Shown: in pieces, positions 1-64,000 of the stretch
Layout of the letters: every line of letters begins with the position of its first letter
Numbering within the stretch: the first letter of the stretch is position 1
Assembly: GCA_037443035.1 (NCBI GenBank)
Contig: JBBIPC010000021.1
Span: 1 to 64,000, forward strand
DNA from: Chthonomonadales bacterium
Lineage (GTDB): Bacteria > Armatimonadota > Chthonomonadetes > Chthonomonadales > CAJBBX01
DNA: 64,000 nt
Reading direction: 5' to 3'
Translations under genes and position numbers: made by a program
Notes under the pieces: generated by a model
Told to the model about the DNA's origin: nothing
The model's database searches: none
Seen by the model: only the letters and a program-made list of their open reading frames with translations

Positions 1-155
1 CGTCCCGAAGGCGTTCGGGAAAGTCAGCGGGGGTTTAGCTCAGTTGGGAGATCGTCCCGAAGGCGTTCGGGAAAGTCAGCGGGGGTTTAGCTCAGTTGGG
101 AGATCGTCCCGAAGGCGTTCGGGAAAGTCAGCGGGGGTTTAGCTCAGTTGGGAGA
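1..155 (+). repeat. Perfect 52-bp tandem repeat (about 3 copies, cut by the window edge) derived from tRNA-Ala, containing the palindrome TCCCGAA-GGCG-TTCGGGA
   Basis: Unit CGTCCCGAAGGCGTTCGGGAAAGTCAGCGGGGGTTTAGCTCAGTTGGGAGAT is at 1-52 and 53-104. The third copy (105-155) merges into the intact tRNA. Hairpins are at 3-20, 55-72 and 107-124. Confidence 0.95.
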
Positions 156-208
156 GCGCTTCCTTTGCACGGAAGAAGTCAGCGGTTCGAGTCCGCTAAC
201 CTCCACCA
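133..208 (+). tRNA. tRNA-Ala(UGC)
   Basis: Cloverleaf with acceptor GGGGGTT/AACCTCC and the G3:U70 alanine identity pair. Anticodon arm is CTTCC-TTTGCAC-GGAAG, T-arm is AGCGG-TTCGAGT-CCGCT, and CCA is encoded. Confidence 0.97.
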
Positions 209-247
209 AATCAGGTAGAAAGGGTCTCGCGCGTCTCTGTGGCGCAG

Positions 248-919
248 TCACATCCTACGACGGCGCCATAGAGCGAGTCCCCCTAGCCCGAGCAGTACGG
301 GTAGCTGCAGGAGTGCAGGCTCCGGCACGGGGTTGGCATCGCGCAGGAGGAAGTTCGGGCCGAAGTAGCCCCACCGTTCCGCGTGCGTCCAGTCAGGATA
401 CCTCAGCGTGCCGTCCGCGATTGAAGCCACCGCGGGTGTGTCCGCCCAAGCGATCGAAGGATGGACAGACCAGCCTGGCGGAGGGTTCGGTGAGGCGTGG
501 TACGCCCAGTACTTGTCCGCCATGACGGCAGCGATCCGGTAGTCGACGTCTGGCAACAACGTGATTGGTGTGAGAAGATCCCGGTACCGGAAACCTGAAA
601 TGAGGGTGTCGCTCGGGAATACAACTGTGGAAACGAGAAGGTTACCGGAGGGGTCCCATATGCCCACGGCATGGCCAGTGGAGCTGAGACCCGCAAAGTC
701 ATACGCTCCAAGGCCAGTGATCTCTACAGGCGACAGCACGTTGAAGCTGTAGCCTACACAGGCCCCGGGGTCTTGCTCCACTGTGTTGAGCGAAGAGAAA
801 CCGATAGCCGGGAGATCAGCCTGTCCAGGCGCCGATAGCGTAAGAAACAGAAACCCTCCGATCAGCAGCGAAAGAATCCGGCAAGGATCGGCGGCCAGCG
901 GCGTCCGTCGTCTATGCAT
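248..919 (-). CDS. PEP-CTERM sorting-domain surface protein (possible DUF4082-like beta domain)
   Basis: N-terminal signal peptide. C-terminal VPEP, hydrophobic helix and WRRRR tail. GYSFNV...ITGLGAYD...VGIWD pattern. Confidence 0.85.
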   Translation of the reverse strand: MHRRRTPLAADPCRILSLLIGGFLFLTLSAPGQADLPAIGFSSLNTVEQDPGACVGYSFNVLSPVEITGLGAYDFAGLSSTGHAVGIWDPSGNLLVSTVVFPSDTLISGFRYRDLLTPITLLPDVDYRIAAVMADKYWAYHASPNPPPGWSVHPSIAWADTPAVASIADGTLRYPDWTHAERWGYFGPNFLLRDANPVPEPALLQLPVLLGLGGLALWRRRRM

Positions 920-1148
920 CGTTCACCTCACTAGGACAAGGAGCAGCTCCCGCCTGCAGATCCGGAGACGACGGGTCGCTGGAGAGAGCTTCCACCAATT
1001 ATAGCAAGAGACGAGCGCTCAGTCAACACTATGGTAGATCTCTTGAGACTCCCGCATGGCTCGGCCTCCGTTTTTCCCATGGCAATTCCCCGTGTTCGGT
1101 AACATCGGCCGACTTCGCTGGGTACCTTAGGGTCATGGGGATGCATCC

Positions 1149-1619
1149 ATGAGCGGTTCGGGGCGCATATCATGTCCACTATGCGGAGCTAACAACTTCG
1201 ACACGGTAACGGTATGCTGGAAGTGCGGCGCATCGCTGGCGGGTGGACAGTCCCGCCCGCCGACATCGTCCGGTACAGCCGCGACAGGTGCTTCCCATCC
1301 TCCACAGCATGTATCCGGCGTCGCAGGCTATTCATCGGCTGCAGGTCGCTCGACACACGCCGCCTTCTGGTTGGGCCTGCTCTTTCCTTATATTGGCCTA
1401 CCGGTGGGGCTCGTCTTCATGATGCTGGACGACGATCGGCGGTACGAGATCGGCCGTCTCTGCGTGATCTGGAGCTGCGTGTCTCTGGCAGTGCACATCC
1501 TCGTCCTCATGCTCGTCAGCATCGGGATGCGCGAGATACTCTTCGCGATGATCCAGGGAGCGAGGGGAGCTGCAAGCCGAGCAGGCGGCATGGGAGGATA
1601 TGGGGGGCCAGGACTCTAG
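1149..1619 (+). CDS. Zinc-ribbon-containing membrane protein
   Basis: N-terminal CPLC...CWKC followed by two hydrophobic segments. Confidence 0.75.
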   Translation: MSGSGRISCPLCGANNFDTVTVCWKCGASLAGGQSRPPTSSGTAATGASHPPQHVSGVAGYSSAAGRSTHAAFWLGLLFPYIGLPVGLVFMMLDDDRRYEIGRLCVIWSCVSLAVHILVLMLVSIGMREILFAMIQGARGAASRAGGMGGYGGPGL

Positions 1620-1642
1620 CGACGGCTGGGCGGTGAAGCGAA

Positions 1643-1840
1643 CTAGAGGTAATCTCCTCCCGGTTCGAACAAGCGACCGCACTTGGGGCACCGTTCCTCG
1701 TCTTCTCCTGCGATGGTCCGGCACTTTGGGCACAGGTGGAGCTTGACCGGAAACCGGCCGCACTGCGGGCATGTACGAGCATCAGCGAACGTCAGCGCGC
1801 CGCAATGAGCACAGGACACTGGCTCGTCGTCACGCCTCAT
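1643..1840 (-). CDS. Small double zinc-ribbon protein
   Basis: Four CxxC motifs (CAHC, CPQC, CPKC, CPKC). The ATG at 1840 overlaps the upstream stop (ATGA coupling). Confidence 0.75.
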   Translation of the reverse strand: MRRDDEPVSCAHCGALTFADARTCPQCGRFPVKLHLCPKCRTIAGEDEERCPKCGRLFEPGGDYL

Positions 1841-3123
1841 GGACCAAGCCTCCTCATCAGGAGTCCGCTCCATAGCTTCGGATAGAAGAACGTTGACTTT
1901 GCCGGCATGCGATCCCCCTGGGCGGTGACGCGCCGAAGATCCTCCGGGCTTGGCCTACCCACGAGGAACGCCACGTCGCAAAGCCCTTCTTCGAGAGTTG
2001 CGACAGCTTCGCTGGCATCGTGGGTGTACGTCACGTCCGGCCTGGGGCTGCTATCGTCGAGCAGGGGTTCGAGGAGAACGGTTTGGAGAATGGAGACATC
2101 GAGCCGCCGCCAATCGGATCCTGCTCCGGGTGCAGCGGCTTCCATCAGTCGTGGTTCCCGCAACGTCAGGACCGATGCGCCGCTGGCCGTCAGCATGACG
2201 AGCTTACCGTCGCTGCTGTTGAGAGAGGAAGCGACCTCGAGCGCTAAGGCCGTCCCGTCCAGTTTCTCGACCGCGAACCTCTGCCGAAGCAGCATGTGCA
2301 GGTGGTCCCTAGCGGAACTATTGCCAAGCCTTATCAGGCGATGCGTCGGCAGGATCGCTATACCCGGATCTTCGAAGGGGGCAAGAACCACCAAGATTCT
2401 GCTGGCACCCTCGGCGAGATCGTGGTTGCGGGCGCGGACCTCACCGAAGAAGCTCAAGGCAGTCTCGTACCGGTGGTGACCATCCGCGATCCAGACGCGG
2501 CGATCCGCCAAGCGCCGCCTCACATCGCGCAGTACGTCCTGCCCGGTGATGGCGTAGACCTCGTGGGTAATGCCGTCGGTCTCGGCCGTGAGCAGCGGAG
2601 CGGATTCGCGTACGGCCTCCGCGAGCAGACTCGCGATCTCCAGACCAGGGTCCTCGTAGAGAGCGAATATGGGCTCCGTATTCGTGTGCGTACTTCGCAG
2701 GAGCGCCAAGCGGTCGGCCTTGGCTGCGGGTTTCGTGTACTCGTGCGGTAGCACAATGCCCTCTTCGTACGGGACAAGACGGAGCGCACAGAAGAAACCG
2801 GTCCGGCAACGCCGCGCATCCGTCGTTGGGTCGTGGAAGCCCTGACGATACAGGTAGAACGCGGGAACGGGGTCCTCGGTTAGAATGCCGCCGGCGTGCC
2901 ACCCCTGGAGATAACCAGCCGCCCGTGCGTAACTGGCATTAGGTGGATCGCCTGATTCTGGGCGATTGAGAATGATACGGACGACGTTGAACGAATTACG
3001 GTCATACAGCGCGTCACGGTCGCTCGGCGACAGGACGTCGTACGGGGGAGCAAGTACCTCGCTCAGGTTGCCGATTCTGTCGCAAGCGTAATGAAGGCCA
3101 CGGAACGGGGCGATATCTGCCAT
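1837..3123 (-). CDS. DUF1015 family protein
   Basis: Motifs MADIAPFRGL, APPYDV, LPHEYT, IADGHHRYETA and MPAKSTFFYPKL. RBS GGAGAGG precedes the ATG at 3123. Confidence 0.9.
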   Translation of the reverse strand: MADIAPFRGLHYACDRIGNLSEVLAPPYDVLSPSDRDALYDRNSFNVVRIILNRPESGDPPNASYARAAGYLQGWHAGGILTEDPVPAFYLYRQGFHDPTTDARRCRTGFFCALRLVPYEEGIVLPHEYTKPAAKADRLALLRSTHTNTEPIFALYEDPGLEIASLLAEAVRESAPLLTAETDGITHEVYAITGQDVLRDVRRRLADRRVWIADGHHRYETALSFFGEVRARNHDLAEGASRILVVLAPFEDPGIAILPTHRLIRLGNSSARDHLHMLLRQRFAVEKLDGTALALEVASSLNSSDGKLVMLTASGASVLTLREPRLMEAAAPGAGSDWRRLDVSILQTVLLEPLLDDSSPRPDVTYTHDASEAVATLEEGLCDVAFLVGRPSPEDLRRVTAQGDRMPAKSTFFYPKLWSGLLMRRLGP

Positions 3124-3254
3124 GGCATCCTCTCCAGTCACAGCGGGGAGTGCCCGCGCGCTGCATGTGCCTCCATCGTACCTCATAGGCCCCGCAGGGT
3201 ACCGGAGCTATGATACAATGCTCTAGCCGCCCAACGCACGCAAAGGAGCATGGC

Positions 3255-4517
3255 ATGAGCGCGGACTTCCTCTTACCCGATAATCCAGACTACACCCTGC
3301 GCGATAGCGCTCGGGACTCCGTTCGGTTTGCCCATCGGTGCTTGGAACCCGCCGAGAATGGCCGATGGCGGGCCATCAGCACGTTCGTGGATCCCGAAGC
3401 GAACATCCAGCACTGGCACGATTTCGGCGACTTGGAGGGACCGGGGTGGGCGGCGAACGCCATGGGAGGCGCTTACCAGTTGTACCGGTGGGGGATCTTC
3501 GACCACTGCCACATTCTCCAGCACGTGGCCTTGGGTCTCGTGGACCACGTCTTGGAGGATGGGTTCGTGCAGCCAGATGGTTTCATCTGGAGTTACCGCG
3601 ATACGGCCACCGACCGACTCTGCCTGAACTTCAAGCATACGAACGACTGGTTCTGCCCTGGGTCTATGGCCCGCATCGCTCTACAGATGCTCTGGGCCGC
3701 CGACAGCCTGCCAGGCGACGACAGCAGAACGAAGCAGTTGCGAGAGCACGCCGCACATACCGCCGAATGGATCATTGCGAACGTTCGGGAGCTGGACGAC
3801 TGGTACCCCCGCCGCTGCACACCGGACGGCACGCCGTATCTGCAGCGTGCTGAAGGAGGAAACGATCCCATTGCCGGTGACAGCGGCGACGGCCTGCATA
3901 TTGTCTGGCTTCTCCTAGAGCTGCACGCGCGAGGTCTCGCGAATTACGAGATGCGCGTTCAGGAGAAGCTTGCCACCATCATGGCCCGCGGTGGAATCTA
4001 CGGTAGCGTGAACCACGACACTTACGATCATGACGAGAACGTAGCGCACGCCATCGCCTTCCGCCTTTTCCTCAGAGCTGCGCAGGTGCTGGGCCAAGAC
4101 GAAGCGCGGCGCTTCGCCTACGAGAATGCTCTGACGGGTCTGCAGCGTTTCCACATGACAGAGGATCGGAACGGCGTCAAGACGCGAGGACTGCTCTACA
4201 TGGAGGACTCCTGGGACACTGCCTACCTATGGGAGAACGCCGAGGCGGCTCTGGCGTATGTCGAGGCGTATCGCGACACCGGCGACCGTCGGTTCCTGTG
4301 TTGGGCAGTCACCATCCTACGCGCGATCGCCCTGCACCACTACGGTTCACTCGGCTTCCTCACGGAAGGGGTGGATTGGAACAATCACGTGGGTCGCGAG
4401 CACCATGTGGGAGGTGCAGAGTACGGTGCCATTCGGTACACGGAGCCGTTGCTGAACAACCTCCACCACATAGAAGCAGCCATGGCCTGTTTGAAGCTTC
4501 AGGAGGAGTGCCTCTGA
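3255..4517 (+). CDS. Hypothetical protein, probable (alpha/alpha)6-barrel sugar-acting enzyme
   Basis: Long ORF with RBS AAGGAG. Helical repeats such as YLWENAEAALAYVEAYRDTGDRRFL resemble six-hairpin glycosidase-like folds. Confidence 0.6.
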   Translation: MSADFLLPDNPDYTLRDSARDSVRFAHRCLEPAENGRWRAISTFVDPEANIQHWHDFGDLEGPGWAANAMGGAYQLYRWGIFDHCHILQHVALGLVDHVLEDGFVQPDGFIWSYRDTATDRLCLNFKHTNDWFCPGSMARIALQMLWAADSLPGDDSRTKQLREHAAHTAEWIIANVRELDDWYPRRCTPDGTPYLQRAEGGNDPIAGDSGDGLHIVWLLLELHARGLANYEMRVQEKLATIMARGGIYGSVNHDTYDHDENVAHAIAFRLFLRAAQVLGQDEARRFAYENALTGLQRFHMTEDRNGVKTRGLLYMEDSWDTAYLWENAEAALAYVEAYRDTGDRRFLCWAVTILRAIALHHYGSLGFLTEGVDWNNHVGREHHVGGAEYGAIRYTEPLLNNLHHIEAAMACLKLQEECL

Positions 4518-6223
4518 AGCTGCACGCCGATGTACTGATCGTGGGAGCGAGTCTGGGGGGCGTCGCGGCAGCGCTCTCGGCAGCCAAGACCGGCGCCAGT
4601 GTCCTGCTGATGTCCCAGGGTGAGTGGGTAGGCGGGCAGCTCACGGCGCAAGGCGTCTGTACACCGGACGAAAACGCGTGGGTGGAGATGGGCGGCTGTA
4701 CTGCCAGCTACCAGGCCTTGCGCAGGGCCATACGCTCCTACTACAGCGAGCGTCACCGCTTGTCCAGTCAGGGAGCGACGCAGCAGCACCTGAACCCCGG
4801 CTCCTGTTGGGTGAGTCGGATCTCGGCTGAGCCACGCGTAGCGGAGGGCATTCTCAACGAGATGTTGGCGGCGCACTCGAACCTAGCCGTGTACCACAGC
4901 TGCCGGGCCGTGGAAGCGCTCGTGGACGACGACCGAATCCTCCAGGTGCTCTTCGTCGGCGAGCAACACGGACGTATGAGCGTCAGAGCGAGGATGGTGC
5001 TGGATGCGACAGACCTCGGCGATCTGTTGCCCCTGGCGGGTGCAGAATATCGCGTCGGCGCCGAGAGCTGGCACGAAACAGGCGAGCCGGATGCACCACG
5101 AGAACCACGACCGGACCGTATCCAGCCCTTCACGTTCCCGTTCGCGCTGGAGCTACGTCCTCGGGGGGAATGTCACGTTCTCCCCAAACCGCCAGGGTAC
5201 GAGCGTCTGCGCGCGCTGCAGCGGTACCACATACTGGATGGGGCTATGAAGGGCATGTTCGCACCATACGGGTGGTGGGATTACCGCCGGGTGATCGCGG
5301 CCTCGAACTTCGATGACCCGGCGTACCCGTATGACGTCGCCATGATCAACACGGCATCGAACGATTACCGAGGCGCCCCGCTGCCCGGCCCCGACCAGGC
5401 AACAGAAGCTGCCATTCAGGCCGACGCGCGTCGGGCATCGCTGGGTTACCTGTACTGGCTACAGACGGAGTGCCCACGGGAAGATACACCGGGCGTGTGC
5501 GGTTATCCCGAGTTGCGTCTGCGTGCCGATTGGTTCGGCACCGAGGATGGCCTCGCACCGGAGCCATACATCCGGGAGTCGCGCCGGATAGTTGCCATCG
5601 AGACCGTTCGCGAGCAGGACATTGTGGTCGAGGATAAGACGGGCAAGCGCCACCAAGAAGGTACGAGGGCGAAGCTTCGTCCGGACGCAGCCGGAATCGG
5701 TCATTACTGGCTCGATATCCACGAGGGCGCCAGTGATGAAGAGGGGCTCTTCCTGGAAACCCGTCCCTACCAGATACCGCTCGGAGCCCTCATCCCCGTG
5801 CGTATGCGGAACCTGCTGCCTGCCTGCAAGAATCTGGGCGTCACTCACTTGACCAATGGCGCCTTTCGGCTCCACCCGGTCGAGTGGAATGTCGGGGAAG
5901 CAGCGGGACTGCTGGCTGCCTTCTGTGTGGAGCACGGCGTGGAACCGAGGGATGTCCACGAGCAGCGTGGCTTGCTGGATGCCTATCAGGCGCGCTTGCT
6001 CGACGCGGGAGTGCCTCTTTACTGGTGGGGCGATCTGACACCTGCCATGCCAGTATGGCGCGCTGCACAATGGCTGGCGCTCGAGGGCATCTGGCCAGAG
6101 GAACGTGACGTCTGCTTCCGACCCGACGTGCCAGTTGCCGAAGATTTCCCCTATCGGCGGCCCGAATGCGTGACGCGCGGCGAGCTGGCTCTGCAACTGT
6201 ATACGGAACTTACTCAGGGATAG
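4508..6223 (+). CDS. FAD-dependent oxidoreductase (FAD_oxidored family)
   Basis: Motifs ADVLIVGASLGGVAAA, GGQLTAQGV, DATDLGDLL, PYIRESRRI, YQIPLGALIP and RLHPVEWNVGEAAG. Start is approximate and overlaps the upstream stop. Confidence 0.88.
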   Translation: MPLKLHADVLIVGASLGGVAAALSAAKTGASVLLMSQGEWVGGQLTAQGVCTPDENAWVEMGGCTASYQALRRAIRSYYSERHRLSSQGATQQHLNPGSCWVSRISAEPRVAEGILNEMLAAHSNLAVYHSCRAVEALVDDDRILQVLFVGEQHGRMSVRARMVLDATDLGDLLPLAGAEYRVGAESWHETGEPDAPREPRPDRIQPFTFPFALELRPRGECHVLPKPPGYERLRALQRYHILDGAMKGMFAPYGWWDYRRVIAASNFDDPAYPYDVAMINTASNDYRGAPLPGPDQATEAAIQADARRASLGYLYWLQTECPREDTPGVCGYPELRLRADWFGTEDGLAPEPYIRESRRIVAIETVREQDIVVEDKTGKRHQEGTRAKLRPDAAGIGHYWLDIHEGASDEEGLFLETRPYQIPLGALIPVRMRNLLPACKNLGVTHLTNGAFRLHPVEWNVGEAAGLLAAFCVEHGVEPRDVHEQRGLLDAYQARLLDAGVPLYWWGDLTPAMPVWRAAQWLALEGIWPEERDVCFRPDVPVAEDFPYRRPECVTRGELALQLYTELTQG

Positions 6224-6235
6224 CGTCGCGCCGTC

Positions 6236-7381
6236 TCAGTTCGGGATCAGTGGCCGCCCTACCTGATACCGTGCCATGAAGTAGACGGCCGCCACCGCAA
6301 GTGCCGTCACGGCCTCGGCTGCAACTCCTGGCCTGGTGCCCGCTGCATAGTGCGTGACAGGGAGGGCGATCATGATGTGTGTGATGAAGGAGTAGAGACT
6401 GTTCCGACCGAGTAGGGCCAGGGATTCGAACGGCCTGCGCAGGAGGGTAGCACGTGCCAAGAATGCCTGCACGACGAGATAGAGGGCACCGATGGAAACG
6501 AGGAAGTACGCGACGCGCCCCAGGCGAAGCGGATGCCGATTCCAGAGCGCCAGGTCCCACTGCGCGTGATCGTAGAACTCGAAGGACGGGGTCTGCACCC
6601 ACACGACCACTGCCGTGACGAGTGTCAGGGCACCTAGCCCGTAGAGCCAGAGCCGACGGTACGGTGCCACGAGCCGATCGCGGACCCACGAATAGTGGTA
6701 TCCGATCGCCATGCCCGGGAAGAACAGGCCTTGCCAGGCTAGCGGCGGAAAAGCATCGCCGCACGAAGCGTGCACGAAGGAGAAAGCGTCTGGTCGGAAC
6801 TGAACCCAGATTAGCCCGGTGAGAGAAAGGGCCAACAGCAGGCCGGTCCCTCGACGGCGCAGCAATTCCAGCGCTAGTGGTGCGACTCCCAGCAGAACGA
6901 CGTACAGCGGAAGGATGTTCAGGGCGTGGCCGGGCTGCATCTGCAACGACGCAGTCAAGAAGAGGTACCGAGCCCACCCGAAGTCCGCAAGGGGCGGAAT
7001 GTCGGCGTGGCTATACAGCCGGCCGTTCAGCGCGGCGCTCGTCATGACGAGAGCAACGTGAACGCACCAGATAGTGAACGCCCTTCGCCACAGTGCCGTG
7101 TAAGCGCGCGAGATGCTCTCAGCTATGCGCCGGCGATAGACCATCCCGAGAACGAGGCCGGACAGGAAGACGAAGCCCTCGGCGCCACTGACGAAGCGCA
7201 GGAAATGAACGGCGTGGTTGATGTGCGTATTTGTGCCGACATGGCCTGTGATCATCATGACGATGCACAGACCGCGCAGAACGTCCAGTACGACGTTCCG
7301 CTGCCCCTTAGCGCGTCCGGCGGCGCCACCAGCGCCAACAGACGAAGGCGCCTTCGGCGGTGTGTATCCGAAAAGACTCAA
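6236..7381 (-). CDS. OpgC-domain membrane acyltransferase
   Basis: Motifs LDVLRGLC, SGAEGFVFLSG, NILPLY, AWQGLF and LGRNSL; multiple TM helices. Confidence 0.85.
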   Translation of the reverse strand: MSLFGYTPPKAPSSVGAGGAAGRAKGQRNVVLDVLRGLCIVMMITGHVGTNTHINHAVHFLRFVSGAEGFVFLSGLVLGMVYRRRIAESISRAYTALWRRAFTIWCVHVALVMTSAALNGRLYSHADIPPLADFGWARYLFLTASLQMQPGHALNILPLYVVLLGVAPLALELLRRRGTGLLLALSLTGLIWVQFRPDAFSFVHASCGDAFPPLAWQGLFFPGMAIGYHYSWVRDRLVAPYRRLWLYGLGALTLVTAVVVWVQTPSFEFYDHAQWDLALWNRHPLRLGRVAYFLVSIGALYLVVQAFLARATLLRRPFESLALLGRNSLYSFITHIMIALPVTHYAAGTRPGVAAEAVTALAVAAVYFMARYQVGRPLIPN

Positions 7382-7612
7382 TGAGAAAACGCCATCCCGC
7401 TGCGCACACAGCAGTGCGCCGGTTCATTCTACCTGTTTGCCGCCCGGAACGTTCCCTGCCGGAAGGGGCGGCGCCGCTAACGCACGGGACGAAGCTCCGC
7501 AGTAGCCAGACCGCGCCGATGCGTTGCCGGAACCATGGTGGGCTGGTCCGTCCGTAGTGGGGTAAACGATAACGCACGAGATGTGCTATGTTCCAGAAAG
7601 GGATCGTCCGCT

Positions 7613-8599
7613 ATGACCATGTCGGATCGCGAAGAGATTCTCCGAAGTGCACGAGGGTTCCAGGAAAGCAGGCTGCTTCTTACTGCGGCAGAGCTTGGGC
7701 TATTCGACATGCTGGCCACTCCGCACACCGCCGAAGAGGTGACGAGGAGGCTACAGGGAAACCAGCGTGGTGTCACCATTCTGCTGGATGCGCTGACCGC
7801 CATTGGGTACCTCACCAAGCGGGACGGGGCCTATCAAACGGGTGAGTTGGCGGCCCTTTACCTGACCTCCGACTCGCCGGAGAGCATCCTGCCGATGATT
7901 CTGCACTATGCCAACGGCTGGAATCGTTGGTCCAGGCTGACGGAGATCGTCAAAGGCGAGTGCACCTACACGCACGGAGATGTGACAAGAACGCCCGAAC
8001 AACTCCGGGCATTCATCGGCGGCATGCATGTGCTTGGCAAAGAGCGGGCGCCGAAAGTAGTGGAGGCTGTTCAGCCAGATACAGCAACGGCGCTACTCGA
8101 TATCGGCGGTGCGTCTGGAACCTATACCATCGCCTTCCTGCGCGCATGCCCAGGAATGCGTGCCACGTTGCTGGATCTTCCGGAGGTCATTCAACTGGCG
8201 CGGGAGCGTCTGGAGGCCGAAGGTCTGCTCGACCGGGTCCGACTCGTACCAGGCGATTACAACCGCGATGCTTTCCCTTCTGGCCATGATCTGGCTTTCC
8301 TCTCGGCCATCATCCATCAGAACAGCCACGAAGAGAACGTAGCCCTCTACAAGAGATGCTACGACGCGCTGGTGTCGGGCGGAAGGATCGTCATCCGCGA
8401 CCACGTGCTCTCGTCGGACCGGACTTCGCCGCGTGCCGGCGCCGTCTTCGCTGTCAACATGCTGTGTGGCACGAGTGGCGGCAACAGCTACACCTGGGAG
8501 GAGATCTCGGGAGGTCTCGAGGCAGCGGGATTCGTCCGGCCCCGCATCGTCCACGAAGACACCGTCATGGACGGACTGGTCGAAGCCTGGAAACCGTAA
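7613..8599 (+). CDS. SAM-dependent O-methyltransferase with N-terminal dimerisation domain
   Basis: N-terminal AAELGLFD, SAM-binding motif LLDIGGASG, LDLPEV and GGRIVIRD. Confidence 0.88.
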   Translation: MTMSDREEILRSARGFQESRLLLTAAELGLFDMLATPHTAEEVTRRLQGNQRGVTILLDALTAIGYLTKRDGAYQTGELAALYLTSDSPESILPMILHYANGWNRWSRLTEIVKGECTYTHGDVTRTPEQLRAFIGGMHVLGKERAPKVVEAVQPDTATALLDIGGASGTYTIAFLRACPGMRATLLDLPEVIQLARERLEAEGLLDRVRLVPGDYNRDAFPSGHDLAFLSAIIHQNSHEENVALYKRCYDALVSGGRIVIRDHVLSSDRTSPRAGAVFAVNMLCGTSGGNSYTWEEISGGLEAAGFVRPRIVHEDTVMDGLVEAWKP

Positions 8600-8606
8600 C
8601 GAGACC

Positions 8607-11600
8607 TTAGAAACGGAGGCCGAGGTCGGCGTCTATGGATCTGACGTGATAGCTGTAGTCGGCCGATCCCGCGCTGGTGCCTTTCGCAGTGTAATGCTGG
8701 TCGCGCCAGCCAACCTGGAACTGCGTGTTCTGGCCCAAGTCGAAGGCCAGGCCGAAGCTGAGCGTCCGCTGGGCTGAAGCGAGATACCCGGTGCTGTCGG
8801 CAGTGTCCCACTGGAGGAAGAGGTTGCTTGCTGTCCACACAGGATACTCGAGGCGGAGGCCGTAGCTCGATAGGTTCGTGCTTCCACTGCCGAAGTAGCT
8901 GCCGTATCCACTACCATAGTAGCCTCCTGTGAGGTCGCCCGTTGAACCACTGCTGCTCGAATCTGCGCGGGTGCTCGACCGCATGAAGTTGATATTGGCG
9001 GTGGTGACGAGTTTGCCCCACGGTCTGGCTTGAACGTTCAGGTAAAGGGTGGATGTCTTGGTTCCGCCATCGCTGCCGACGTAACTGACGTTCTGGAACA
9101 TGGCACCGCCGAAAAGCGAGAGGCGCTGACCCGGATTGTACGTGGCGTTCAGGGAGACACCGCTGCGCTTGCTGTTGAAGAGGTAATCGCCAACGCTGGA
9201 GCCGGCCATGTAATTCAGGTCGAACGTCACGGTGGGCCATGGCTGGTAGTTGATGGCCAGGTTGACGCCGCGCGAGTTGCCTCCGAAGCTTGCGGAGCCT
9301 AGACCGTATGTGCCCGATCCGAAACCGCCGGAGTAGTTGCCGTAGCCGCCGAGCCCGCTATTGACGCCGCCGCCGTAGTAGCCGGTCAGACCTCCACCTA
9401 GGTAGCCGACCGTGCCATATTGGCGCGTCGCGGTGGTGCCCACCGTCGTGCCAGATCCCGCATAGGTGCCGAATAGCGAGTAGCCTCCGGATGTCTGGTA
9501 TTGGTACCCCAGCGTCACGGTCATGTTCTTCATGGGCATGGCCCGCGTGCTCAACGAGATGTCCTGAGCGGTGTTTCGCTTGCCCTCGGCGCTTCGCATG
9601 CTACTGTTGGTGATCGTCGTATCGAACGATAGGCGCTCACCGAGCCTCCACCTGGCAGCCAGGCGCGCATTCAGTGCATCGCTTCCATAGCTGGCTACCT
9701 GTGAGCCGGTGCCTGTGTTGCCGGCGTAGTAGGTGGCCGTCGTGGAAGCGTTCTGTCTGCCAAGAGAGGCGTCTAACGTCAGTTGGCCGAGCGTCTGCTG
9801 ATAAGTCAGGCTATCTGTTAGGTAGGTGCTACGGCCTCCAGCGCCGAGAACGGTGCGCATGTTGTTGTGGGTCAAGCTCAGAGTACCGTTCTTGCTGATC
9901 TGCCAGCTGGCACGCAGCGATAACTGATTGTAGTCGTCGAGGCCGGCGGTAGAGGCGAGCCCTCCCGTTCCGGTACTGGTCGTCGTATAGCTGTATGCCG
10001 GACGCCTTGTCCGTTCCAGCGTAGCATTGAGCTTGACCCTGTTGTTGGGCTGATAGTCGGCTGTAAGGCTGAGGCCACGATCGTTCCGACGGAAGCCGGG
10101 GCTCTGGATGGCCGTGAAATCCGCGCCGATGTTCTTGAGCGTCCAGTTCAGGCGGAGCTTGTCCTTTGCGAACTTCATATCGCTACGGATCTGCCATGCA
10201 CCGGCGCTGGCGCTCTGGGCGCCGAGGCTCAAGGAGCTAGTCGCCAGCTCAGCGGTGATGTTGCCCCACTTGCCCAGGGGCGTATTCAGGTCGAAGCCGA
10301 GTACCGATCTATCGCCACTGGAGACGTCGGAGCTGGCGGGTGTGTAGATGATCTTGATGATCTGCGTGCTGGGTATCGCCATCTTGAAGTAGACGCGATT
10401 GGGCAGCAGGGGATCCAGCACATAATCGGTACCGTACACCTGGGGCAGACCACTCACCGTTACGGTCATGGGATAGACGGGCGTGCAGCCGGTGATCTTC
10501 CCCTCGCTATCCCGGATGAGCGTAACTTCGACGGGGAGCTCTAGGACATAGGGCGTGGTGGAGCTGTTGTAGCCGTAGAACTGCTCGGTGCGCGTTTGGA
10601 GGCGTCCCGACCGACCGTTGGAGGTCTGGTTGAGGTAGGTGACGCCGAGCTTGAAGGGCTTCAACGATGCGATATCGGCTCGCCACCCGGTCAAGATCCC
10701 GGGAGATTGGTTGTAGCCGTAGGTCTCGAATGTCACCGCGATGGTATCCAGCTCGTGGACAATGAAGCCATTGAGGAAGTTCAGTTCGCCCGTGTAGGGG
10801 TCCAGCGTGTAGTCCTGTCCGAGCACCATGTCGCGGTTGTTCACCCGCACCCGTGCACTGCCATCCACAACCTGACCTGCGAAGACGTAGTACGGCCCGG
10901 ATCGGTTGGCCCCATTGATGACGATGGTACGTGTCTGGGCCTTCTCTTCGGTGTACAGGGTGTTGAGCTTGATCCCCTTAGCGACGTTGGCAGAGAGCGT
11001 GACTCCTCGCAGGGAACGGCTGAAGTCCAGGAGGGAGTTGCCGGTTATGCCCGCCTGAATATCGCCTGCCTCGACGCTGAAGGCTTTGGTAGCATAGCTT
11101 AGCTTGACACGGTTGTCGTAGGGCATGCCGTAGAGGCTGTCCGTGTAGCGGGTTTCGAAGCTGACGAGGCCGAACAGCTTGCCGGTGATCGTCACGTCTG
11201 TATCGGTGTAGCCGCCCATGCCGCGGCGTCCGTAATAGGTGGCGTTCTCATAGGAGTCCCGACTGCCAGCGATGTTCTCCATGTGGTAGCGGAGGTTGTG
11301 CTGGCCGGTGATCTTCAGTTCGGATCGCGTCTGTGCTCCTAGGTTCTTGAGCCACTTCTGCAGGTCATTGAGCGCGCGGAACGGGCTGCGCCGCGGAACG
11401 ACACCCCCGACCAATGGCTTGGCCGTCGGTGGGGCCGTAGGCGCTTGCTGGTTGGAGGTCCCGACGGCAGCAAGGGCGTCCCACAGGGTCTCCTGTGGAT
11501 CATCGGCCAGGGCGCATGCCATCGGCCATGCGACCAAGCACGCCACGGTGCCTAGGACGCATGCAGTTCGACGCTCCATTCTGCGTATGATACGCAAGAC

Positions 11601-11612
11601 GGACCAGCTCAT
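8607..11612 (-). CDS. Large secreted outer-membrane beta-barrel-like protein
   Basis: Signal peptide, many amphipathic beta-strands, Gly/Tyr-rich loops, and C-terminal IDADLGLRF ending in Phe. Confidence 0.7.
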   Translation of the reverse strand: MSWSVLRIIRRMERRTACVLGTVACLVAWPMACALADDPQETLWDALAAVGTSNQQAPTAPPTAKPLVGGVVPRRSPFRALNDLQKWLKNLGAQTRSELKITGQHNLRYHMENIAGSRDSYENATYYGRRGMGGYTDTDVTITGKLFGLVSFETRYTDSLYGMPYDNRVKLSYATKAFSVEAGDIQAGITGNSLLDFSRSLRGVTLSANVAKGIKLNTLYTEEKAQTRTIVINGANRSGPYYVFAGQVVDGSARVRVNNRDMVLGQDYTLDPYTGELNFLNGFIVHELDTIAVTFETYGYNQSPGILTGWRADIASLKPFKLGVTYLNQTSNGRSGRLQTRTEQFYGYNSSTTPYVLELPVEVTLIRDSEGKITGCTPVYPMTVTVSGLPQVYGTDYVLDPLLPNRVYFKMAIPSTQIIKIIYTPASSDVSSGDRSVLGFDLNTPLGKWGNITAELATSSLSLGAQSASAGAWQIRSDMKFAKDKLRLNWTLKNIGADFTAIQSPGFRRNDRGLSLTADYQPNNRVKLNATLERTRRPAYSYTTTSTGTGGLASTAGLDDYNQLSLRASWQISKNGTLSLTHNNMRTVLGAGGRSTYLTDSLTYQQTLGQLTLDASLGRQNASTTATYYAGNTGTGSQVASYGSDALNARLAARWRLGERLSFDTTITNSSMRSAEGKRNTAQDISLSTRAMPMKNMTVTLGYQYQTSGGYSLFGTYAGSGTTVGTTATRQYGTVGYLGGGLTGYYGGGVNSGLGGYGNYSGGFGSGTYGLGSASFGGNSRGVNLAINYQPWPTVTFDLNYMAGSSVGDYLFNSKRSGVSLNATYNPGQRLSLFGGAMFQNVSYVGSDGGTKTSTLYLNVQARPWGKLVTTANINFMRSSTRADSSSSGSTGDLTGGYYGSGYGSYFGSGSTNLSSYGLRLEYPVWTASNLFLQWDTADSTGYLASAQRTLSFGLAFDLGQNTQFQVGWRDQHYTAKGTSAGSADYSYHVRSIDADLGLRF

Positions 11613-12670
11613 GTCACAGCGCTCGCGGCTATGTCCACGTTCCTGAGCGCATCCTGGCGGAGTTCGGGGAGCACGGTCACCAGACTTCGCCGCAGTTCCT
11701 CACGACTGCGAAGTACCTGTTCCGCAAGCCCGGTCACTTCATGGGCTGACGCCCGTTGTATGGGCACGGTGCATGCCTCCAGGCCCAAGCGAGCCATGAA
11801 CGCCATGACCTTGGGATCGTAGGAAACGCCGGCCAGGGCAACTCCGCATGCCGCAGCCAGAATCAGAGCATGGAGCCTCATACCCAAGAGTACGTCCATG
11901 GCCTGGATGTGCTCCAGCACTCTCGTGGGGTTCCCTTCAGGATCCGCAACGACACCGACGCCACTTCGTGACGCAATCGTACAGCAGAGTGGTGCGTCCA
12001 GTTGTGCGTGCATGGGTAGCAGGACGACGCTACAGCCCCGAGCAGACAGTCGCTTCACTGCGTCCACGAAAAGGCCAGCGATGTCCCGGCCCTCCCACGG
12101 GCGCACTGCCAGCCCCACCACCGGCTGTGGATGCAGTTTCCTGGCGAGCGCGTTCTCTCCACCGAGCAGCAGAGCCGGATCCGCGGTGACGGAGATGCAG
12201 TCCCGAGGTACACCAAGGCGCTCGAGCAACTGTGCCGAGCCGGTGTCCCGAACAGTGAGCGCTGCCGCCTGTAGAGCCGCCCTTCGCACCAGCACCCTCG
12301 ATACGTTCCGGCGCAGCGGGCCTATACCCTGGGCAAAGAACATGTACGGGGTACCGAGACGTCGGGCCAGCCAGAGGACCGCTACATAGTACAGGAGAGA
12401 CCGAAAGCTCGTAACGTCTTGGAGCAGGCTTCCGCCACCGGAGAGGAGCAAGTCCGAACGCTGCAAGACCGCCCGTACCGACCGCAGGTGCATTCGTGGC
12501 GCCGCACGGACGCCGTGGATCGCCTCTGTCCAGGTCGGATCCGCACTGAATACGACGAAGTCCGATGGGTTGGCGAGATCTCGCGTGCCGAAACCGCGAA
12601 CCGTCCCAGCCAGAACAGCCTCGTCCCCAGTGTTCCGCAACCCGAAGTAGCCTGAGATGGCCAAGCGCAA
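11609..12670 (-). CDS. csaB: Polysaccharide pyruvyl transferase CsaB
   Basis: Motifs ISGYFGLRNTGDEAVL, SGGGSLLQDVTS, AQGIGP, VRD, TADPA, GMRLHALI and SYDPKV. Start (TTG) is approximate. Confidence 0.9.
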   Translation of the reverse strand: MRLAISGYFGLRNTGDEAVLAGTVRGFGTRDLANPSDFVVFSADPTWTEAIHGVRAAPRMHLRSVRAVLQRSDLLLSGGGSLLQDVTSFRSLLYYVAVLWLARRLGTPYMFFAQGIGPLRRNVSRVLVRRAALQAAALTVRDTGSAQLLERLGVPRDCISVTADPALLLGGENALARKLHPQPVVGLAVRPWEGRDIAGLFVDAVKRLSARGCSVVLLPMHAQLDAPLCCTIASRSGVGVVADPEGNPTRVLEHIQAMDVLLGMRLHALILAAACGVALAGVSYDPKVMAFMARLGLEACTVPIQRASAHEVTGLAEQVLRSREELRRSLVTVLPELRQDALRNVDIAASAVT

Positions 12671-12675
12671 TGGGC

Positions 12676-14649
12676 TTACCCGGTAGACGGCGACTTCTGC
12701 GCAGGTTGACCTGCTTGCCGGCAGACGAGATACGAAAGCACCACACCGATCACGGCGCCCAGGAGGAGGCCAATCACGGCACGGACGACGGAGACTACGA
12801 GCGGCGTGTGGATATGGCAGAACGTGTTCAAGAGGGACGCCTGGCCCAGTACACCGACCAGGAGCGCAGGCACCGCCCATCGCCGCTGGCCTCTAAGCGT
12901 CAGCACAGCCGCAAGGACGAGAGCCGGGTGGCCGATGAGAAACTCCTTGGTGCGTGGGCGCGCCGGGAGGATGGCGTCCAGTATCGACCGGAACCGCAAC
13001 TCCAAACCCGACACTCCGACGCCAGGGTCGTTGCCCGTACGCATGAGGGCCAGTCCAACTGCCGCCAGGATAACGAGAGTCAGAACGAGCATGCCCACAA
13101 GTACCGGCTGCGAGAAGAAGACCTGTGCGCGCTGCTTCCTGACGTGCCAGGCGGCGCTCATGCTCTGGCTCGCAGCCGGCAGTTCGACAACCAACAGCAC
13201 CGCGGTAATGAGGATGGGCAGCCCGTGGGCCGCTTTGATACCGAGAAACTGGTTGGCCTTGACCATGTACGCGCGTGATGCCAGGAGCCCGACAACCGGC
13301 AGAACACCCAGGGCTGTCACGGCGGAACTCGACACCAGCATACCCACGGCGGTAGCGACAGCCTTTCGCAAGCGCACCGGCTCGCCGCCATGCTGACAGC
13401 CTTCCATCATGCGGACGAATGGGAGGGCCGCCAGGGAGGGCGCCACTACTGCCACCAGGAGCGCTACGAGTTTCCGACCCGTATCGCCGAAGACGACCAT
13501 GCCGGCGCATGCTACGCAGAGCACCGGAAGCAGCCATCGCCGGTACCTGGCCATCTCGGGCAGTGCTTCGACGATGAGCAGTGCAGTGAGGGCACCGGCG
13601 CCTAGACCGATCAACGGGAAAACCAGCACTGGTACATGGGGCTCACTGAACGGCCGGGCCGCGCCGAGGCTCAAGAGAGATTCCCTCGTGATGCCACGTG
13701 CGATGGTAGCAATGTAGCGGGCATTCGCTGCGAGCGCATCGGTACCGGCGAGAGTCAAGAGCCGCACGTAGCAGACACGGATATTCCGCTCGCGGGCAGC
13801 TCTGACGAACCTTTCGACGGCCTCTGCTTCGCTCAGGGTACCCATCTCGCCTTCCGAGATACTGTGCACCCGGACATACTCGCCTCTGAGTGCGGATCCG
13901 AGCTGAGCATCGCCCTTCTGCTTCCCGAACTCCACTTGCCCGAAGTAGACCCTTGACTGTCGGAAGGCCTCGGCCGCCTCCCTGTGCTGTCCGAAGTAGC
14001 CGAACACCTCCGTTCCTGGGCAGATGACAATGCGAACGCCGTCACGCGATAAGTCGGCCAGCACGGCCTCCATGCTTCGTTGCGATGCGCCGGGATAGTT
14101 GGCGATCCGAGCTACCGGTTCCATGCCAAGTGCGGCAGCATCGGCAAGAGCGCGTTCAGGTAGGCCTGTACCCACCTGGGCAAGTGCAACGATGGACCCG
14201 CGGAAGACTGCCGACCGACCGGGGCGATCAGGGGACCAGAGCAACGTGTAGGGCGCTCTCGACGGTTGCGGTTCAGGATCGGATGGAACGCCACGAAGCT
14301 CCCACGCGCGGGTCACTCTGTCCAGCAGAGTGGCGTCTGCCAAGCGGACGGTCGCCAGGCGTTGCGTGCCGGACACTTGCGCCAGTCCCTGCTCCTCGAG
14401 ATCCGGCAGCATTTCTTCGGTAACGGCGACCGACGTGGCGCCCGCTTCCTCGAGTTTCCGCAAGACGTCGCGCACAGAGATCCCAGCGCCGGCAGCCAAC
14501 CGCTCGGCCTCGAGATAGTCCACGGTGATGGACACGCGGCGGTTGCGCATCTCCGTGCGAAACCGCGCCGCAACGGCAGCGAGTGCGGCGAAAGCGCTGA
14601 CCGCTACAAGGAGGGTGACCAGACGGCGGAACCCGGAAAGCTGTCTCAT
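12676..14649 (-). CDS. DUF5693-like membrane protein
   Basis: Motifs RVHSI, RAARERNIR, FLGIK, RPRTKEFLIGHP and NTFCHIHTPL; typical neighbour of csaB. Confidence 0.8.
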   Translation of the reverse strand: MRQLSGFRRLVTLLVAVSAFAALAAVAARFRTEMRNRRVSITVDYLEAERLAAGAGISVRDVLRKLEEAGATSVAVTEEMLPDLEEQGLAQVSGTQRLATVRLADATLLDRVTRAWELRGVPSDPEPQPSRAPYTLLWSPDRPGRSAVFRGSIVALAQVGTGLPERALADAAALGMEPVARIANYPGASQRSMEAVLADLSRDGVRIVICPGTEVFGYFGQHREAAEAFRQSRVYFGQVEFGKQKGDAQLGSALRGEYVRVHSISEGEMGTLSEAEAVERFVRAARERNIRVCYVRLLTLAGTDALAANARYIATIARGITRESLLSLGAARPFSEPHVPVLVFPLIGLGAGALTALLIVEALPEMARYRRWLLPVLCVACAGMVVFGDTGRKLVALLVAVVAPSLAALPFVRMMEGCQHGGEPVRLRKAVATAVGMLVSSSAVTALGVLPVVGLLASRAYMVKANQFLGIKAAHGLPILITAVLLVVELPAASQSMSAAWHVRKQRAQVFFSQPVLVGMLVLTLVILAAVGLALMRTGNDPGVGVSGLELRFRSILDAILPARPRTKEFLIGHPALVLAAVLTLRGQRRWAVPALLVGVLGQASLLNTFCHIHTPLVVSVVRAVIGLLLGAVIGVVLSYLVCRQAGQPAQKSPSTG

Positions 14650-14664
14650 GTCACTGCGGTCAGC

Positions 14665-15411
14665 CTACCACGGATCCACGTCGGTCCAGCGCGCTCTCCG
14701 TCTGTGGAGAAGCCGCTGGCCGCCAAGAAGCAGGATGATGACAAGGCCGAGCGTGAAGCCCCCTGCGTGAGCCGCGTAGGCAACGCCGCCGCCGCGCAAC
14801 TCTCCTCCGCCGAGGAAGCTCACGTTCAAGAACTGGATGACCGCCCAGAAGCCGATGACCAGAAGTGCCGGCACCTCCGCCAGAGTGGAGAAGAAACCGA
14901 GCGGAACCAACGCTAGCACCCTCGCATGGGGAAACAGCACCAAGTAGGCTCCCATGACGCCGGCCACCGCACCACTCGCTCCGATCGTCGGTACCTCCGA
15001 GCCGGGGCCTGTGAGGATGTGCGTCAATGCAGCGCCTATGCCGCTCACCAGATAGAAGACCAAGAACCCGACGTGTCCCAGCGTGTCCTCTACGTTGTTT
15101 CCGAAAATCCACAGATACAGCATGTTGCCGCCGATATGCAGCCAGTTGGCGTGGAGGAACATGCTGGTCACGATCGTCATTCCAGCGCCTGCCGGATCGC
15201 TCGTGACATCGGCTGGGACCATGGCGTAGTGCTGCGCCAGTCCTCCCACAACCCTGGGTACCTCCACGATACCGATGGGCGTCAGGACGCGAGCCACTTC
15301 CATGCTGGCTGTCACCCTGTCCACAATGAACGCCACAACATTCGCGGCAATCAGAGCGACAGTCACAACGGGAAAGGTCGTCGTCGGGTTGCTATCACGA
15401 AGAGGAATCAT
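14665..15411 (-). CDS. Rhomboid family intramembrane serine protease
   Basis: Motifs MIPLRD, SMFLHANWLHIGGNMLYLWIFGNNVED, GASGA and AHAGGF. Confidence 0.93.
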   Translation of the reverse strand: MIPLRDSNPTTTFPVVTVALIAANVVAFIVDRVTASMEVARVLTPIGIVEVPRVVGGLAQHYAMVPADVTSDPAGAGMTIVTSMFLHANWLHIGGNMLYLWIFGNNVEDTLGHVGFLVFYLVSGIGAALTHILTGPGSEVPTIGASGAVAGVMGAYLVLFPHARVLALVPLGFFSTLAEVPALLVIGFWAVIQFLNVSFLGGGELRGGGVAYAAHAGGFTLGLVIILLLGGQRLLHRRRARWTDVDPW

Positions 15412-15485
15412 GGTGGGTCAATGATAGCATTCTGGCATACAACCTCCGAAGAAGGCTAACAGCAGGGAGGCGCACACTGGCAGAC

Positions 15486-16314
15486 CTAGGCGGACCTGCG
15501 CGTGGGTGCCAGGCGGCCGCAGAGCTTCACGTGCGTCCGCAAGCGCGGCTCGGTCCTGGTGTCGGAGATGGTGACGCCTGTACTGCCTGCGGCATGGATC
15601 AGCCGATGGCGATCCAGGGCCATGCCTACATGCACAATGCCCCTGCCACGTGGATCCTCTCCACCGAAGAAAAGAAGGTCGCCGGCCTCCAGCTCCTCCA
15701 CTGCGACAGGCTGGAGTCCATCCCACGCTGCCTGCTGGTAGGCGTCGCGCGGAAGCACCACCCCATGCAGTGCGTAAACCCGCTGCGTGAAGCCGGAGCA
15801 GTCTATGCCGAAAGGCGATCGTCCTCCCCAGAGGTAAGGAACGCCCAGAAACCTGCAGGCCGTGAGCACGAGCTCGTGCGTGTCAGGCATGCCCGACGTT
15901 GGAACCGGCTCGAGGGCAGCAGCCCGAATCCACCCGGGCGTACCGTCGGGGTGAACGATCTCCACGAAACCGCCTTGCAGAGTCTTTTCCCGGGCAAGCT
16001 GGACCTCCGTGCCAATCGTTAGGAGCGTCTGCTGTTGCGAACCCTTGGGGTCGCCGTAGACCGGCTCCAGGAGGCTGGCCACCCGATAACGCACCGCGTC
16101 GGCTATCCACGTGGGGTCGGAAGGTACGACAGCATCCGTGTGTACCCATCCTTCGTAACCATCTGCACAGCGAACGAAGCGATAGCCCGCGTCCGAATCG
16201 AGGACCGTGACGACTTCTCCGTAGAGCACCTGGCTGACCATCTCGGCGCCATCGCGTGGCTCGGCCCGAAGAGGCGCCACGTTCCGCAACGCGCGGTACG
16301 GGACGCTCGAACGT

Positions 16315-16337
<23 letters not shown>
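15486..16337 (-). CDS. SH3b-containing NlpC/P60 peptidoglycan peptidase (YkfC-like)
   Basis: SH3b-like SQVLYGE...DGYEGWV; catalytic FLGVPYLWGG...DCSGF...HVGM...IHA. Start is approximate. Confidence 0.88.
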
Positions 16338-18633
<2,296 letters not shown>

Positions 18634-18680
18634 GCTGAGGTAGCGCCACGCCTGCCGGTGAACCGAGGAGGTACCCGACG

Positions 18681-19001
18681 ATGGCAAGCACCAGCAATAC
18701 GAGAGTCGCCAGAACCCGAATGTTCGTGGCCCTCGTGCTGTATATGGCAGTGGTTGCGGCTCTCTGGTGGTCTCGATGGGACCGCATCGCAGCAACGGAG
18801 GCCAGGTGCGAATCGGAAAAGCAAGCGACGGAGATCAAGAAGCACTATCTCTACGCCATCCAGCAGAGCAACATGGAGGCCGAGAAGCAACTTCAGATTG
18901 CCAAGCACCCTCGCCGTCCGGGTGACCTGCCGCGCCAGTTCGGATGGCAACGGAAAGGCTTCCGACCACTATTGGGACCGGGTGTCGGCGCTAGCGAATA
19001 G
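18681..19001 (+). CDS. Bitopic coiled-coil protein, probable divergent FtsB/DivIC
   Basis: One TM helix, a coiled coil and a PRQFGWQRKG tail. Lies directly downstream of eno, with RBS GAGGAGG. Confidence 0.5.
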   Translation: MASTSNTRVARTRMFVALVLYMAVVAALWWSRWDRIAATEARCESEKQATEIKKHYLYAIQQSNMEAEKQLQIAKHPRRPGDLPRQFGWQRKGFRPLLGPGVGASE

Positions 19002-19117
19002 CGCGAAGCACGCCTGCCGAGCCACCACGGCACGGCAGCTCGAATGTCACCGAAGCCGCCAGGAACCGGACTGCCGGGCGGCTTCGGATCTCTCCAAGAC
19101 ATACGTTCCATCGCCAC

Positions 19118-22100
19118 ATGCAGCCTGACTATCTCCTGGATCGCCTCGACGCCATCGAAGACCTCCGCATCGCCATGGCACGGCTGGCCAAAGGCGAGCC
19201 GTACGCGATCGCGGGTACGGCCGGACCTGTACGCGCCCTGCTCGTGGCATGGCTCCACAGGTCGTACCACGGTCCGTTGCTCGTGGTGACGTCGTTCCAG
19301 GAGCAGATGGAGCGTCTCTGCGACGAACTCCGCTTTTTCGGTGTGCCGACAGACCGGGTCTTGCCTCTCCCAGCATTGGAGCGGGATACCGTCCTCCGCA
19401 GCGCCGCCGACTACACCGTATTGGGCGAGCGTGCAACAAGCTTGCGGGCGCTGGCGGACGGCGAGCCGTGTGTGGTGGTTGGAACCCCGGAAGCGCTCTT
19501 GCAGAAGGTCGGCCCTCCGGACGAAACACTGGGTGCGAGGATACGCATCGGCAAGGGCGAGGCCATCGCCCTGGATATGCTCCAGCATCGGCTGGCGGCA
19601 GTTGGCTACGTCCGTGTCATGACGGTCACGCAACCAGGACAGTTCGCCCAGCGAGGCGGCATCCTCGACGTTTTCCCCATCGGAGCTGCGCTTCCCGTCC
19701 GCATGGAGCTCTTCGGCGACGAGATCGAGCGCATGAGCTATTTCGACCCAGGCAGTCAGCGCTCCACATCGGCGGTCGGTGAGCTCGAGATCCTCCCTGT
19801 GCGCGGCTTCGTACTGACGCGGGAACGCGCGGCACGGGCCGTACCTCGTGTTCGGGAACTCCTGGCCAGGCGCTGCGAAGAGCTCCGGTCACAGGGACGA
19901 CGATCGGACGCTGACGATCTCGAGGACCGCATCGGAGCCGATCTCGCACGGCTCCGCGAGAGGGAATACTTCGAAGCCATCGAAGATTACGTTCCCTACA
20001 TTGTCCCCGAGGACTACTGCGCCCTCGATTACCTTCGAAAAGGCGTTGTGGCCGCCGGTATCGAAAGCCCCATCATTGTGCTCGACGAGCCCGCTTTCCT
20101 CGAACAACACTGGATGCGTGTTCAGGCCGAGCGTGCGGAAGCGCGGGAGAGACGGAAGGAGCGGGGAGACCTGCTGGAAGGTGAGGAGTGGGAGGGAGTC
20201 TCGCCGCGTGGTCTAGAGCGAGCGCTGGAGGCTGGCGCTCTCCTGGAGCTGAGCACATTGGAGCGAGGGAGAGGTCATTTCGTTCCCATCGCGCCGGCAG
20301 TGCTTCATTCAGCGGTCATGGAAACGTTCCGCCTGCACCCAGACACCGTGCAGGAGGACAGCCGCCGCTGGTTGGAGCAGGGAGCGCTCTGCGTAGTTGT
20401 GACGGACCAACCCCAGCGAACGCGACAGGTCCTCGCTGAACTGGGTGTGCCGGTCGTCGCAGAGCCGGACAGGAGCGGTGTGCATGTCATCGAAGGTCGG
20501 CTACGGCAGGGGTTCAAGTTCGATGAAGCCCGGCTGTACGTCCTGACCGATGCAGAGCTCTTCGGACGCACGCGGCCCGTACCGGTGCGCAAGAGGGCGG
20601 CCGGTGGGATACCCGTCTCCACGCTCTTGGACCTGCGCGAGGGCGATTACGTTGTGCATGTCGTTCACGGTATCGGGATCTACCGGGGCATGGTGAAGCG
20701 GCTCATTGACGGCGCTGAGAAGGACTATCTGAGCATCCAGTACGCAGCAGGCGACCGCCTCTACGTGCCTGCGGACCAGATAGACAGGGTCCAGCGTTAC
20801 ATCGGCGCCGAAGGAGCCAGGCCGCCCCTGAACCGCATCGGCGGATCCGACTGGCAGAGAACGACACGCCGGGTCAAGGAACAAGCACGACAGATCGCCA
20901 AGGAGCTCATCGAGCTGTACGCAGCCCGAGAAACCGCCACGCGACCGCCCTACGGGGAGGACTCGGCCTGGCAGGTGGAGATGGAAGATGCCTTCCCCTA
21001 TGAACCTACTCCGGGGCAGATCCGAGCCATCGCGGACGTCAAGGCCGACCTTGCATCCGATAGACCCGCAGACCGTCTCATCTGTGGCGACGTCGGCTTC
21101 GGCAAGACGGAGGTGGCTATCCGGGCGGCCTTCAAGGTCGTCGAAGCCGGCAAGCAGGTGGCCGTGCTCTGTCCCACAACCATCCTCGCGGCCCAGCACC
21201 ACGCCACCTTCACCGAGCGCCTCGCGGCCTACCCTATCCGTATCGAGCTTCTCAGCCGGTTCCGCTCCAGAGATGAGCAGAAACGCACCATTGTCAACCT
21301 CCGCACTGGAGCGACAGACATCGTGGTAGGAACGCACCGATTGCTTTCGAAGGATGTCGAGTTCGCGAAGCTGGGCTTGCTTATCATTGACGAGGAACAG
21401 CGGTTCGGCGTGGTCCAGAAGGAAAAGCTGAAACAGATGCGCAAGTCGGTGGATGTCCTCACCCTCACCGCCACACCCATCCCCCGAACACTCTCCATGG
21501 CGCTATCTGGCCTTCGGGAAATGAGCGTCATCGAGGAACCGCCCGAAGGGCGCCTGCCCATTGTCACCTACGTGCAGGAGTACAGCGATGAGCTAGTGCG
21601 GGACGCGATCATGCGGGAGATAGCTCGTGAGGGGCAGGTTTACTTCGTGCACAATCGGGTCGAGAGCATCTCCCACATAGCCCATCGGATCCAGAGGCTG
21701 GTACCCCATGCCCGACTAGCCATCGCACACGGTCAGATGTCGGAGGATCAGCTCGAACGGATCATGCACGACTTCTATCATCGGCAGTACGACGTTCTGG
21801 TCTGCACGACGATCATCGAGAACGGGCTGGACATACCGAATGTGAACACGCTCATCGTGGACTCTGCCGAACACCTGGGTCTCGCGCAGCTCTACCAACT
21901 CCGCGGTCGCGTCGGCCGGTCCAGCCGCCAAGCATACGCGTACCTGCTTGTCAGGCCGGGGCGCGTTCTCACCACCGAATCCGAGCAGCGGCTGATGGCC
22001 GTCAAGGAGTTCACGGCGCTCGGATCTGGCTACCAGATCGCCCTGCGCGACTTGGAGATTCGAGGGGCCGGGAATCTTCTGGGTGCACAGCAATCGGGCG

Positions 22101-22663
22101 CCCTGAGCGCCGTCGGGTTCGATATGTACTGCCGCTTACTGGCGCAGGCGGTCTCGGAGATGCGAGGACAGGAAGTCGAGGAGGAGGACACGCTACCTCC
22201 CGCGGACCTACCGATAACGGCGCACATCCCGGTCACGTACATACCCAACGAGGCGGAACGCATATACTTCTACAAGCGAATGTCAGGGATCCGGTCGGTT
22301 CGGGATATCGAAGACCTCCAGGCAGAGCTCGAGGACCGCTACGGCGATCCTCCCAAGGCCGTGTGGAACGCCCTAGCGGTCCTGCGGCTGCGGCTGGCGG
22401 CTAAGCAGGTAGGATTGGCAGGGGTGCGGTACGAAAACAGAGCAGTGACGCTGCGTTTCGGGTCCGATGTGCGCTTCACGGTCAAGGGACTGGAATTGCT
22501 GACGAGCCTTCTGCGTAACCCACGACTGACGGCGGACTCGGTTGTCGTCCCGTTGCGGACGCCGGATGTTCTGAGAGAGGTCGAACAGATGATTCGGGCA
22601 ATCGCCTCGGCTCTGCGCACGGGATCGAAGAGGACCGCCGCCAGGGGAGGATCGAGCAGTTGA
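19118..22663 (+). CDS. mfd: Transcription-repair coupling factor
   Basis: UvrB-like RGGILDVFP, CarD-like GDYVVHVVHGIG, CGDVGFGKTEVA, DEEQRFG, TATPIPRT, QLRGRVGRS and a TRCF C-terminus. Confidence 0.98.
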   Translation: MQPDYLLDRLDAIEDLRIAMARLAKGEPYAIAGTAGPVRALLVAWLHRSYHGPLLVVTSFQEQMERLCDELRFFGVPTDRVLPLPALERDTVLRSAADYTVLGERATSLRALADGEPCVVVGTPEALLQKVGPPDETLGARIRIGKGEAIALDMLQHRLAAVGYVRVMTVTQPGQFAQRGGILDVFPIGAALPVRMELFGDEIERMSYFDPGSQRSTSAVGELEILPVRGFVLTRERAARAVPRVRELLARRCEELRSQGRRSDADDLEDRIGADLARLREREYFEAIEDYVPYIVPEDYCALDYLRKGVVAAGIESPIIVLDEPAFLEQHWMRVQAERAEARERRKERGDLLEGEEWEGVSPRGLERALEAGALLELSTLERGRGHFVPIAPAVLHSAVMETFRLHPDTVQEDSRRWLEQGALCVVVTDQPQRTRQVLAELGVPVVAEPDRSGVHVIEGRLRQGFKFDEARLYVLTDAELFGRTRPVPVRKRAAGGIPVSTLLDLREGDYVVHVVHGIGIYRGMVKRLIDGAEKDYLSIQYAAGDRLYVPADQIDRVQRYIGAEGARPPLNRIGGSDWQRTTRRVKEQARQIAKELIELYAARETATRPPYGEDSAWQVEMEDAFPYEPTPGQIRAIADVKADLASDRPADRLICGDVGFGKTEVAIRAAFKVVEAGKQVAVLCPTTILAAQHHATFTERLAAYPIRIELLSRFRSRDEQKRTIVNLRTGATDIVVGTHRLLSKDVEFAKLGLLIIDEEQRFGVVQKEKLKQMRKSVDVLTLTATPIPRTLSMALSGLREMSVIEEPPEGRLPIVTYVQEYSDELVRDAIMREIAREGQVYFVHNRVESISHIAHRIQRLVPHARLAIAHGQMSEDQLERIMHDFYHRQYDVLVCTTIIENGLDIPNVNTLIVDSAEHLGLAQLYQLRGRVGRSSRQAYAYLLVRPGRVLTTESEQRLMAVKEFTALGSGYQIALRDLEIRGAGNLLGAQQSGALSAVGFDMYCRLLAQAVSEMRGQEVEEEDTLPPADLPITAHIPVTYIPNEAERIYFYKRMSGIRSVRDIEDLQAELEDRYGDPPKAVWNALAVLRLRLAAKQVGLAGVRYENRAVTLRFGSDVRFTVKGLELLTSLLRNPRLTADSVVVPLRTPDVLREVEQMIRAIASALRTGSKRTAARGGSSS

Positions 22664-23715
22664 TACAACACCAAGGCACCACTCCATCGCGCCAGGAAGA
22701 GAGGGCATCTCCGGACCCGCCGCTGCCTCACCTCACGGCTGGCGACAGGGACCGCAGCCTTGCCGGCATGTTCCGGCTCATGCTGATCACACGTCGTTTC
22801 GAGGAGAGCCTCTACCGGAAGTACCGCGAGGGCAAGATCGGCGGATACCTCCATCGTTACGATGGGCAGGAGGCGCTCGTGGCAGGTGTGATCCCGTTGC
22901 TCGAACCAGGCGACTATGTTCTGAGCACCTATCGGGACCATGCCCACGCGCTGGCGGTGGGCACAAGTCCGCGCGAGATCATGGCGGAGCTTATGGGGCG
23001 CACAACCGGCTGTGCAGGGGGCAAGGGCGGCTCCATGCACCTTATCGATCCGGCACGGGGTTTCCTCGGAGGCGATGGTATCGTTGGGGGGCCAGTTCCC
23101 GTGGCCGTAGGCGTGGGTTACGCTATCAAGTACCGTGGAGATAGTGCCGTCTGTGTCTGCTACTTTGGCGACGGCGCCATGAACCAGGGCGGAGTGCACG
23201 AGGCACTGAACATGGCAGGTCTCTATCGCCTACCGATCCTCTTCATTCTGGAAAACAACGGCTACGCCATGGGCACTTCCGTGAGTCGGTCCACGGCCCA
23301 GACCGATATGCTCCTCAAAGCTCATGCCCATGGCATCGAAGCAGCTCGGGTAGACGGAATGGACCCCCTGGCGGTTCGGAAGACGGCCGAGCACGTGATC
23401 GCGGAGATACGCCGAGAGGTGAAGCCTTACTTCCTGGAGATGACATGCTACAGGTTCGTGGGCCATGGTGTAGCCGACAATGCCCAGCAGCAGCGGTTCT
23501 ACCGCACGGAGGAAGAGATCCAGGTTTGGAAAGCGCGGGATCCCCTGGTGCGTCTGAAGGACCACCTCCTGCGGACCGGGGAGCTGTCCGAGGCGGTTGT
23601 GGAACGCATGGAAGACGAAATCAGCGCCGTGATCGAGGACGCCATCCAGTTCGCGGAATCCAGTCCGCCTCCGACGCTGGATACGCTGTACCAGCACGTG
23701 TACGCGGAGGAGTAG
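22660..23715 (+). CDS. pdhA: Pyruvate dehydrogenase E1 alpha subunit
   Basis: Motifs GQEA, TYRDH, GKGGSMH, GDGA...ENN and YRFVGH. Confidence 0.92.
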   Translation: MIQHQGTTPSRQEERASPDPPLPHLTAGDRDRSLAGMFRLMLITRRFEESLYRKYREGKIGGYLHRYDGQEALVAGVIPLLEPGDYVLSTYRDHAHALAVGTSPREIMAELMGRTTGCAGGKGGSMHLIDPARGFLGGDGIVGGPVPVAVGVGYAIKYRGDSAVCVCYFGDGAMNQGGVHEALNMAGLYRLPILFILENNGYAMGTSVSRSTAQTDMLLKAHAHGIEAARVDGMDPLAVRKTAEHVIAEIRREVKPYFLEMTCYRFVGHGVADNAQQQRFYRTEEEIQVWKARDPLVRLKDHLLRTGELSEAVVERMEDEISAVIEDAIQFAESSPPPTLDTLYQHVYAEE

Positions 23716-23722
23716 ACGGACA

Positions 23723-24700
23723 ATGGCAGTCATGCGATATAGCGAAGCCCTCCGTCTCGCCATGTCGGAGGAGATGGAACGGGATCCCGCCGTGTTCGTG
23801 CTGGGTGAGGAAGTAGGGCAGTATCAGGGCACATTCCGGGTCACCGAGGGGCTCCTGGAACGGTTCGGTCCCCAGCGTGTATTGGATACGCCTATTTCAG
23901 AGATCGCCATCGCAGGTCTGGCGACAGGTGCAGCCATGGCGGGGCTCAGGCCCATCGCCGAGTTCATGACGTGGTCCTTCGCTCTCTCGGCTATGGATCA
24001 GATCGTGAACCACGCTGCGAAGATAACGTACATGTCCAGCGGCCGGATTCACTGTCCTGCCGTTTTCCGAGGTCCGGCCGGAACGGGCAACCAGCTCTCG
24101 GCACAGCATTCCCAGAGCCTCGAGTCATGGTACGCTCACACGCCGGGGCTGAAGGTGGTCCTGCCTTACACGCCCGCGGATGCCAAAGGTCTGCTCAAGA
24201 CGGCCATCCGCGATGAGAGCCCGGTTATCTTCATGGAGCATGCGGGACTCTATGCTACTCGCGATGAAGTGCCGGAAGACCCGGACTTCACGGTCCCATT
24301 CGGTCAGGCGGTGGTACGGCGCCCGGGCACTGATGTGACGCTGATTGGCTACTCCATCATGGTGCGCAAATGCCTGACCGCTGCCGAGCGGTTGGCCCAA
24401 GAAGGGATCTCCTGCGAGGTGCTGGATCTGAGGACGCTGACGCCCCTGGACATGGAAACCATCGTGGGTTCGCTGTCGCGCACCCACCGCGTCGTCGTGA
24501 CGCAGGAGGAGTGGCGGAATGTGGGATTTGCTGCTGAGATCGCGGCGCGTCTGGCTGATGAAGCCTTCGACGAACTGGATGCCCCCATCAAGCGTGTCGG
24601 AGGTGCGGACGTTCCCATGCCCTATGCCAAGGAGCTGGAGCAGGCTGCCATTGCCAGCGTGGATGCCATCGTCGAGGCCGTGCGCGCGGTGATGGCCTGA
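23723..24700 (+). CDS. pdhB: Pyruvate dehydrogenase E1 beta subunit
   Basis: Motifs GEEVG, DTPISE, AQHSQ and DLRTL. Confidence 0.92.
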   Translation: MAVMRYSEALRLAMSEEMERDPAVFVLGEEVGQYQGTFRVTEGLLERFGPQRVLDTPISEIAIAGLATGAAMAGLRPIAEFMTWSFALSAMDQIVNHAAKITYMSSGRIHCPAVFRGPAGTGNQLSAQHSQSLESWYAHTPGLKVVLPYTPADAKGLLKTAIRDESPVIFMEHAGLYATRDEVPEDPDFTVPFGQAVVRRPGTDVTLIGYSIMVRKCLTAAERLAQEGISCEVLDLRTLTPLDMETIVGSLSRTHRVVVTQEEWRNVGFAAEIAARLADEAFDELDAPIKRVGGADVPMPYAKELEQAAIASVDAIVEAVRAVMA

Positions 24701-24752
24701 GGATGCCGGGCATCATGTGTCCCGATGTGACGACAGGACTGGGGAGTCGCTG

Positions 24753-25976
24753 ATGGGTGAAGTACGCATGCCCAAAATGGGCGATGGCATGGAGGAAGGG
24801 ACGATCCTCCGTTGGCTGAAGCGCGAAGGCGATCGCGTCGAACTCGAGGAAGGTATCGCCGAGATAGAGACCGACAAGGCCAACGTGGAAATACCGGCCG
24901 AAGAGGCCGGCGTGCTCGCCAGAATCGTTGCAGCCGAGGGCGAGACCATCCCAGTCGGCAGCGTCATCGCCTACATTGGCGATGTTCCCGGAGGAAGTGC
25001 TCCGCCTGTCGGTGCCGAAGCGACGAAGGCGGCTACGGAGGTTGTCGTCGTCAATCCTGCACCAGCGAGTGAAGCACTGCCGACCACGACTGCAGGAGCG
25101 CGTGTGCGGGCAACGCCTTTGGCACGCAGCATGGCCAAGCGACTGGGTGTGGATCTAAGTCAGGTACGTGGAACCGGCGGAGGCGTGGGGCGTATCGTGG
25201 CGCGCGATGTGCTGGCTTTCGCCCAGACCCATGCCACCGCGGCTCCACCGGTTCCTGCTCCTCCCGAGGCGCAGCCACAGGCCGAAGGCTACACCGACGT
25301 CGAGATCACCAAGATGCGCCGAGCTATTGCTCGACGTACGGTCCAGAGCAAACAGAGCATCCCGCACTTCTACCTCACCATGCCCGTGGAGATGGAGAGG
25401 GCGTTGGACATGCTTTCGCAGCTCAATGCCAAGACACCGGACCGCCGCGTCACTGTGAACGACCTCATCGTGAGAGCCTGCGCCGTTGCTCTGCAAGCCT
25501 TCCCGGATGTGAATGTTTCCTTCACTGCGGACGAGAAGATCCGTCGGCACAACGCGATCCATATTGGTATCGCCGTCGGGACCGAAGATGGCCTGCGCAT
25601 CCCTGTCATCACGAATTGCTCGGAGAGAACCCTGCGGGAGATTGCCGACACGGCGCGAACGCTCATCGCGCGCGCCAGGTCCGGAGCTCTGACTCCCCAG
25701 GAGATGTCCGGCGCGACCTTCACGGTCAGCAACCTCGGCATGTTCGGTGTGGAGGAGTTCGCGGCGATCATCAGTCCGCCCGAGTCGGCCATTCTGGCCG
25801 TCGGAGCGATCGCGCCGGAGGTCCAAGTGACTGATGCCGGCACGTTCGTAGCCAAGAAGCGCATGCGGCTGACGCTCTCCTGCGATCACCGCACCGTTGA
25901 TGGATTGCTCGGAGCTCGCTTCCTTCAGGAGGTGAGGCGCCTCCTGGAGAACCCAGTGGAACTCCTGGACGACTGA
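24753..25976 (+). CDS. pdhC: Dihydrolipoamide acetyltransferase E2
   Basis: Lipoyl motif IETDKA, E3-binding ATPLAR and catalytic DHRTVDG. Confidence 0.92.
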   Translation: MGEVRMPKMGDGMEEGTILRWLKREGDRVELEEGIAEIETDKANVEIPAEEAGVLARIVAAEGETIPVGSVIAYIGDVPGGSAPPVGAEATKAATEVVVVNPAPASEALPTTTAGARVRATPLARSMAKRLGVDLSQVRGTGGGVGRIVARDVLAFAQTHATAAPPVPAPPEAQPQAEGYTDVEITKMRRAIARRTVQSKQSIPHFYLTMPVEMERALDMLSQLNAKTPDRRVTVNDLIVRACAVALQAFPDVNVSFTADEKIRRHNAIHIGIAVGTEDGLRIPVITNCSERTLREIADTARTLIARARSGALTPQEMSGATFTVSNLGMFGVEEFAAIISPPESAILAVGAIAPEVQVTDAGTFVAKKRMRLTLSCDHRTVDGLLGARFLQEVRRLLENPVELLDD

Positions 25977-26085
25977 AGTCGTCCCACGTTTGCGACAAGC
26001 GCCGTCACGCCCAGGGACGTCGCGGGTATAATAGGTGCAGCAGGGCGCGCTGCAAGACATGTCTGGCGAGAGGAGGTGCGATCAA

Positions 26086-26403
26086 GTGAAGGTAGCGATC
26101 CGATGTCATTGTGGTCAGCGCATCTCCCTCCGGGACGTTGTCCAGCGAGTCAGGGTGGTGCGACGGTTTGGCTCGCCCATGGTCTACCTCCGGTATCGGT
26201 GCTCCCGGTGCCAGAAGATGGGGGAACGGTACATCAAGCAAGATCAGTTCACCATGTGGAGTTTGCTTGGCGCGGAGCCCGAGGTGACGCCGCAGGAACG
26301 CAAGCGCTTCGATCGGATGGGACCCATCACCGAAGACGAGATCGCCCGGGTTCAGCAATCGTCCGCCGACCTGGCGAATCTCCAGGTGGCGGAGGATAGC
26401 TGA
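26086..26403 (+). CDS. Small zinc-binding hypothetical protein
   Basis: CHCG...CSRC motifs. RBS AGGAGG precedes the GTG, and a TATAAT lies upstream near 26027. Confidence 0.65.
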   Translation: MKVAIRCHCGQRISLRDVVQRVRVVRRFGSPMVYLRYRCSRCQKMGERYIKQDQFTMWSLLGAEPEVTPQERKRFDRMGPITEDEIARVQQSSADLANLQVAEDS

Positions 26404-26459
26404 CCGGAGTTCGCACGGCTCCGGCGACGCTCCCGGGAACGCTCCGTCGCCCATCCGCA

Positions 26460-26489
26460 TTGACACCTTCCCGTGCCGCATGCTAGAAT
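26460..26489 (+). promoter_or_regulatory. Sigma70-type promoter of the gap operon
   Basis: TTGACA (26460-26465), 18-bp spacer and TG-n-TAGAAT (26484-26489). Confidence 0.7.
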
Positions 26490-26570
26490 ACCGGCCGATG
26501 TGAGAATGATCTGGCCTGTCCACGTGCGGGTCGTGGGGGGTCAGGCATGTGGCAAGGAAGGAGTTCCCCA

Positions 26571-27584
26571 ATGGCTGTCAAGGTTGGGATCAACGGGTTC
26601 GGCCGCATCGGCCGCCTGAGCCTCAGGGCAATCCTGCAGTATCACCCCGACGAGATCGAAGTCGTAGCACTGAACGACCTCACCGACGCGAAGACCAACG
26701 CCCACCTCTTCCAGTACGACACGAACTACGGCAAGTTCCAAGGCGACGTTGCCGTGGACGGCAAGGACATTGTCATCAACGGGAAGAAAGTCACCGTCTT
26801 CGCTGAGCGCGACCCGGGCATGATCCCCTGGCAGGACCTAGGCGTAGAAGTCGTCTTGGAGAGCACGGGTCTGTTCACAGACGCCGAGAAGGCTAAGGCG
26901 CATTTCAATGCACCCACGGTGAAGAAGGTGCTGATCTCCGCACCGGCTAAGGGAGAAGATGTGACCATCGTCATGGGTGTGAATCACGATAAGTACACGC
27001 CCGGTTGCCGGATCATCTCCAATGCATCGTGCACGACGAACTGCCTGGCGCCTGTGGCCAAGGTCCTCAGTGATACGTTCGGCATCGTGACGGGCTTCAT
27101 GACGACCGTCCATGCGTACACGAACGACCAGAAGGTGGCGGACCAGTTCCACAAGGACTTGCGGCGGGCTCGGGCTGCGGCCGAGAGCATCATCCCCACG
27201 TCAACGGGAGCGGCCAAGGCCATTGGTGTCGTCATCCCCGAACTGCAGGGAAAGCTCCATGGTATCGCCCTGCGGGTGCCCGTGCCGACGGTTTCCCTCG
27301 TAGACCTCGTCGTGACTACCGACAAGCCGGTGACGGCCGACGCCATCAATGACGCCATGCGGGCAGCGGCTGCAGGTCCTATGAAGCCCTACCTCCGAGT
27401 CGAAGATGCCCCGCTCGTGTCCTCCGACTTCGTCGGCGAGTATGCATCGTCCGTCGTGGATGCTGCCGAGACCATGGTCCTTGGCGACCGCATGGCCAAG
27501 GTGCTCGCCTGGTACGACAACGAGTGGGCGTACTCGGTGCGCGTGGGAGATCTCATTGTCCACATGGCGAAGGTGGGTCTCTAG
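26571..27584 (+). CDS. gap: Type I glyceraldehyde-3-phosphate dehydrogenase
   Basis: Motifs [26 protein letters not shown] and WYDNEW. Confidence 0.98.
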
Positions 27585-27721
27585 AGCGGAGCGTCAGACT
27601 GTAAGCGGTTTGTGCCAGTCTGAGAGACAGGCCGTGCAGAGTGTGAACGAGCTGGGGGCATGGGCGACCGTGCCCCCTTCGTCCGAAAGGGTCCCAGTGA
27701 AGGAGAGAGGGAGAAAGAAGG

Positions 27722-28918
27722 ATGAACAAACTGACCGTAGAGGACCTTGACGTTCAGGGGAAACGCGTCCTGGTACGTGTAGACTTTAACGTACCGCAGC
27801 ATGAAGATGGCAGGGTGAAGGATGACCGACGCATCCGAGCCGCCCTCCCGACGATCAAGTACCTCATGGATCATGGAGCGAAGGTCATCTTGACCTCGCA
27901 CCTCGGCCAACCCAAAGGCAAGCCGGATGACCGAGCCAAGTACACGCTGCGCCCGGTCGCAGAACGCCTGAGCGAGCTCCTCGGAGTACTCGTGCCGCTC
28001 ATACCAGACTGTGTGGGACCCCAGGCGGACGCCGCGATCGCTGCCATGAAACCGGGCGAGGTGGTACTGCTGGAGAACGTCCGCTTCCACGAGGGCGAGA
28101 CGAAGAACGACCCCGAATTCGCCTCGCAACTGGCCTCCATGGCAGAACTATACGTGAACGATGCCTTCGGGACCGCACACCGAGCCAACGCTTCGACGGA
28201 GGGCGTGGCCCATCGCCTGAAGGCCGCTGCAGGCTTCCTCATGCAGAAGGAGCTGCAGTATCTGGGCGCGGCTCTGTCGAATCCCAAACGGCCGTTCATC
28301 GCCGTGCTGGGTGGCGCCAAGGTATCCAGCAAGATCGGCGTCGTGGACAATCTCCTGGAGAAAGTGGACCGGCTTCTCATCGGTGGCGGTATGGCGTATA
28401 CCTTCTTGAAGGCTCAGGGGAAGGAAATCGGCCGCTCCCTTCTCGATGTGGACTCGATGGACTACTGCCGCAAGGTTCTGGAGGCGCACGGCTCGAAGAT
28501 CCTCTTGCCTGTGGATGTCGTGGTGGCGGACGGCAATCCGTTCGAGAAAGGACCATCCGCGGTGCAGAGCAAAGTCGTATCGGTCAACGCCATTCCGCCT
28601 GATTGGGAAGGCGTGGATATTGGACCAGAGACCCGGAAGCTCTTCGCCGAAGCGCTGCGTGGCGCAGGAACCATCGTCTGGAATGGTCCCATGGGTATCT
28701 TCGAGTTTGCTGAATTCGCTGCTGGTACGCGAGCGATGGCACAGGCGCTGGCCGAGTCCGGAGCGGTCACTATTGTTGGCGGTGGGGAATCGGCTGCTGC
28801 CGTCGAGGAGATGGGCTTCGCCGACAGGATCACGCATGTTTCCACGGGCGGCGGTGCTTCCCTGGAGTTCCTCGAGGGCAAGGTACTCCCAGGTGTGGCG
28901 GCGCTCACGGACCGGTAG
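27722..28918 (+). CDS. pgk: Phosphoglycerate kinase
   Basis: Motifs [34 protein letters not shown] and STGGGASLE. Confidence 0.98.
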
Positions 28919-28944
28919 GACCTGCAGAACGGGAGGGGCAGGCA

Positions 28945-29784
28945 GTGAGACTGGGTACTCTGGTCGCGATTCGGAACCTGGACGAGGCCGATGCTCGACT
29001 GGATCAGGCACGAGCCGCCGGCTTCTCCCTCTGTCAGTTGAACCTTCAGGGAAGTGGCTTCGACCGCGTCGCCCTCATCGGATTGGCGGAGAAGCTGTTG
29101 GAGCGCGAGATGCGGCCGGTTGCGATCGGCTGTTATGTGAACCCGCTCCGCGCAGACGAACCTGGGCCGCTAGGAGCGTCCCGCAAGGAACTGGACTTCG
29201 TCTTGCATCACCTGGACGTCATCGGCGCACGTAAGGTAGTTCTGTTCACCGGCAGCCACGCTACTACGTTGTTCGATCCGCATCCAGATAACTTCACGGA
29301 TGAAGCCCTGGAGCAGCTTGCGGCCTTCATCACGGACGTGACGCGGAACACGCGCGCTCGGAACTACCAGTTGGTGTTGGAACCGTGGCATGGCCACGTG
29401 CTATGTAACGAGGACCGCATCATCACGTTCCACGAAAGCCTCGATCCTGCGGTGTCCTACCACGTGCGGTATGTCGTTGACGCGGCATCGCTGATTACGC
29501 CCGAGTCGTACCCGGATCGGAACCGGGTGGCACGCCGGGTGTGTCGAGCTATCGGGCCGGCGGCCGGCGTGGTGCACCTGCGGGACTGCATCATGCCGCC
29601 GGATGGGGAAGCCGGTCTGCCAGGGCCCGGGCAGGGCACCCTCGATTATGCCGCGTATGTCCAGGCTCTGCGCGAAAACGTACCGCCGGACACACCGGCA
29701 ATCGTGAGAAACGTGCCTCCCGACGAGCTTGCCCAAGCGCGATCGTTCCTGCTGGGCCTGGCCGAGGACTGGGAGGCGCTGTAA
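28945..29784 (+). CDS. Sugar phosphate isomerase/epimerase-like TIM-barrel protein
   Basis: IGCYVNPL, VLEP, VHLRD and PGQGTLDY match the xylose-isomerase-like (AP endonuclease 2) pattern. Confidence 0.75.
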   Translation: MRLGTLVAIRNLDEADARLDQARAAGFSLCQLNLQGSGFDRVALIGLAEKLLEREMRPVAIGCYVNPLRADEPGPLGASRKELDFVLHHLDVIGARKVVLFTGSHATTLFDPHPDNFTDEALEQLAAFITDVTRNTRARNYQLVLEPWHGHVLCNEDRIITFHESLDPAVSYHVRYVVDAASLITPESYPDRNRVARRVCRAIGPAAGVVHLRDCIMPPDGEAGLPGPGQGTLDYAAYVQALRENVPPDTPAIVRNVPPDELAQARSFLLGLAEDWEAL

Positions 29785-29808
29785 TACTCTGAGAGGAAAA
29801 CCTATACA

Positions 29809-30609
29809 ATGCGCAAGAAGATCATAGCCGGCAACTGGAAGATGCATATGCTCCGCGAGTCAGGTGCGGCGCTTGCACGAGAGATTGTGCCCACGGCCAA
29901 CGTTCGGCGGGATGTGGACGTCGTTCTGTGTCCACCCTACACCGCACTCGAGGCAGTCCATGCGGCGATTGCTGGTTCAGCGGTCGCTCTCGGCGCACAG
30001 GACGTTTTCTGGAAAGAGAAGGGTGCCTATACTGGCCAGGTGGCTCCTTCCATGCTCCTGGATGCCGGGGTGTCGTATGTCATCGTGGGACATTCTGAGA
30101 CGCGCGGGCGCTTCGGTGTTCCAGAACCGGACTTCGACGAGCAGATCCTGGCGCATTTCGGCGAGTCGGATAGGACTGTGAATCTGAAGCTACGCGCCGC
30201 AGTTGCGGCAGGCTTGAGGGTTATCTGCTGTGTCGGCGAGACGTTAGCCGAACGAGAAGCGAACCGTACAGACGCCATCGTTGCCTCGCAGGTAGCAGCA
30301 GCTCTCGCCGGTGTGGCCGCGTCAGACATGGAGTCCGTTATTTTCGCCTACGAACCCGTCTGGGCGATTGGTACCGGGCGCACTTGCGAAGCGGACGAAG
30401 CCGACCGTGTCTGCGGCGTGATACGATCCGAGGTGGGACGGCTTCTCGGTAGCAGCATTGCCGACGGTGTTCGAGTCCAGTATGGCGGCAGTGTCAAGCC
30501 CTCGAACGCCGCCGATCTCCTGCGGCGACCGAATGTTGACGGCGCGCTGGTTGGCGGAGCAAGCCTCGTCGCCGCTGACTTCTGCAAGATCATCGAGGCG
30601 TGCGGCTAG
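29809..30609 (+). CDS. tpiA: Triosephosphate isomerase
   Basis: Motifs AGNWKM, GHSE, AYEPVWAIGTG, YGGSV and GALVGGASL. Confidence 0.97.
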   Translation: MRKKIIAGNWKMHMLRESGAALAREIVPTANVRRDVDVVLCPPYTALEAVHAAIAGSAVALGAQDVFWKEKGAYTGQVAPSMLLDAGVSYVIVGHSETRGRFGVPEPDFDEQILAHFGESDRTVNLKLRAAVAAGLRVICCVGETLAEREANRTDAIVASQVAAALAGVAASDMESVIFAYEPVWAIGTGRTCEADEADRVCGVIRSEVGRLLGSSIADGVRVQYGGSVKPSNAADLLRRPNVDGALVGGASLVAADFCKIIEACG

Positions 30610-30681
30610 GGCGACGAACCTGCCAGCGACAGCCCTGGCGGGTCCAGTGCTTCTCAGTGGTCACGTTCTAGGACGAGCGCA

Positions 30682-31740
30682 ATGACCGCTCTGGTCGGCC
30701 AATCCACTGCGCAGCTCGAGGGACTTCTGGCCGCCTTCGGACAGCCGGCTTACCGAGCGCGGCAGGTGGCGGCCTGGATCTATCGCCGGCGTGTCCACAC
30801 GTTCGAGGACATGACCGACCTGCCTGCCGCTCTGCGGCGCGATCTGGCATCTCGCTTCGTCATCCGAACGCTGGTGCCAGAGCAGAGCGTTACAGCTCCA
30901 GACGAGGCGGCTAAGTACACCTTCCGCCTCTCCGACGGTAATCACATCGAGAGCGTGTACCTACCCTATGAAGACCGTGTGTCCGCATGCGTGTCCACGC
31001 AGGTCGGTTGCCCAGCGGGTTGTGCATTCTGCGCGACGGGCAGGCTCGGCTTGGCCAGGAACCTGACCGCAGGCGAGATCGTGGAACAGTACATGGCACT
31101 CCAGGATGCATACCCGAACCGACGCATTAGTCATGTCGTCTTCATGGGCATGGGAGAACCCCTGCTGAATGTGGATGCGACGCTTGCGGCAGTGCGTCTG
31201 CTGAACAAAGAAGTTCAACTTTCAGCCAGAAACCTGACCATCTCCACGGTCGGCATCGTGCCGGGCATTCTGCGGCTGGCGGAAGAAGGGCTACCGGTGA
31301 ACCTGGCGCTCTCCATCCACGCTCCCGACGATAGCCTTCGGTCGCAGATCGTGCCGATGGCTCGGAAGTGGCGTCTCGGAGAGATCCTCCAGGCTGCAGC
31401 GCGGTTCCGGGAGCGGACCGGCCGCGATGCGACCTACGAGTACGTGCTGCTCGATGGAGTCAACGACGCTCCGTCGCACGCGACTGCGCTTGCACGTCTG
31501 CTCGACGGGCTACGAGGGTCCGTGAACGTCATACCGTATAACTCCATCGAGGGTTTGGGCGACTTCCGAACGCCCTCACGACGTAGAATCGAAGCGTTCA
31601 AGAGGGTCCTTCGAGAAGCAGGATGCACGGTTACCGAACGGGCGAGGCGGGGCGAGGGAGCCAAGGCAGCATGCGGGCAGCTCGCAGGTGGGAGCGAGAC
31701 TCGACGGCCAGGTCGGCGTCGAACGGCCCACCGCGTGTGA
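30682..31740 (+). CDS. rlmN: 23S rRNA/tRNA m2A methyltransferase RlmN
   Basis: Radical SAM motif STQVGCPAGCAFC, plus FMGMGEP and AACGQL. Confidence 0.95.
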   Translation: MTALVGQSTAQLEGLLAAFGQPAYRARQVAAWIYRRRVHTFEDMTDLPAALRRDLASRFVIRTLVPEQSVTAPDEAAKYTFRLSDGNHIESVYLPYEDRVSACVSTQVGCPAGCAFCATGRLGLARNLTAGEIVEQYMALQDAYPNRRISHVVFMGMGEPLLNVDATLAAVRLLNKEVQLSARNLTISTVGIVPGILRLAEEGLPVNLALSIHAPDDSLRSQIVPMARKWRLGEILQAAARFRERTGRDATYEYVLLDGVNDAPSHATALARLLDGLRGSVNVIPYNSIEGLGDFRTPSRRRIEAFKRVLREAGCTVTERARRGEGAKAACGQLAGGSETRRPGRRRTAHRV

Positions 31741-32291
31741 CTGTCACCAGGCATTGGAGACACCTCCTGCCGATCGCAGGCGCGATGGGCATCATGCTGT
31801 CCGGATGTCGCCCGGAACCGCCGCCGCCGAAGGATGTCGCGCCTGTCCAACGGACGGTTGCTGCCAAGTCGGTGTTCATGGTGTGGCAAGAGCCAGGACC
31901 GGACGGGAGAGTACGGCCCGTGCTTGAACTGGAGGCGGTGAGTGGGCAGGTCGAGCAGAGATCCCAGTCCGGATCGTTCCAGGGCGCAGAGGCTCGCGTC
32001 TACAGCAAAGGGCAGCTCGCTGCACGCATGGAAGCGCCCCATGTAGAGGCGACAGCGGAGAAGAAGGTCGTTCGGGCATGGGGAGGCGTGACGGTGCTCG
32101 GCGAAAACCCGCGCGGGCTACGAGTTGACGCCGATCGTCTGGAGTGGTACCTTCAGGCGAACCGGATCGTGGCTTACGGGCGAGTACGTTTCATCCAGAG
32201 AAACGCCGAGACGAATCGTGTTGTCGCCGAAGGTGGCGTGTTCGAGAGAGTGACCATAGATACGGAACGGCAGCGTCTTACGATACCGTAG
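31737..32291 (+). CDS. LptC-like lipoprotein
   Basis: Lipobox LSGC, beta-jellyroll-like ADRLEW, position upstream of lptA/lptB, and GTGA coupling to rlmN. Confidence 0.6.
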   Translation: MTVTRHWRHLLPIAGAMGIMLSGCRPEPPPPKDVAPVQRTVAAKSVFMVWQEPGPDGRVRPVLELEAVSGQVEQRSQSGSFQGAEARVYSKGQLAARMEAPHVEATAEKKVVRAWGGVTVLGENPRGLRVDADRLEWYLQANRIVAYGRVRFIQRNAETNRVVAEGGVFERVTIDTERQRLTIP

Positions 32292-32330
32292 TCTGGTGGA
32301 ACGTGGCGAGGATGGGAGTATGAGGGTCGA

Positions 32331-33095
32331 ATGAAATTCGCGACGAGAGACTGGAAAGCCATAGGAGCACTGATGGGCTCGGCAATGGTCATGGGGGCCG
32401 TACTGACGTCCGCGCAACAGCGATCGGCTGGTGCTGAGAAGTCGGTTCGCTTCGGAGACATCATCCTGAAGAACTTCGCCACTGCGGAGCTCGAGCTGGG
32501 TGTCATGGCAAGAGTCACCGGGCCGTCCACAACCGTGGACGCAGTTGACGCGGACCGCAAGACTACGGCACAAATCCGAGCTCAGACGATCACCGCCTAT
32601 ATGGCCAAACCCAAGTCCGAAAGACCAACAAGACGCGAGCTAGGGATCGTGGAGCGTATCGAAGCAACGGGATCGGTGACGTTCGTGGGAACGATGAAGT
32701 CGGAAGCGGATCAGCCAGTCGAAATCCGTGCCAGTGGGACTAAGGCGGTCTACGAGAAGACCGCGGCGTTATTGACACTCACAGGTCCGATCACGTTTCA
32801 TGCCGAGCAGTACGACCCTTCCGCCCAGGGCAAAGATATCGTGGAAGGCAAGGCGGGTCGAGCGACATATGACGGAGGGAAGCGGGTTCTCAGACTCTAC
32901 GGTGATGTGGAGGCCACGGTCGTGACGCCAGCGACACCGCCCGAGGGGTCTTCGTTCTCCGGCGACGAGGTGACGATTGACATGAGCGTTCAGCCTTACC
33001 GGGTCGCCATCTCCAATCCATCCCTGAAAGGCGCCATCAATATCAAGGTCCTGGAGCCAGAGAAGCAGCAGAAGCCGAGCGAGAAGGGCCGGTAG
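32331..33095 (+). CDS. LptA/OstA-like periplasmic protein
   Basis: Signal peptide; [14 protein letters not shown]...LTLTG and GDEVTID beta-taco pattern. Confidence 0.65.
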
Positions 33096-33112
33096 GCAGG
33101 GGCCAGGATCGA

Positions 33113-33832
33113 GTGGAAATCGCTGCCGAAGATCTGGTCAAGATCTACCGTGGCCGCCGCGTCGTGGACGGCGTGAGCCTCGACATGCATCAGGGAGAGG
33201 TGGTGGGCCTGCTCGGACCCAATGGCGCCGGCAAGACCACGACATTCTACATGATCGTCGGTCTGGTGCGTCCGAACGAGGGGAGGGTGTTACTTGATGG
33301 TAGAGACATCACCTCGATGCCCATGTACCGGCGTGCAAGAGCTGGCATTGGGTATCTCGCCCAGGAACCCTCGGTATTCCGCGAACTGACTGTCTTGGAC
33401 AACATCCGGCTCGTTCTCGAGCATTCGACGATGACACGCCAGGATCAACAGGCCAAAGCGGAAGAACTCCTGGAGGACATGAACATCGCCCATCTGCGGA
33501 ACCACCGCGGGAAGATGCTGTCGGGTGGCGAGCGAAGGAGAGTGGAAATCGCGCGCGCACTCGCCACGTCACCTGCGTTCATTCTGTTGGACGAGCCGTT
33601 CACCGGGGTGGACCCCATCGCCATACAGGACATCCAGCAGATCATCGCCAGGCTGCGCGATCGAAACATAGGGATTCTCATTACCGATCATAACGTCGAG
33701 GCGACGCTGAAGATTACCGAGCGGGCCTACATCATCGCCGATGGCCAAATCAAGGCCTCGGGCGCATCATCTGTCCTCCCTCAGGATCCGGTCGCCCGCC
33801 GGTACTACTTCGGCGAGGGGTACGGCGGCTAG
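33113..33832 (+). CDS. lptB: LPS export ABC transporter ATPase
   Basis: Motifs [33 protein letters not shown] and ITDHNV. Confidence 0.95.
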
Positions 33833-34987
33833 ATGTTCAAGACGGTCGACCGACTGGTCTTTCGCGAGCTGATAGGGCCAGTGACCAATAGCTTCTTCCT
33901 GTTCCTGGCGCTGCTCTTCAACTCCGTGTACCTGCCGAAGATGACCGACCTCATGGTCAAGGGGGCTTCGCTGCCCCAGGTGGCCAAAGTCGCGGTGCTC
34001 GGTGTGCCGGTACTCGTGACACAGTGTCTGCCTATGGCTATGCTCCTAGGAGCGTTGCTGGCCTTCGGGCGTTTGTCCGGCGACAGCGAGCATATTGCCC
34101 TCTACGCCAGCGGTGTCAGCTTCTACCGTGCGACACGACCGGTCATCTGGCTGGGAGCGCTCCTGAGCATCGTTGCCTTCGCTTGGAACGAGACCGTCGT
34201 GCCCGCCTCCATGCAAGCCTTCTACAAGGCGTCTTTCGAAGCCATGGAAGCGACCATGGTACCGACGAAAACGCAGCCTATCCACTATGCCGTGAAGAAG
34301 GCCGACAGCGAGGAGATCGAGGAGGTCATCACGATCTCCGGCGGTTACGACCCCCGCGCCAAACAGCTTCGCCAGGTCTGTATCCTGCTCATGAGCCAGG
34401 ACCCGAAACGCAAGGGGCAACCCGAAGCACTGATCTATGCGGATCGCGTCGAGGCACACGATGAGAAAGGCCTCAACGCCGACTTCTACGATGTCTATGT
34501 CCGCTACTTCGACCCGGATAGAACGCTACGACGGCAGTCCGATGCCTGGTACGCCAAGACCCAGTCACGCGCGCTGGGACCGGGGGTTCGGTTCGATCGG
34601 GACTTCAGAGGCGTGCCGGAACCGCAGATAACGGACAACAGGATCATGTCCTTCGCTTCCCTTCGCGCCGCCATCGAAGCCAAACGTCGTGAGGGCAAGA
34701 CGGATCTCGGCGCCGACGAAGTGAACTTGTGGGAGAAGGTCGCGTTCCCCGTGGCAGGGATCATCTTCGGCTTGGTAGGTGCACCGCTCGGCGTTCGTCC
34801 GCAACGGGGCAGCAAGGCCATGGGTTTCGGCATGGCCATCGGTATTATCTTCTTGTACTGGCTCGTGCACAACGGTATGTTCCAGTTTGGCAAGGCGGGG
34901 TCGGTGCCTCCGATGCTGGCAGCGTTCACGGCAAACATCCTCGGGGCCGTTGCAGCAGGCTTCCTGGTGGCACACACCCGCCAGTAA
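33833..34987 (+). CDS. LptF/LptG family permease
   Basis: Motifs LPMAMLLGALLAFGRLSGDSE, ASGVS, NETVVP and GAPLG. Confidence 0.9.
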   Translation: MFKTVDRLVFRELIGPVTNSFFLFLALLFNSVYLPKMTDLMVKGASLPQVAKVAVLGVPVLVTQCLPMAMLLGALLAFGRLSGDSEHIALYASGVSFYRATRPVIWLGALLSIVAFAWNETVVPASMQAFYKASFEAMEATMVPTKTQPIHYAVKKADSEEIEEVITISGGYDPRAKQLRQVCILLMSQDPKRKGQPEALIYADRVEAHDEKGLNADFYDVYVRYFDPDRTLRRQSDAWYAKTQSRALGPGVRFDRDFRGVPEPQITDNRIMSFASLRAAIEAKRREGKTDLGADEVNLWEKVAFPVAGIIFGLVGAPLGVRPQRGSKAMGFGMAIGIIFLYWLVHNGMFQFGKAGSVPPMLAAFTANILGAVAAGFLVAHTRQ

Positions 34988-35061
34988 CACCGCCCTCGGT
35001 CACAGCCGTATGCGCGGATAAGAACCGAGGCGAACCGCCGGTCAGCGGCGTCGGGGAGGTG

Positions 35062-36618
35062 ATGGACGTGTGGACTGCTGCAGCACTCAGCGTGACAGTG
35101 CTCATGGGAGGACTGATCGCCTACCTTGGCGATCTCATCGGCCGCCGTTTCGGCAAGCGGCGCGCGTCCATCTTCGGCCTACGTCCGCGCCACACGGCAA
35201 TCCTCATCACGGCGGTGACCGGAGTCCTCATCTCCTTGCTAACGACAACGGTGCTCTTCCTCGCCGTGGTACCAGTCCGACGGGTCATACTGGAGGGCGA
35301 GGCAGCCATTCGCTCCAGCGCACGTCTGAAGCGGGAGAACGCTACTCTGGAGGCGACCAACCGGGAAGTCCGCGCAGCCGCCTCTAGAGCGCTAGAGGAA
35401 CGAGAACAGGCCGTCCAACAGCGGGATGCTGCCAAGGCCGAGCAGGCGCGCGCCGAGCAGAGCCTTGTCGCCGTTCGACAGTCTCTTCAGATGGCTCTGC
35501 GGGCCGCGACGCGAGCACGTCAGGCCCGCGCGACCGCAGAACGTGCTGCGCGCTCAGCTCATCGGCAGATGCTTCAGGAGCGGGCCGCAGCTCAGGAACT
35601 AGCCCGAAGCAACGAGTCCCTCAGAACCATCAATGACGACCTTCGCAATGCGTCGGACGAGCTCAGGCGGAGAAACGAGACGCTGCGTGCAGAGAACGAT
35701 ACGTTGGCGAGGACCAACGCAGCCTACTCACAGGAGAACGAAGCCGTCGCACGGCAGAACGAAACCCTTGTCCGTGAACGCGATAATCTGACCGCCACCG
35801 TGGCCGATCTCCGCAAGCAACAAGAACAGCTAGCGCAGCAGACGCAAGCATTGCAAGCGCAGTACAACGATTTGATGGAAAGTTATACTACGGCCTATGG
35901 AGCCCATCGTTCACTATGGCAGATGTTCGAGGGGTTGCGCACTCGACGCATCGCCATCCATGGAGGAGACGAGTTGGCGCGGGCCGTGGTACCCCCGGAC
36001 ACTCCTCCGGAGGGCGTTCGGGCGATCATCGGGCGCTTGCTGAGCGAAGCGCACCGTAATGCCCTAGCCAAAGGAGCGACCCCCGGCGAGAAAGCACGAG
36101 CCGTGGAGATCGTGGATAGGAGGTTCGCCACGCCCACGCCAACCGGCGTAACGACCTTACGAGTGACAGAGCAGGAACGATTGGACGCGGTCGTGACCCG
36201 CCTCGCCAGATCGCCGGAACCGGCGTGCCTGCTTGCCGTTGCGGTGGCCAATAGCATCGCGGGTGAGCCGGCTGCCATAGACCTGCAGCCTCTGCCGAAC
36301 CAACTGGTCTACCGCAAGGGACAGGTGGTTGCGTCCCGAAAGATAGATGCGACGCGGAATCCCGGCGACATATTCGACGAGCTAGTGCTGATGCTCAAAG
36401 GGATTGGGCAAAGCGCCCTGAGCAGGGGGATCATCCCCCGTCTGGACCCCTTGACGGGTGAGCCCCAAGTGGGTTCGTTGAGCGCCCAGGAAGTGGTGGA
36501 TCTGGCCTTCCGTGTGTTCCGCAACGCCCGACGTATGGAAGTCACTGCGGTCGCGGCCACGGATATAGCGGCAGCCGATCCGCTCACGTTGCAATTCCGT
36601 ATTCGACCGGTTCTGTGA
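35062..36618 (+). CDS. DUF3084-domain coiled-coil membrane protein
   Basis: GGLIAYLGDLIGRRFGKRRASIFGLRPRHTA followed by a long coiled coil. RBS GGAGG. Confidence 0.85.
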   Translation: MDVWTAAALSVTVLMGGLIAYLGDLIGRRFGKRRASIFGLRPRHTAILITAVTGVLISLLTTTVLFLAVVPVRRVILEGEAAIRSSARLKRENATLEATNREVRAAASRALEEREQAVQQRDAAKAEQARAEQSLVAVRQSLQMALRAATRARQARATAERAARSAHRQMLQERAAAQELARSNESLRTINDDLRNASDELRRRNETLRAENDTLARTNAAYSQENEAVARQNETLVRERDNLTATVADLRKQQEQLAQQTQALQAQYNDLMESYTTAYGAHRSLWQMFEGLRTRRIAIHGGDELARAVVPPDTPPEGVRAIIGRLLSEAHRNALAKGATPGEKARAVEIVDRRFATPTPTGVTTLRVTEQERLDAVVTRLARSPEPACLLAVAVANSIAGEPAAIDLQPLPNQLVYRKGQVVASRKIDATRNPGDIFDELVLMLKGIGQSALSRGIIPRLDPLTGEPQVGSLSAQEVVDLAFRVFRNARRMEVTAVAATDIAAADPLTLQFRIRPVL

Positions 36619-37094
36619 CCTGGATCATGGCAGCCGCTCCTTCCTCTCGAGCAGAGCCTGAGCAGAGCAAGTCGGAGGAAGTCGCACCACGCGTCGTCGC
36701 AGTGGACCCCGGGCGCAGCAAGTGCGGTGTGGCCGCGGTAGGTGCGTCCGGCACAGTGCTCTATCGCAACATCGTTCCGACGGATCAGGTCACCCGTATC
36801 GTTGTCGGACTCTGCGGTGGCAGGAACGTAAGCGTGGTCGTTGGCAATGGTACCGGTTCGAGACCGATCCTGGAGACTCTGCGGTCTGCTGGTCTGTCGG
36901 TCGAGGAGATGGACGAACGACACACCTCGGAGGAGGCGCGGCGACTCTATTTGCGAGACCATCCACCGCCGGGCTGGCGCCGATGGATACCGGTCGGGCT
37001 TCGCTACCCCGATGAACCCTATGACGACTACGTGGCACTCATCCTCGCCGAACGACGTATTTCTGAGTTGAATCGCTTGACAAACAGGCGATAG
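36615..37094 (+). CDS. YqgF/RuvX-like RNase H-fold protein
   Basis: Motifs AVDPGRSKCG, VGNGTGS, DERHTSEEAR and DDYVA. Start is uncertain. Confidence 0.8.
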   Translation: MTWIMAAAPSSRAEPEQSKSEEVAPRVVAVDPGRSKCGVAAVGASGTVLYRNIVPTDQVTRIVVGLCGGRNVSVVVGNGTGSRPILETLRSAGLSVEEMDERHTSEEARRLYLRDHPPPGWRRWIPVGLRYPDEPYDDYVALILAERRISELNRLTNRR

Positions 37095-37106
37095 TTGTGC
37101 TAGGTT
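37077..37106 (+). promoter_or_regulatory. Sigma70-type promoter of the SLH-porin gene
   Basis: TTGACA (37077-37082), 18-bp spacer and TG-n-TAGGTT (37101-37106). Confidence 0.6.
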
Positions 37107-37109
37107 AGG

Positions 37110-37393
37110 TATGGCAAAGAGGCGATGCCAGTGCTCTCGTGTGAGAGTGGCGGCGCCCGATTGCCAGAGCAGGCTTCTCAAGGATGGAGCCGCGCGAGCC
37201 ATGCGTGCTCAGCGTGGAAGTGCCGAGCCTGAGAGGTGTGGCGGATGAAGAAGAAGGAAACAGGGACTACTTCCTCATTCCTCCTACCTCGTGGGAAGGC
37301 CGCCCAGGCGGAGCGGGTTAGGATCGCGCAGCTAAGCCTGAGAGATGTCCTGCGTCCGAGTACCACGTACAAGGAGGAGGCAGAATGAGGAAG
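37110..37393 (+). promoter_or_regulatory. Long structured 5' leader with an anti-RBS/anti-start sequence
   Basis: About 275 nt non-coding with several hairpins. CTTCCTCATTC (37270-37280) is the exact complement of GAATGAGGAAG (37383-37393), which spans the ATG. Confidence 0.55.
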
Positions 37394-39262
37394 GTTCTGA
37401 CCTTTCTAGGCGCTTCCATTTGCCTGGCGTGGGTGTTGCCTGTCATGGCGCAGACCGCGCCGTCCGAGTTCAGTGACGTCCCGACGGACCACTGGGCATA
37501 CGCGGCGGTCGAGTCGTTGCGCGCCAAGAACATCCTCGTTGGGTATCCCGACGGCTATTACCGTGGGAAGCGCACGCTCAGCCGGTACGAATTCGCAGTC
37601 GCGCTCAAGCGCGCCCTGGAGAGCCTCCAGCTCGTTCAGGGCCCCAAGGGTGATCCTGGTCCCCAGGGCCCCAAGGGCGACAAGGGCGAGAAGGGCGAGC
37701 CCGGTCCGCAGGGACCCGCGGGCGTGGGACCCGAGGAACTGGCAACCCTCAAGAAACTGGCTGACGAGTTCAAAGCCGAACTGGCGAACCAGGGCGTGAA
37801 CATCAACGCGCTGAACGCCAAGCTCGACAAGCTCGCAAAGGACGTGGCCGATCTCAAGGCCAAGGTCGAAGGCATGCCGGTCGTTTCTGGCCAGGTCTTC
37901 GCCGGTGTCCGCGTCGATCGCACCCGCACCCCGTTCGCCGATCTGGACGGGCGTCTGAACAACCCCGCTCTCGTCAATTCCGCGACGGTCGTGCACGCTC
38001 TCGAACTGGGCGTGGCAGCGAAGTCGGGCGAGACGAATATCAAGGGTTCGGTTGTTCTGGACAACTACAAGAACTACCTGGGCGGCACGTTCACCGGCAT
38101 TGGTGGACTGAATGATGCCCCGACCGGTGATGTCTGGATCAATCAACTCACCGCGGAAGCTCCGTTCAATGGCTTCGGCCAGAATGGCAAGTTCACCATC
38201 GGTCGCCTGCCGTTCCAGGTCAGCCCACTGACACTCTGGAAGCCGGATGTGGACCGCTACTTCAACAACCCGATTGTTGATGACGGCATGTTCCGCATGG
38301 ATGGCTTCACCCTCAGCACAGGTCTGGGAAGCCTCGGCTTGACGGCCTTCGCTGGTTCGTTCAAGACTGTCGGTGGCACCCAGAATAACATGCTGAACCC
38401 ACCGTTGGCGGGCGTGACGGGACCGGCTATCTTCGGTCTCGGCAAGCCGGCGGGCATTGCGGCGTTGACCGCTCCACTAGAGCAGGTTGGCGGCGTCGTG
38501 CTGAGCCTGCCAGTGAAGGTGGGGCAGGAGGGCAGCCAGCTTCGCACGGTGGCATTGCTCGGCACCGGCGGAACGAAGGTAACCTACACCAACGTGGCAG
38601 TTCTGTCCGCAGACGCGAAGCTGAACCTCAGCGAGAACCTCTCGTTCGACGCGGCCTGGTCCAAGTCCATGACCGGAACCAGCCGGAGCATCGCTTCGGT
38701 GGTGAATGGGCAGAACAACGCCGTGGTGGGCACCCTCCGGTACAAGACTGGTAGCCTGGGCGTCACGGCTGGGTACAAGTACATTGACCCGTTGTTCTAC
38801 GCTCCTGGCTTCTGGGGTCGCGTGGGCAACTGGCTCAATCCGACCAACATCCAGGGGCCGACCCTTGGCCTGAACTACGAGTTCTCGCCTGCGTTCGCGA
38901 TGAGCGCTGGCTACGACTACTTGACCGACGCCCGCGACCGCAGTGCCAGTGGAAGCCTGGGTAAGGATGACGAGATCCATCGCGTACTCGTCGGTATGCG
39001 CTGGGCCATCTCCGACTCCTTCGAGACCACGGTTGACTGGGAGGGCGTCTACTGGAAGCTGGCTGGTGAAATAACGCTCGTCCATCCGGTCGAGCACTAC
39101 ATCACCCTTGGCACAGGCTATGCCCTGAACGACACGACGAAGATCAAGCTGGGCTATCAGATTGGGTCGTTCGATGGCAAGGACTTCGTGGCAGGGGGCG
39201 CTGGCACCGGCACCAACTTCAACTACAACGTCTTCACGACGCAGGTCTCGGTGAAGTTCTAA
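37385..39262 (+). CDS. SLH-domain outer-membrane protein (OmpM-like porin) with a collagen-like segment
   Basis: Signal peptide, SLH domain (FSDVPTDHWAY...GYPDG...SRYEFA), (GXY)9, coiled coil, and a beta-rich C-terminus ending TQVSVKF. Confidence 0.85.
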   Translation: MRKVLTFLGASICLAWVLPVMAQTAPSEFSDVPTDHWAYAAVESLRAKNILVGYPDGYYRGKRTLSRYEFAVALKRALESLQLVQGPKGDPGPQGPKGDKGEKGEPGPQGPAGVGPEELATLKKLADEFKAELANQGVNINALNAKLDKLAKDVADLKAKVEGMPVVSGQVFAGVRVDRTRTPFADLDGRLNNPALVNSATVVHALELGVAAKSGETNIKGSVVLDNYKNYLGGTFTGIGGLNDAPTGDVWINQLTAEAPFNGFGQNGKFTIGRLPFQVSPLTLWKPDVDRYFNNPIVDDGMFRMDGFTLSTGLGSLGLTAFAGSFKTVGGTQNNMLNPPLAGVTGPAIFGLGKPAGIAALTAPLEQVGGVVLSLPVKVGQEGSQLRTVALLGTGGTKVTYTNVAVLSADAKLNLSENLSFDAAWSKSMTGTSRSIASVVNGQNNAVVGTLRYKTGSLGVTAGYKYIDPLFYAPGFWGRVGNWLNPTNIQGPTLGLNYEFSPAFAMSAGYDYLTDARDRSASGSLGKDDEIHRVLVGMRWAISDSFETTVDWEGVYWKLAGEITLVHPVEHYITLGTGYALNDTTKIKLGYQIGSFDGKDFVAGGAGTGTNFNYNVFTTQVSVKF

Positions 39263-39290
39263 CCCGCGACAGGCGTTCGGTAAGCGTTGG

Positions 39291-39325
39291 GGCTCCCGCC
39301 GAGGTCCTGCCACGGCGGGAGCCTT
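39291..39325 (+). terminator. Intrinsic terminator-like hairpin
   Basis: 11-bp stem GGCTCCCGCCG/CGGCGGGAGCC followed by TT, after the SLH gene. Confidence 0.65.
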
Positions 39326-39362
39326 GATTCTAGTAGGAGCTTTCGAACAGGAGGAATGACAG

Positions 39363-39791
39363 ATGAGAAACAGCGTACTGGGGATGATCGCAGCAGTGAC
39401 GGTGTTGGGGTTGGCCGTGGCGGGTACGGCCCAGCTCGGCAGCATCGTCAAGGGGGGCGCCATCGCCCTGGCGGTCAGCAAGTTCGGGCCGCAGATCAAC
39501 GACGCCATCAACACGCTGCTGGGTCAGCGCAATGCCAAGACGACGCAAGCTACCAAGGTCGTCCCCATTCTGTCCATTGGCGACAGTGGATACCTTGGGG
39601 CGGTTCAGGTCACGGGTCCGGAGCGGCTGGTCAAGAAGGTGGAGGCCGTTGCTCAGATCGAGGGACGGTTCAAGGTCATCGGAGGAGTGCGGTTGCGCGC
39701 TCTGGTGCCGGTGAGCACCAAGACGCCCCACAAGGGCTTGGACCGGGTCGAGGGCGTCGGCGTCAGCGCCATCGTGGACTTCAAGCTCTAG
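39363..39791 (+). CDS. Conserved hypothetical secreted protein
   Basis: RBS AGGAGG, signal peptide and TKVVPILS...GAVQVTGP. Confidence 0.75.
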   Translation: MRNSVLGMIAAVTVLGLAVAGTAQLGSIVKGGAIALAVSKFGPQINDAINTLLGQRNAKTTQATKVVPILSIGDSGYLGAVQVTGPERLVKKVEAVAQIEGRFKVIGGVRLRALVPVSTKTPHKGLDRVEGVGVSAIVDFKL

Positions 39792-39893
39792 CAAATCGTA
39801 TCGCTATCGAAACCCAATCGCGCTCAATGCCCTGGATGTCCGAACGGTCTCTGTATGACCTTGGTACGGGCGCGCTCGGTGTAGAGGGAGAGG

Positions 39894-42323
39894 ATGCGCG
39901 GCACACGATTGTTGCTGATAGCACTACTGATGGGATGTGGTGCCGTCGGTCTGAGCCGTGTCGTGCGGCTGGCTCGAGGACCGCATCCAGTCTCGGGCAT
40001 CCCCATCGTCACGCCTGGGCCAGATGGAGACTACCGGATCCTGCACAACGGCTGGAAGATCAGGCCGGCGGGACGCCATCTCTCTTGTAACGACTTGCCA
40101 CTAGGAGGGGAGATTAGCCCGGACGGGCGGCTGGTGGCCATTCCCAACTGCGGCTACAACCGCCATGCGGTCCATGTGCTCGATCTCGAGGCAGAGAAGG
40201 AAATCGCGACAATCCTTGTCGCCCAAGCGTGGCATGGTACGACCTGGTCACCAGATGGCGGACGGTTCTACGTCTCAGGAGGAATCGGAGGCGCCCAGAC
40301 GATCATCCACGTATTCGGCAAGGCGAGTAATGGCGACTGGGAGAGAACCGGCACCATTCAGCTCGACGGCGCGCCGGAACGAAGCTGCGTCTCCGGTCTG
40401 GCCATGGCGCCAGATGGCAGGTACTTGGTTGCGCTGAACCATAAGGATGGCTGTGCCTATGTACTGGACCCTGCGACGGGGACGACGACGCACCGACTTC
40501 AGGTCGGCACGCACCCAAGCGCATGCGCATGGTCTGCGGATAGGACGGAGCTCCTTGTTGCGAGTTGGGGCAGCAGCGAAGTCGTGCGCCTGCGTATCGG
40601 GCAGGACCGGCAACCGACCATCACAGCTCGCTGGCGCGTCGGAGCGCACCCGAATGCCCTTGCCACAACGGCCGATGGACGGGTGTTCGTTTCGTGCGGC
40701 AACGAGGACACCGTGTACGTTCTCGACGGCCGGACAGGAGAGGTCATGGAGCGAATTCGAACGGCTCTTTCGCCGCTGGATCCGCTAGGCAGTACCCCCA
40801 ATGCGCTGGCCATCACTGGCAACCGCCTCTACGTTGCCAATGCCGACAATGACAGCCTCTGCGTGGTGGACATCGGAAGGAGGGGCCGGTCGCGCGTACT
40901 GGGCTTCATCCCCACAGGGTGGTATCCCACAGCCGTCCTGGCAGCGCCGAACGGTCGGAAGCTCCTCGTAGGGTCCGGCAAGGGTACTGGTACTCAGCCG
41001 AACCCCGCCCGCTTGCCTCTGAACCCCATCATCCCTGCGGGCTTCGAGTACATCGGACGTCAGCTGAACGGCCTCCTGTCGTTCGTGGATCCACCCAGCG
41101 AACGCGAACTCGCGGAGTACACGCGTCAGGTGCTAGCCTGTACCCCACGTCCCGGGAAAGACCGGTCCCAGGCGATGGGCCGCTCGGTGATTCCGCGCCG
41201 TCCTGGTGATCCATGCCCAATCCGCTACGTGCTCTATATCATCAAGGAGAACCGAACCTACGACCAGGTGTTCGGGGATCTACCACAGGGCAACGGCGAT
41301 CCTACCCTCTGTCTCTTCGGCCGCGATGTCACGCCCAATCAGCATGCCCTTGCAGAGGAGTTCGTGCTTCAGGACAACCTCTACTGCAACGGGGAGGTTT
41401 CGCAAGATGGCCATCCTTGGAGCACCATGGCCTATGCCACGGACTTCACGCAGAGGGCCTGGGTCTTGCGCTATTCCGGCAAAGGCGATCTAACCGACGC
41501 GGCTGGCATGGCGGACTCGTCGGCGGGGTTCATCTGGCAAGCATGCAAGGCGAAGGGGATCAGCTACCGATCCTACGGCGAGTACGCCACGCATCCCACA
41601 CTCGAAGGACATAGTAGCCTGGAGTACATCGGCAAAGCCGGACCGGGTCAAGCGCCGCCGGGGCGCGATACGGACCGAGCCGAGATCTTCCTTCGCGAAT
41701 TCAGGGAGTTCGAACGGAACGGGACGATGCCCAGGTTCATGGTGATGTCTCTGGGCGAGAACCATACCAACGGTACCCGGCCAGGTTCCTATACTCCCAA
41801 GGCCATGGTAGCTTCCAACGACCTCGCGGTAGGGCGTATCGTCGAAGCCGTGAGCCACAGCAGCCTCTGGAAGGAGTTCGCTATCTTCATCATCGAAGAT
41901 GACGCCCAGAATGGCCCCGACCACGTCGACTCTCACCGAACGGCCGGACTGGTTATCAGCCCCTACGTCCGACGGAGGTTCGTGGACAGTACGATGTACT
42001 CCACCACTTCCATGCTGCGGACGATGGAACTCATCCTGGGGCTTCCACCGCTGACTCAGCACGATGCACGCGCCACACCGATGTACGCCTGCTTCACAGA
42101 CAAGCCGGACTTGCGGCCGTTCACGGCGCTCCCTCCACGCGTTGACCTGAATGCGAAGAATCCGGCGACAGCCTACGGTGCAGCGGTGTCAGCGCGGATG
42201 GACTGGACCGAGTACGATCGGATAGACGAGGACGCGCTGAACCGCATCCTCTGGCACAGCATCAAGGGGGAGCGAACGCCCTATCCGGGTGTAGTTCGGT
42301 CAGCGCTCATTCGCGGAGACTAG
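39894..42323 (+). CDS. YncE/YVTN beta-propeller fused to a phosphoesterase (alkaline-phosphatase-like) domain
   Basis: Propeller repeats (VGTHP, VGAHP, LYVANA, IPTGWYP) followed by IIKENRTYDQVFGD and EDDAQNGPDHVDSHR. Confidence 0.88.
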   Translation: MRGTRLLLIALLMGCGAVGLSRVVRLARGPHPVSGIPIVTPGPDGDYRILHNGWKIRPAGRHLSCNDLPLGGEISPDGRLVAIPNCGYNRHAVHVLDLEAEKEIATILVAQAWHGTTWSPDGGRFYVSGGIGGAQTIIHVFGKASNGDWERTGTIQLDGAPERSCVSGLAMAPDGRYLVALNHKDGCAYVLDPATGTTTHRLQVGTHPSACAWSADRTELLVASWGSSEVVRLRIGQDRQPTITARWRVGAHPNALATTADGRVFVSCGNEDTVYVLDGRTGEVMERIRTALSPLDPLGSTPNALAITGNRLYVANADNDSLCVVDIGRRGRSRVLGFIPTGWYPTAVLAAPNGRKLLVGSGKGTGTQPNPARLPLNPIIPAGFEYIGRQLNGLLSFVDPPSERELAEYTRQVLACTPRPGKDRSQAMGRSVIPRRPGDPCPIRYVLYIIKENRTYDQVFGDLPQGNGDPTLCLFGRDVTPNQHALAEEFVLQDNLYCNGEVSQDGHPWSTMAYATDFTQRAWVLRYSGKGDLTDAAGMADSSAGFIWQACKAKGISYRSYGEYATHPTLEGHSSLEYIGKAGPGQAPPGRDTDRAEIFLREFREFERNGTMPRFMVMSLGENHTNGTRPGSYTPKAMVASNDLAVGRIVEAVSHSSLWKEFAIFIIEDDAQNGPDHVDSHRTAGLVISPYVRRRFVDSTMYSTTSMLRTMELILGLPPLTQHDARATPMYACFTDKPDLRPFTALPPRVDLNAKNPATAYGAAVSARMDWTEYDRIDEDALNRILWHSIKGERTPYPGVVRSALIRGD

Positions 42324-42329
42324 CGAACC

Positions 42330-42363
42330 AACGCCCTGGCCGCCGGACACGACCAGGGCGTTT
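42330..42363. terminator. Hairpin between convergent genes (likely bidirectional terminator)
   Basis: 10-bp stem AACGCCCTGG/CCAGGGCGTT. Confidence 0.65.
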
Positions 42364-42375
42364 ACGCTCGACCCA

Positions 42376-42448
42376 TGGGCCCGGTAGGATTCGAACCTAC
42401 GATCAATCAGTTATGAGCCGACTGCCTTGACCACTAGGCTACGGGCCC
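42376..42448 (-). tRNA. tRNA with CAU anticodon, most likely tRNA-Ile2 (lysidine)
   Basis: Reverse complement is GGGCCCGTAGCCTAGTGGTCAAGGCAGTCGGCTCATAACTGATTGATCGTAGGTTCGAATCCTACCGGGCCCA. The GGGCCC acceptor is Ile2-like, and CCA is not encoded. Confidence 0.9.
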
Positions 42449-42493
42449 AACGTTCGGATTCTACCCCTTTCCATACGCAACCGCAAGGGGCTT

Positions 42494-43339
42494 TCATCGC
42501 ACGCCCGTCAAGCTATCCAGCCAGCGAAGCACGGCATTGCCCGCGATGATCTGCGAGAGCGACCATCGCTCAGCGACAACGTGCAAGCCGACGAGCACCA
42601 GCAACAAGGTGATGTGAAACCAGACGAACGGAAAGGCCATGGTGAGAGACACAGCGGCGGCGGCTCCCAAGGCGTTGCTGCCCGTATCGCCCAGCATGAG
42701 CCACCCACGCGCGTCGTGCGCCTGCAAGAGCGCCGACGAGACGAGTACACACGCGACGGCCACGGAGGAACCTCGCTCGCCGACGGTCATGAAAGAGCCC
42801 AGCGCAAGCATCTGCCCGACTAGACAGACGGCACCGGCTCGGCCTGGTCGGAGGTCCAGCAGATTCGCTGCATTCGCCGCAAGAGCTATGATGAGGGCAA
42901 GGAGTGGAAGCTTCCACGGATGGCAGCCGACTATGCCAAGGGATATCCATGTTGCAGCGGCCAGACCGCCCACTGCCTTGATGAGGCCTGACGTGATCCT
43001 CCGTTCTCTGAAGAATGCCCGAAGATGACCACGAAGCCCTTTCGCCGCCGCCGACCCCCATCGGTCATCCACGAAGCCCAATGTTCCGAAAAGGCCGAGT
43101 GCCCATGCCAGGGCCGCGGCAAGGTCTGGGTCGGCGACACGCCAGCGAGCAGCTACGAGTAGCACTGGCACTGCGCCCACGACCAGCAGAAGGCCACCGG
43201 CTGTAACGATCGTGTCGCCACGGTAGTTCCGGCGCAGCATCCCCAGATGACGAAGGAAACGGGGCAGAACTGCTGCCAGGATCCCATTCCAGAGCACGGC
43301 CAACGCGAGAACTAGGAGCGCACGGGCCTGTAGGGACAT
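42494..43339 (-). CDS. MraY/WecA-like (glycosyl transferase family 4) membrane protein
   Basis: Motifs RRNYRG, GFVDD, NAANLLDLRPGRA and MLGDTGSNALG. Confidence 0.8.
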   Translation of the reverse strand: MSLQARALLVLALAVLWNGILAAVLPRFLRHLGMLRRNYRGDTIVTAGGLLLVVGAVPVLLVAARWRVADPDLAAALAWALGLFGTLGFVDDRWGSAAAKGLRGHLRAFFRERRITSGLIKAVGGLAAATWISLGIVGCHPWKLPLLALIIALAANAANLLDLRPGRAGAVCLVGQMLALGSFMTVGERGSSVAVACVLVSSALLQAHDARGWLMLGDTGSNALGAAAAVSLTMAFPFVWFHITLLLVLVGLHVVAERWSLSQIIAGNAVLRWLDSLTGVR

Positions 43340-44004
43340 CGCCACTTCCTCCGCATCCAGAGCGCGCGGGCCACATCCACAAGCTGGCGCGCCCGATGGA
43401 GGAAGCCTCGCAGGTCGTTTCCCGTTACCCGGTGGTCCATCTCCACAGGCACTTCGAGGATGCTGTGCCCCGAGCAAATCGCGTCAATGGTGAGGGCGAC
43501 TTCGCTGCCGAACCCACGAGCGATCCCTCGCGCATGGACCCATACCACTCGTCGCAGGGCCCTCTGGCCCGAGAGAGGGGCCTGCATTTCCAGGCCAGTA
43601 ATCCGCCGAATGCCCCATCGAGCGAGTCGAACCACCAGCCCCATGCCGCCTCCGCGTCCTGGTCGAGTCGGGAACACACCCACGGTCATATCGCAGACGC
43701 CTTCCAGTACCGGATCCAGTAGCTTCCGCGCCTCGGTGACTGTCTCGCCTAGATCCGCGTCGAGGAAAAGGAGGATGTTGCCACGTGCCGCACGTGCTCC
43801 GGCATCCTGAGCTGCGCGCTTGCCGCGTCGGCGTCGCAGGCGAATGACCTTGGCGCCTGCTTCGGTGGCCACGCGCGCCGTGTGGTCCGTCGAACCATCA
43901 TCCACGACGATGATCTCGTCGGCAAGTCTTGCTGCTGCTAATGCTCTGACGGTGACTTCGATGTAACCTTGTTCGTTGTAAGCCGGGATGACCGCTGACG
44001 TCAT
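43312..44004 (-). CDS. GT2 family glycosyltransferase
   Basis: Motifs IPAYNE, VVDDGSTD, FLDADL and PLSGQRA. Confidence 0.9.
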   Translation of the reverse strand: MTSAVIPAYNEQGYIEVTVRALAAARLADEIIVVDDGSTDHTARVATEAGAKVIRLRRRRGKRAAQDAGARAARGNILLFLDADLGETVTEARKLLDPVLEGVCDMTVGVFPTRPGRGGGMGLVVRLARWGIRRITGLEMQAPLSGQRALRRVVWVHARGIARGFGSEVALTIDAICSGHSILEVPVEMDHRVTGNDLRGFLHRARQLVDVARALWMRRKWRCPYRPVRS

Positions 44005-44858
44005 GTATCGTCGGCGCCCAACGGGAGCAGACCATCGCGCGCGGTACCCTTGATGCCGTACGAGCCCTTGCCACCGCGGATGAGAAGGATCAGACAGGTG
44101 CGACCGATGTCCGTATCCACGTTGTCTACAGTGGCGATGCCTTTGGCCTGGTAGGCTGGCACATAGGACTGGACGGCGTCCGAGGGCTCCGCGCCGACGA
44201 CGGTCGTGCCGAGTTCACCGAACTGCTCGATCAACGGATAGTCCACAGAGAGCCAGCGCCGCTCCGTCTGGTCACGCGCCCCACCCATGAGCACAACGGC
44301 GTTGACCCGACGGCGATACTCGCCGCTCGCCTCGATGAGGTTCGTCTCCGTCAGCCTGGCAAGCTCCGAAGGATCGCCGCCCTGAGCGATCAGACCTGCG
44401 AGCGTGCGGAACACCTTGGTCCGAGCGTCGGCCGAGGGATCCTGGCGACCTCGGAGAGTCGGAGCGAGACTCGGAAGCGCAACCTCGAGACGCATCGGGA
44501 ATGAAGGTGGAAACGTCGTCGTGCTTTCCACCGATGCGCCAGCCTGGCGTAGCGCCTCGGACGCACGTTGGGCCGCATCTCCGTAGTCACCAGTGACCAC
44601 CACGGCGACACGGGTACGGTCCAGTGCATGGCGTGTGACGCGTGAAATGAGGATGGCGATGGCCTTGGCTTTCTCCTCGTTGTCCTTTCTTAGAGGTTGT
44701 ATTTCGTTCGTGAAGCGCTGATTCAGGTCACGCAACTGAACCCGCAGCCGTTCCGCGAGCGCCTCCTGCAGGTGGGAACTACCGATGATCATGCCGACGC
44801 CGAGCGCCAGGAAGATGGCGACAATGGTGGCGACGTGGTAGCGAAAACTCGGTCCCAT
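44001..44858 (-). CDS. SteB/MctB (DUF3186) family protein
   Basis: N-terminal FRYHVATIVAIFLALGVG, a coiled coil, TVDNVD and GSYG. Confidence 0.8.
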   Translation of the reverse strand: MGPSFRYHVATIVAIFLALGVGMIIGSSHLQEALAERLRVQLRDLNQRFTNEIQPLRKDNEEKAKAIAILISRVTRHALDRTRVAVVVTGDYGDAAQRASEALRQAGASVESTTTFPPSFPMRLEVALPSLAPTLRGRQDPSADARTKVFRTLAGLIAQGGDPSELARLTETNLIEASGEYRRRVNAVVLMGGARDQTERRWLSVDYPLIEQFGELGTTVVGAEPSDAVQSYVPAYQAKGIATVDNVDTDIGRTCLILLIRGGKGSYGIKGTARDGLLPLGADDT

Positions 44859-44862
44859 AGTC

Positions 44863-46008
44863 CTAGCGGAAACCCACGGCCGATCGGAGCCATAGCCGCC
44901 CGGCGTTGAGCAAGGTTCTCAAGAACGGCGAGTTGATGGCAACGACCACGACAGGGAACATGGCGGCCGCAGCAATAGCGACGATCTCGAGGCCAGCGGG
45001 CCGTCTCCGCTCCGACCAGAGCCGCCCGATGCCCTTGGCGTCCACAAGCTTGGAGCCGATGCGTAGCCGGACGAGGAACGTACTAGCCATGCCGCCACGA
45101 CCCTTGTCGAGGAAGTCCACCAGCGAGAAATGGGTGCCAACGGCCACGATCAGGGACGCCCCGCTTTCGTCCGCGAGCAGAAGAGCCGCGTCTTCGCTGG
45201 TGCCAGGAACGTGGAAAACGTGCGCCGCAAGGCCCAACTTCCGAAGCCGCGCCATGCCTGGTGCCTCCCGAGACCCCCTTGCGTAACCGTGCACGACCAG
45301 CTCGGCACCGCATCGTAGCGCCTCGTCACTGACGCTGTCCATGTCGCCGATAATGACGTCGGGTCTCAGCCCGAGGTCGAGAAGCGCATCGGCTCCGCCG
45401 TCCACACCGATGCGCACAGGTCGGACATCGCGGAGGTAGTGTTCGATGGCATGCAGGTCCTCCCGGTAACCCTCGCCACGGACCACGACGAGTGCATGGC
45501 GTCCCTTCATGCGCGTACTGAGCTTAGGCACATCTACGGGGTCGATGAGGAGGGCCTTCTCCTCGGCCAGGTAGGCCAGCGTGTTGCGAGCGAAGGCATC
45601 GAGCTCGTTGCTGATGTTGGAGCGCGCTGCGTCCATGCGAGCCTCTACCTGCTCAGCCGAGAGGAGCGTACCCTGCCCCTCGCTACCGTCTGCGAGGATG
45701 AGCCGATGCTCCTCCAGCGTCGCCGTCCGGCCTTCGTGGGCCGCGGCTGTGCGGAAGAACTCCTCGCCCACACCCTCTAGCATGGGTATGCCGGCTTCGA
45801 GCAAGATGCTGGGACCGAGGTTCGGATAGCGACCTGTGATGAATGGCGCGGCATTCACGACCGCGGCAACCCGGCAGTCAGCGAGCGAGCGCGCTGCCAT
45901 TGCGTCAAGGTCCGCATGGTGGATCAGCGCGATGTCTCCGGGCCGCAGACGCTGGACCAAGCGCTTGGTGCGTCGGTCGGCGCGCAATATTCCCTGAACC
46001 CTTAGCAT
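44863..46008 (-). CDS. steA: SteA-like protein (thiamine pyrophosphokinase-like domain)
   Basis: Motifs RTKRLVQRLRPGDIALIHHADLD, GRYPNLGP, IGVDGGADA, GDMDSVSD, FLDKGR and LVDAKG. Confidence 0.85.
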   Translation of the reverse strand: MLRVQGILRADRRTKRLVQRLRPGDIALIHHADLDAMAARSLADCRVAAVVNAAPFITGRYPNLGPSILLEAGIPMLEGVGEEFFRTAAAHEGRTATLEEHRLILADGSEGQGTLLSAEQVEARMDAARSNISNELDAFARNTLAYLAEEKALLIDPVDVPKLSTRMKGRHALVVVRGEGYREDLHAIEHYLRDVRPVRIGVDGGADALLDLGLRPDVIIGDMDSVSDEALRCGAELVVHGYARGSREAPGMARLRKLGLAAHVFHVPGTSEDAALLLADESGASLIVAVGTHFSLVDFLDKGRGGMASTFLVRLRIGSKLVDAKGIGRLWSERRRPAGLEIVAIAAAAMFPVVVVAINSPFLRTLLNAGRLWLRSAVGFR

Positions 46009-46127
46009 GGTTGGGAGTTCCTCTTACATTATGCGGGATTTACTCTGACATGTCAAACGCGCCCGGCCAGCGTGGCCCAGCAAGCCGGGCAGAGGCGACG
46101 CCCTTGGGGTACAATGAAAATGCCCTC

Positions 46128-47441
46128 ATGACACGCACGTTCCGGTTGGCCCTGTGCTTGGTAGCGCTGGGGATGGGTGCCGGTGGTTGCAGCTCAGCCA
46201 GACGCGACGGCAGGACCCTCCGCTGGGTGGTGGACCCGAATCCCATCCGCGCCGAGCAGATCGAGCTCTTCAACGCCAAGTATCCGGACGTCAGGGTGAT
46301 CAATGACCCTGACGCTGGTCCGCAACGCATTCTTACCCAGCTCGCTGGGGGCGTTCCGCCGGATGTGTTCGCCATCTATTCGCCCCAGAGCGCCGGCTTG
46401 TTCGCGCGCAAGGACGTCCTGGAGGACCTGCGACCGTGGGTGCGACGCTACGGCGTGGACATGAACATGTTCTGGCCGCAACTCGACGGCTACATCTACG
46501 AGAACGGCGATCGGGCCAACGGGCGTATTCTGGGGTTCCCCGATAACTGTGGCACCTATATGCTCTTCTACAACCGGCGCCTGTTCCGTGAGGCGGACGT
46601 CCAGGAACCGACGGATGCCTGGACATGGGACGAGTTCACCGAGGCGGCCAAGCGTCTGACCAGGCGGGATCGGTCCGGTCGTCTGATCCAGTTCGGGTGC
46701 GTGCTGCCACCCGCCTACCTGCTGGAGATGTTCGTCTGGCAGATGGGAGGCAGTTGGTACAGCGAGGATGGCACGCTCTGCACCTGCAACACCCCGGAGG
46801 CCAAGAAGGCGTTCGAGTGGTGGGCAGCGCTTCGCAGGACCCATCATGTGGCGCCCAGCGCGACCGAGGAACAGAGCCTTGCGCCCCTGGGCGGATGGGG
46901 TGGTTCTCAGAACCTCTTCAAGGCCGAGAAGGCGGCCATGATTATCACGGGACGCTGGCTTTCCATAGAATGGCGCAAGAACAAAGCTCTGGACTGGGAT
47001 ATCGCTCCTGTTCCCTATGGCAGGTACCGGCGTGGCATGCTCGAGAGCAAGATCTACGCCATTCCTCGCATCGCCCCAAACAAAGAACTCTCCTTCGCGT
47101 TTCTGCGGCATCTGGTCAGTCCCGAGGACGAAATGCTGGTGGCCGACTATGGGGACGGCATGCCGAGCGTCGAGGCTTACTGCCGCACCGAGCGTTTCCT
47201 ATTCAACCCTGCATACCCACGGGAACGGAGAAACCACCTCTATCTGAGTGAGATGCAATACGCCCGCGTGAAGCAGCAGTCGCCCTGGGTCCAGCAGCTC
47301 GACGCCGATACCATCCGCGAGGAGGAATGCGATCGGATATGGCAGGGCGAGATCACGCCCTCTCAAGCAGCCGACAACATCGCCCGTCGGATCAACGCCA
47401 TCATCCGCCGCAACCGCGCCAACCCGAACTTGATGGACTGA
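46128..47441 (+). CDS. ABC transporter sugar-binding lipoprotein
   Basis: Lipobox AGGC, plus PPDVF, LFYNRRLF, WTWDEF and WDIAPVP. Confidence 0.88.
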   Translation: MTRTFRLALCLVALGMGAGGCSSARRDGRTLRWVVDPNPIRAEQIELFNAKYPDVRVINDPDAGPQRILTQLAGGVPPDVFAIYSPQSAGLFARKDVLEDLRPWVRRYGVDMNMFWPQLDGYIYENGDRANGRILGFPDNCGTYMLFYNRRLFREADVQEPTDAWTWDEFTEAAKRLTRRDRSGRLIQFGCVLPPAYLLEMFVWQMGGSWYSEDGTLCTCNTPEAKKAFEWWAALRRTHHVAPSATEEQSLAPLGGWGGSQNLFKAEKAAMIITGRWLSIEWRKNKALDWDIAPVPYGRYRRGMLESKIYAIPRIAPNKELSFAFLRHLVSPEDEMLVADYGDGMPSVEAYCRTERFLFNPAYPRERRNHLYLSEMQYARVKQQSPWVQQLDADTIREEECDRIWQGEITPSQAADNIARRINAIIRRNRANPNLMD

Positions 47442-47571
47442 GGCACGCACGCTCTCGGCCAAGCTCGGCAACCTGATGCCGGATGGCGTGACCGATCGGC
47501 ATCTGACGTAGCACGTTGCGGGTGCTGCTAAGCTTGAGACGAGGGTAGCGCCTGCTCGAATAGGAGGTCAC

Positions 47572-48729
47572 ACGACATATACCACGAACGATTCGGAGCC
47601 TGGCGATATAGAAGACGAAGAGGCTCCCGCCCACCGAGAGATACAGGATTACCTGCTCGCAAGTTACCAGCGGCGGCTCGTCTTTCCACGGGCGGCTGTG
47701 GCGGCCGCGTCTAGCGCTCCTCTATCGGGACTTGTATGCGTTCTCGAGGAAGTGCGTCGTGATTTCCAACCCGTTGTGTTCGGTGCGGCGTTCATCGCCG
47801 CGATCGTTGCCGACGTCGTTACGCGGTGGTTGTCCGGAGATCTGCCGGTCCTCGGTGTATTAGGCTATCCTGCTCCTCCGCTTTGTTCTCTACTCGTTTC
47901 TGCCCTGCTTGGCGTCGCAGCAGGGTACCTTGGTGTGGCCTTCAACCGCAGTCTGCAAACAACGCTTCGTCTATGCGATCGTGTTCCGGGTCGGTACCGT
48001 GTCGCAGTCGCCGCCGTCACCGGTGGAATCGTTGGGCCGGTATTAGTTGGCAGCGGTCATGCACTGGCGGCGAAGACACTCCGAGCCAAACTCGCCCTCG
48101 GGCTCATCCCAGTGTTTTTCGTCGTGCGTCTGGTTCTGACGACTGCGAGCTATGGTACAGGAGCGCCGGGCGGCATCTTCGCCCCCCTGCTGGTGATCGG
48201 AGCGATGATCGGCCTCGCCTGTGGCCAGGCGGCTCACATGTTCTTGCCGCAAGTCGTTCCGATACCGGCAGTGTTCGCTGTCATTGGGATGGCAGCGTAC
48301 TTAACAGCGGTGGTTCGCGCTCCTTTCACCGCCGTCATGTTGATTGCTGAGATGACGGGCAGCTATGTGCTTCTATTGCCTCTTCTGGCCGCTTGCTTCT
48401 TCGCATATGCTGTGGCCGAGCACCTGCGGGAACTACCGGTCTACGAGGCACTCTTGGAGCGCGAACTGAGGGGCGGCGGTACAGCGCTGCAGCCGAAAGA
48501 GCCATTTGTGGGCGAGTTCGCGGTTGACCCCGGCGCGCCATTCGATGGGTTGATGGTTCGCGAACTGGGCCTGCCGCCGGGTTGCATTCTCGTTCGGTGC
48601 AGCGATGGGAAGCGCGATTGGATCCCCACTGCGGAGACCCGCTTGGGTGCCCATGTGCGGATCACGGCCATGGTCGATCCCGAAGCCGCAGACGCTGTTG
48701 CGATCCTACGGCAGGGCTGCAAGGCATGA
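47572..48729 (+). pseudogene. Internally deleted ClC H+/Cl- antiporter with a C-terminal RCK-C/TrkA-C domain
   Basis: Retains APLSG..VLEE, GAPGGIFAP, GMAAY...VRAP and LGLPPGCILV, but lacks GSGIP and GREGP. RBS AGGAGG is followed by an in-frame ACG instead of ATG. Confidence 0.75.
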
Positions 48730-48814
48730 GTATCGGACGGGCCGAGCGGACATGCGGCGAATCCCCGACCGCGTGACGCAACCCTGCTCCGAGCTGAACC
48801 TCCGCCTTATCCCT

Positions 48815-49888
48815 TCATGACTCCCGCTTAGAGCGCACCTTCGGTCTGGCGACCCTGACGCGCTCGATCACTGCCTTGACCAATCCGGTCATGGTCGTGG
48901 AATCCGTCTCCGGAACCATGCGGGCGGGGTGGGGGTACCAACTCTGGACAATCCACCGATCCGGGCGGCCGCCAGCCGCGAGGTAAGTGTCCACCATCTT
49001 GAGCGTCTCCTCCGCGAACAGGGCATCGGATGTTTGACCGCCCCGCTCGGAGTTGACGATCAGGTTGACCTCCAGACCTTCCGACCGGCTACGATCTTCG
49101 TAGTCGCGCACGCGCCGGAGCCAGTTCACCGCCGTGGCTGGTCTGAGATTGACCGAGAAGTGCTCGCCAATCAAGTAGTCATACGGGTTGTCAATGGTGA
49201 CGCCCATCAGTGGAAGCTTAGCCGCTCGGAGTCTTTGCAGGACCATCCGATGGGCGTCATCGTAGTCGCCGTAATCCTGCTTCCGTGGTCCCCGCGCGTG
49301 GTACGAGACATCTCCTTTGTAGCCCCAGTTGGGGAAGTTCGTCAGATGCCAGTACTTCATTTCGGGGTGCGCAGCATGAAACGTACGCACCGCCTTGACG
49401 ACCTGATCCGCTGCTGCATCCATGGACTCGAACCGCTTGCCGTCCGTGCGGTTCTCGGGATATAGGAGACGGCGCACGGGGCCATCCAGGTCCAGGTAAT
49501 CCACATGTCCCCCGGCGGCATACCATCGGTCCAGCGCGGACAGTTCACTGCGAGCGGACCACTCGCCGTTGGTCTCGTCCATGGGGCCGAAGTCCAAGCA
49601 GCCGCCAACCTCGACCGCAACCTCGAGCCTGTGCCATTTCACCAAGCGGACGAGCTTCTCCAGTTGGCCAGGAACTGGCTTGTGCAGCGTACCCACGTAG
49701 AGCTTGATGCCGCTGAGGTTGCTCTGTACCCACGACCACTGCGCCTCGCCGTCGAGCAGGTCTCCCACTCGAGACGTGCACAGCCAGACCTCTGGCTTGT
49801 AGGACGAAGGTCGTTGGGGATGGACTGCAAGCGGTAGCATGACTGTCAGCAAGAACAGAACGCTCGTCGCCGCCGCGCGTGCGATCAT
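48815..49888 (-). CDS. Hypothetical secreted protein
   Basis: 357-aa ORF with a signal peptide and normal amino-acid composition; possibly a TIM-barrel fold. Confidence 0.7.
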   Translation of the reverse strand: MIARAAATSVLFLLTVMLPLAVHPQRPSSYKPEVWLCTSRVGDLLDGEAQWSWVQSNLSGIKLYVGTLHKPVPGQLEKLVRLVKWHRLEVAVEVGGCLDFGPMDETNGEWSARSELSALDRWYAAGGHVDYLDLDGPVRRLLYPENRTDGKRFESMDAAADQVVKAVRTFHAAHPEMKYWHLTNFPNWGYKGDVSYHARGPRKQDYGDYDDAHRMVLQRLRAAKLPLMGVTIDNPYDYLIGEHFSVNLRPATAVNWLRRVRDYEDRSRSEGLEVNLIVNSERGGQTSDALFAEETLKMVDTYLAAGGRPDRWIVQSWYPHPARMVPETDSTTMTGLVKAVIERVRVARPKVRSKRES

Positions 49889-49966
49889 TCGGGATCACTC
49901 CTTCCTCGCCACGGGCGATTCGGTGCTGAGTACCGGTACGGAGACAGCGTCGCCACGGGAAAGACG

Positions 49967-51007
49967 CTACAGAATATCCACCTCGTGGGGGCCGCGGTGA
50001 ACCTCGCCAATGAGGGCGGCCGTCTCGCCGGCCAAAGATAGTTCTGCGATGACCTCCAGGGCCTGATCCCGGCGGCAGATGAGGACGAGCCCGATGCCCA
50101 TGTTGAACGTGCGGTACATCTCGGGATCCGGCACGTTGCCGAGTTCCTGAATATAGGTGAAAATGGGCGGCACGGTCCAGAGGCGGCGGTCCACGGTGAC
50201 GCTGCAGTCCGCCGGAAGAATGCGCGGGATATTGTCATAGAAACCACCGCCGGTGATGTGTGCCATTCCCTTGATCTCGAATCGGTCCAGGAGAGGTAAC
50301 ACTGCCGACGCGTAGCAGCGGTGCGGATCGAGGAGCACATCACCAATGCTCCGTCCGGCAAGTTGTGGCGGGGTACTGAAGGGTGTGAGTCCGGCCGAGT
50401 CGAACAGAACGTGGCGCGCCAACGAGAAGCCGTTCGTGTGGAGACCGTTCGATGCCAGTCCGATGACCGCATCGCCAGGCTCGATGGTCTTGCCGTCCAG
50501 GAGTTTGGCTCGGTCCGCTATGCCGACGATGCATCCAGCCAGGTCGTACTCGCCTTCGGCGTAGACGCCTGGCATCTCCGCGGTCTCGCCCCCGATCAGT
50601 GCGCAGCCTGCTGCCCTGCACCCTTCGGCGAGACCCTTGACCACCTCCACGACGATGTCAGGCGATAGCCTGCTGGTCGCGAAGTAGTCGAGGAAGAAGA
50701 GGGGCCTGGCACCTTGGACAAGGATGTCGTTGGCACAGTGAGCGACAAGGTCTGCGCCAATGGTGTCGTGGCGGCTCATGGCGATGGCCACGCGTACCTT
50801 GGTGCCGACTCCGTCTATGCTGGCAACCAGAACCGGCTGAGTCCCATCAGCACCTGGGAGTTGGTACACGCCGCCAAAGCTCCCCACGTCCGTCAGTACT
50901 TCGGGCGTGAACGTCGAGCGGACGTGCTCGCGCATCCGGAGTACCGCCGTGTTCATGGCGTCAATATCAACGCCTGCGTCCTTGTACGTGGTCTTCTCAG
51001 GTGTCAT
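49967..51007 (-). CDS. purM: Phosphoribosylformylglycinamidine cyclo-ligase
   Basis: Motifs YKDAGVD, DGVGTK, GGETAEMP, GLHTNGFS, HITGGG and RTFNMGIG. Confidence 0.97.
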   Translation of the reverse strand: MTPEKTTYKDAGVDIDAMNTAVLRMREHVRSTFTPEVLTDVGSFGGVYQLPGADGTQPVLVASIDGVGTKVRVAIAMSRHDTIGADLVAHCANDILVQGARPLFFLDYFATSRLSPDIVVEVVKGLAEGCRAAGCALIGGETAEMPGVYAEGEYDLAGCIVGIADRAKLLDGKTIEPGDAVIGLASNGLHTNGFSLARHVLFDSAGLTPFSTPPQLAGRSIGDVLLDPHRCYASAVLPLLDRFEIKGMAHITGGGFYDNIPRILPADCSVTVDRRLWTVPPIFTYIQELGNVPDPEMYRTFNMGIGLVLICRRDQALEVIAELSLAGETAALIGEVHRGPHEVDIL

Positions 51008-51735
51008 GGCGCCACCGAATACTGCCGGAATGTGAGCCCCTCGGCCAACGACCCTTCGAAGCGGCCAACCACATGGGATCCCCGGGTAATCGTACCGCTG
51101 ATGACGCCGTCCTGTCCAATCTCCAGACGTCCTACGTTGCCGCGATTGTCCGAGAGGTGGGCGATACCGTATAGCTGTGTGCGCGGACCAACGAGCTGCA
51201 AGAGGTTGGACGCGAACTCCATGTCGGATTCGATGCGCGCTGCATAGCCGTTATCATAGAGGACACCCACCGTGTCGGGAGTGCTCATGCGAATGCGGGG
51301 GCCGGCGAATCGGGCGGCCGCAAGCCGTCGGCTACCGCTGACTCGCACCACCGAAGGAATGGTCATCTCGAACTGCCAGCGTGCCTCAGGTTCGTGGGAT
51401 GTCGTTGTCACAGTGGCGGTCGCTCGTCCATCGGCCGACGTGATCCTGCGCTCGAACCCGACCGGATCGAGAGTGGGCGGGCCGCTGATTCCAGCTGCGG
51501 CTTCGTGTGCTACGTTGACAAGGTACACGGCGCAGGCTGCCAGGGCGGCCTCGGGCTCGTTGGCGCAGTACTCGTTGGCTTCGATGAGTCGGTCCGCCTC
51601 CACGAGGGCATGACCCAGACGATCGGCTGCATTGATGCGCCGACTACCGACGTATCGGGCGCCAGCAGTGGCTGCAGCCGCGCCTCCGGCCAGCACAGCC
51701 ATGCGCACAGCCTGTCTGAGGATTATCCCGAACAT
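51004..51735 (-). CDS. Hypothetical protein embedded in the pur cluster
   Basis: RBS AGGAGG and ATGA overlap with the purM start. Confidence 0.7.
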   Translation of the reverse strand: MFGIILRQAVRMAVLAGGAAAATAGARYVGSRRINAADRLGHALVEADRLIEANEYCANEPEAALAACAVYLVNVAHEAAAGISGPPTLDPVGFERRITSADGRATATVTTTSHEPEARWQFEMTIPSVVRVSGSRRLAAARFAGPRIRMSTPDTVGVLYDNGYAARIESDMEFASNLLQLVGPRTQLYGIAHLSDNRGNVGRLEIGQDGVISGTITRGSHVVGRFEGSLAEGLTFRQYSVAP

Positions 51736-51849
51736 CGCAACCTCCTACTAGGCGGAGCCTGATGGCCCGTCTTCGACAATACGACATAGACGGAGCGCAA
51801 CGGCAGACGGTTTCTCACGTCGGCTGGCGGTCTCAGCGACTGCACGAGT

Positions 51850-53376
51850 TCACGCTTCCGTTTCCTCGACTTCGGCAGGTATCTCCGTTGCCTGTGCGCA
51901 AGCCTCGAGCATCATCTTGCTGATCTTGACTTTGCGTGGAATGCGGATGGGATAGCGACCGTCGAAACACGCACTGCAAAACACGCTGGCAGGGCGCTTG
52001 ATCGCCCGGATGACGCCTTGTAGCGAGAGATACGCCAGCGACGTGGCCCCGATAAGCTCCCGAATCTCTTCGATGGACTTGCTGGCGGCGACGAGTTCCT
52101 TGCGGTCGGCCATGTCAATGCCGTAGAAACAAGGGAACTTGACCGGCGGGGACGTGATCCGCACATGGACTTCGCGGGCGCCTGCCTCGCGCAGCATGCG
52201 CACGATTTTGCCGGTCGTCGTACCACGGACAATGGAATCGTCCACCATGACGATGCTACGACCTTCGATTGTCTCCCGGAGTGGGCTGAACTTCATCCGT
52301 GCACCCTGGTGCCGCATGCGGTCATCTGGGTTGATGAAGGTCCGCTGGATATACCGGTTCTTGACAAGCCCTTCGCCGAATCGAATGCGGGAGGCTTCGG
52401 CGTAGCCCAGGGCCGCCGGCATAGCCGAGTCGGGAATAGGAATGACGATTTCGGCGCCCTTCGTTGGGGCCTCGGCCGCGAGCTCTGCTCCCATCCTTCT
52501 TCTGGCCTCGTAGACCGTCTTGGCGAAGAACTTGGAATCGGGGCGGGCGAAGTAGATGAACTCGAAGACGCAGAGAGCATGGCGCTTCTTGGGCTGGATC
52601 TGGAGGACCCGTGGTTCGCCTTCGCCGAAGATGACCGCCTCGCCGGGCTCAACATCTTCGCTATAGGTGCCGCCCACGACGTTCAGGGCGCAGGACTCGG
52701 ACGAGACGATGTAGCTCTCCGTGCCGAGGTGGCCAACACAGAGCGGACGGATACCGTAAGGATCGCGGGCAGCGATGAGGCGGTCGCGAGTCATGATGAG
52801 CAGCGAATAGGCACCGTGGAGCTGCGGCAGGACATGACAGAGAGCGCCTTCGAGGCCGCGGTCCATGGCGCGTGCCAGCATGACAGCGATGACCTCGGAG
52901 TCGTTCGTGCTCTCCAACCGTACCCCGTCCTTCAGTAGCTTCTCGCGAAGAACGTGCGCGTTGACGAGATTGCCGTTGTGTGCCACAGCGATGTCGCCCA
53001 CGACGCTGGTGCAGCATATGGGCTGTGCGTTGGCCACCGTCGAGGAACCCATCGTGGAGTACCGTGTGTGTCCAACGGCGATATGAGCTGGCCCGAGCCT
53101 GTGTAGGTGGTCCTCGTCGAAGACTTGGCTGACCAGACCCATGGCCTTGTACATGGCAACGCGCGAGCCGTCGGCGGTGGCGATGCCTGCGCTCTCCTGG
53201 CCACGATGCTGCAGGGCGAAGAGGCCGAAGAAGGTGATGCGGGCTACGTCCTCGCCCGGACCGTATACACCGAAAATGCCGCACTCTTCGCGTGGTCCGC
53301 CCTCCAGCTCTTGGCCTGGCCACACGGGAGGCGTCACTGGCCCGTCCCCGCCGAGGGCATCTCTGCCCGCACGCAC
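51850..53376 (-). CDS. purF: Amidophosphoribosyltransferase
   Basis: Motifs EECGIFG, LQHRGQE, GHTRYST, HNGNL and VDDSIVRGTT. Start is uncertain. Confidence 0.97.
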   Translation of the reverse strand: MRAGRDALGGDGPVTPPVWPGQELEGGPREECGIFGVYGPGEDVARITFFGLFALQHRGQESAGIATADGSRVAMYKAMGLVSQVFDEDHLHRLGPAHIAVGHTRYSTMGSSTVANAQPICCTSVVGDIAVAHNGNLVNAHVLREKLLKDGVRLESTNDSEVIAVMLARAMDRGLEGALCHVLPQLHGAYSLLIMTRDRLIAARDPYGIRPLCVGHLGTESYIVSSESCALNVVGGTYSEDVEPGEAVIFGEGEPRVLQIQPKKRHALCVFEFIYFARPDSKFFAKTVYEARRRMGAELAAEAPTKGAEIVIPIPDSAMPAALGYAEASRIRFGEGLVKNRYIQRTFINPDDRMRHQGARMKFSPLRETIEGRSIVMVDDSIVRGTTTGKIVRMLREAGAREVHVRITSPPVKFPCFYGIDMADRKELVAASKSIEEIRELIGATSLAYLSLQGVIRAIKRPASVFCSACFDGRYPIRIPRKVKISKMMLEACAQATEIPAEVEETEA

Positions 53377-53406
53377 TGGTTCATGCTCATAGGTTCGGAC
53401 GTGTCC

Positions 53407-55662
<2,256 letters not shown>

Positions 55663-55886
55663 AATGGTCCTCCCGATGCGGTGCGTAGAGCGCAGAAAAA
55701 CACGCGATGGGAAAGGCGCCCTCCAACCCACCGGCCTTTCCCGTCTCAGCTAACAGTATATCGCAAGGAGCGGTCCAGAATCAACGCGAATGACGCAATC
55801 AGGCAGTCTGCGGCGTATACTGTACTGAGCCTGCGCGGCGGGCTTGGACCGGCCACTCGGGCCGAAAGGGGGACACCTGAACAGGG

Positions 55887-56246
55887 ATGGATACACCTGA
55901 AGTCATGGAAGCACCGATCACTTTCTCGGAGCGGGCGGCGGCGGAGATCAAGGCCGTGCTCGAGCGTGAGAACCGTGCCGACGACGCTCTGCGAGTATAC
56001 ATTGCGGGTGCGGGCTGCTCCGGCCTGCAGTACGGGATGGGAATCGAATCGGAGATTGGCGACGACGACACCGAGTTCATGCAGCATGGGCTTCGGGTTG
56101 TGGTGGATAACCAAAGCTTGCAGTATATGCGTGGTTCTTCCGTAGAGTTCGTCGAAGATCCGCAGGGGGGCGGCTTCCGCATTGACAACCCGAATGTGCC
56201 CAGCGGTTGCTCGACCTGTGGTTCGGGCTGTGGCTGCGGCGAATAG
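55887..56246 (+). CDS. A-type Fe-S cluster carrier (HesB/IscA/ErpA family)
   Basis: Motifs LRVYIAGAGCSGLQYGM, FRIDNPN and CGCG. Confidence 0.9.
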   Translation: MDTPEVMEAPITFSERAAAEIKAVLERENRADDALRVYIAGAGCSGLQYGMGIESEIGDDDTEFMQHGLRVVVDNQSLQYMRGSSVEFVEDPQGGGFRIDNPNVPSGCSTCGSGCGCGE

Positions 56247-56251
56247 CGCGG

Positions 56252-57091
56252 TTGCTTGTCTGGGCGTGCATCGCTCCCCACGGTGGGGAGGTAATACCTG
56301 AACTGGCGGGTGACAGTCCCGAGAGGATGGCTGTCACCCGTCGTGCTATGGAAGAACTCGGGCGACGATGCAAGCTGGCCAGGCCCGAGACGCTCATCGT
56401 TTTCACACCCCACGGACTCTGTATAGAGAATAGCATCTCCCTCAGCATGGCGGTGCTCGGTGCCGGCTACGTGGATGGTGAGAACGGTGTGCGCATTGCC
56501 ATGCGCTTCGTGATGGACCGGCCCCTCGCTGACGCCGTAGGGGAAGAGGCCGAGAGACGGCGGGTGCGCGTCGCCATGGTCGGCTTTCGGCCCGACGGGG
56601 CGCCGATCCCGTTGTTCCCTCTGGACTGGGGTGTGCTCGTTCCTGCCTACTTCCTCGGCGCGCAGTGGCAGACGCCGCCGAGGCTCGTGGTCGCCTGTCC
56701 CGATCGGTCTCTGCCCCGCAAGGCGCTCCTGGACTTCGGCGAAGCAGTCGTGCACGCCGCAGCCCGGACGGGACGCCGGATCGCCATCGTCTGCAGCGCC
56801 GACCAGGGCCACGGCCACTCACCTGAAGGGCCATACGGCTATGCGCCGCAATCAGCCCCACATGACCAAGCGTACTGCCGCGCCCTTCGCGATGACGCAC
56901 TCGAGAGGTTGCTCAGCTGGAGGAACGACCGCATCGAGGCTGCCATGACGGACAGTTATTGGCAGACGCTCATGCTCCTAGGGGCGCTGCGCTCGGTGCG
57001 CTTGAAGCCCGAACTTCTCTCCTATGAAGCACCGACCTACTTCGGGATGGCGTGCGCTGCGTTCGAGCGGGAAGGGAGCTTCCTCGCATGA
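56252..57091 (+). CDS. LigB/Memo-like (class III extradiol dioxygenase fold) protein
   Basis: Motifs IAPHG, TPHG, LDWGVLVP, SADQGHGH and SYEAPTYFG. Start is approximate. Confidence 0.8.
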   Translation: MLVWACIAPHGGEVIPELAGDSPERMAVTRRAMEELGRRCKLARPETLIVFTPHGLCIENSISLSMAVLGAGYVDGENGVRIAMRFVMDRPLADAVGEEAERRRVRVAMVGFRPDGAPIPLFPLDWGVLVPAYFLGAQWQTPPRLVVACPDRSLPRKALLDFGEAVVHAAARTGRRIAIVCSADQGHGHSPEGPYGYAPQSAPHDQAYCRALRDDALERLLSWRNDRIEAAMTDSYWQTLMLLGALRSVRLKPELLSYEAPTYFGMACAAFEREGSFLA

Positions 57092-57828
57092 GCATGAAAT
57101 CGTCGGAACGGATCATCGTGGCTCTCGACGTCCCATCGGCCAGCAACGCGGTGGACCTGGCCAAAGCCCTGCGTGACCACGTTGGAGCCGTCAAGGTCGG
57201 ACTGGAGCTGACGCATGCCGCCGGGTTTGGAGTCTTCGATGAACTCCGCGCTGCAGGCGTGGAGCGGATCTTCTACGACTGCAAGCTCCATGACATTCCG
57301 AATACCGTTGCAGGAGCTACCCGGGCCATCGTGAGCCGAGGTGTGTGGATGATGAACGTGCATGCCTCGGGTGGCAGTCGGATGATGCGCGCCAGTGTGG
57401 ATGCCGCTGAGGATGCCGCTAGATGCGCGTCTCTGCAGCGTCCTCTCATTATCGCGGTGACGCTGCTGACGAGCCTGACGCCCCTGGATCTGGCCGTGGA
57501 AATGAGGGTGGACAGTTCCACCGTGGACTACGTACGGCAGATGGCTGTGCTGGCCAAGTCCAGCGGATGCGATGGTGTGGTCTGCTCTCCGCAGGAGATC
57601 GGCACTGTTCGCTGGGCGTGCGGTCCCGAATTCGTCATCGTAACGCCCGGTGTTAGGCCCCATTGGGCTGATCCTGGTGACCAGCGGAGATACATGACGC
57701 CTGCCGAGGCGGTACGAGCAGGTGCAGATTACTTGGTCATTGGCCGTCCAATTACGGGTGCAGCCGACCCGGTCATGGCCGCCACACGCGTCGCGGAGGA
57801 AATGGAAGCCGCGTTGGAGCCAGGGTAG
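57088..57828 (+). CDS. pyrF: Orotidine-5'-phosphate decarboxylase
   Basis: Motifs IVALD, KVGLEL, DCKLHDIPNTV, VTPGVRP, DQRR and VIGRPI. Confidence 0.97.
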   Translation: MSMKSSERIIVALDVPSASNAVDLAKALRDHVGAVKVGLELTHAAGFGVFDELRAAGVERIFYDCKLHDIPNTVAGATRAIVSRGVWMMNVHASGGSRMMRASVDAAEDAARCASLQRPLIIAVTLLTSLTPLDLAVEMRVDSSTVDYVRQMAVLAKSSGCDGVVCSPQEIGTVRWACGPEFVIVTPGVRPHWADPGDQRRYMTPAEAVRAGADYLVIGRPITGAADPVMAATRVAEEMEAALEPG

Positions 57829-57893
57829 TACTTCCCAACGAGCTGGTGCTGGCACGACGTGGCCAGGCGAGCTGTTGCGTGAACAGAAAGCGA

Positions 57894-57919
57894 ACGGCCC
57901 CTCTCGAAAGAGGGGCCGT
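57894..57919. terminator. Hairpin between convergent pyrF and htrA
   Basis: 11-bp stem ACGGCCCCTCT-CGAA-AGAGGGGCCGT. Confidence 0.7.
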
Positions 57920-57947
57920 CATGTCTAGGTTGGGTCGAGGTGACGGC

Positions 57948-59453
57948 TCAGGGCAGTTCCACGGACACCAGAGTACTGGACTTTCCTCGACGCACCACGA
58001 GACTGATGGGACCAGACTTCGCCTTGGTGAGGATGTTGGCAAGATCGTTGGGCGAGGTGATCCGCGTTCCGTCGGCGCGGACGATGACATCGCCCGGCTG
58101 GATGCCAGCTTCATCTGCAGGGCTACCGGCTTCGACTTCCACGACAACTACGCCCTGACGGACGTCATCCAGCTTGTACTGCCTGGCTGTTTCCGGTGTG
58201 ATGGCCTCGACCTTCACTCCTATCTTGCCCGTGCCCTCGGAGCGCGTCGTGTCGGACGCGGAGGCGAGCTCGGGTGCTTCCTCCAACTTCGCTCTGACGG
58301 TAATCTCCTTCCCGTCGCGCTTGACGACAAGCTCCACCGTGTCGCCTGGGTGGGCTTCGGCGATCTTGTTGCGGAAGTCCACGTCGTCCTCTACCTGCTG
58401 GTTGTTCACTTTCAGGACGACGTCTTCCACCTGGAGACCGGCCTTCTCTGCAGGCGTGCCTGCGCTCACGCTCTGAAGGAGCGCACCACCCTTCGGTACA
58501 TGGTATTTCTCGCGCTGAGCGGGCGTCAGCGCGACTGGCACGACACCGAGGAAGCCTCGGGTCACTTTGCCCTTCGTGATGAGCGCCTCCATGGTCCGCC
58601 GAGCAGTATTGGAGGGGATGGCGAACCCGATGCCGACGTTCCCGCCAGTCGGCGATGCAATAGCCACGTTAATGCCGATGACCCTGCCCTGGACATCCAC
58701 AAGCGGACCTCCGGAGTTACCCGGGTTGATGGACGCGTCAGTCTGGAGCAGCTCAGGATAGTACCGGCCCTCTTCGCCACCGCCGATTGCCTGTTGCCGC
58801 TTGCGGGCGCTGATGATGCCGAGTGTCATGGTGTCGTCCAGCGAAAGCGGAGCGCCGAATGCCAGGGCCCACTGCCCCACACGCACTTTGCTGGAATCGC
58901 CGAAATCCACCGTGGGCAGGTTGCTAGCGTTGATCTTGACCACGGCTATGTCGCTGCGGAAATCGCGTCTCACGGTGCCACCGAACTCGCGACCGTCCGC
59001 AAGTTTGACCGTGACCTTGTCAGCACCTCCGACTACATGATCGTTGGTGATGATCCAACCGTCGGAGCGAACGATGGCGCCGCTGCCGCCCCCCTCCGTG
59101 CGGAACTGGCGGGGGACGAAGCGCTGACCAGGCACGTCGAATCCGAAGCCGCGGAACAGGTCCTCGAAGTCAGGCACGGCCTGGCCCATGGTAACCGTCC
59201 GGCGCGCTCGAATAGAAACCACGGCGGGCAGAACTCGTTCGCCGATGGCGACAAAGCCATCTTCGAGAGCGCTGAGACTGGCCGTGCGCTGCGCCAGTTG
59301 TGCGGCGCTGATTCGGTTAGCCGGATTGGATGCCACTTTGTCCGCGGCCAGCGATGGACGCGTGACTACGGACGCTGTCAATGCGCAGCCCATGAGGAAG
59401 GCTGCCAGAACTATGGCGTAACGTGCTTTGGGTTGTGCCCAGATGTCTTTCAT
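57948..59453 (-). CDS. htrA: HtrA/DegP serine protease with two PDZ domains
   Basis: Motifs TNDHVV, DIAVVK and QTDASINPGNSGGPL, followed by two PDZ domains. Confidence 0.95.
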   Translation of the reverse strand: MKDIWAQPKARYAIVLAAFLMGCALTASVVTRPSLAADKVASNPANRISAAQLAQRTASLSALEDGFVAIGERVLPAVVSIRARRTVTMGQAVPDFEDLFRGFGFDVPGQRFVPRQFRTEGGGSGAIVRSDGWIITNDHVVGGADKVTVKLADGREFGGTVRRDFRSDIAVVKINASNLPTVDFGDSSKVRVGQWALAFGAPLSLDDTMTLGIISARKRQQAIGGGEEGRYYPELLQTDASINPGNSGGPLVDVQGRVIGINVAIASPTGGNVGIGFAIPSNTARRTMEALITKGKVTRGFLGVVPVALTPAQREKYHVPKGGALLQSVSAGTPAEKAGLQVEDVVLKVNNQQVEDDVDFRNKIAEAHPGDTVELVVKRDGKEITVRAKLEEAPELASASDTTRSEGTGKIGVKVEAITPETARQYKLDDVRQGVVVVEVEAGSPADEAGIQPGDVIVRADGTRITSPNDLANILTKAKSGPISLVVRRGKSSTLVSVELP

Positions 59454-59586
59454 GGTCGCAATCCACCTCCTGAGTGTCTAGCTGTGCAGCTCGGATTGCA
59501 TGGCGATTCTCGATTCCTGCATACGCACGACGGATTCGTAGGGGTTCCCCGGCCTCGGATGGCTACCCAAGGGGTTGCCACCCGCT

Positions 59587-60525
59587 TCAGGCACGTCCAT
59601 GGCGCCTCGATGCAAAGGTTCGGGTCAGTTCCACGTCCGCGTGCATCTGCTGCACAAGCTCGTCGAGCGTGCGATAGCGCACCTGATCGCGAAGGCGATG
59701 CAAGAACTCCACCTCCAGCTGCAGGCCGTACAGATTGCCGCTGAAGTCGAGTATGTAGACCTCGAACACACGGTCTTCGCCGCCAACGGTTGGTCTGGTC
59801 CCGATGCTGCAGGCACCCGGGAGCTGGAAATCGGCACCACGCACTACCGTGGCGTATACCCCGTCAGCCGGAAGTGTCTGGCGCGGCGGAATCCCGAGGT
59901 TCACTGTCGGAAAACCCAGCTTACGGCCCATGCCTGCGCCGCGTTGGACAGTCCCTGCCAAGGCATACGGCCTACCGAGCATGCTCGCCGCTGCCTCTAC
60001 TTCACCACTGAGCAGGGCCTCACGAACCCGGGAACTGGACACGGGCGATCCATCCACGACTACCAGAGGTTCCACGTGCACAAGGAAACCCAACCGACTG
60101 CCGATGAGGCGTAGAACCTGCAATGTGCCGGCGCGGCCGCGTCCGAATGCGAAACCTTCTCCTACGTGTACCGATTGTGCATGAAGACCATCCACGAGCA
60201 CGACCTGGCAGAACTCCTCGGGGCTGAGGTTCCGGAGCCCCTCGTCGAAGGCTACGACCACAAGGGCGTCCACTCCCAGACCCTCCATCATGATCTCTCG
60301 CTGCGTGGGAGTGGTGAGAAGGGTTGGCGCACGTGGGGGATCCAGAACCTCCATGGGGTGCTTGTCGAAGGTGAGGACCGCAGCCGGAAAGCCGAGCATT
60401 CTCGCACGTGCGATAGCGGAGCGCACCAGTGCCTGATGGCCGAGATGCACACCATCGAACGTGCCTATGGCCACACAGCAAGGTCCTAGCTCGTGCGCCT
60501 CGCGCAATGTTCGGAAGATCCTCAC
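59587..60525 (-). CDS. ribF: Bifunctional riboflavin kinase/FAD synthetase
   Basis: Motifs GTFDGVHLGH, VSSSRVR, GRKLGFPTVN and GTRPT. Confidence 0.96.
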   Translation of the reverse strand: MRIFRTLREAHELGPCCVAIGTFDGVHLGHQALVRSAIARARMLGFPAAVLTFDKHPMEVLDPPRAPTLLTTPTQREIMMEGLGVDALVVVAFDEGLRNLSPEEFCQVVLVDGLHAQSVHVGEGFAFGRGRAGTLQVLRLIGSRLGFLVHVEPLVVVDGSPVSSSRVREALLSGEVEAAASMLGRPYALAGTVQRGAGMGRKLGFPTVNLGIPPRQTLPADGVYATVVRGADFQLPGACSIGTRPTVGGEDRVFEVYILDFSGNLYGLQLEVEFLHRLRDQVRYRTLDELVQQMHADVELTRTFASRRHGRA

Positions 60526-61481
60526 GATCGGACCTCGTTCAGGGAGCAGTCGCCAGGCTTCGCAGACAGTCCGCAGCGGAGGAGTTTTCGAGGCTGCATG
60601 ATGTCATCCATGCTTTCTGCGATCCAGAGGTACGTTCCGTCAGGCGACTGCAGCAACGCATGTGGCAGATGCGTTCCCTGCCTAGTCCAAGTGACGACCT
60701 CGCGCGGAACCGCCTTCCCGCGGAGAAGATAATCCGCCGTCGCAGTGTCCACAGTGCCGAGAGGCCAGTCCCGAAGAACATCCGTCACTGGCATGAGGCG
60801 GTGGCATGTGTCCACCGGCTCGGCGTCTGCTAGGGTGAATGGACCCACGCGCACTCGGCGTAGCGATGCCAGGGTGCCTCCGACGCCTAGCGCTCGCCCC
60901 AGATCTGCAGCGAGCGTGCGAATATAGGTGCCAGAAGAACAGAGGATCCGTGCAACAACACGCGCCGTTGTCCCGGGCTCGAAATCGAGCATCTGCATAT
61001 CGTGGATCACGACCTGCCTCGGGTGTCTCTCGGCGACAATCCCACGACGTGCCAGCTTGTAGAGCCGTTTGCCAGCTACTTTCACTGCAGAGAACATGGG
61101 GGGTGTCTGCTCGATGGCACCTCGGAACGCGGCAATGGAAGCGCGAACGCAAGCCTCGCCGATGGCGCTTGCGTCCTGGCGTGCAACGACGGTGCCAGAC
61201 GTATCTTCGGTGTCCGTGGCGACTCCCAGGAGGATCTGGGCGACGTACTCCTTTGGCTCATCAGGAACGTACGCCGCGACACGTGTAGCCGCGCCAACAC
61301 AGAGGACGAGTACACCGGTTGCAATGGGGTCCAGTGTGCCTGTGTGGCCGATGCGCTTGGTGTCGAAACGACGGCGGAGCATGTTCACTACATCGTGGGA
61401 GGTCACACCTGCAGGCTTATCCACCACCACGACGCCGCAGGGACCGGCAGAGGTAGCGTGTTCAGCGATATCCTGCGTCAT
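60522..61481 (-). CDS. truB: tRNA pseudouridine(55) synthase
   Basis: Motifs DKPAGVTSHDVV, GHTGTLDP, PPMFSA and CSSGTYIRTL. Confidence 0.97.
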   Translation of the reverse strand: MTQDIAEHATSAGPCGVVVVDKPAGVTSHDVVNMLRRRFDTKRIGHTGTLDPIATGVLVLCVGAATRVAAYVPDEPKEYVAQILLGVATDTEDTSGTVVARQDASAIGEACVRASIAAFRGAIEQTPPMFSAVKVAGKRLYKLARRGIVAERHPRQVVIHDMQMLDFEPGTTARVVARILCSSGTYIRTLAADLGRALGVGGTLASLRRVRVGPFTLADAEPVDTCHRLMPVTDVLRDWPLGTVDTATADYLLRGKAVPREVVTWTRQGTHLPHALLQSPDGTYLWIAESMDDIMQPRKLLRCGLSAKPGDCSLNEVRS

Positions 61482-62380
61482 ACATGGTTTCGCAACGCAG
61501 CAAGGATCGCCTCGACTGCCTGGTCTAGTGGCATTGCCAAGGTGCAGCCGGCCGCGGCCCGGTGTCCACCGCCTCCGAACTTCTGGGCGACTGCGCTTAC
61601 GTCAGCCTCACGACGCGAGCGAAGGCTCACCCGGACCTTGCCCTCAGGAAGCTCTCGCAGCAGGACGCCCACTTCACTGCCGCGTACAGCGCGGATGTGG
61701 GTAACGATCCCCTCGGTGTCCTCGTCGCTGGCGCCGAGTTCTGCGAAGTCCCGGACGGTCAAGACCGACCACGAAACCCTTCCATCGTGTGTCATCTGGA
61801 GGGCATCCAACGCCCTCCCGAGAAGCTTCAAGCTCTCCCACGATCGTGTCTCGAATACCAGCTCGCTGATTGCGGCTGGACAGGCTCCGTAGCGCATGAG
61901 CGCAGCTGATACGCGGAACGTGGCCGATGTAACGTTCAGGAAGCGATAGGAGCCTGTGTCCGTAACGATCGCGCAGAGCAGGCAGTCGGCAATCCGCCTG
62001 TCGAAGGGAGCCCGCATATCCCTCAAGAGCGAGTAGACGAGTTCTCCCGTTGCCGCTGCTCGTGGATCTATGAGCCGTACCCGACCGAACGAACCGTTAC
62101 CCTCGTGATGGTCAATGACCAGCACATCGGCGGCGTCTTCAGCAAGCCGACCGACGTTGCCCAATCGCTTCGGACTGGACGCGTCGCAGACGATCGCGAG
62201 GTCGAACGGACCCTCCGCACTCGGTGCCAGCTCGTCCGCGCCAGGCAGCCATCTGTAGATCTCGGGCACACCGTCGGCAGACACGGGGACTACGGTCTTG
62301 CCAAGCGCTCGCAGGGCGTGGGTGAGCGCGAGGGTGCATCCCAGCGAGTCGCCATCCGGGTTCTCATGGCCTGCGACCAT
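61478..62380 (-). CDS. nrnA: DHH-family bifunctional oligoribonuclease/PAP phosphatase
   Basis: Motifs HENPDGD, IDHH, TDTG and GGGGH. The true start may lie about 60 nt upstream, overlapping the rbfA end. Confidence 0.9.
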   Translation of the reverse strand: MVAGHENPDGDSLGCTLALTHALRALGKTVVPVSADGVPEIYRWLPGADELAPSAEGPFDLAIVCDASSPKRLGNVGRLAEDAADVLVIDHHEGNGSFGRVRLIDPRAAATGELVYSLLRDMRAPFDRRIADCLLCAIVTDTGSYRFLNVTSATFRVSAALMRYGACPAAISELVFETRSWESLKLLGRALDALQMTHDGRVSWSVLTVRDFAELGASDEDTEGIVTHIRAVRGSEVGVLLRELPEGKVRVSLRSRREADVSAVAQKFGGGGHRAAAGCTLAMPLDQAVEAILAALRNHV

Positions 62381-62414
62381 GATCCTCTCGGCTTGCCGAA
62401 TCGCTGCGGCAGCC

Positions 62415-62786
62415 TCACGAAGTCTCTGTCTTCGAGGAACCGGTCTCAGCCTCGATCTCCTTCAGCAGTTCATAGATGCGCATACCACGCTCGATCCCCT
62501 CATCCGGAAGGAACACGATCTCAGGTGCCACACGGAGGCGCGCCCGCCTAGTGAACTCCCCCCGGAGGTAGCCAGAAACCTTCTTCAGGGCAGCAAGGGC
62601 TGCATGGCGTTCCTCTTCGGTCCCGTGGACAGATACATATACCCGCGCATAGCTGAGGTCGCGGGATATCTCTGCGTCCGTTACGGTAACCCCGGCCAGC
62701 CGCGGATCCTTCATGTTCCGGCGCAGCATGTCACTGAGTTCCTGGACCAGAAGCTGGGCCACTTGTTCTTGGCGTATCGTAGACAT
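62415..62786 (-). CDS. rbfA: Ribosome-binding factor A
   Basis: Motifs KDPRL, DLSYARVYVS and LRVAPEIVFLPD. Confidence 0.95.
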   Translation of the reverse strand: MSTIRQEQVAQLLVQELSDMLRRNMKDPRLAGVTVTDAEISRDLSYARVYVSVHGTEEERHAALAALKKVSGYLRGEFTRRARLRVAPEIVFLPDEGIERGMRIYELLKEIEAETGSSKTETS

Positions 62787-62823
62787 TGTAGTATCTATCT
62801 CTCAGGATCGGTCAACGCCGACC

Positions 62824-63102
62824 TCACAGCATCTCCACGGCAACTTCGCAGACGATGGCGTCCGCGTCGGCTTCCATCACAGCACGGACACCCTCTAGAA
62901 CGCGGTGCACATGCGCCACATCGTTCGATAGGCATACCACGCCGACGGTGGCGCGTTGGTGCAGATCCAGGTCATCCAGCTCCGCGATGGAAACGTTAAA
63001 CTTCCGGCGTATGACCTCCACGAGACCGCGGATGACCTGCCGCTTATCTTTCAAAGACCGTGCCTGCGGAATGTGCAGGGTGACGGTCATGAAGCCGATC
63101 AC
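62824..63102 (-). CDS. ylxP: DUF503 (YlxP-like) protein
   Basis: Motifs SLKDKRQV and KFNVSIAE; lies between infB and rbfA. Confidence 0.9.
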   Translation of the reverse strand: MIGFMTVTLHIPQARSLKDKRQVIRGLVEVIRRKFNVSIAELDDLDLHQRATVGVVCLSNDVAHVHRVLEGVRAVMEADADAIVCEVAVEML

Positions 63103-64000
63103 TCAGGCTCGACCCTGCGGTTCTCGAAAACTTCGATGGTATCCCCGACCTTGAAGTCGTTGAAACCGTCCATCATGATGCCACACTCGAAACCCTGGGC
63201 CATCTCCCGGACATCGTCCTTCAGGTGCCGAAGCGAGTCTACCCGCCCGGCGAAGACGACCTTCTTGGCGCGAACTACCCGGGCCTCGGCATTGCGTACA
63301 ACCTTACCCTCCGTTACGTAGCATCCCGCGATAACCGCACCGCGCGGCGTCCGGAATGTGGCACGCACCTCTGCCTTACCGAGAGGCACCTCCTCGTACA
63401 CCGGTGCCAACATGCCCTTGATGGCCCGTTCGATGGCGTCGGTCAGCTCGTAGATGACCTGGAACGTCTTCACGTCCACGTGCTGACGTTCCGCCGCCGC
63501 CTGCGCCATCTGATCCGTGCGGACGTTGAAACCTAGCACAATCGCCTGGCATGCAGCAGCCAGTTGGACGTCGTTCTCCGTGATATTGCCCACGCCGGTG
63601 CGCAAGACCTTGACAGCCACGCTCTCTTGAGGGAGGTTCTCCAATGCCCCGACGACTGCCTCCACAGAACCCTGGACGTCCCCCTTGACGACAACCCGAA
63701 GCTCCGTAGCCTCCCCCTTGCGCAGACCCTCGAGCACTTCCTCCAGAGAAAGGTTGCGGGACCGTTGGAGATTCGCTTCTCGCTGCTGTCGCGTGCGCGT
63801 ATCGGCAATCTGTCGGGCGCATCGCTCGTCGGAGACGACCTCCAGACGATCTCCCGCCTGAGGCACCCCCGAGAGTCCCATGATCTCCACGGGCATCGAA
63901 GGTGTCGCCTTGGCGACGCGCTCGCCACGCTCCGTGGTCATGGCTCTTATCTTGCCGTGAACCGTGCCGCACACGACGCAATCGCCGACGCGGAGGGTTC
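63099..64000 (-). CDS. infB: Translation initiation factor IF-2 (C-terminal part; continues beyond the window)
   Basis: Motifs KGDVQGSVEA, GFNVR, IAGCYVTEG and SLRHLKDDVREMAQGFECG. Confidence 0.97.
   Translation of the reverse strand, partial: TLRVGDCVVCGTVHGKIRAMTTERGERVAKATPSMPVEIMGLSGVPQAGDRLEVVSDERCARQIADTRTRQQREANLQRSRNLSLEEVLEGLRKGEATELRVVVKGDVQGSVEAVVGALENLPQESVAVKVLRTGVGNITENDVQLAAACQAIVLGFNVRTDQMAQAAAERQHVDVKTFQVIYELTDAIERAIKGMLAPVYEEVPLGKAEVRATFRTPRGAVIAGCYVTEGKVVRNAEARVVRAKKVVFAGRVDSLRHLKDDVREMAQGFECGIMMDGFNDFKVGDTIEVFENRRVEPE

Follow-up and report, generated by a model that had tools for sequence, protein, structure and literature searches.

Among the described systems that come closest to the locus reported here are the Ssn nucleases, single-domain GIY-YIG proteins with NTS/SRM repeats which, according to the main text of PMC11893778, cut single-stranded DNA near their own hairpin, are encoded by a small gene with a short hairpin on either side, an IS-like layout, and have hairpin copies that also occur without the gene. 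SegB of phage T4 is the product of a free-standing GIY-YIG gene in a tRNA cluster, which spreads itself together with tRNA genes and cuts double-stranded DNA at a 27-bp site containing a T-loop motif during phage co-infection (abstract of PMC2330249). Partial tRNA copies in direct repeat with an intact gene are known from integrative elements, which, in the available part of PMC9897764, leave one such fragment, located at the distal end of a large island. The GTAG and CGTC families of REP/REPtron sequences are described, in the available part of PMC3733652, as dispersed extragenic palindromes of 20–40 bp that form tandem groups, and the string ‘GIY’ occurs 0 times in that text. The best solved-structure relatives of the nucleases discussed below are Slx1-like/UPF0213 GIY-YIG proteins (PDB 1zg2 and 1ywl; E values of 8e-14 and 2.4e-11, respectively), and the available part of PMC1564403 describes no association of these proteins with tRNA genes.

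The window analysed here, a stretch of 64,000 nucleotides, opens with a perfect tandem repeat of period 52 (positions 1–155, 3.0 copies, 100% matches according to Tandem Repeats Finder), which runs straight into an intact tRNA-Ala(TGC) gene at 133–208 on the plus strand, called by both ARAGORN and Rfam and representing the sole TGC copy in the assembly. The units of this array are partial duplicates of the adjacent tRNA-Ala gene in which the anticodon arm has been replaced by a conserved hairpin. Each unit is identical to tRNA positions 1–26 except for G24T, continues with an 18-nt hairpin with a stem of 7 bp, which substitutes for the 17-nt anticodon arm (159–175; tRNA positions 27–43), and ends with AAGTCAGC, a copy of positions 44–51, the GG that follows being common to the next unit. 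Two units on the plus strand are complete, one at 29–80 (5′ tRNA part at 29–54, hairpin at 55–72, 3′ part at 73–80) and one adjoining the intact gene at 81–132 (81–106, 107–124 and 125–132, respectively), and they are preceded by a partial unit at 1–28 (unit positions 25–52), which consists of CG, a hairpin at 3–20 and the copy of 44–51 at 21–28. As the window starts at base 1 of its contig, at unit position 25, the copy number and the upstream DNA are absent from the assembly. The hairpin at 55–72, whose TCCCGA/TCGGGA stem is common to at least 120 loci, has a predicted DNA folding energy of −6.4 kcal/mol compared to −1.8 kcal/mol for the native anticodon arm. The earlier note had described truncated tRNA-Ala copies in tandem with a swapped anticodon arm, and the repeat and tRNA calls, together with the alignment of the unit to the tRNA, bear this out. 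The ‘TCG for GCG’ block that it reported is a real difference but amounts merely to the single substitution G24T, while its exact variable-loop match and GG microhomology hold in the window but not in the relative sampled by sequencing run X1, in which the last unit is altered at 128, 130 and 132.

The units are called by neither ARAGORN nor Rfam, possess no T loop and no 3′ acceptor strand, and thus lack the canonical features of a tRNA (a cloverleaf with a 7-nt anticodon loop, a T arm and an acceptor stem). In the interval 1–1200 Rfam returned nothing but tRNA at E values of up to 5, and no promoter-like site was found on the plus strand. Within the 3.76-Mb assembly the exact 18-mer is confined to the array, and tRNA-Ala(TGC) is the only one of 48 ARAGORN calls to be accompanied by such partial copies. 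A short CCCGA..TCGGG hairpin, which may be a chance occurrence, overlaps the 5′ end of a tRNA-Pro(CGG) gene on another contig (C7:57049).

A scan of species-representative genomes for a D-arm followed by TCCCGA-N2-12-TCGGGA yielded at least 120 loci in many phyla, so that the palindrome–tRNA chimera, which the earlier note proposed to seek elsewhere, is not a one-off. Going by record title, those among the matches listed belong mostly to Bacteroidota, with others in Ignavibacteria, Balneolaceae, Calditrichaceae, Chloroflexota, Patescibacteria, Nitrospirae, Verrucomicrobia, Acidobacteria and Fimbriimonadaceae, and comprise 80 loci with long flanks and 40 short loci. A tRNA was regarded as cognate when its 5′ identity was 20/26 or more, and an ARAGORN call that included the stem did not count as ‘intact’. 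On this basis, and among the matches listed, an intact same-strand tRNA accompanies 64 of the 80 long-flank loci and a cognate one 54, while 26 of the 40 short loci have a cognate tRNA, giving 80 cognate loci in total, in 68 of which the copy resumes at position 44. The long-flank cognate loci among the matches listed (n = 54, not independent as 20 of these are Lys-TTT) resume at 44 in 46 cases, at 35 in five, at 43 in one and nowhere in two, and the corresponding value at position 44 for the short cognate loci among the matches listed is 22/26; the search pattern partly fixes the 5′ junction and leaves the 3′ junction and the acceptor-strand identity free. The intact tRNA lies downstream of the copy, as it does in the window, at 49 of the 54 long-flank cognate loci, and the swap is seen at 11 tRNA types, in both cases among the matches listed. 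A tRNA-Gly GCC sub-type (L037, L055, L080, L089, L108 and another three among the short loci) has the hairpin in place of positions 27–34 alone, and the tRNA copy picks up again within the anticodon loop; of the two junctions, only the 5′ one is fixed.

The palindrome had been called foreign, which is true of its stem, found in none of the native anticodon arms (0/80, among the matches listed), but less so of its loop, since many Lys loci keep the host anticodon there, although the window hairpin does not. Among the matches listed, 35 of 72 rows have the host anticodon within the loop, compared to a permutation mean of 13.4 and with eight rows that resume inside the loop set aside; outside Lys this applies to 5/32 rows among the matches listed, and T-runs are common anyway. 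A scan of viral sequences gave two matches, both of which are ordinary tRNA-Lys genes, indicating that the pattern can yield false positives at Lys.

A same-strand GIY-YIG gene of approximately 85 codons was found at 29 of the 80 long-flank loci, and at 20 of the 43 loci with 600 nt on both sides, among the matches listed, employing a profile seeded from the same loci on which it was run; the remaining 51 of the 80 show no such gene. All profile matches (39/39) are on the tRNA strand, Pfam GIY-YIG was recognised in five of five linked proteins tested, and GIY-YIG was found at none of 29 ordinary tRNA loci of relatives, these controls not being taxon-matched. NCBIfam assigned no family above cut-off to four linked nucleases. 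Across eight aligned linked nucleases a Tyr, a Gly, an Arg and a Glu position are invariant, and we take these to be catalytic. Relative to the intact tRNA, the gene is downstream at 19 loci, upstream at five and unplaced at another five, and 13 of the 19 downstream-gene loci have a hairpin where the gene ends, followed by a T-loop in 10 (all among the matches listed). The full cassette consists, in order, of a hairpin-plugged 5′ tRNA copy, the intact tRNA, a single-domain GIY-YIG gene of approximately 85 codons and a hairpin-plugged 3′ tRNA copy, and a complete example is present at tRNA-Val in genome G408 (L193). The earlier note suspected that the array had been left behind by a palindromic element that is associated with tRNA genes and linked to a small nuclease, a view supported by the swap at 11 tRNA types and the nuclease at 29 of 80 loci among the matches listed. 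Hairpin-plugged copies together with a GIY-YIG gene apparently constitute an undescribed class of tRNA-gene cassette, as no published account of this arrangement was found in titles and abstracts, a body of text that leaves the subscription literature mostly outside, while the supplements of PMC11893778 could list such loci.

Several cassettes elsewhere depart from the simple layout. Two to three tandem copies of the right-hand unit, made up of the nuclease gene and the hairpin-plugged 3′ half of the tRNA, are present at L042, L058, L059, L062, L069 and L199. Genome G410 harbours such nucleases at four tRNA genes, Pro, Ser, Asn and Lys (L192, L196, L199 and L200), and its hairpins are also found in the variable arm, the T arm or the D-arm region, the anticodon arm therefore not being the sole plugged arm. 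The cassette at L106 (Nitrospirae) is flanked by ORFs at 826–1188 and 1554–1883, which in our judgement resemble a HicA/HicB toxin-antitoxin pair.

Regarding the relationship to Ssn, the tRNA class shares the single-domain GIY-YIG protein of about 90 aa flanked by hairpins, which the window locus itself does not display, and the occurrence of geneless hairpin copies. The SRM motif, in contrast, matches none of 138 chimeras and does not occur in window positions 1–260, and it is absent from the GIY-YIG loci (0/29), while two NTS-type control loci match. In a nuclease tree based on only 87 columns, in which N. meningitidis SsnA itself was left out, nine Ssn-type proteins (cd10448) form a clade with 100/99 support and all 30 tRNA-linked proteins fall outside it; two of the nine have SRM flanks and the other seven are taken by us to be Ssn-type on the basis of motif. 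Four proteins in the same tree, which we presume to be UPF0213-like, branch apart from the linked nucleases with weak support (82/77). The lack of SRM matches (0/138) and the separate clade argue that the tRNA-linked class is not a member of Ssn, and the hairpins described here sit in tRNA anticodon arms, whereas the word ‘tRNA’ occurs 0 times in the main text of PMC11893778.

The cassettes also differ from SegB in being chromosomal and in keeping an intact tRNA beside the gene, and hairpin-plugged tRNA copies are not part of the abstract of PMC2330249. Classical homing on a plain tRNA gene fits less well, since 24 of the 29 nuclease loci among the matches listed retain an intact tRNA next to the gene. 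Compared to the fragments left by integrative elements, the copies described here are adjacent to the intact gene, have positions 27–43 exchanged for a foreign stem that is conserved, and are tandemly amplified. Neither an integrase nor an island separates the partial copies from the full tRNA, the hairpin lying 8 nt from the tRNA in the window and 23–112 nt from it in 45 left copies among the matches listed.

The array in the window represents a common state of this class in an unusually compact form. Of these 45 left copies directly before a tRNA (among the matches listed), 23 are geneless with at least 500 nt seen downstream, 17 have a gene and five are too short to judge. Repeated copies are likewise frequent among the matches listed, with two or more at 34/120 loci and three or more at 18/120, and arrays of three to nine copies, including interior ones in a 1.68-Mb contig and a 6.67-Mb chromosome, occur both with and without a nuclease gene; their period is at least 67 bp elsewhere among the matches listed, compared to 52 bp here. 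In the window, the nuclease gene and the right-hand hairpin copy would usually start in the short trailer at 209–247, yet both are absent from 209–1500, and the downstream site is marked as empty by an unrelated neighbour, a 223-aa ORF on the minus strand (248–919) with a weak DUF4082 match and a C-terminal tail that we assume to be PEP-CTERM-like. A strong extended sigma-70-like promoter (11/12) precedes this ORF at 998–1026 on the minus strand, facing the tRNA on the opposite strand.

We consider it probable that the array is the left-hand scar of a selfish tRNA-gene cassette which lost its nuclease, a scar that local recombination then likely amplified. An exchange between the two 3′ halves of the tRNA would remove the nuclease gene together with the right-hand copy, resulting in the present layout, while further left units would arise if the 5′ halves crossed over unequally or slipped. 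As for the spread of intact cassettes, the tRNA-linked nuclease may work like Ssn: by this analogy it would recognise the hairpin in its single-stranded form and introduce a nick next to it, and repair through tRNA homology would then spread the cassette, a route to which we would give slightly less than an even chance. More tentatively still, the cassettes may represent a minimal class of mobile element, composed of a GIY-YIG nuclease of approximately 85 aa and an arm hairpin, which would move by tRNA homology, without integrase or transposase, between tRNA genes and between phyla; the window would then be its most compact amplified end, possibly situated in an rRNA precursor and possibly with its nuclease in the assembly gap. 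If mobile, these would be among the smallest elements, residing in the most conserved bacterial genes, and would provide a role for a large group of uncharacterised stand-alone GIY-YIG proteins as well as account for one recurrent source of aberrant tRNA calls and of contigs that break at tRNA genes. Each linked protein is paired with a predicted substrate, which permits a direct in vitro test and could yield new hairpin-specific nucleases. Being nuclease-less, the present locus adds modestly to this, through the shortest-period array, its persistence in two related organisms and a predicted folding cost to the sole tRNA-Ala(TGC).

That the array is an assembly artefact was a concern, given that it sits at a contig edge, that its copies are 100% identical and that none of the sequencing runs examined contained the source organism. 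X1 is an independent run with an approximately 92%-identical relative of the source organism, not the source organism itself, and one 17.6-kb contig of this run spans 94–1500 with 110 other letters. A 61-nt record spanning 57–117 has a depth of 187.9, compared to 37.7 for the flank (about 5×), so that the relative would appear to carry roughly five or more units, a rough estimate as contig depth is no copy number. A 427-nt record of single depth (32.5) meets the array at position 53, which is unit position 25, and reaches about 369 nt beyond the junction; the same phase marks the contig start here, pointing to a left array boundary at this position in both organisms. The unit differs from that of X1 at 5/61 nt, comparable to the flank (110/1408), and the array has been kept in two organisms about 8% apart. 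Runs X2, X3 and X5 had small word shares, with coverage essentially of the tRNA alone. A unit with its own changes and raised depth in the X1 relative, together with the interior arrays in long contigs of other genomes, leaves an artefact hardly credible, and the copy number, of which three are displayed, is the sole unreliable part of the assembled array.

The assembly does lack tRNA-Ile(GAT), which implies that some piece is unassembled, and no contig end of this genome could be joined upstream of the array, nor was any trace of tRNA-Ile found. At relatives’ Ala(TGC) loci (20 examined, L019 being dropped as an Ala-GGC gene), tRNA-Ile lies just upstream in 16/19 and a 16S end within 480 nt before the gene in 10/19, and the pre-Ile DNA of the same-genus genome G001 matches the 16S spacer of the present genome at 21/22 nt. 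This gene order and spacer match suggest that the array probably lies within a 16S-Ile-Ala unit. At L005, L010 and L014 the rRNA spacer of several relatives contains a 70-nt tRNA-Met(CAT)-like call between the Ile and Ala tRNAs. The last 900 nt of contig C20 of the present genome contain a 16S rRNA 3′ end whose tRNA-free spacer leads into an unrelated ORF, a layout which suggests unlinked rRNA genes plus a second, unassembled 16S-Ile-Ala copy.

None of the 19 relatives’ loci, that of the same-genus genome included, has a hairpin within 300 nt of Ala(TGC), and a phylum-wide pattern search matched 2/401 genomes, namely the present one and a chance match inside a coding region; the array is thus either a recent, lineage-restricted gain or rarely assembled. 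A metagenome scan for the window’s own junction returned 36 loci with no close relative of the window, six of which were recognised by eye as further tRNA chimeras (L164, L165, L166, L171, L172 and L182), and none of these six gave a GIY-YIG match.

The missing upstream DNA leaves room for a second reading, in which the cassette is still complete and a GIY-YIG gene in the unassembled gap between tRNA-Ile and the array drives, or has driven, the amplification. The gene is upstream of the intact tRNA in 5/24 placeable loci among the matches listed, at other loci a hairpin copy directly follows the nuclease gene end, and the X1 record that joins the array at unit position 25 continues for approximately 369 nt past it; the Ile–Ala spacers of relatives are only 6–171 nt long, and the lack of tRNA-Ile(GAT) attests to the unassembled piece. 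The 369 nt of X1 may, however, include tRNA-Ile and the spacer, with little room for a gene. The common position of the gene is downstream (19/24 placeable loci among the matches listed) and this position is empty here, which also renders doubtful the expectation in the earlier note that any gene would lie upstream. Profile and Pfam searches detected no linked-type GIY-YIG nuclease in the assembled genome, the one Pfam match being a 624-aa frame which is presumably UvrC, while 68 genomes of the class gave 11 GIY-YIG matches, none tRNA-linked and all of other GIY-YIG types lying away from tRNAs; nor did the metagenome scan provide a close relative covering the gap. We therefore regard a hidden gene as unlikely and prefer a scar of a cassette, with the proviso that the connection between this locus and a nuclease is drawn from other taxa and that, with the upstream DNA missing here and approximately 369 nt lying beyond the array in X1, gene loss is probable rather than certain.

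Location within a 16S-Ile-Ala precursor would also allow the units to be kept for an RNA role, whereby the co-transcribed units would act as competitors for the acceptor stem and either tune the processing of tRNA-Ala or serve as decoys for it. In this context, native acceptor-stem pairing is predicted to drop from 0.98 with no unit to 0.17–0.37 with one to five upstream units, which suggests that such units compete for the 3′ acceptor strand of the native tRNA; the proximity of 16S ends in 10/19 relatives, the G001 spacer match and the persistence of the array in two organisms accord with this. Against it, a lone unit cannot form a T arm or an acceptor stem (z = −1.16), the unit diverges from that of X1 at the rate of the flank, the array is absent at all 19 relatives’ loci, and equilibrium folding leaves out co-transcriptional folding and tertiary structure, so that retention for such a role appears highly improbable.

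The origin of the hairpin itself bears on the remaining alternatives. The present genome contains a REP-like family of 36 copies with fixed ends and interchangeable inner hairpins (e.g. C11:38380–39000, C23:6950–7560 and C13:13350–13650), often as inverted pairs and as composite units at contig ends, for which no matching nuclease gene was found in the assembled genome. The TCCCGA..TCGGGA stem is the inner hairpin of 12 of these 36 copies, which offers a possible local source of the hairpin and counts against a cassette scar. It could thus be argued that a local recombination accident placed an inner hairpin of this family in a duplicated 5′ half of tRNA-Ala and that slippage then amplified it, without any tRNA-targeting element, and the 23 such stems genome-wide, compared to about five expected, as well as the restriction of the copies to one of 48 ARAGORN calls, are compatible with that. 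The exact 18-mer is nevertheless found in the array alone, and both junctions (after 26 and before 44) match 68 of 80 foreign loci among the matches listed, a register that chance would not reproduce, so that an accident is largely refuted and in our view very unlikely. One REP-like inner 18-mer is the hairpin of the Bacteroidota tRNA-Gly chimeras L043 and L061.

The earlier note had suggested, as one option, spread by an HUH/RAYT transposase, and indeed the hairpin has the size of a REP and a single RAYT-like gene is present in the genome. This proposal gained no support: no RAYT or HUH match was obtained at the 80 long-flank loci among the matches listed, employing one RAYT query and an HUH motif scan of limited sensitivity, and there is no GTAG tag at the hairpin. 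CGTC does overlap the hairpin 5′ end, but CGTC REPs are without a dedicated transposase in the available part of PMC3733652, and, as opposed to the dispersed REP/REPtron sequences described there, the hairpin has a fixed position inside a tRNA copy and no RAYT association. Given the GIY-YIG association, a REP/RAYT product is refuted for the class, and for the array we attach next to no probability to it. The RAYT-like HUH transposase gene of the genome (L215, C13:74145–74864) is followed by GTAGGGGC-type palindromes, which differ from the repeats of the array and represent a separate repeat system.
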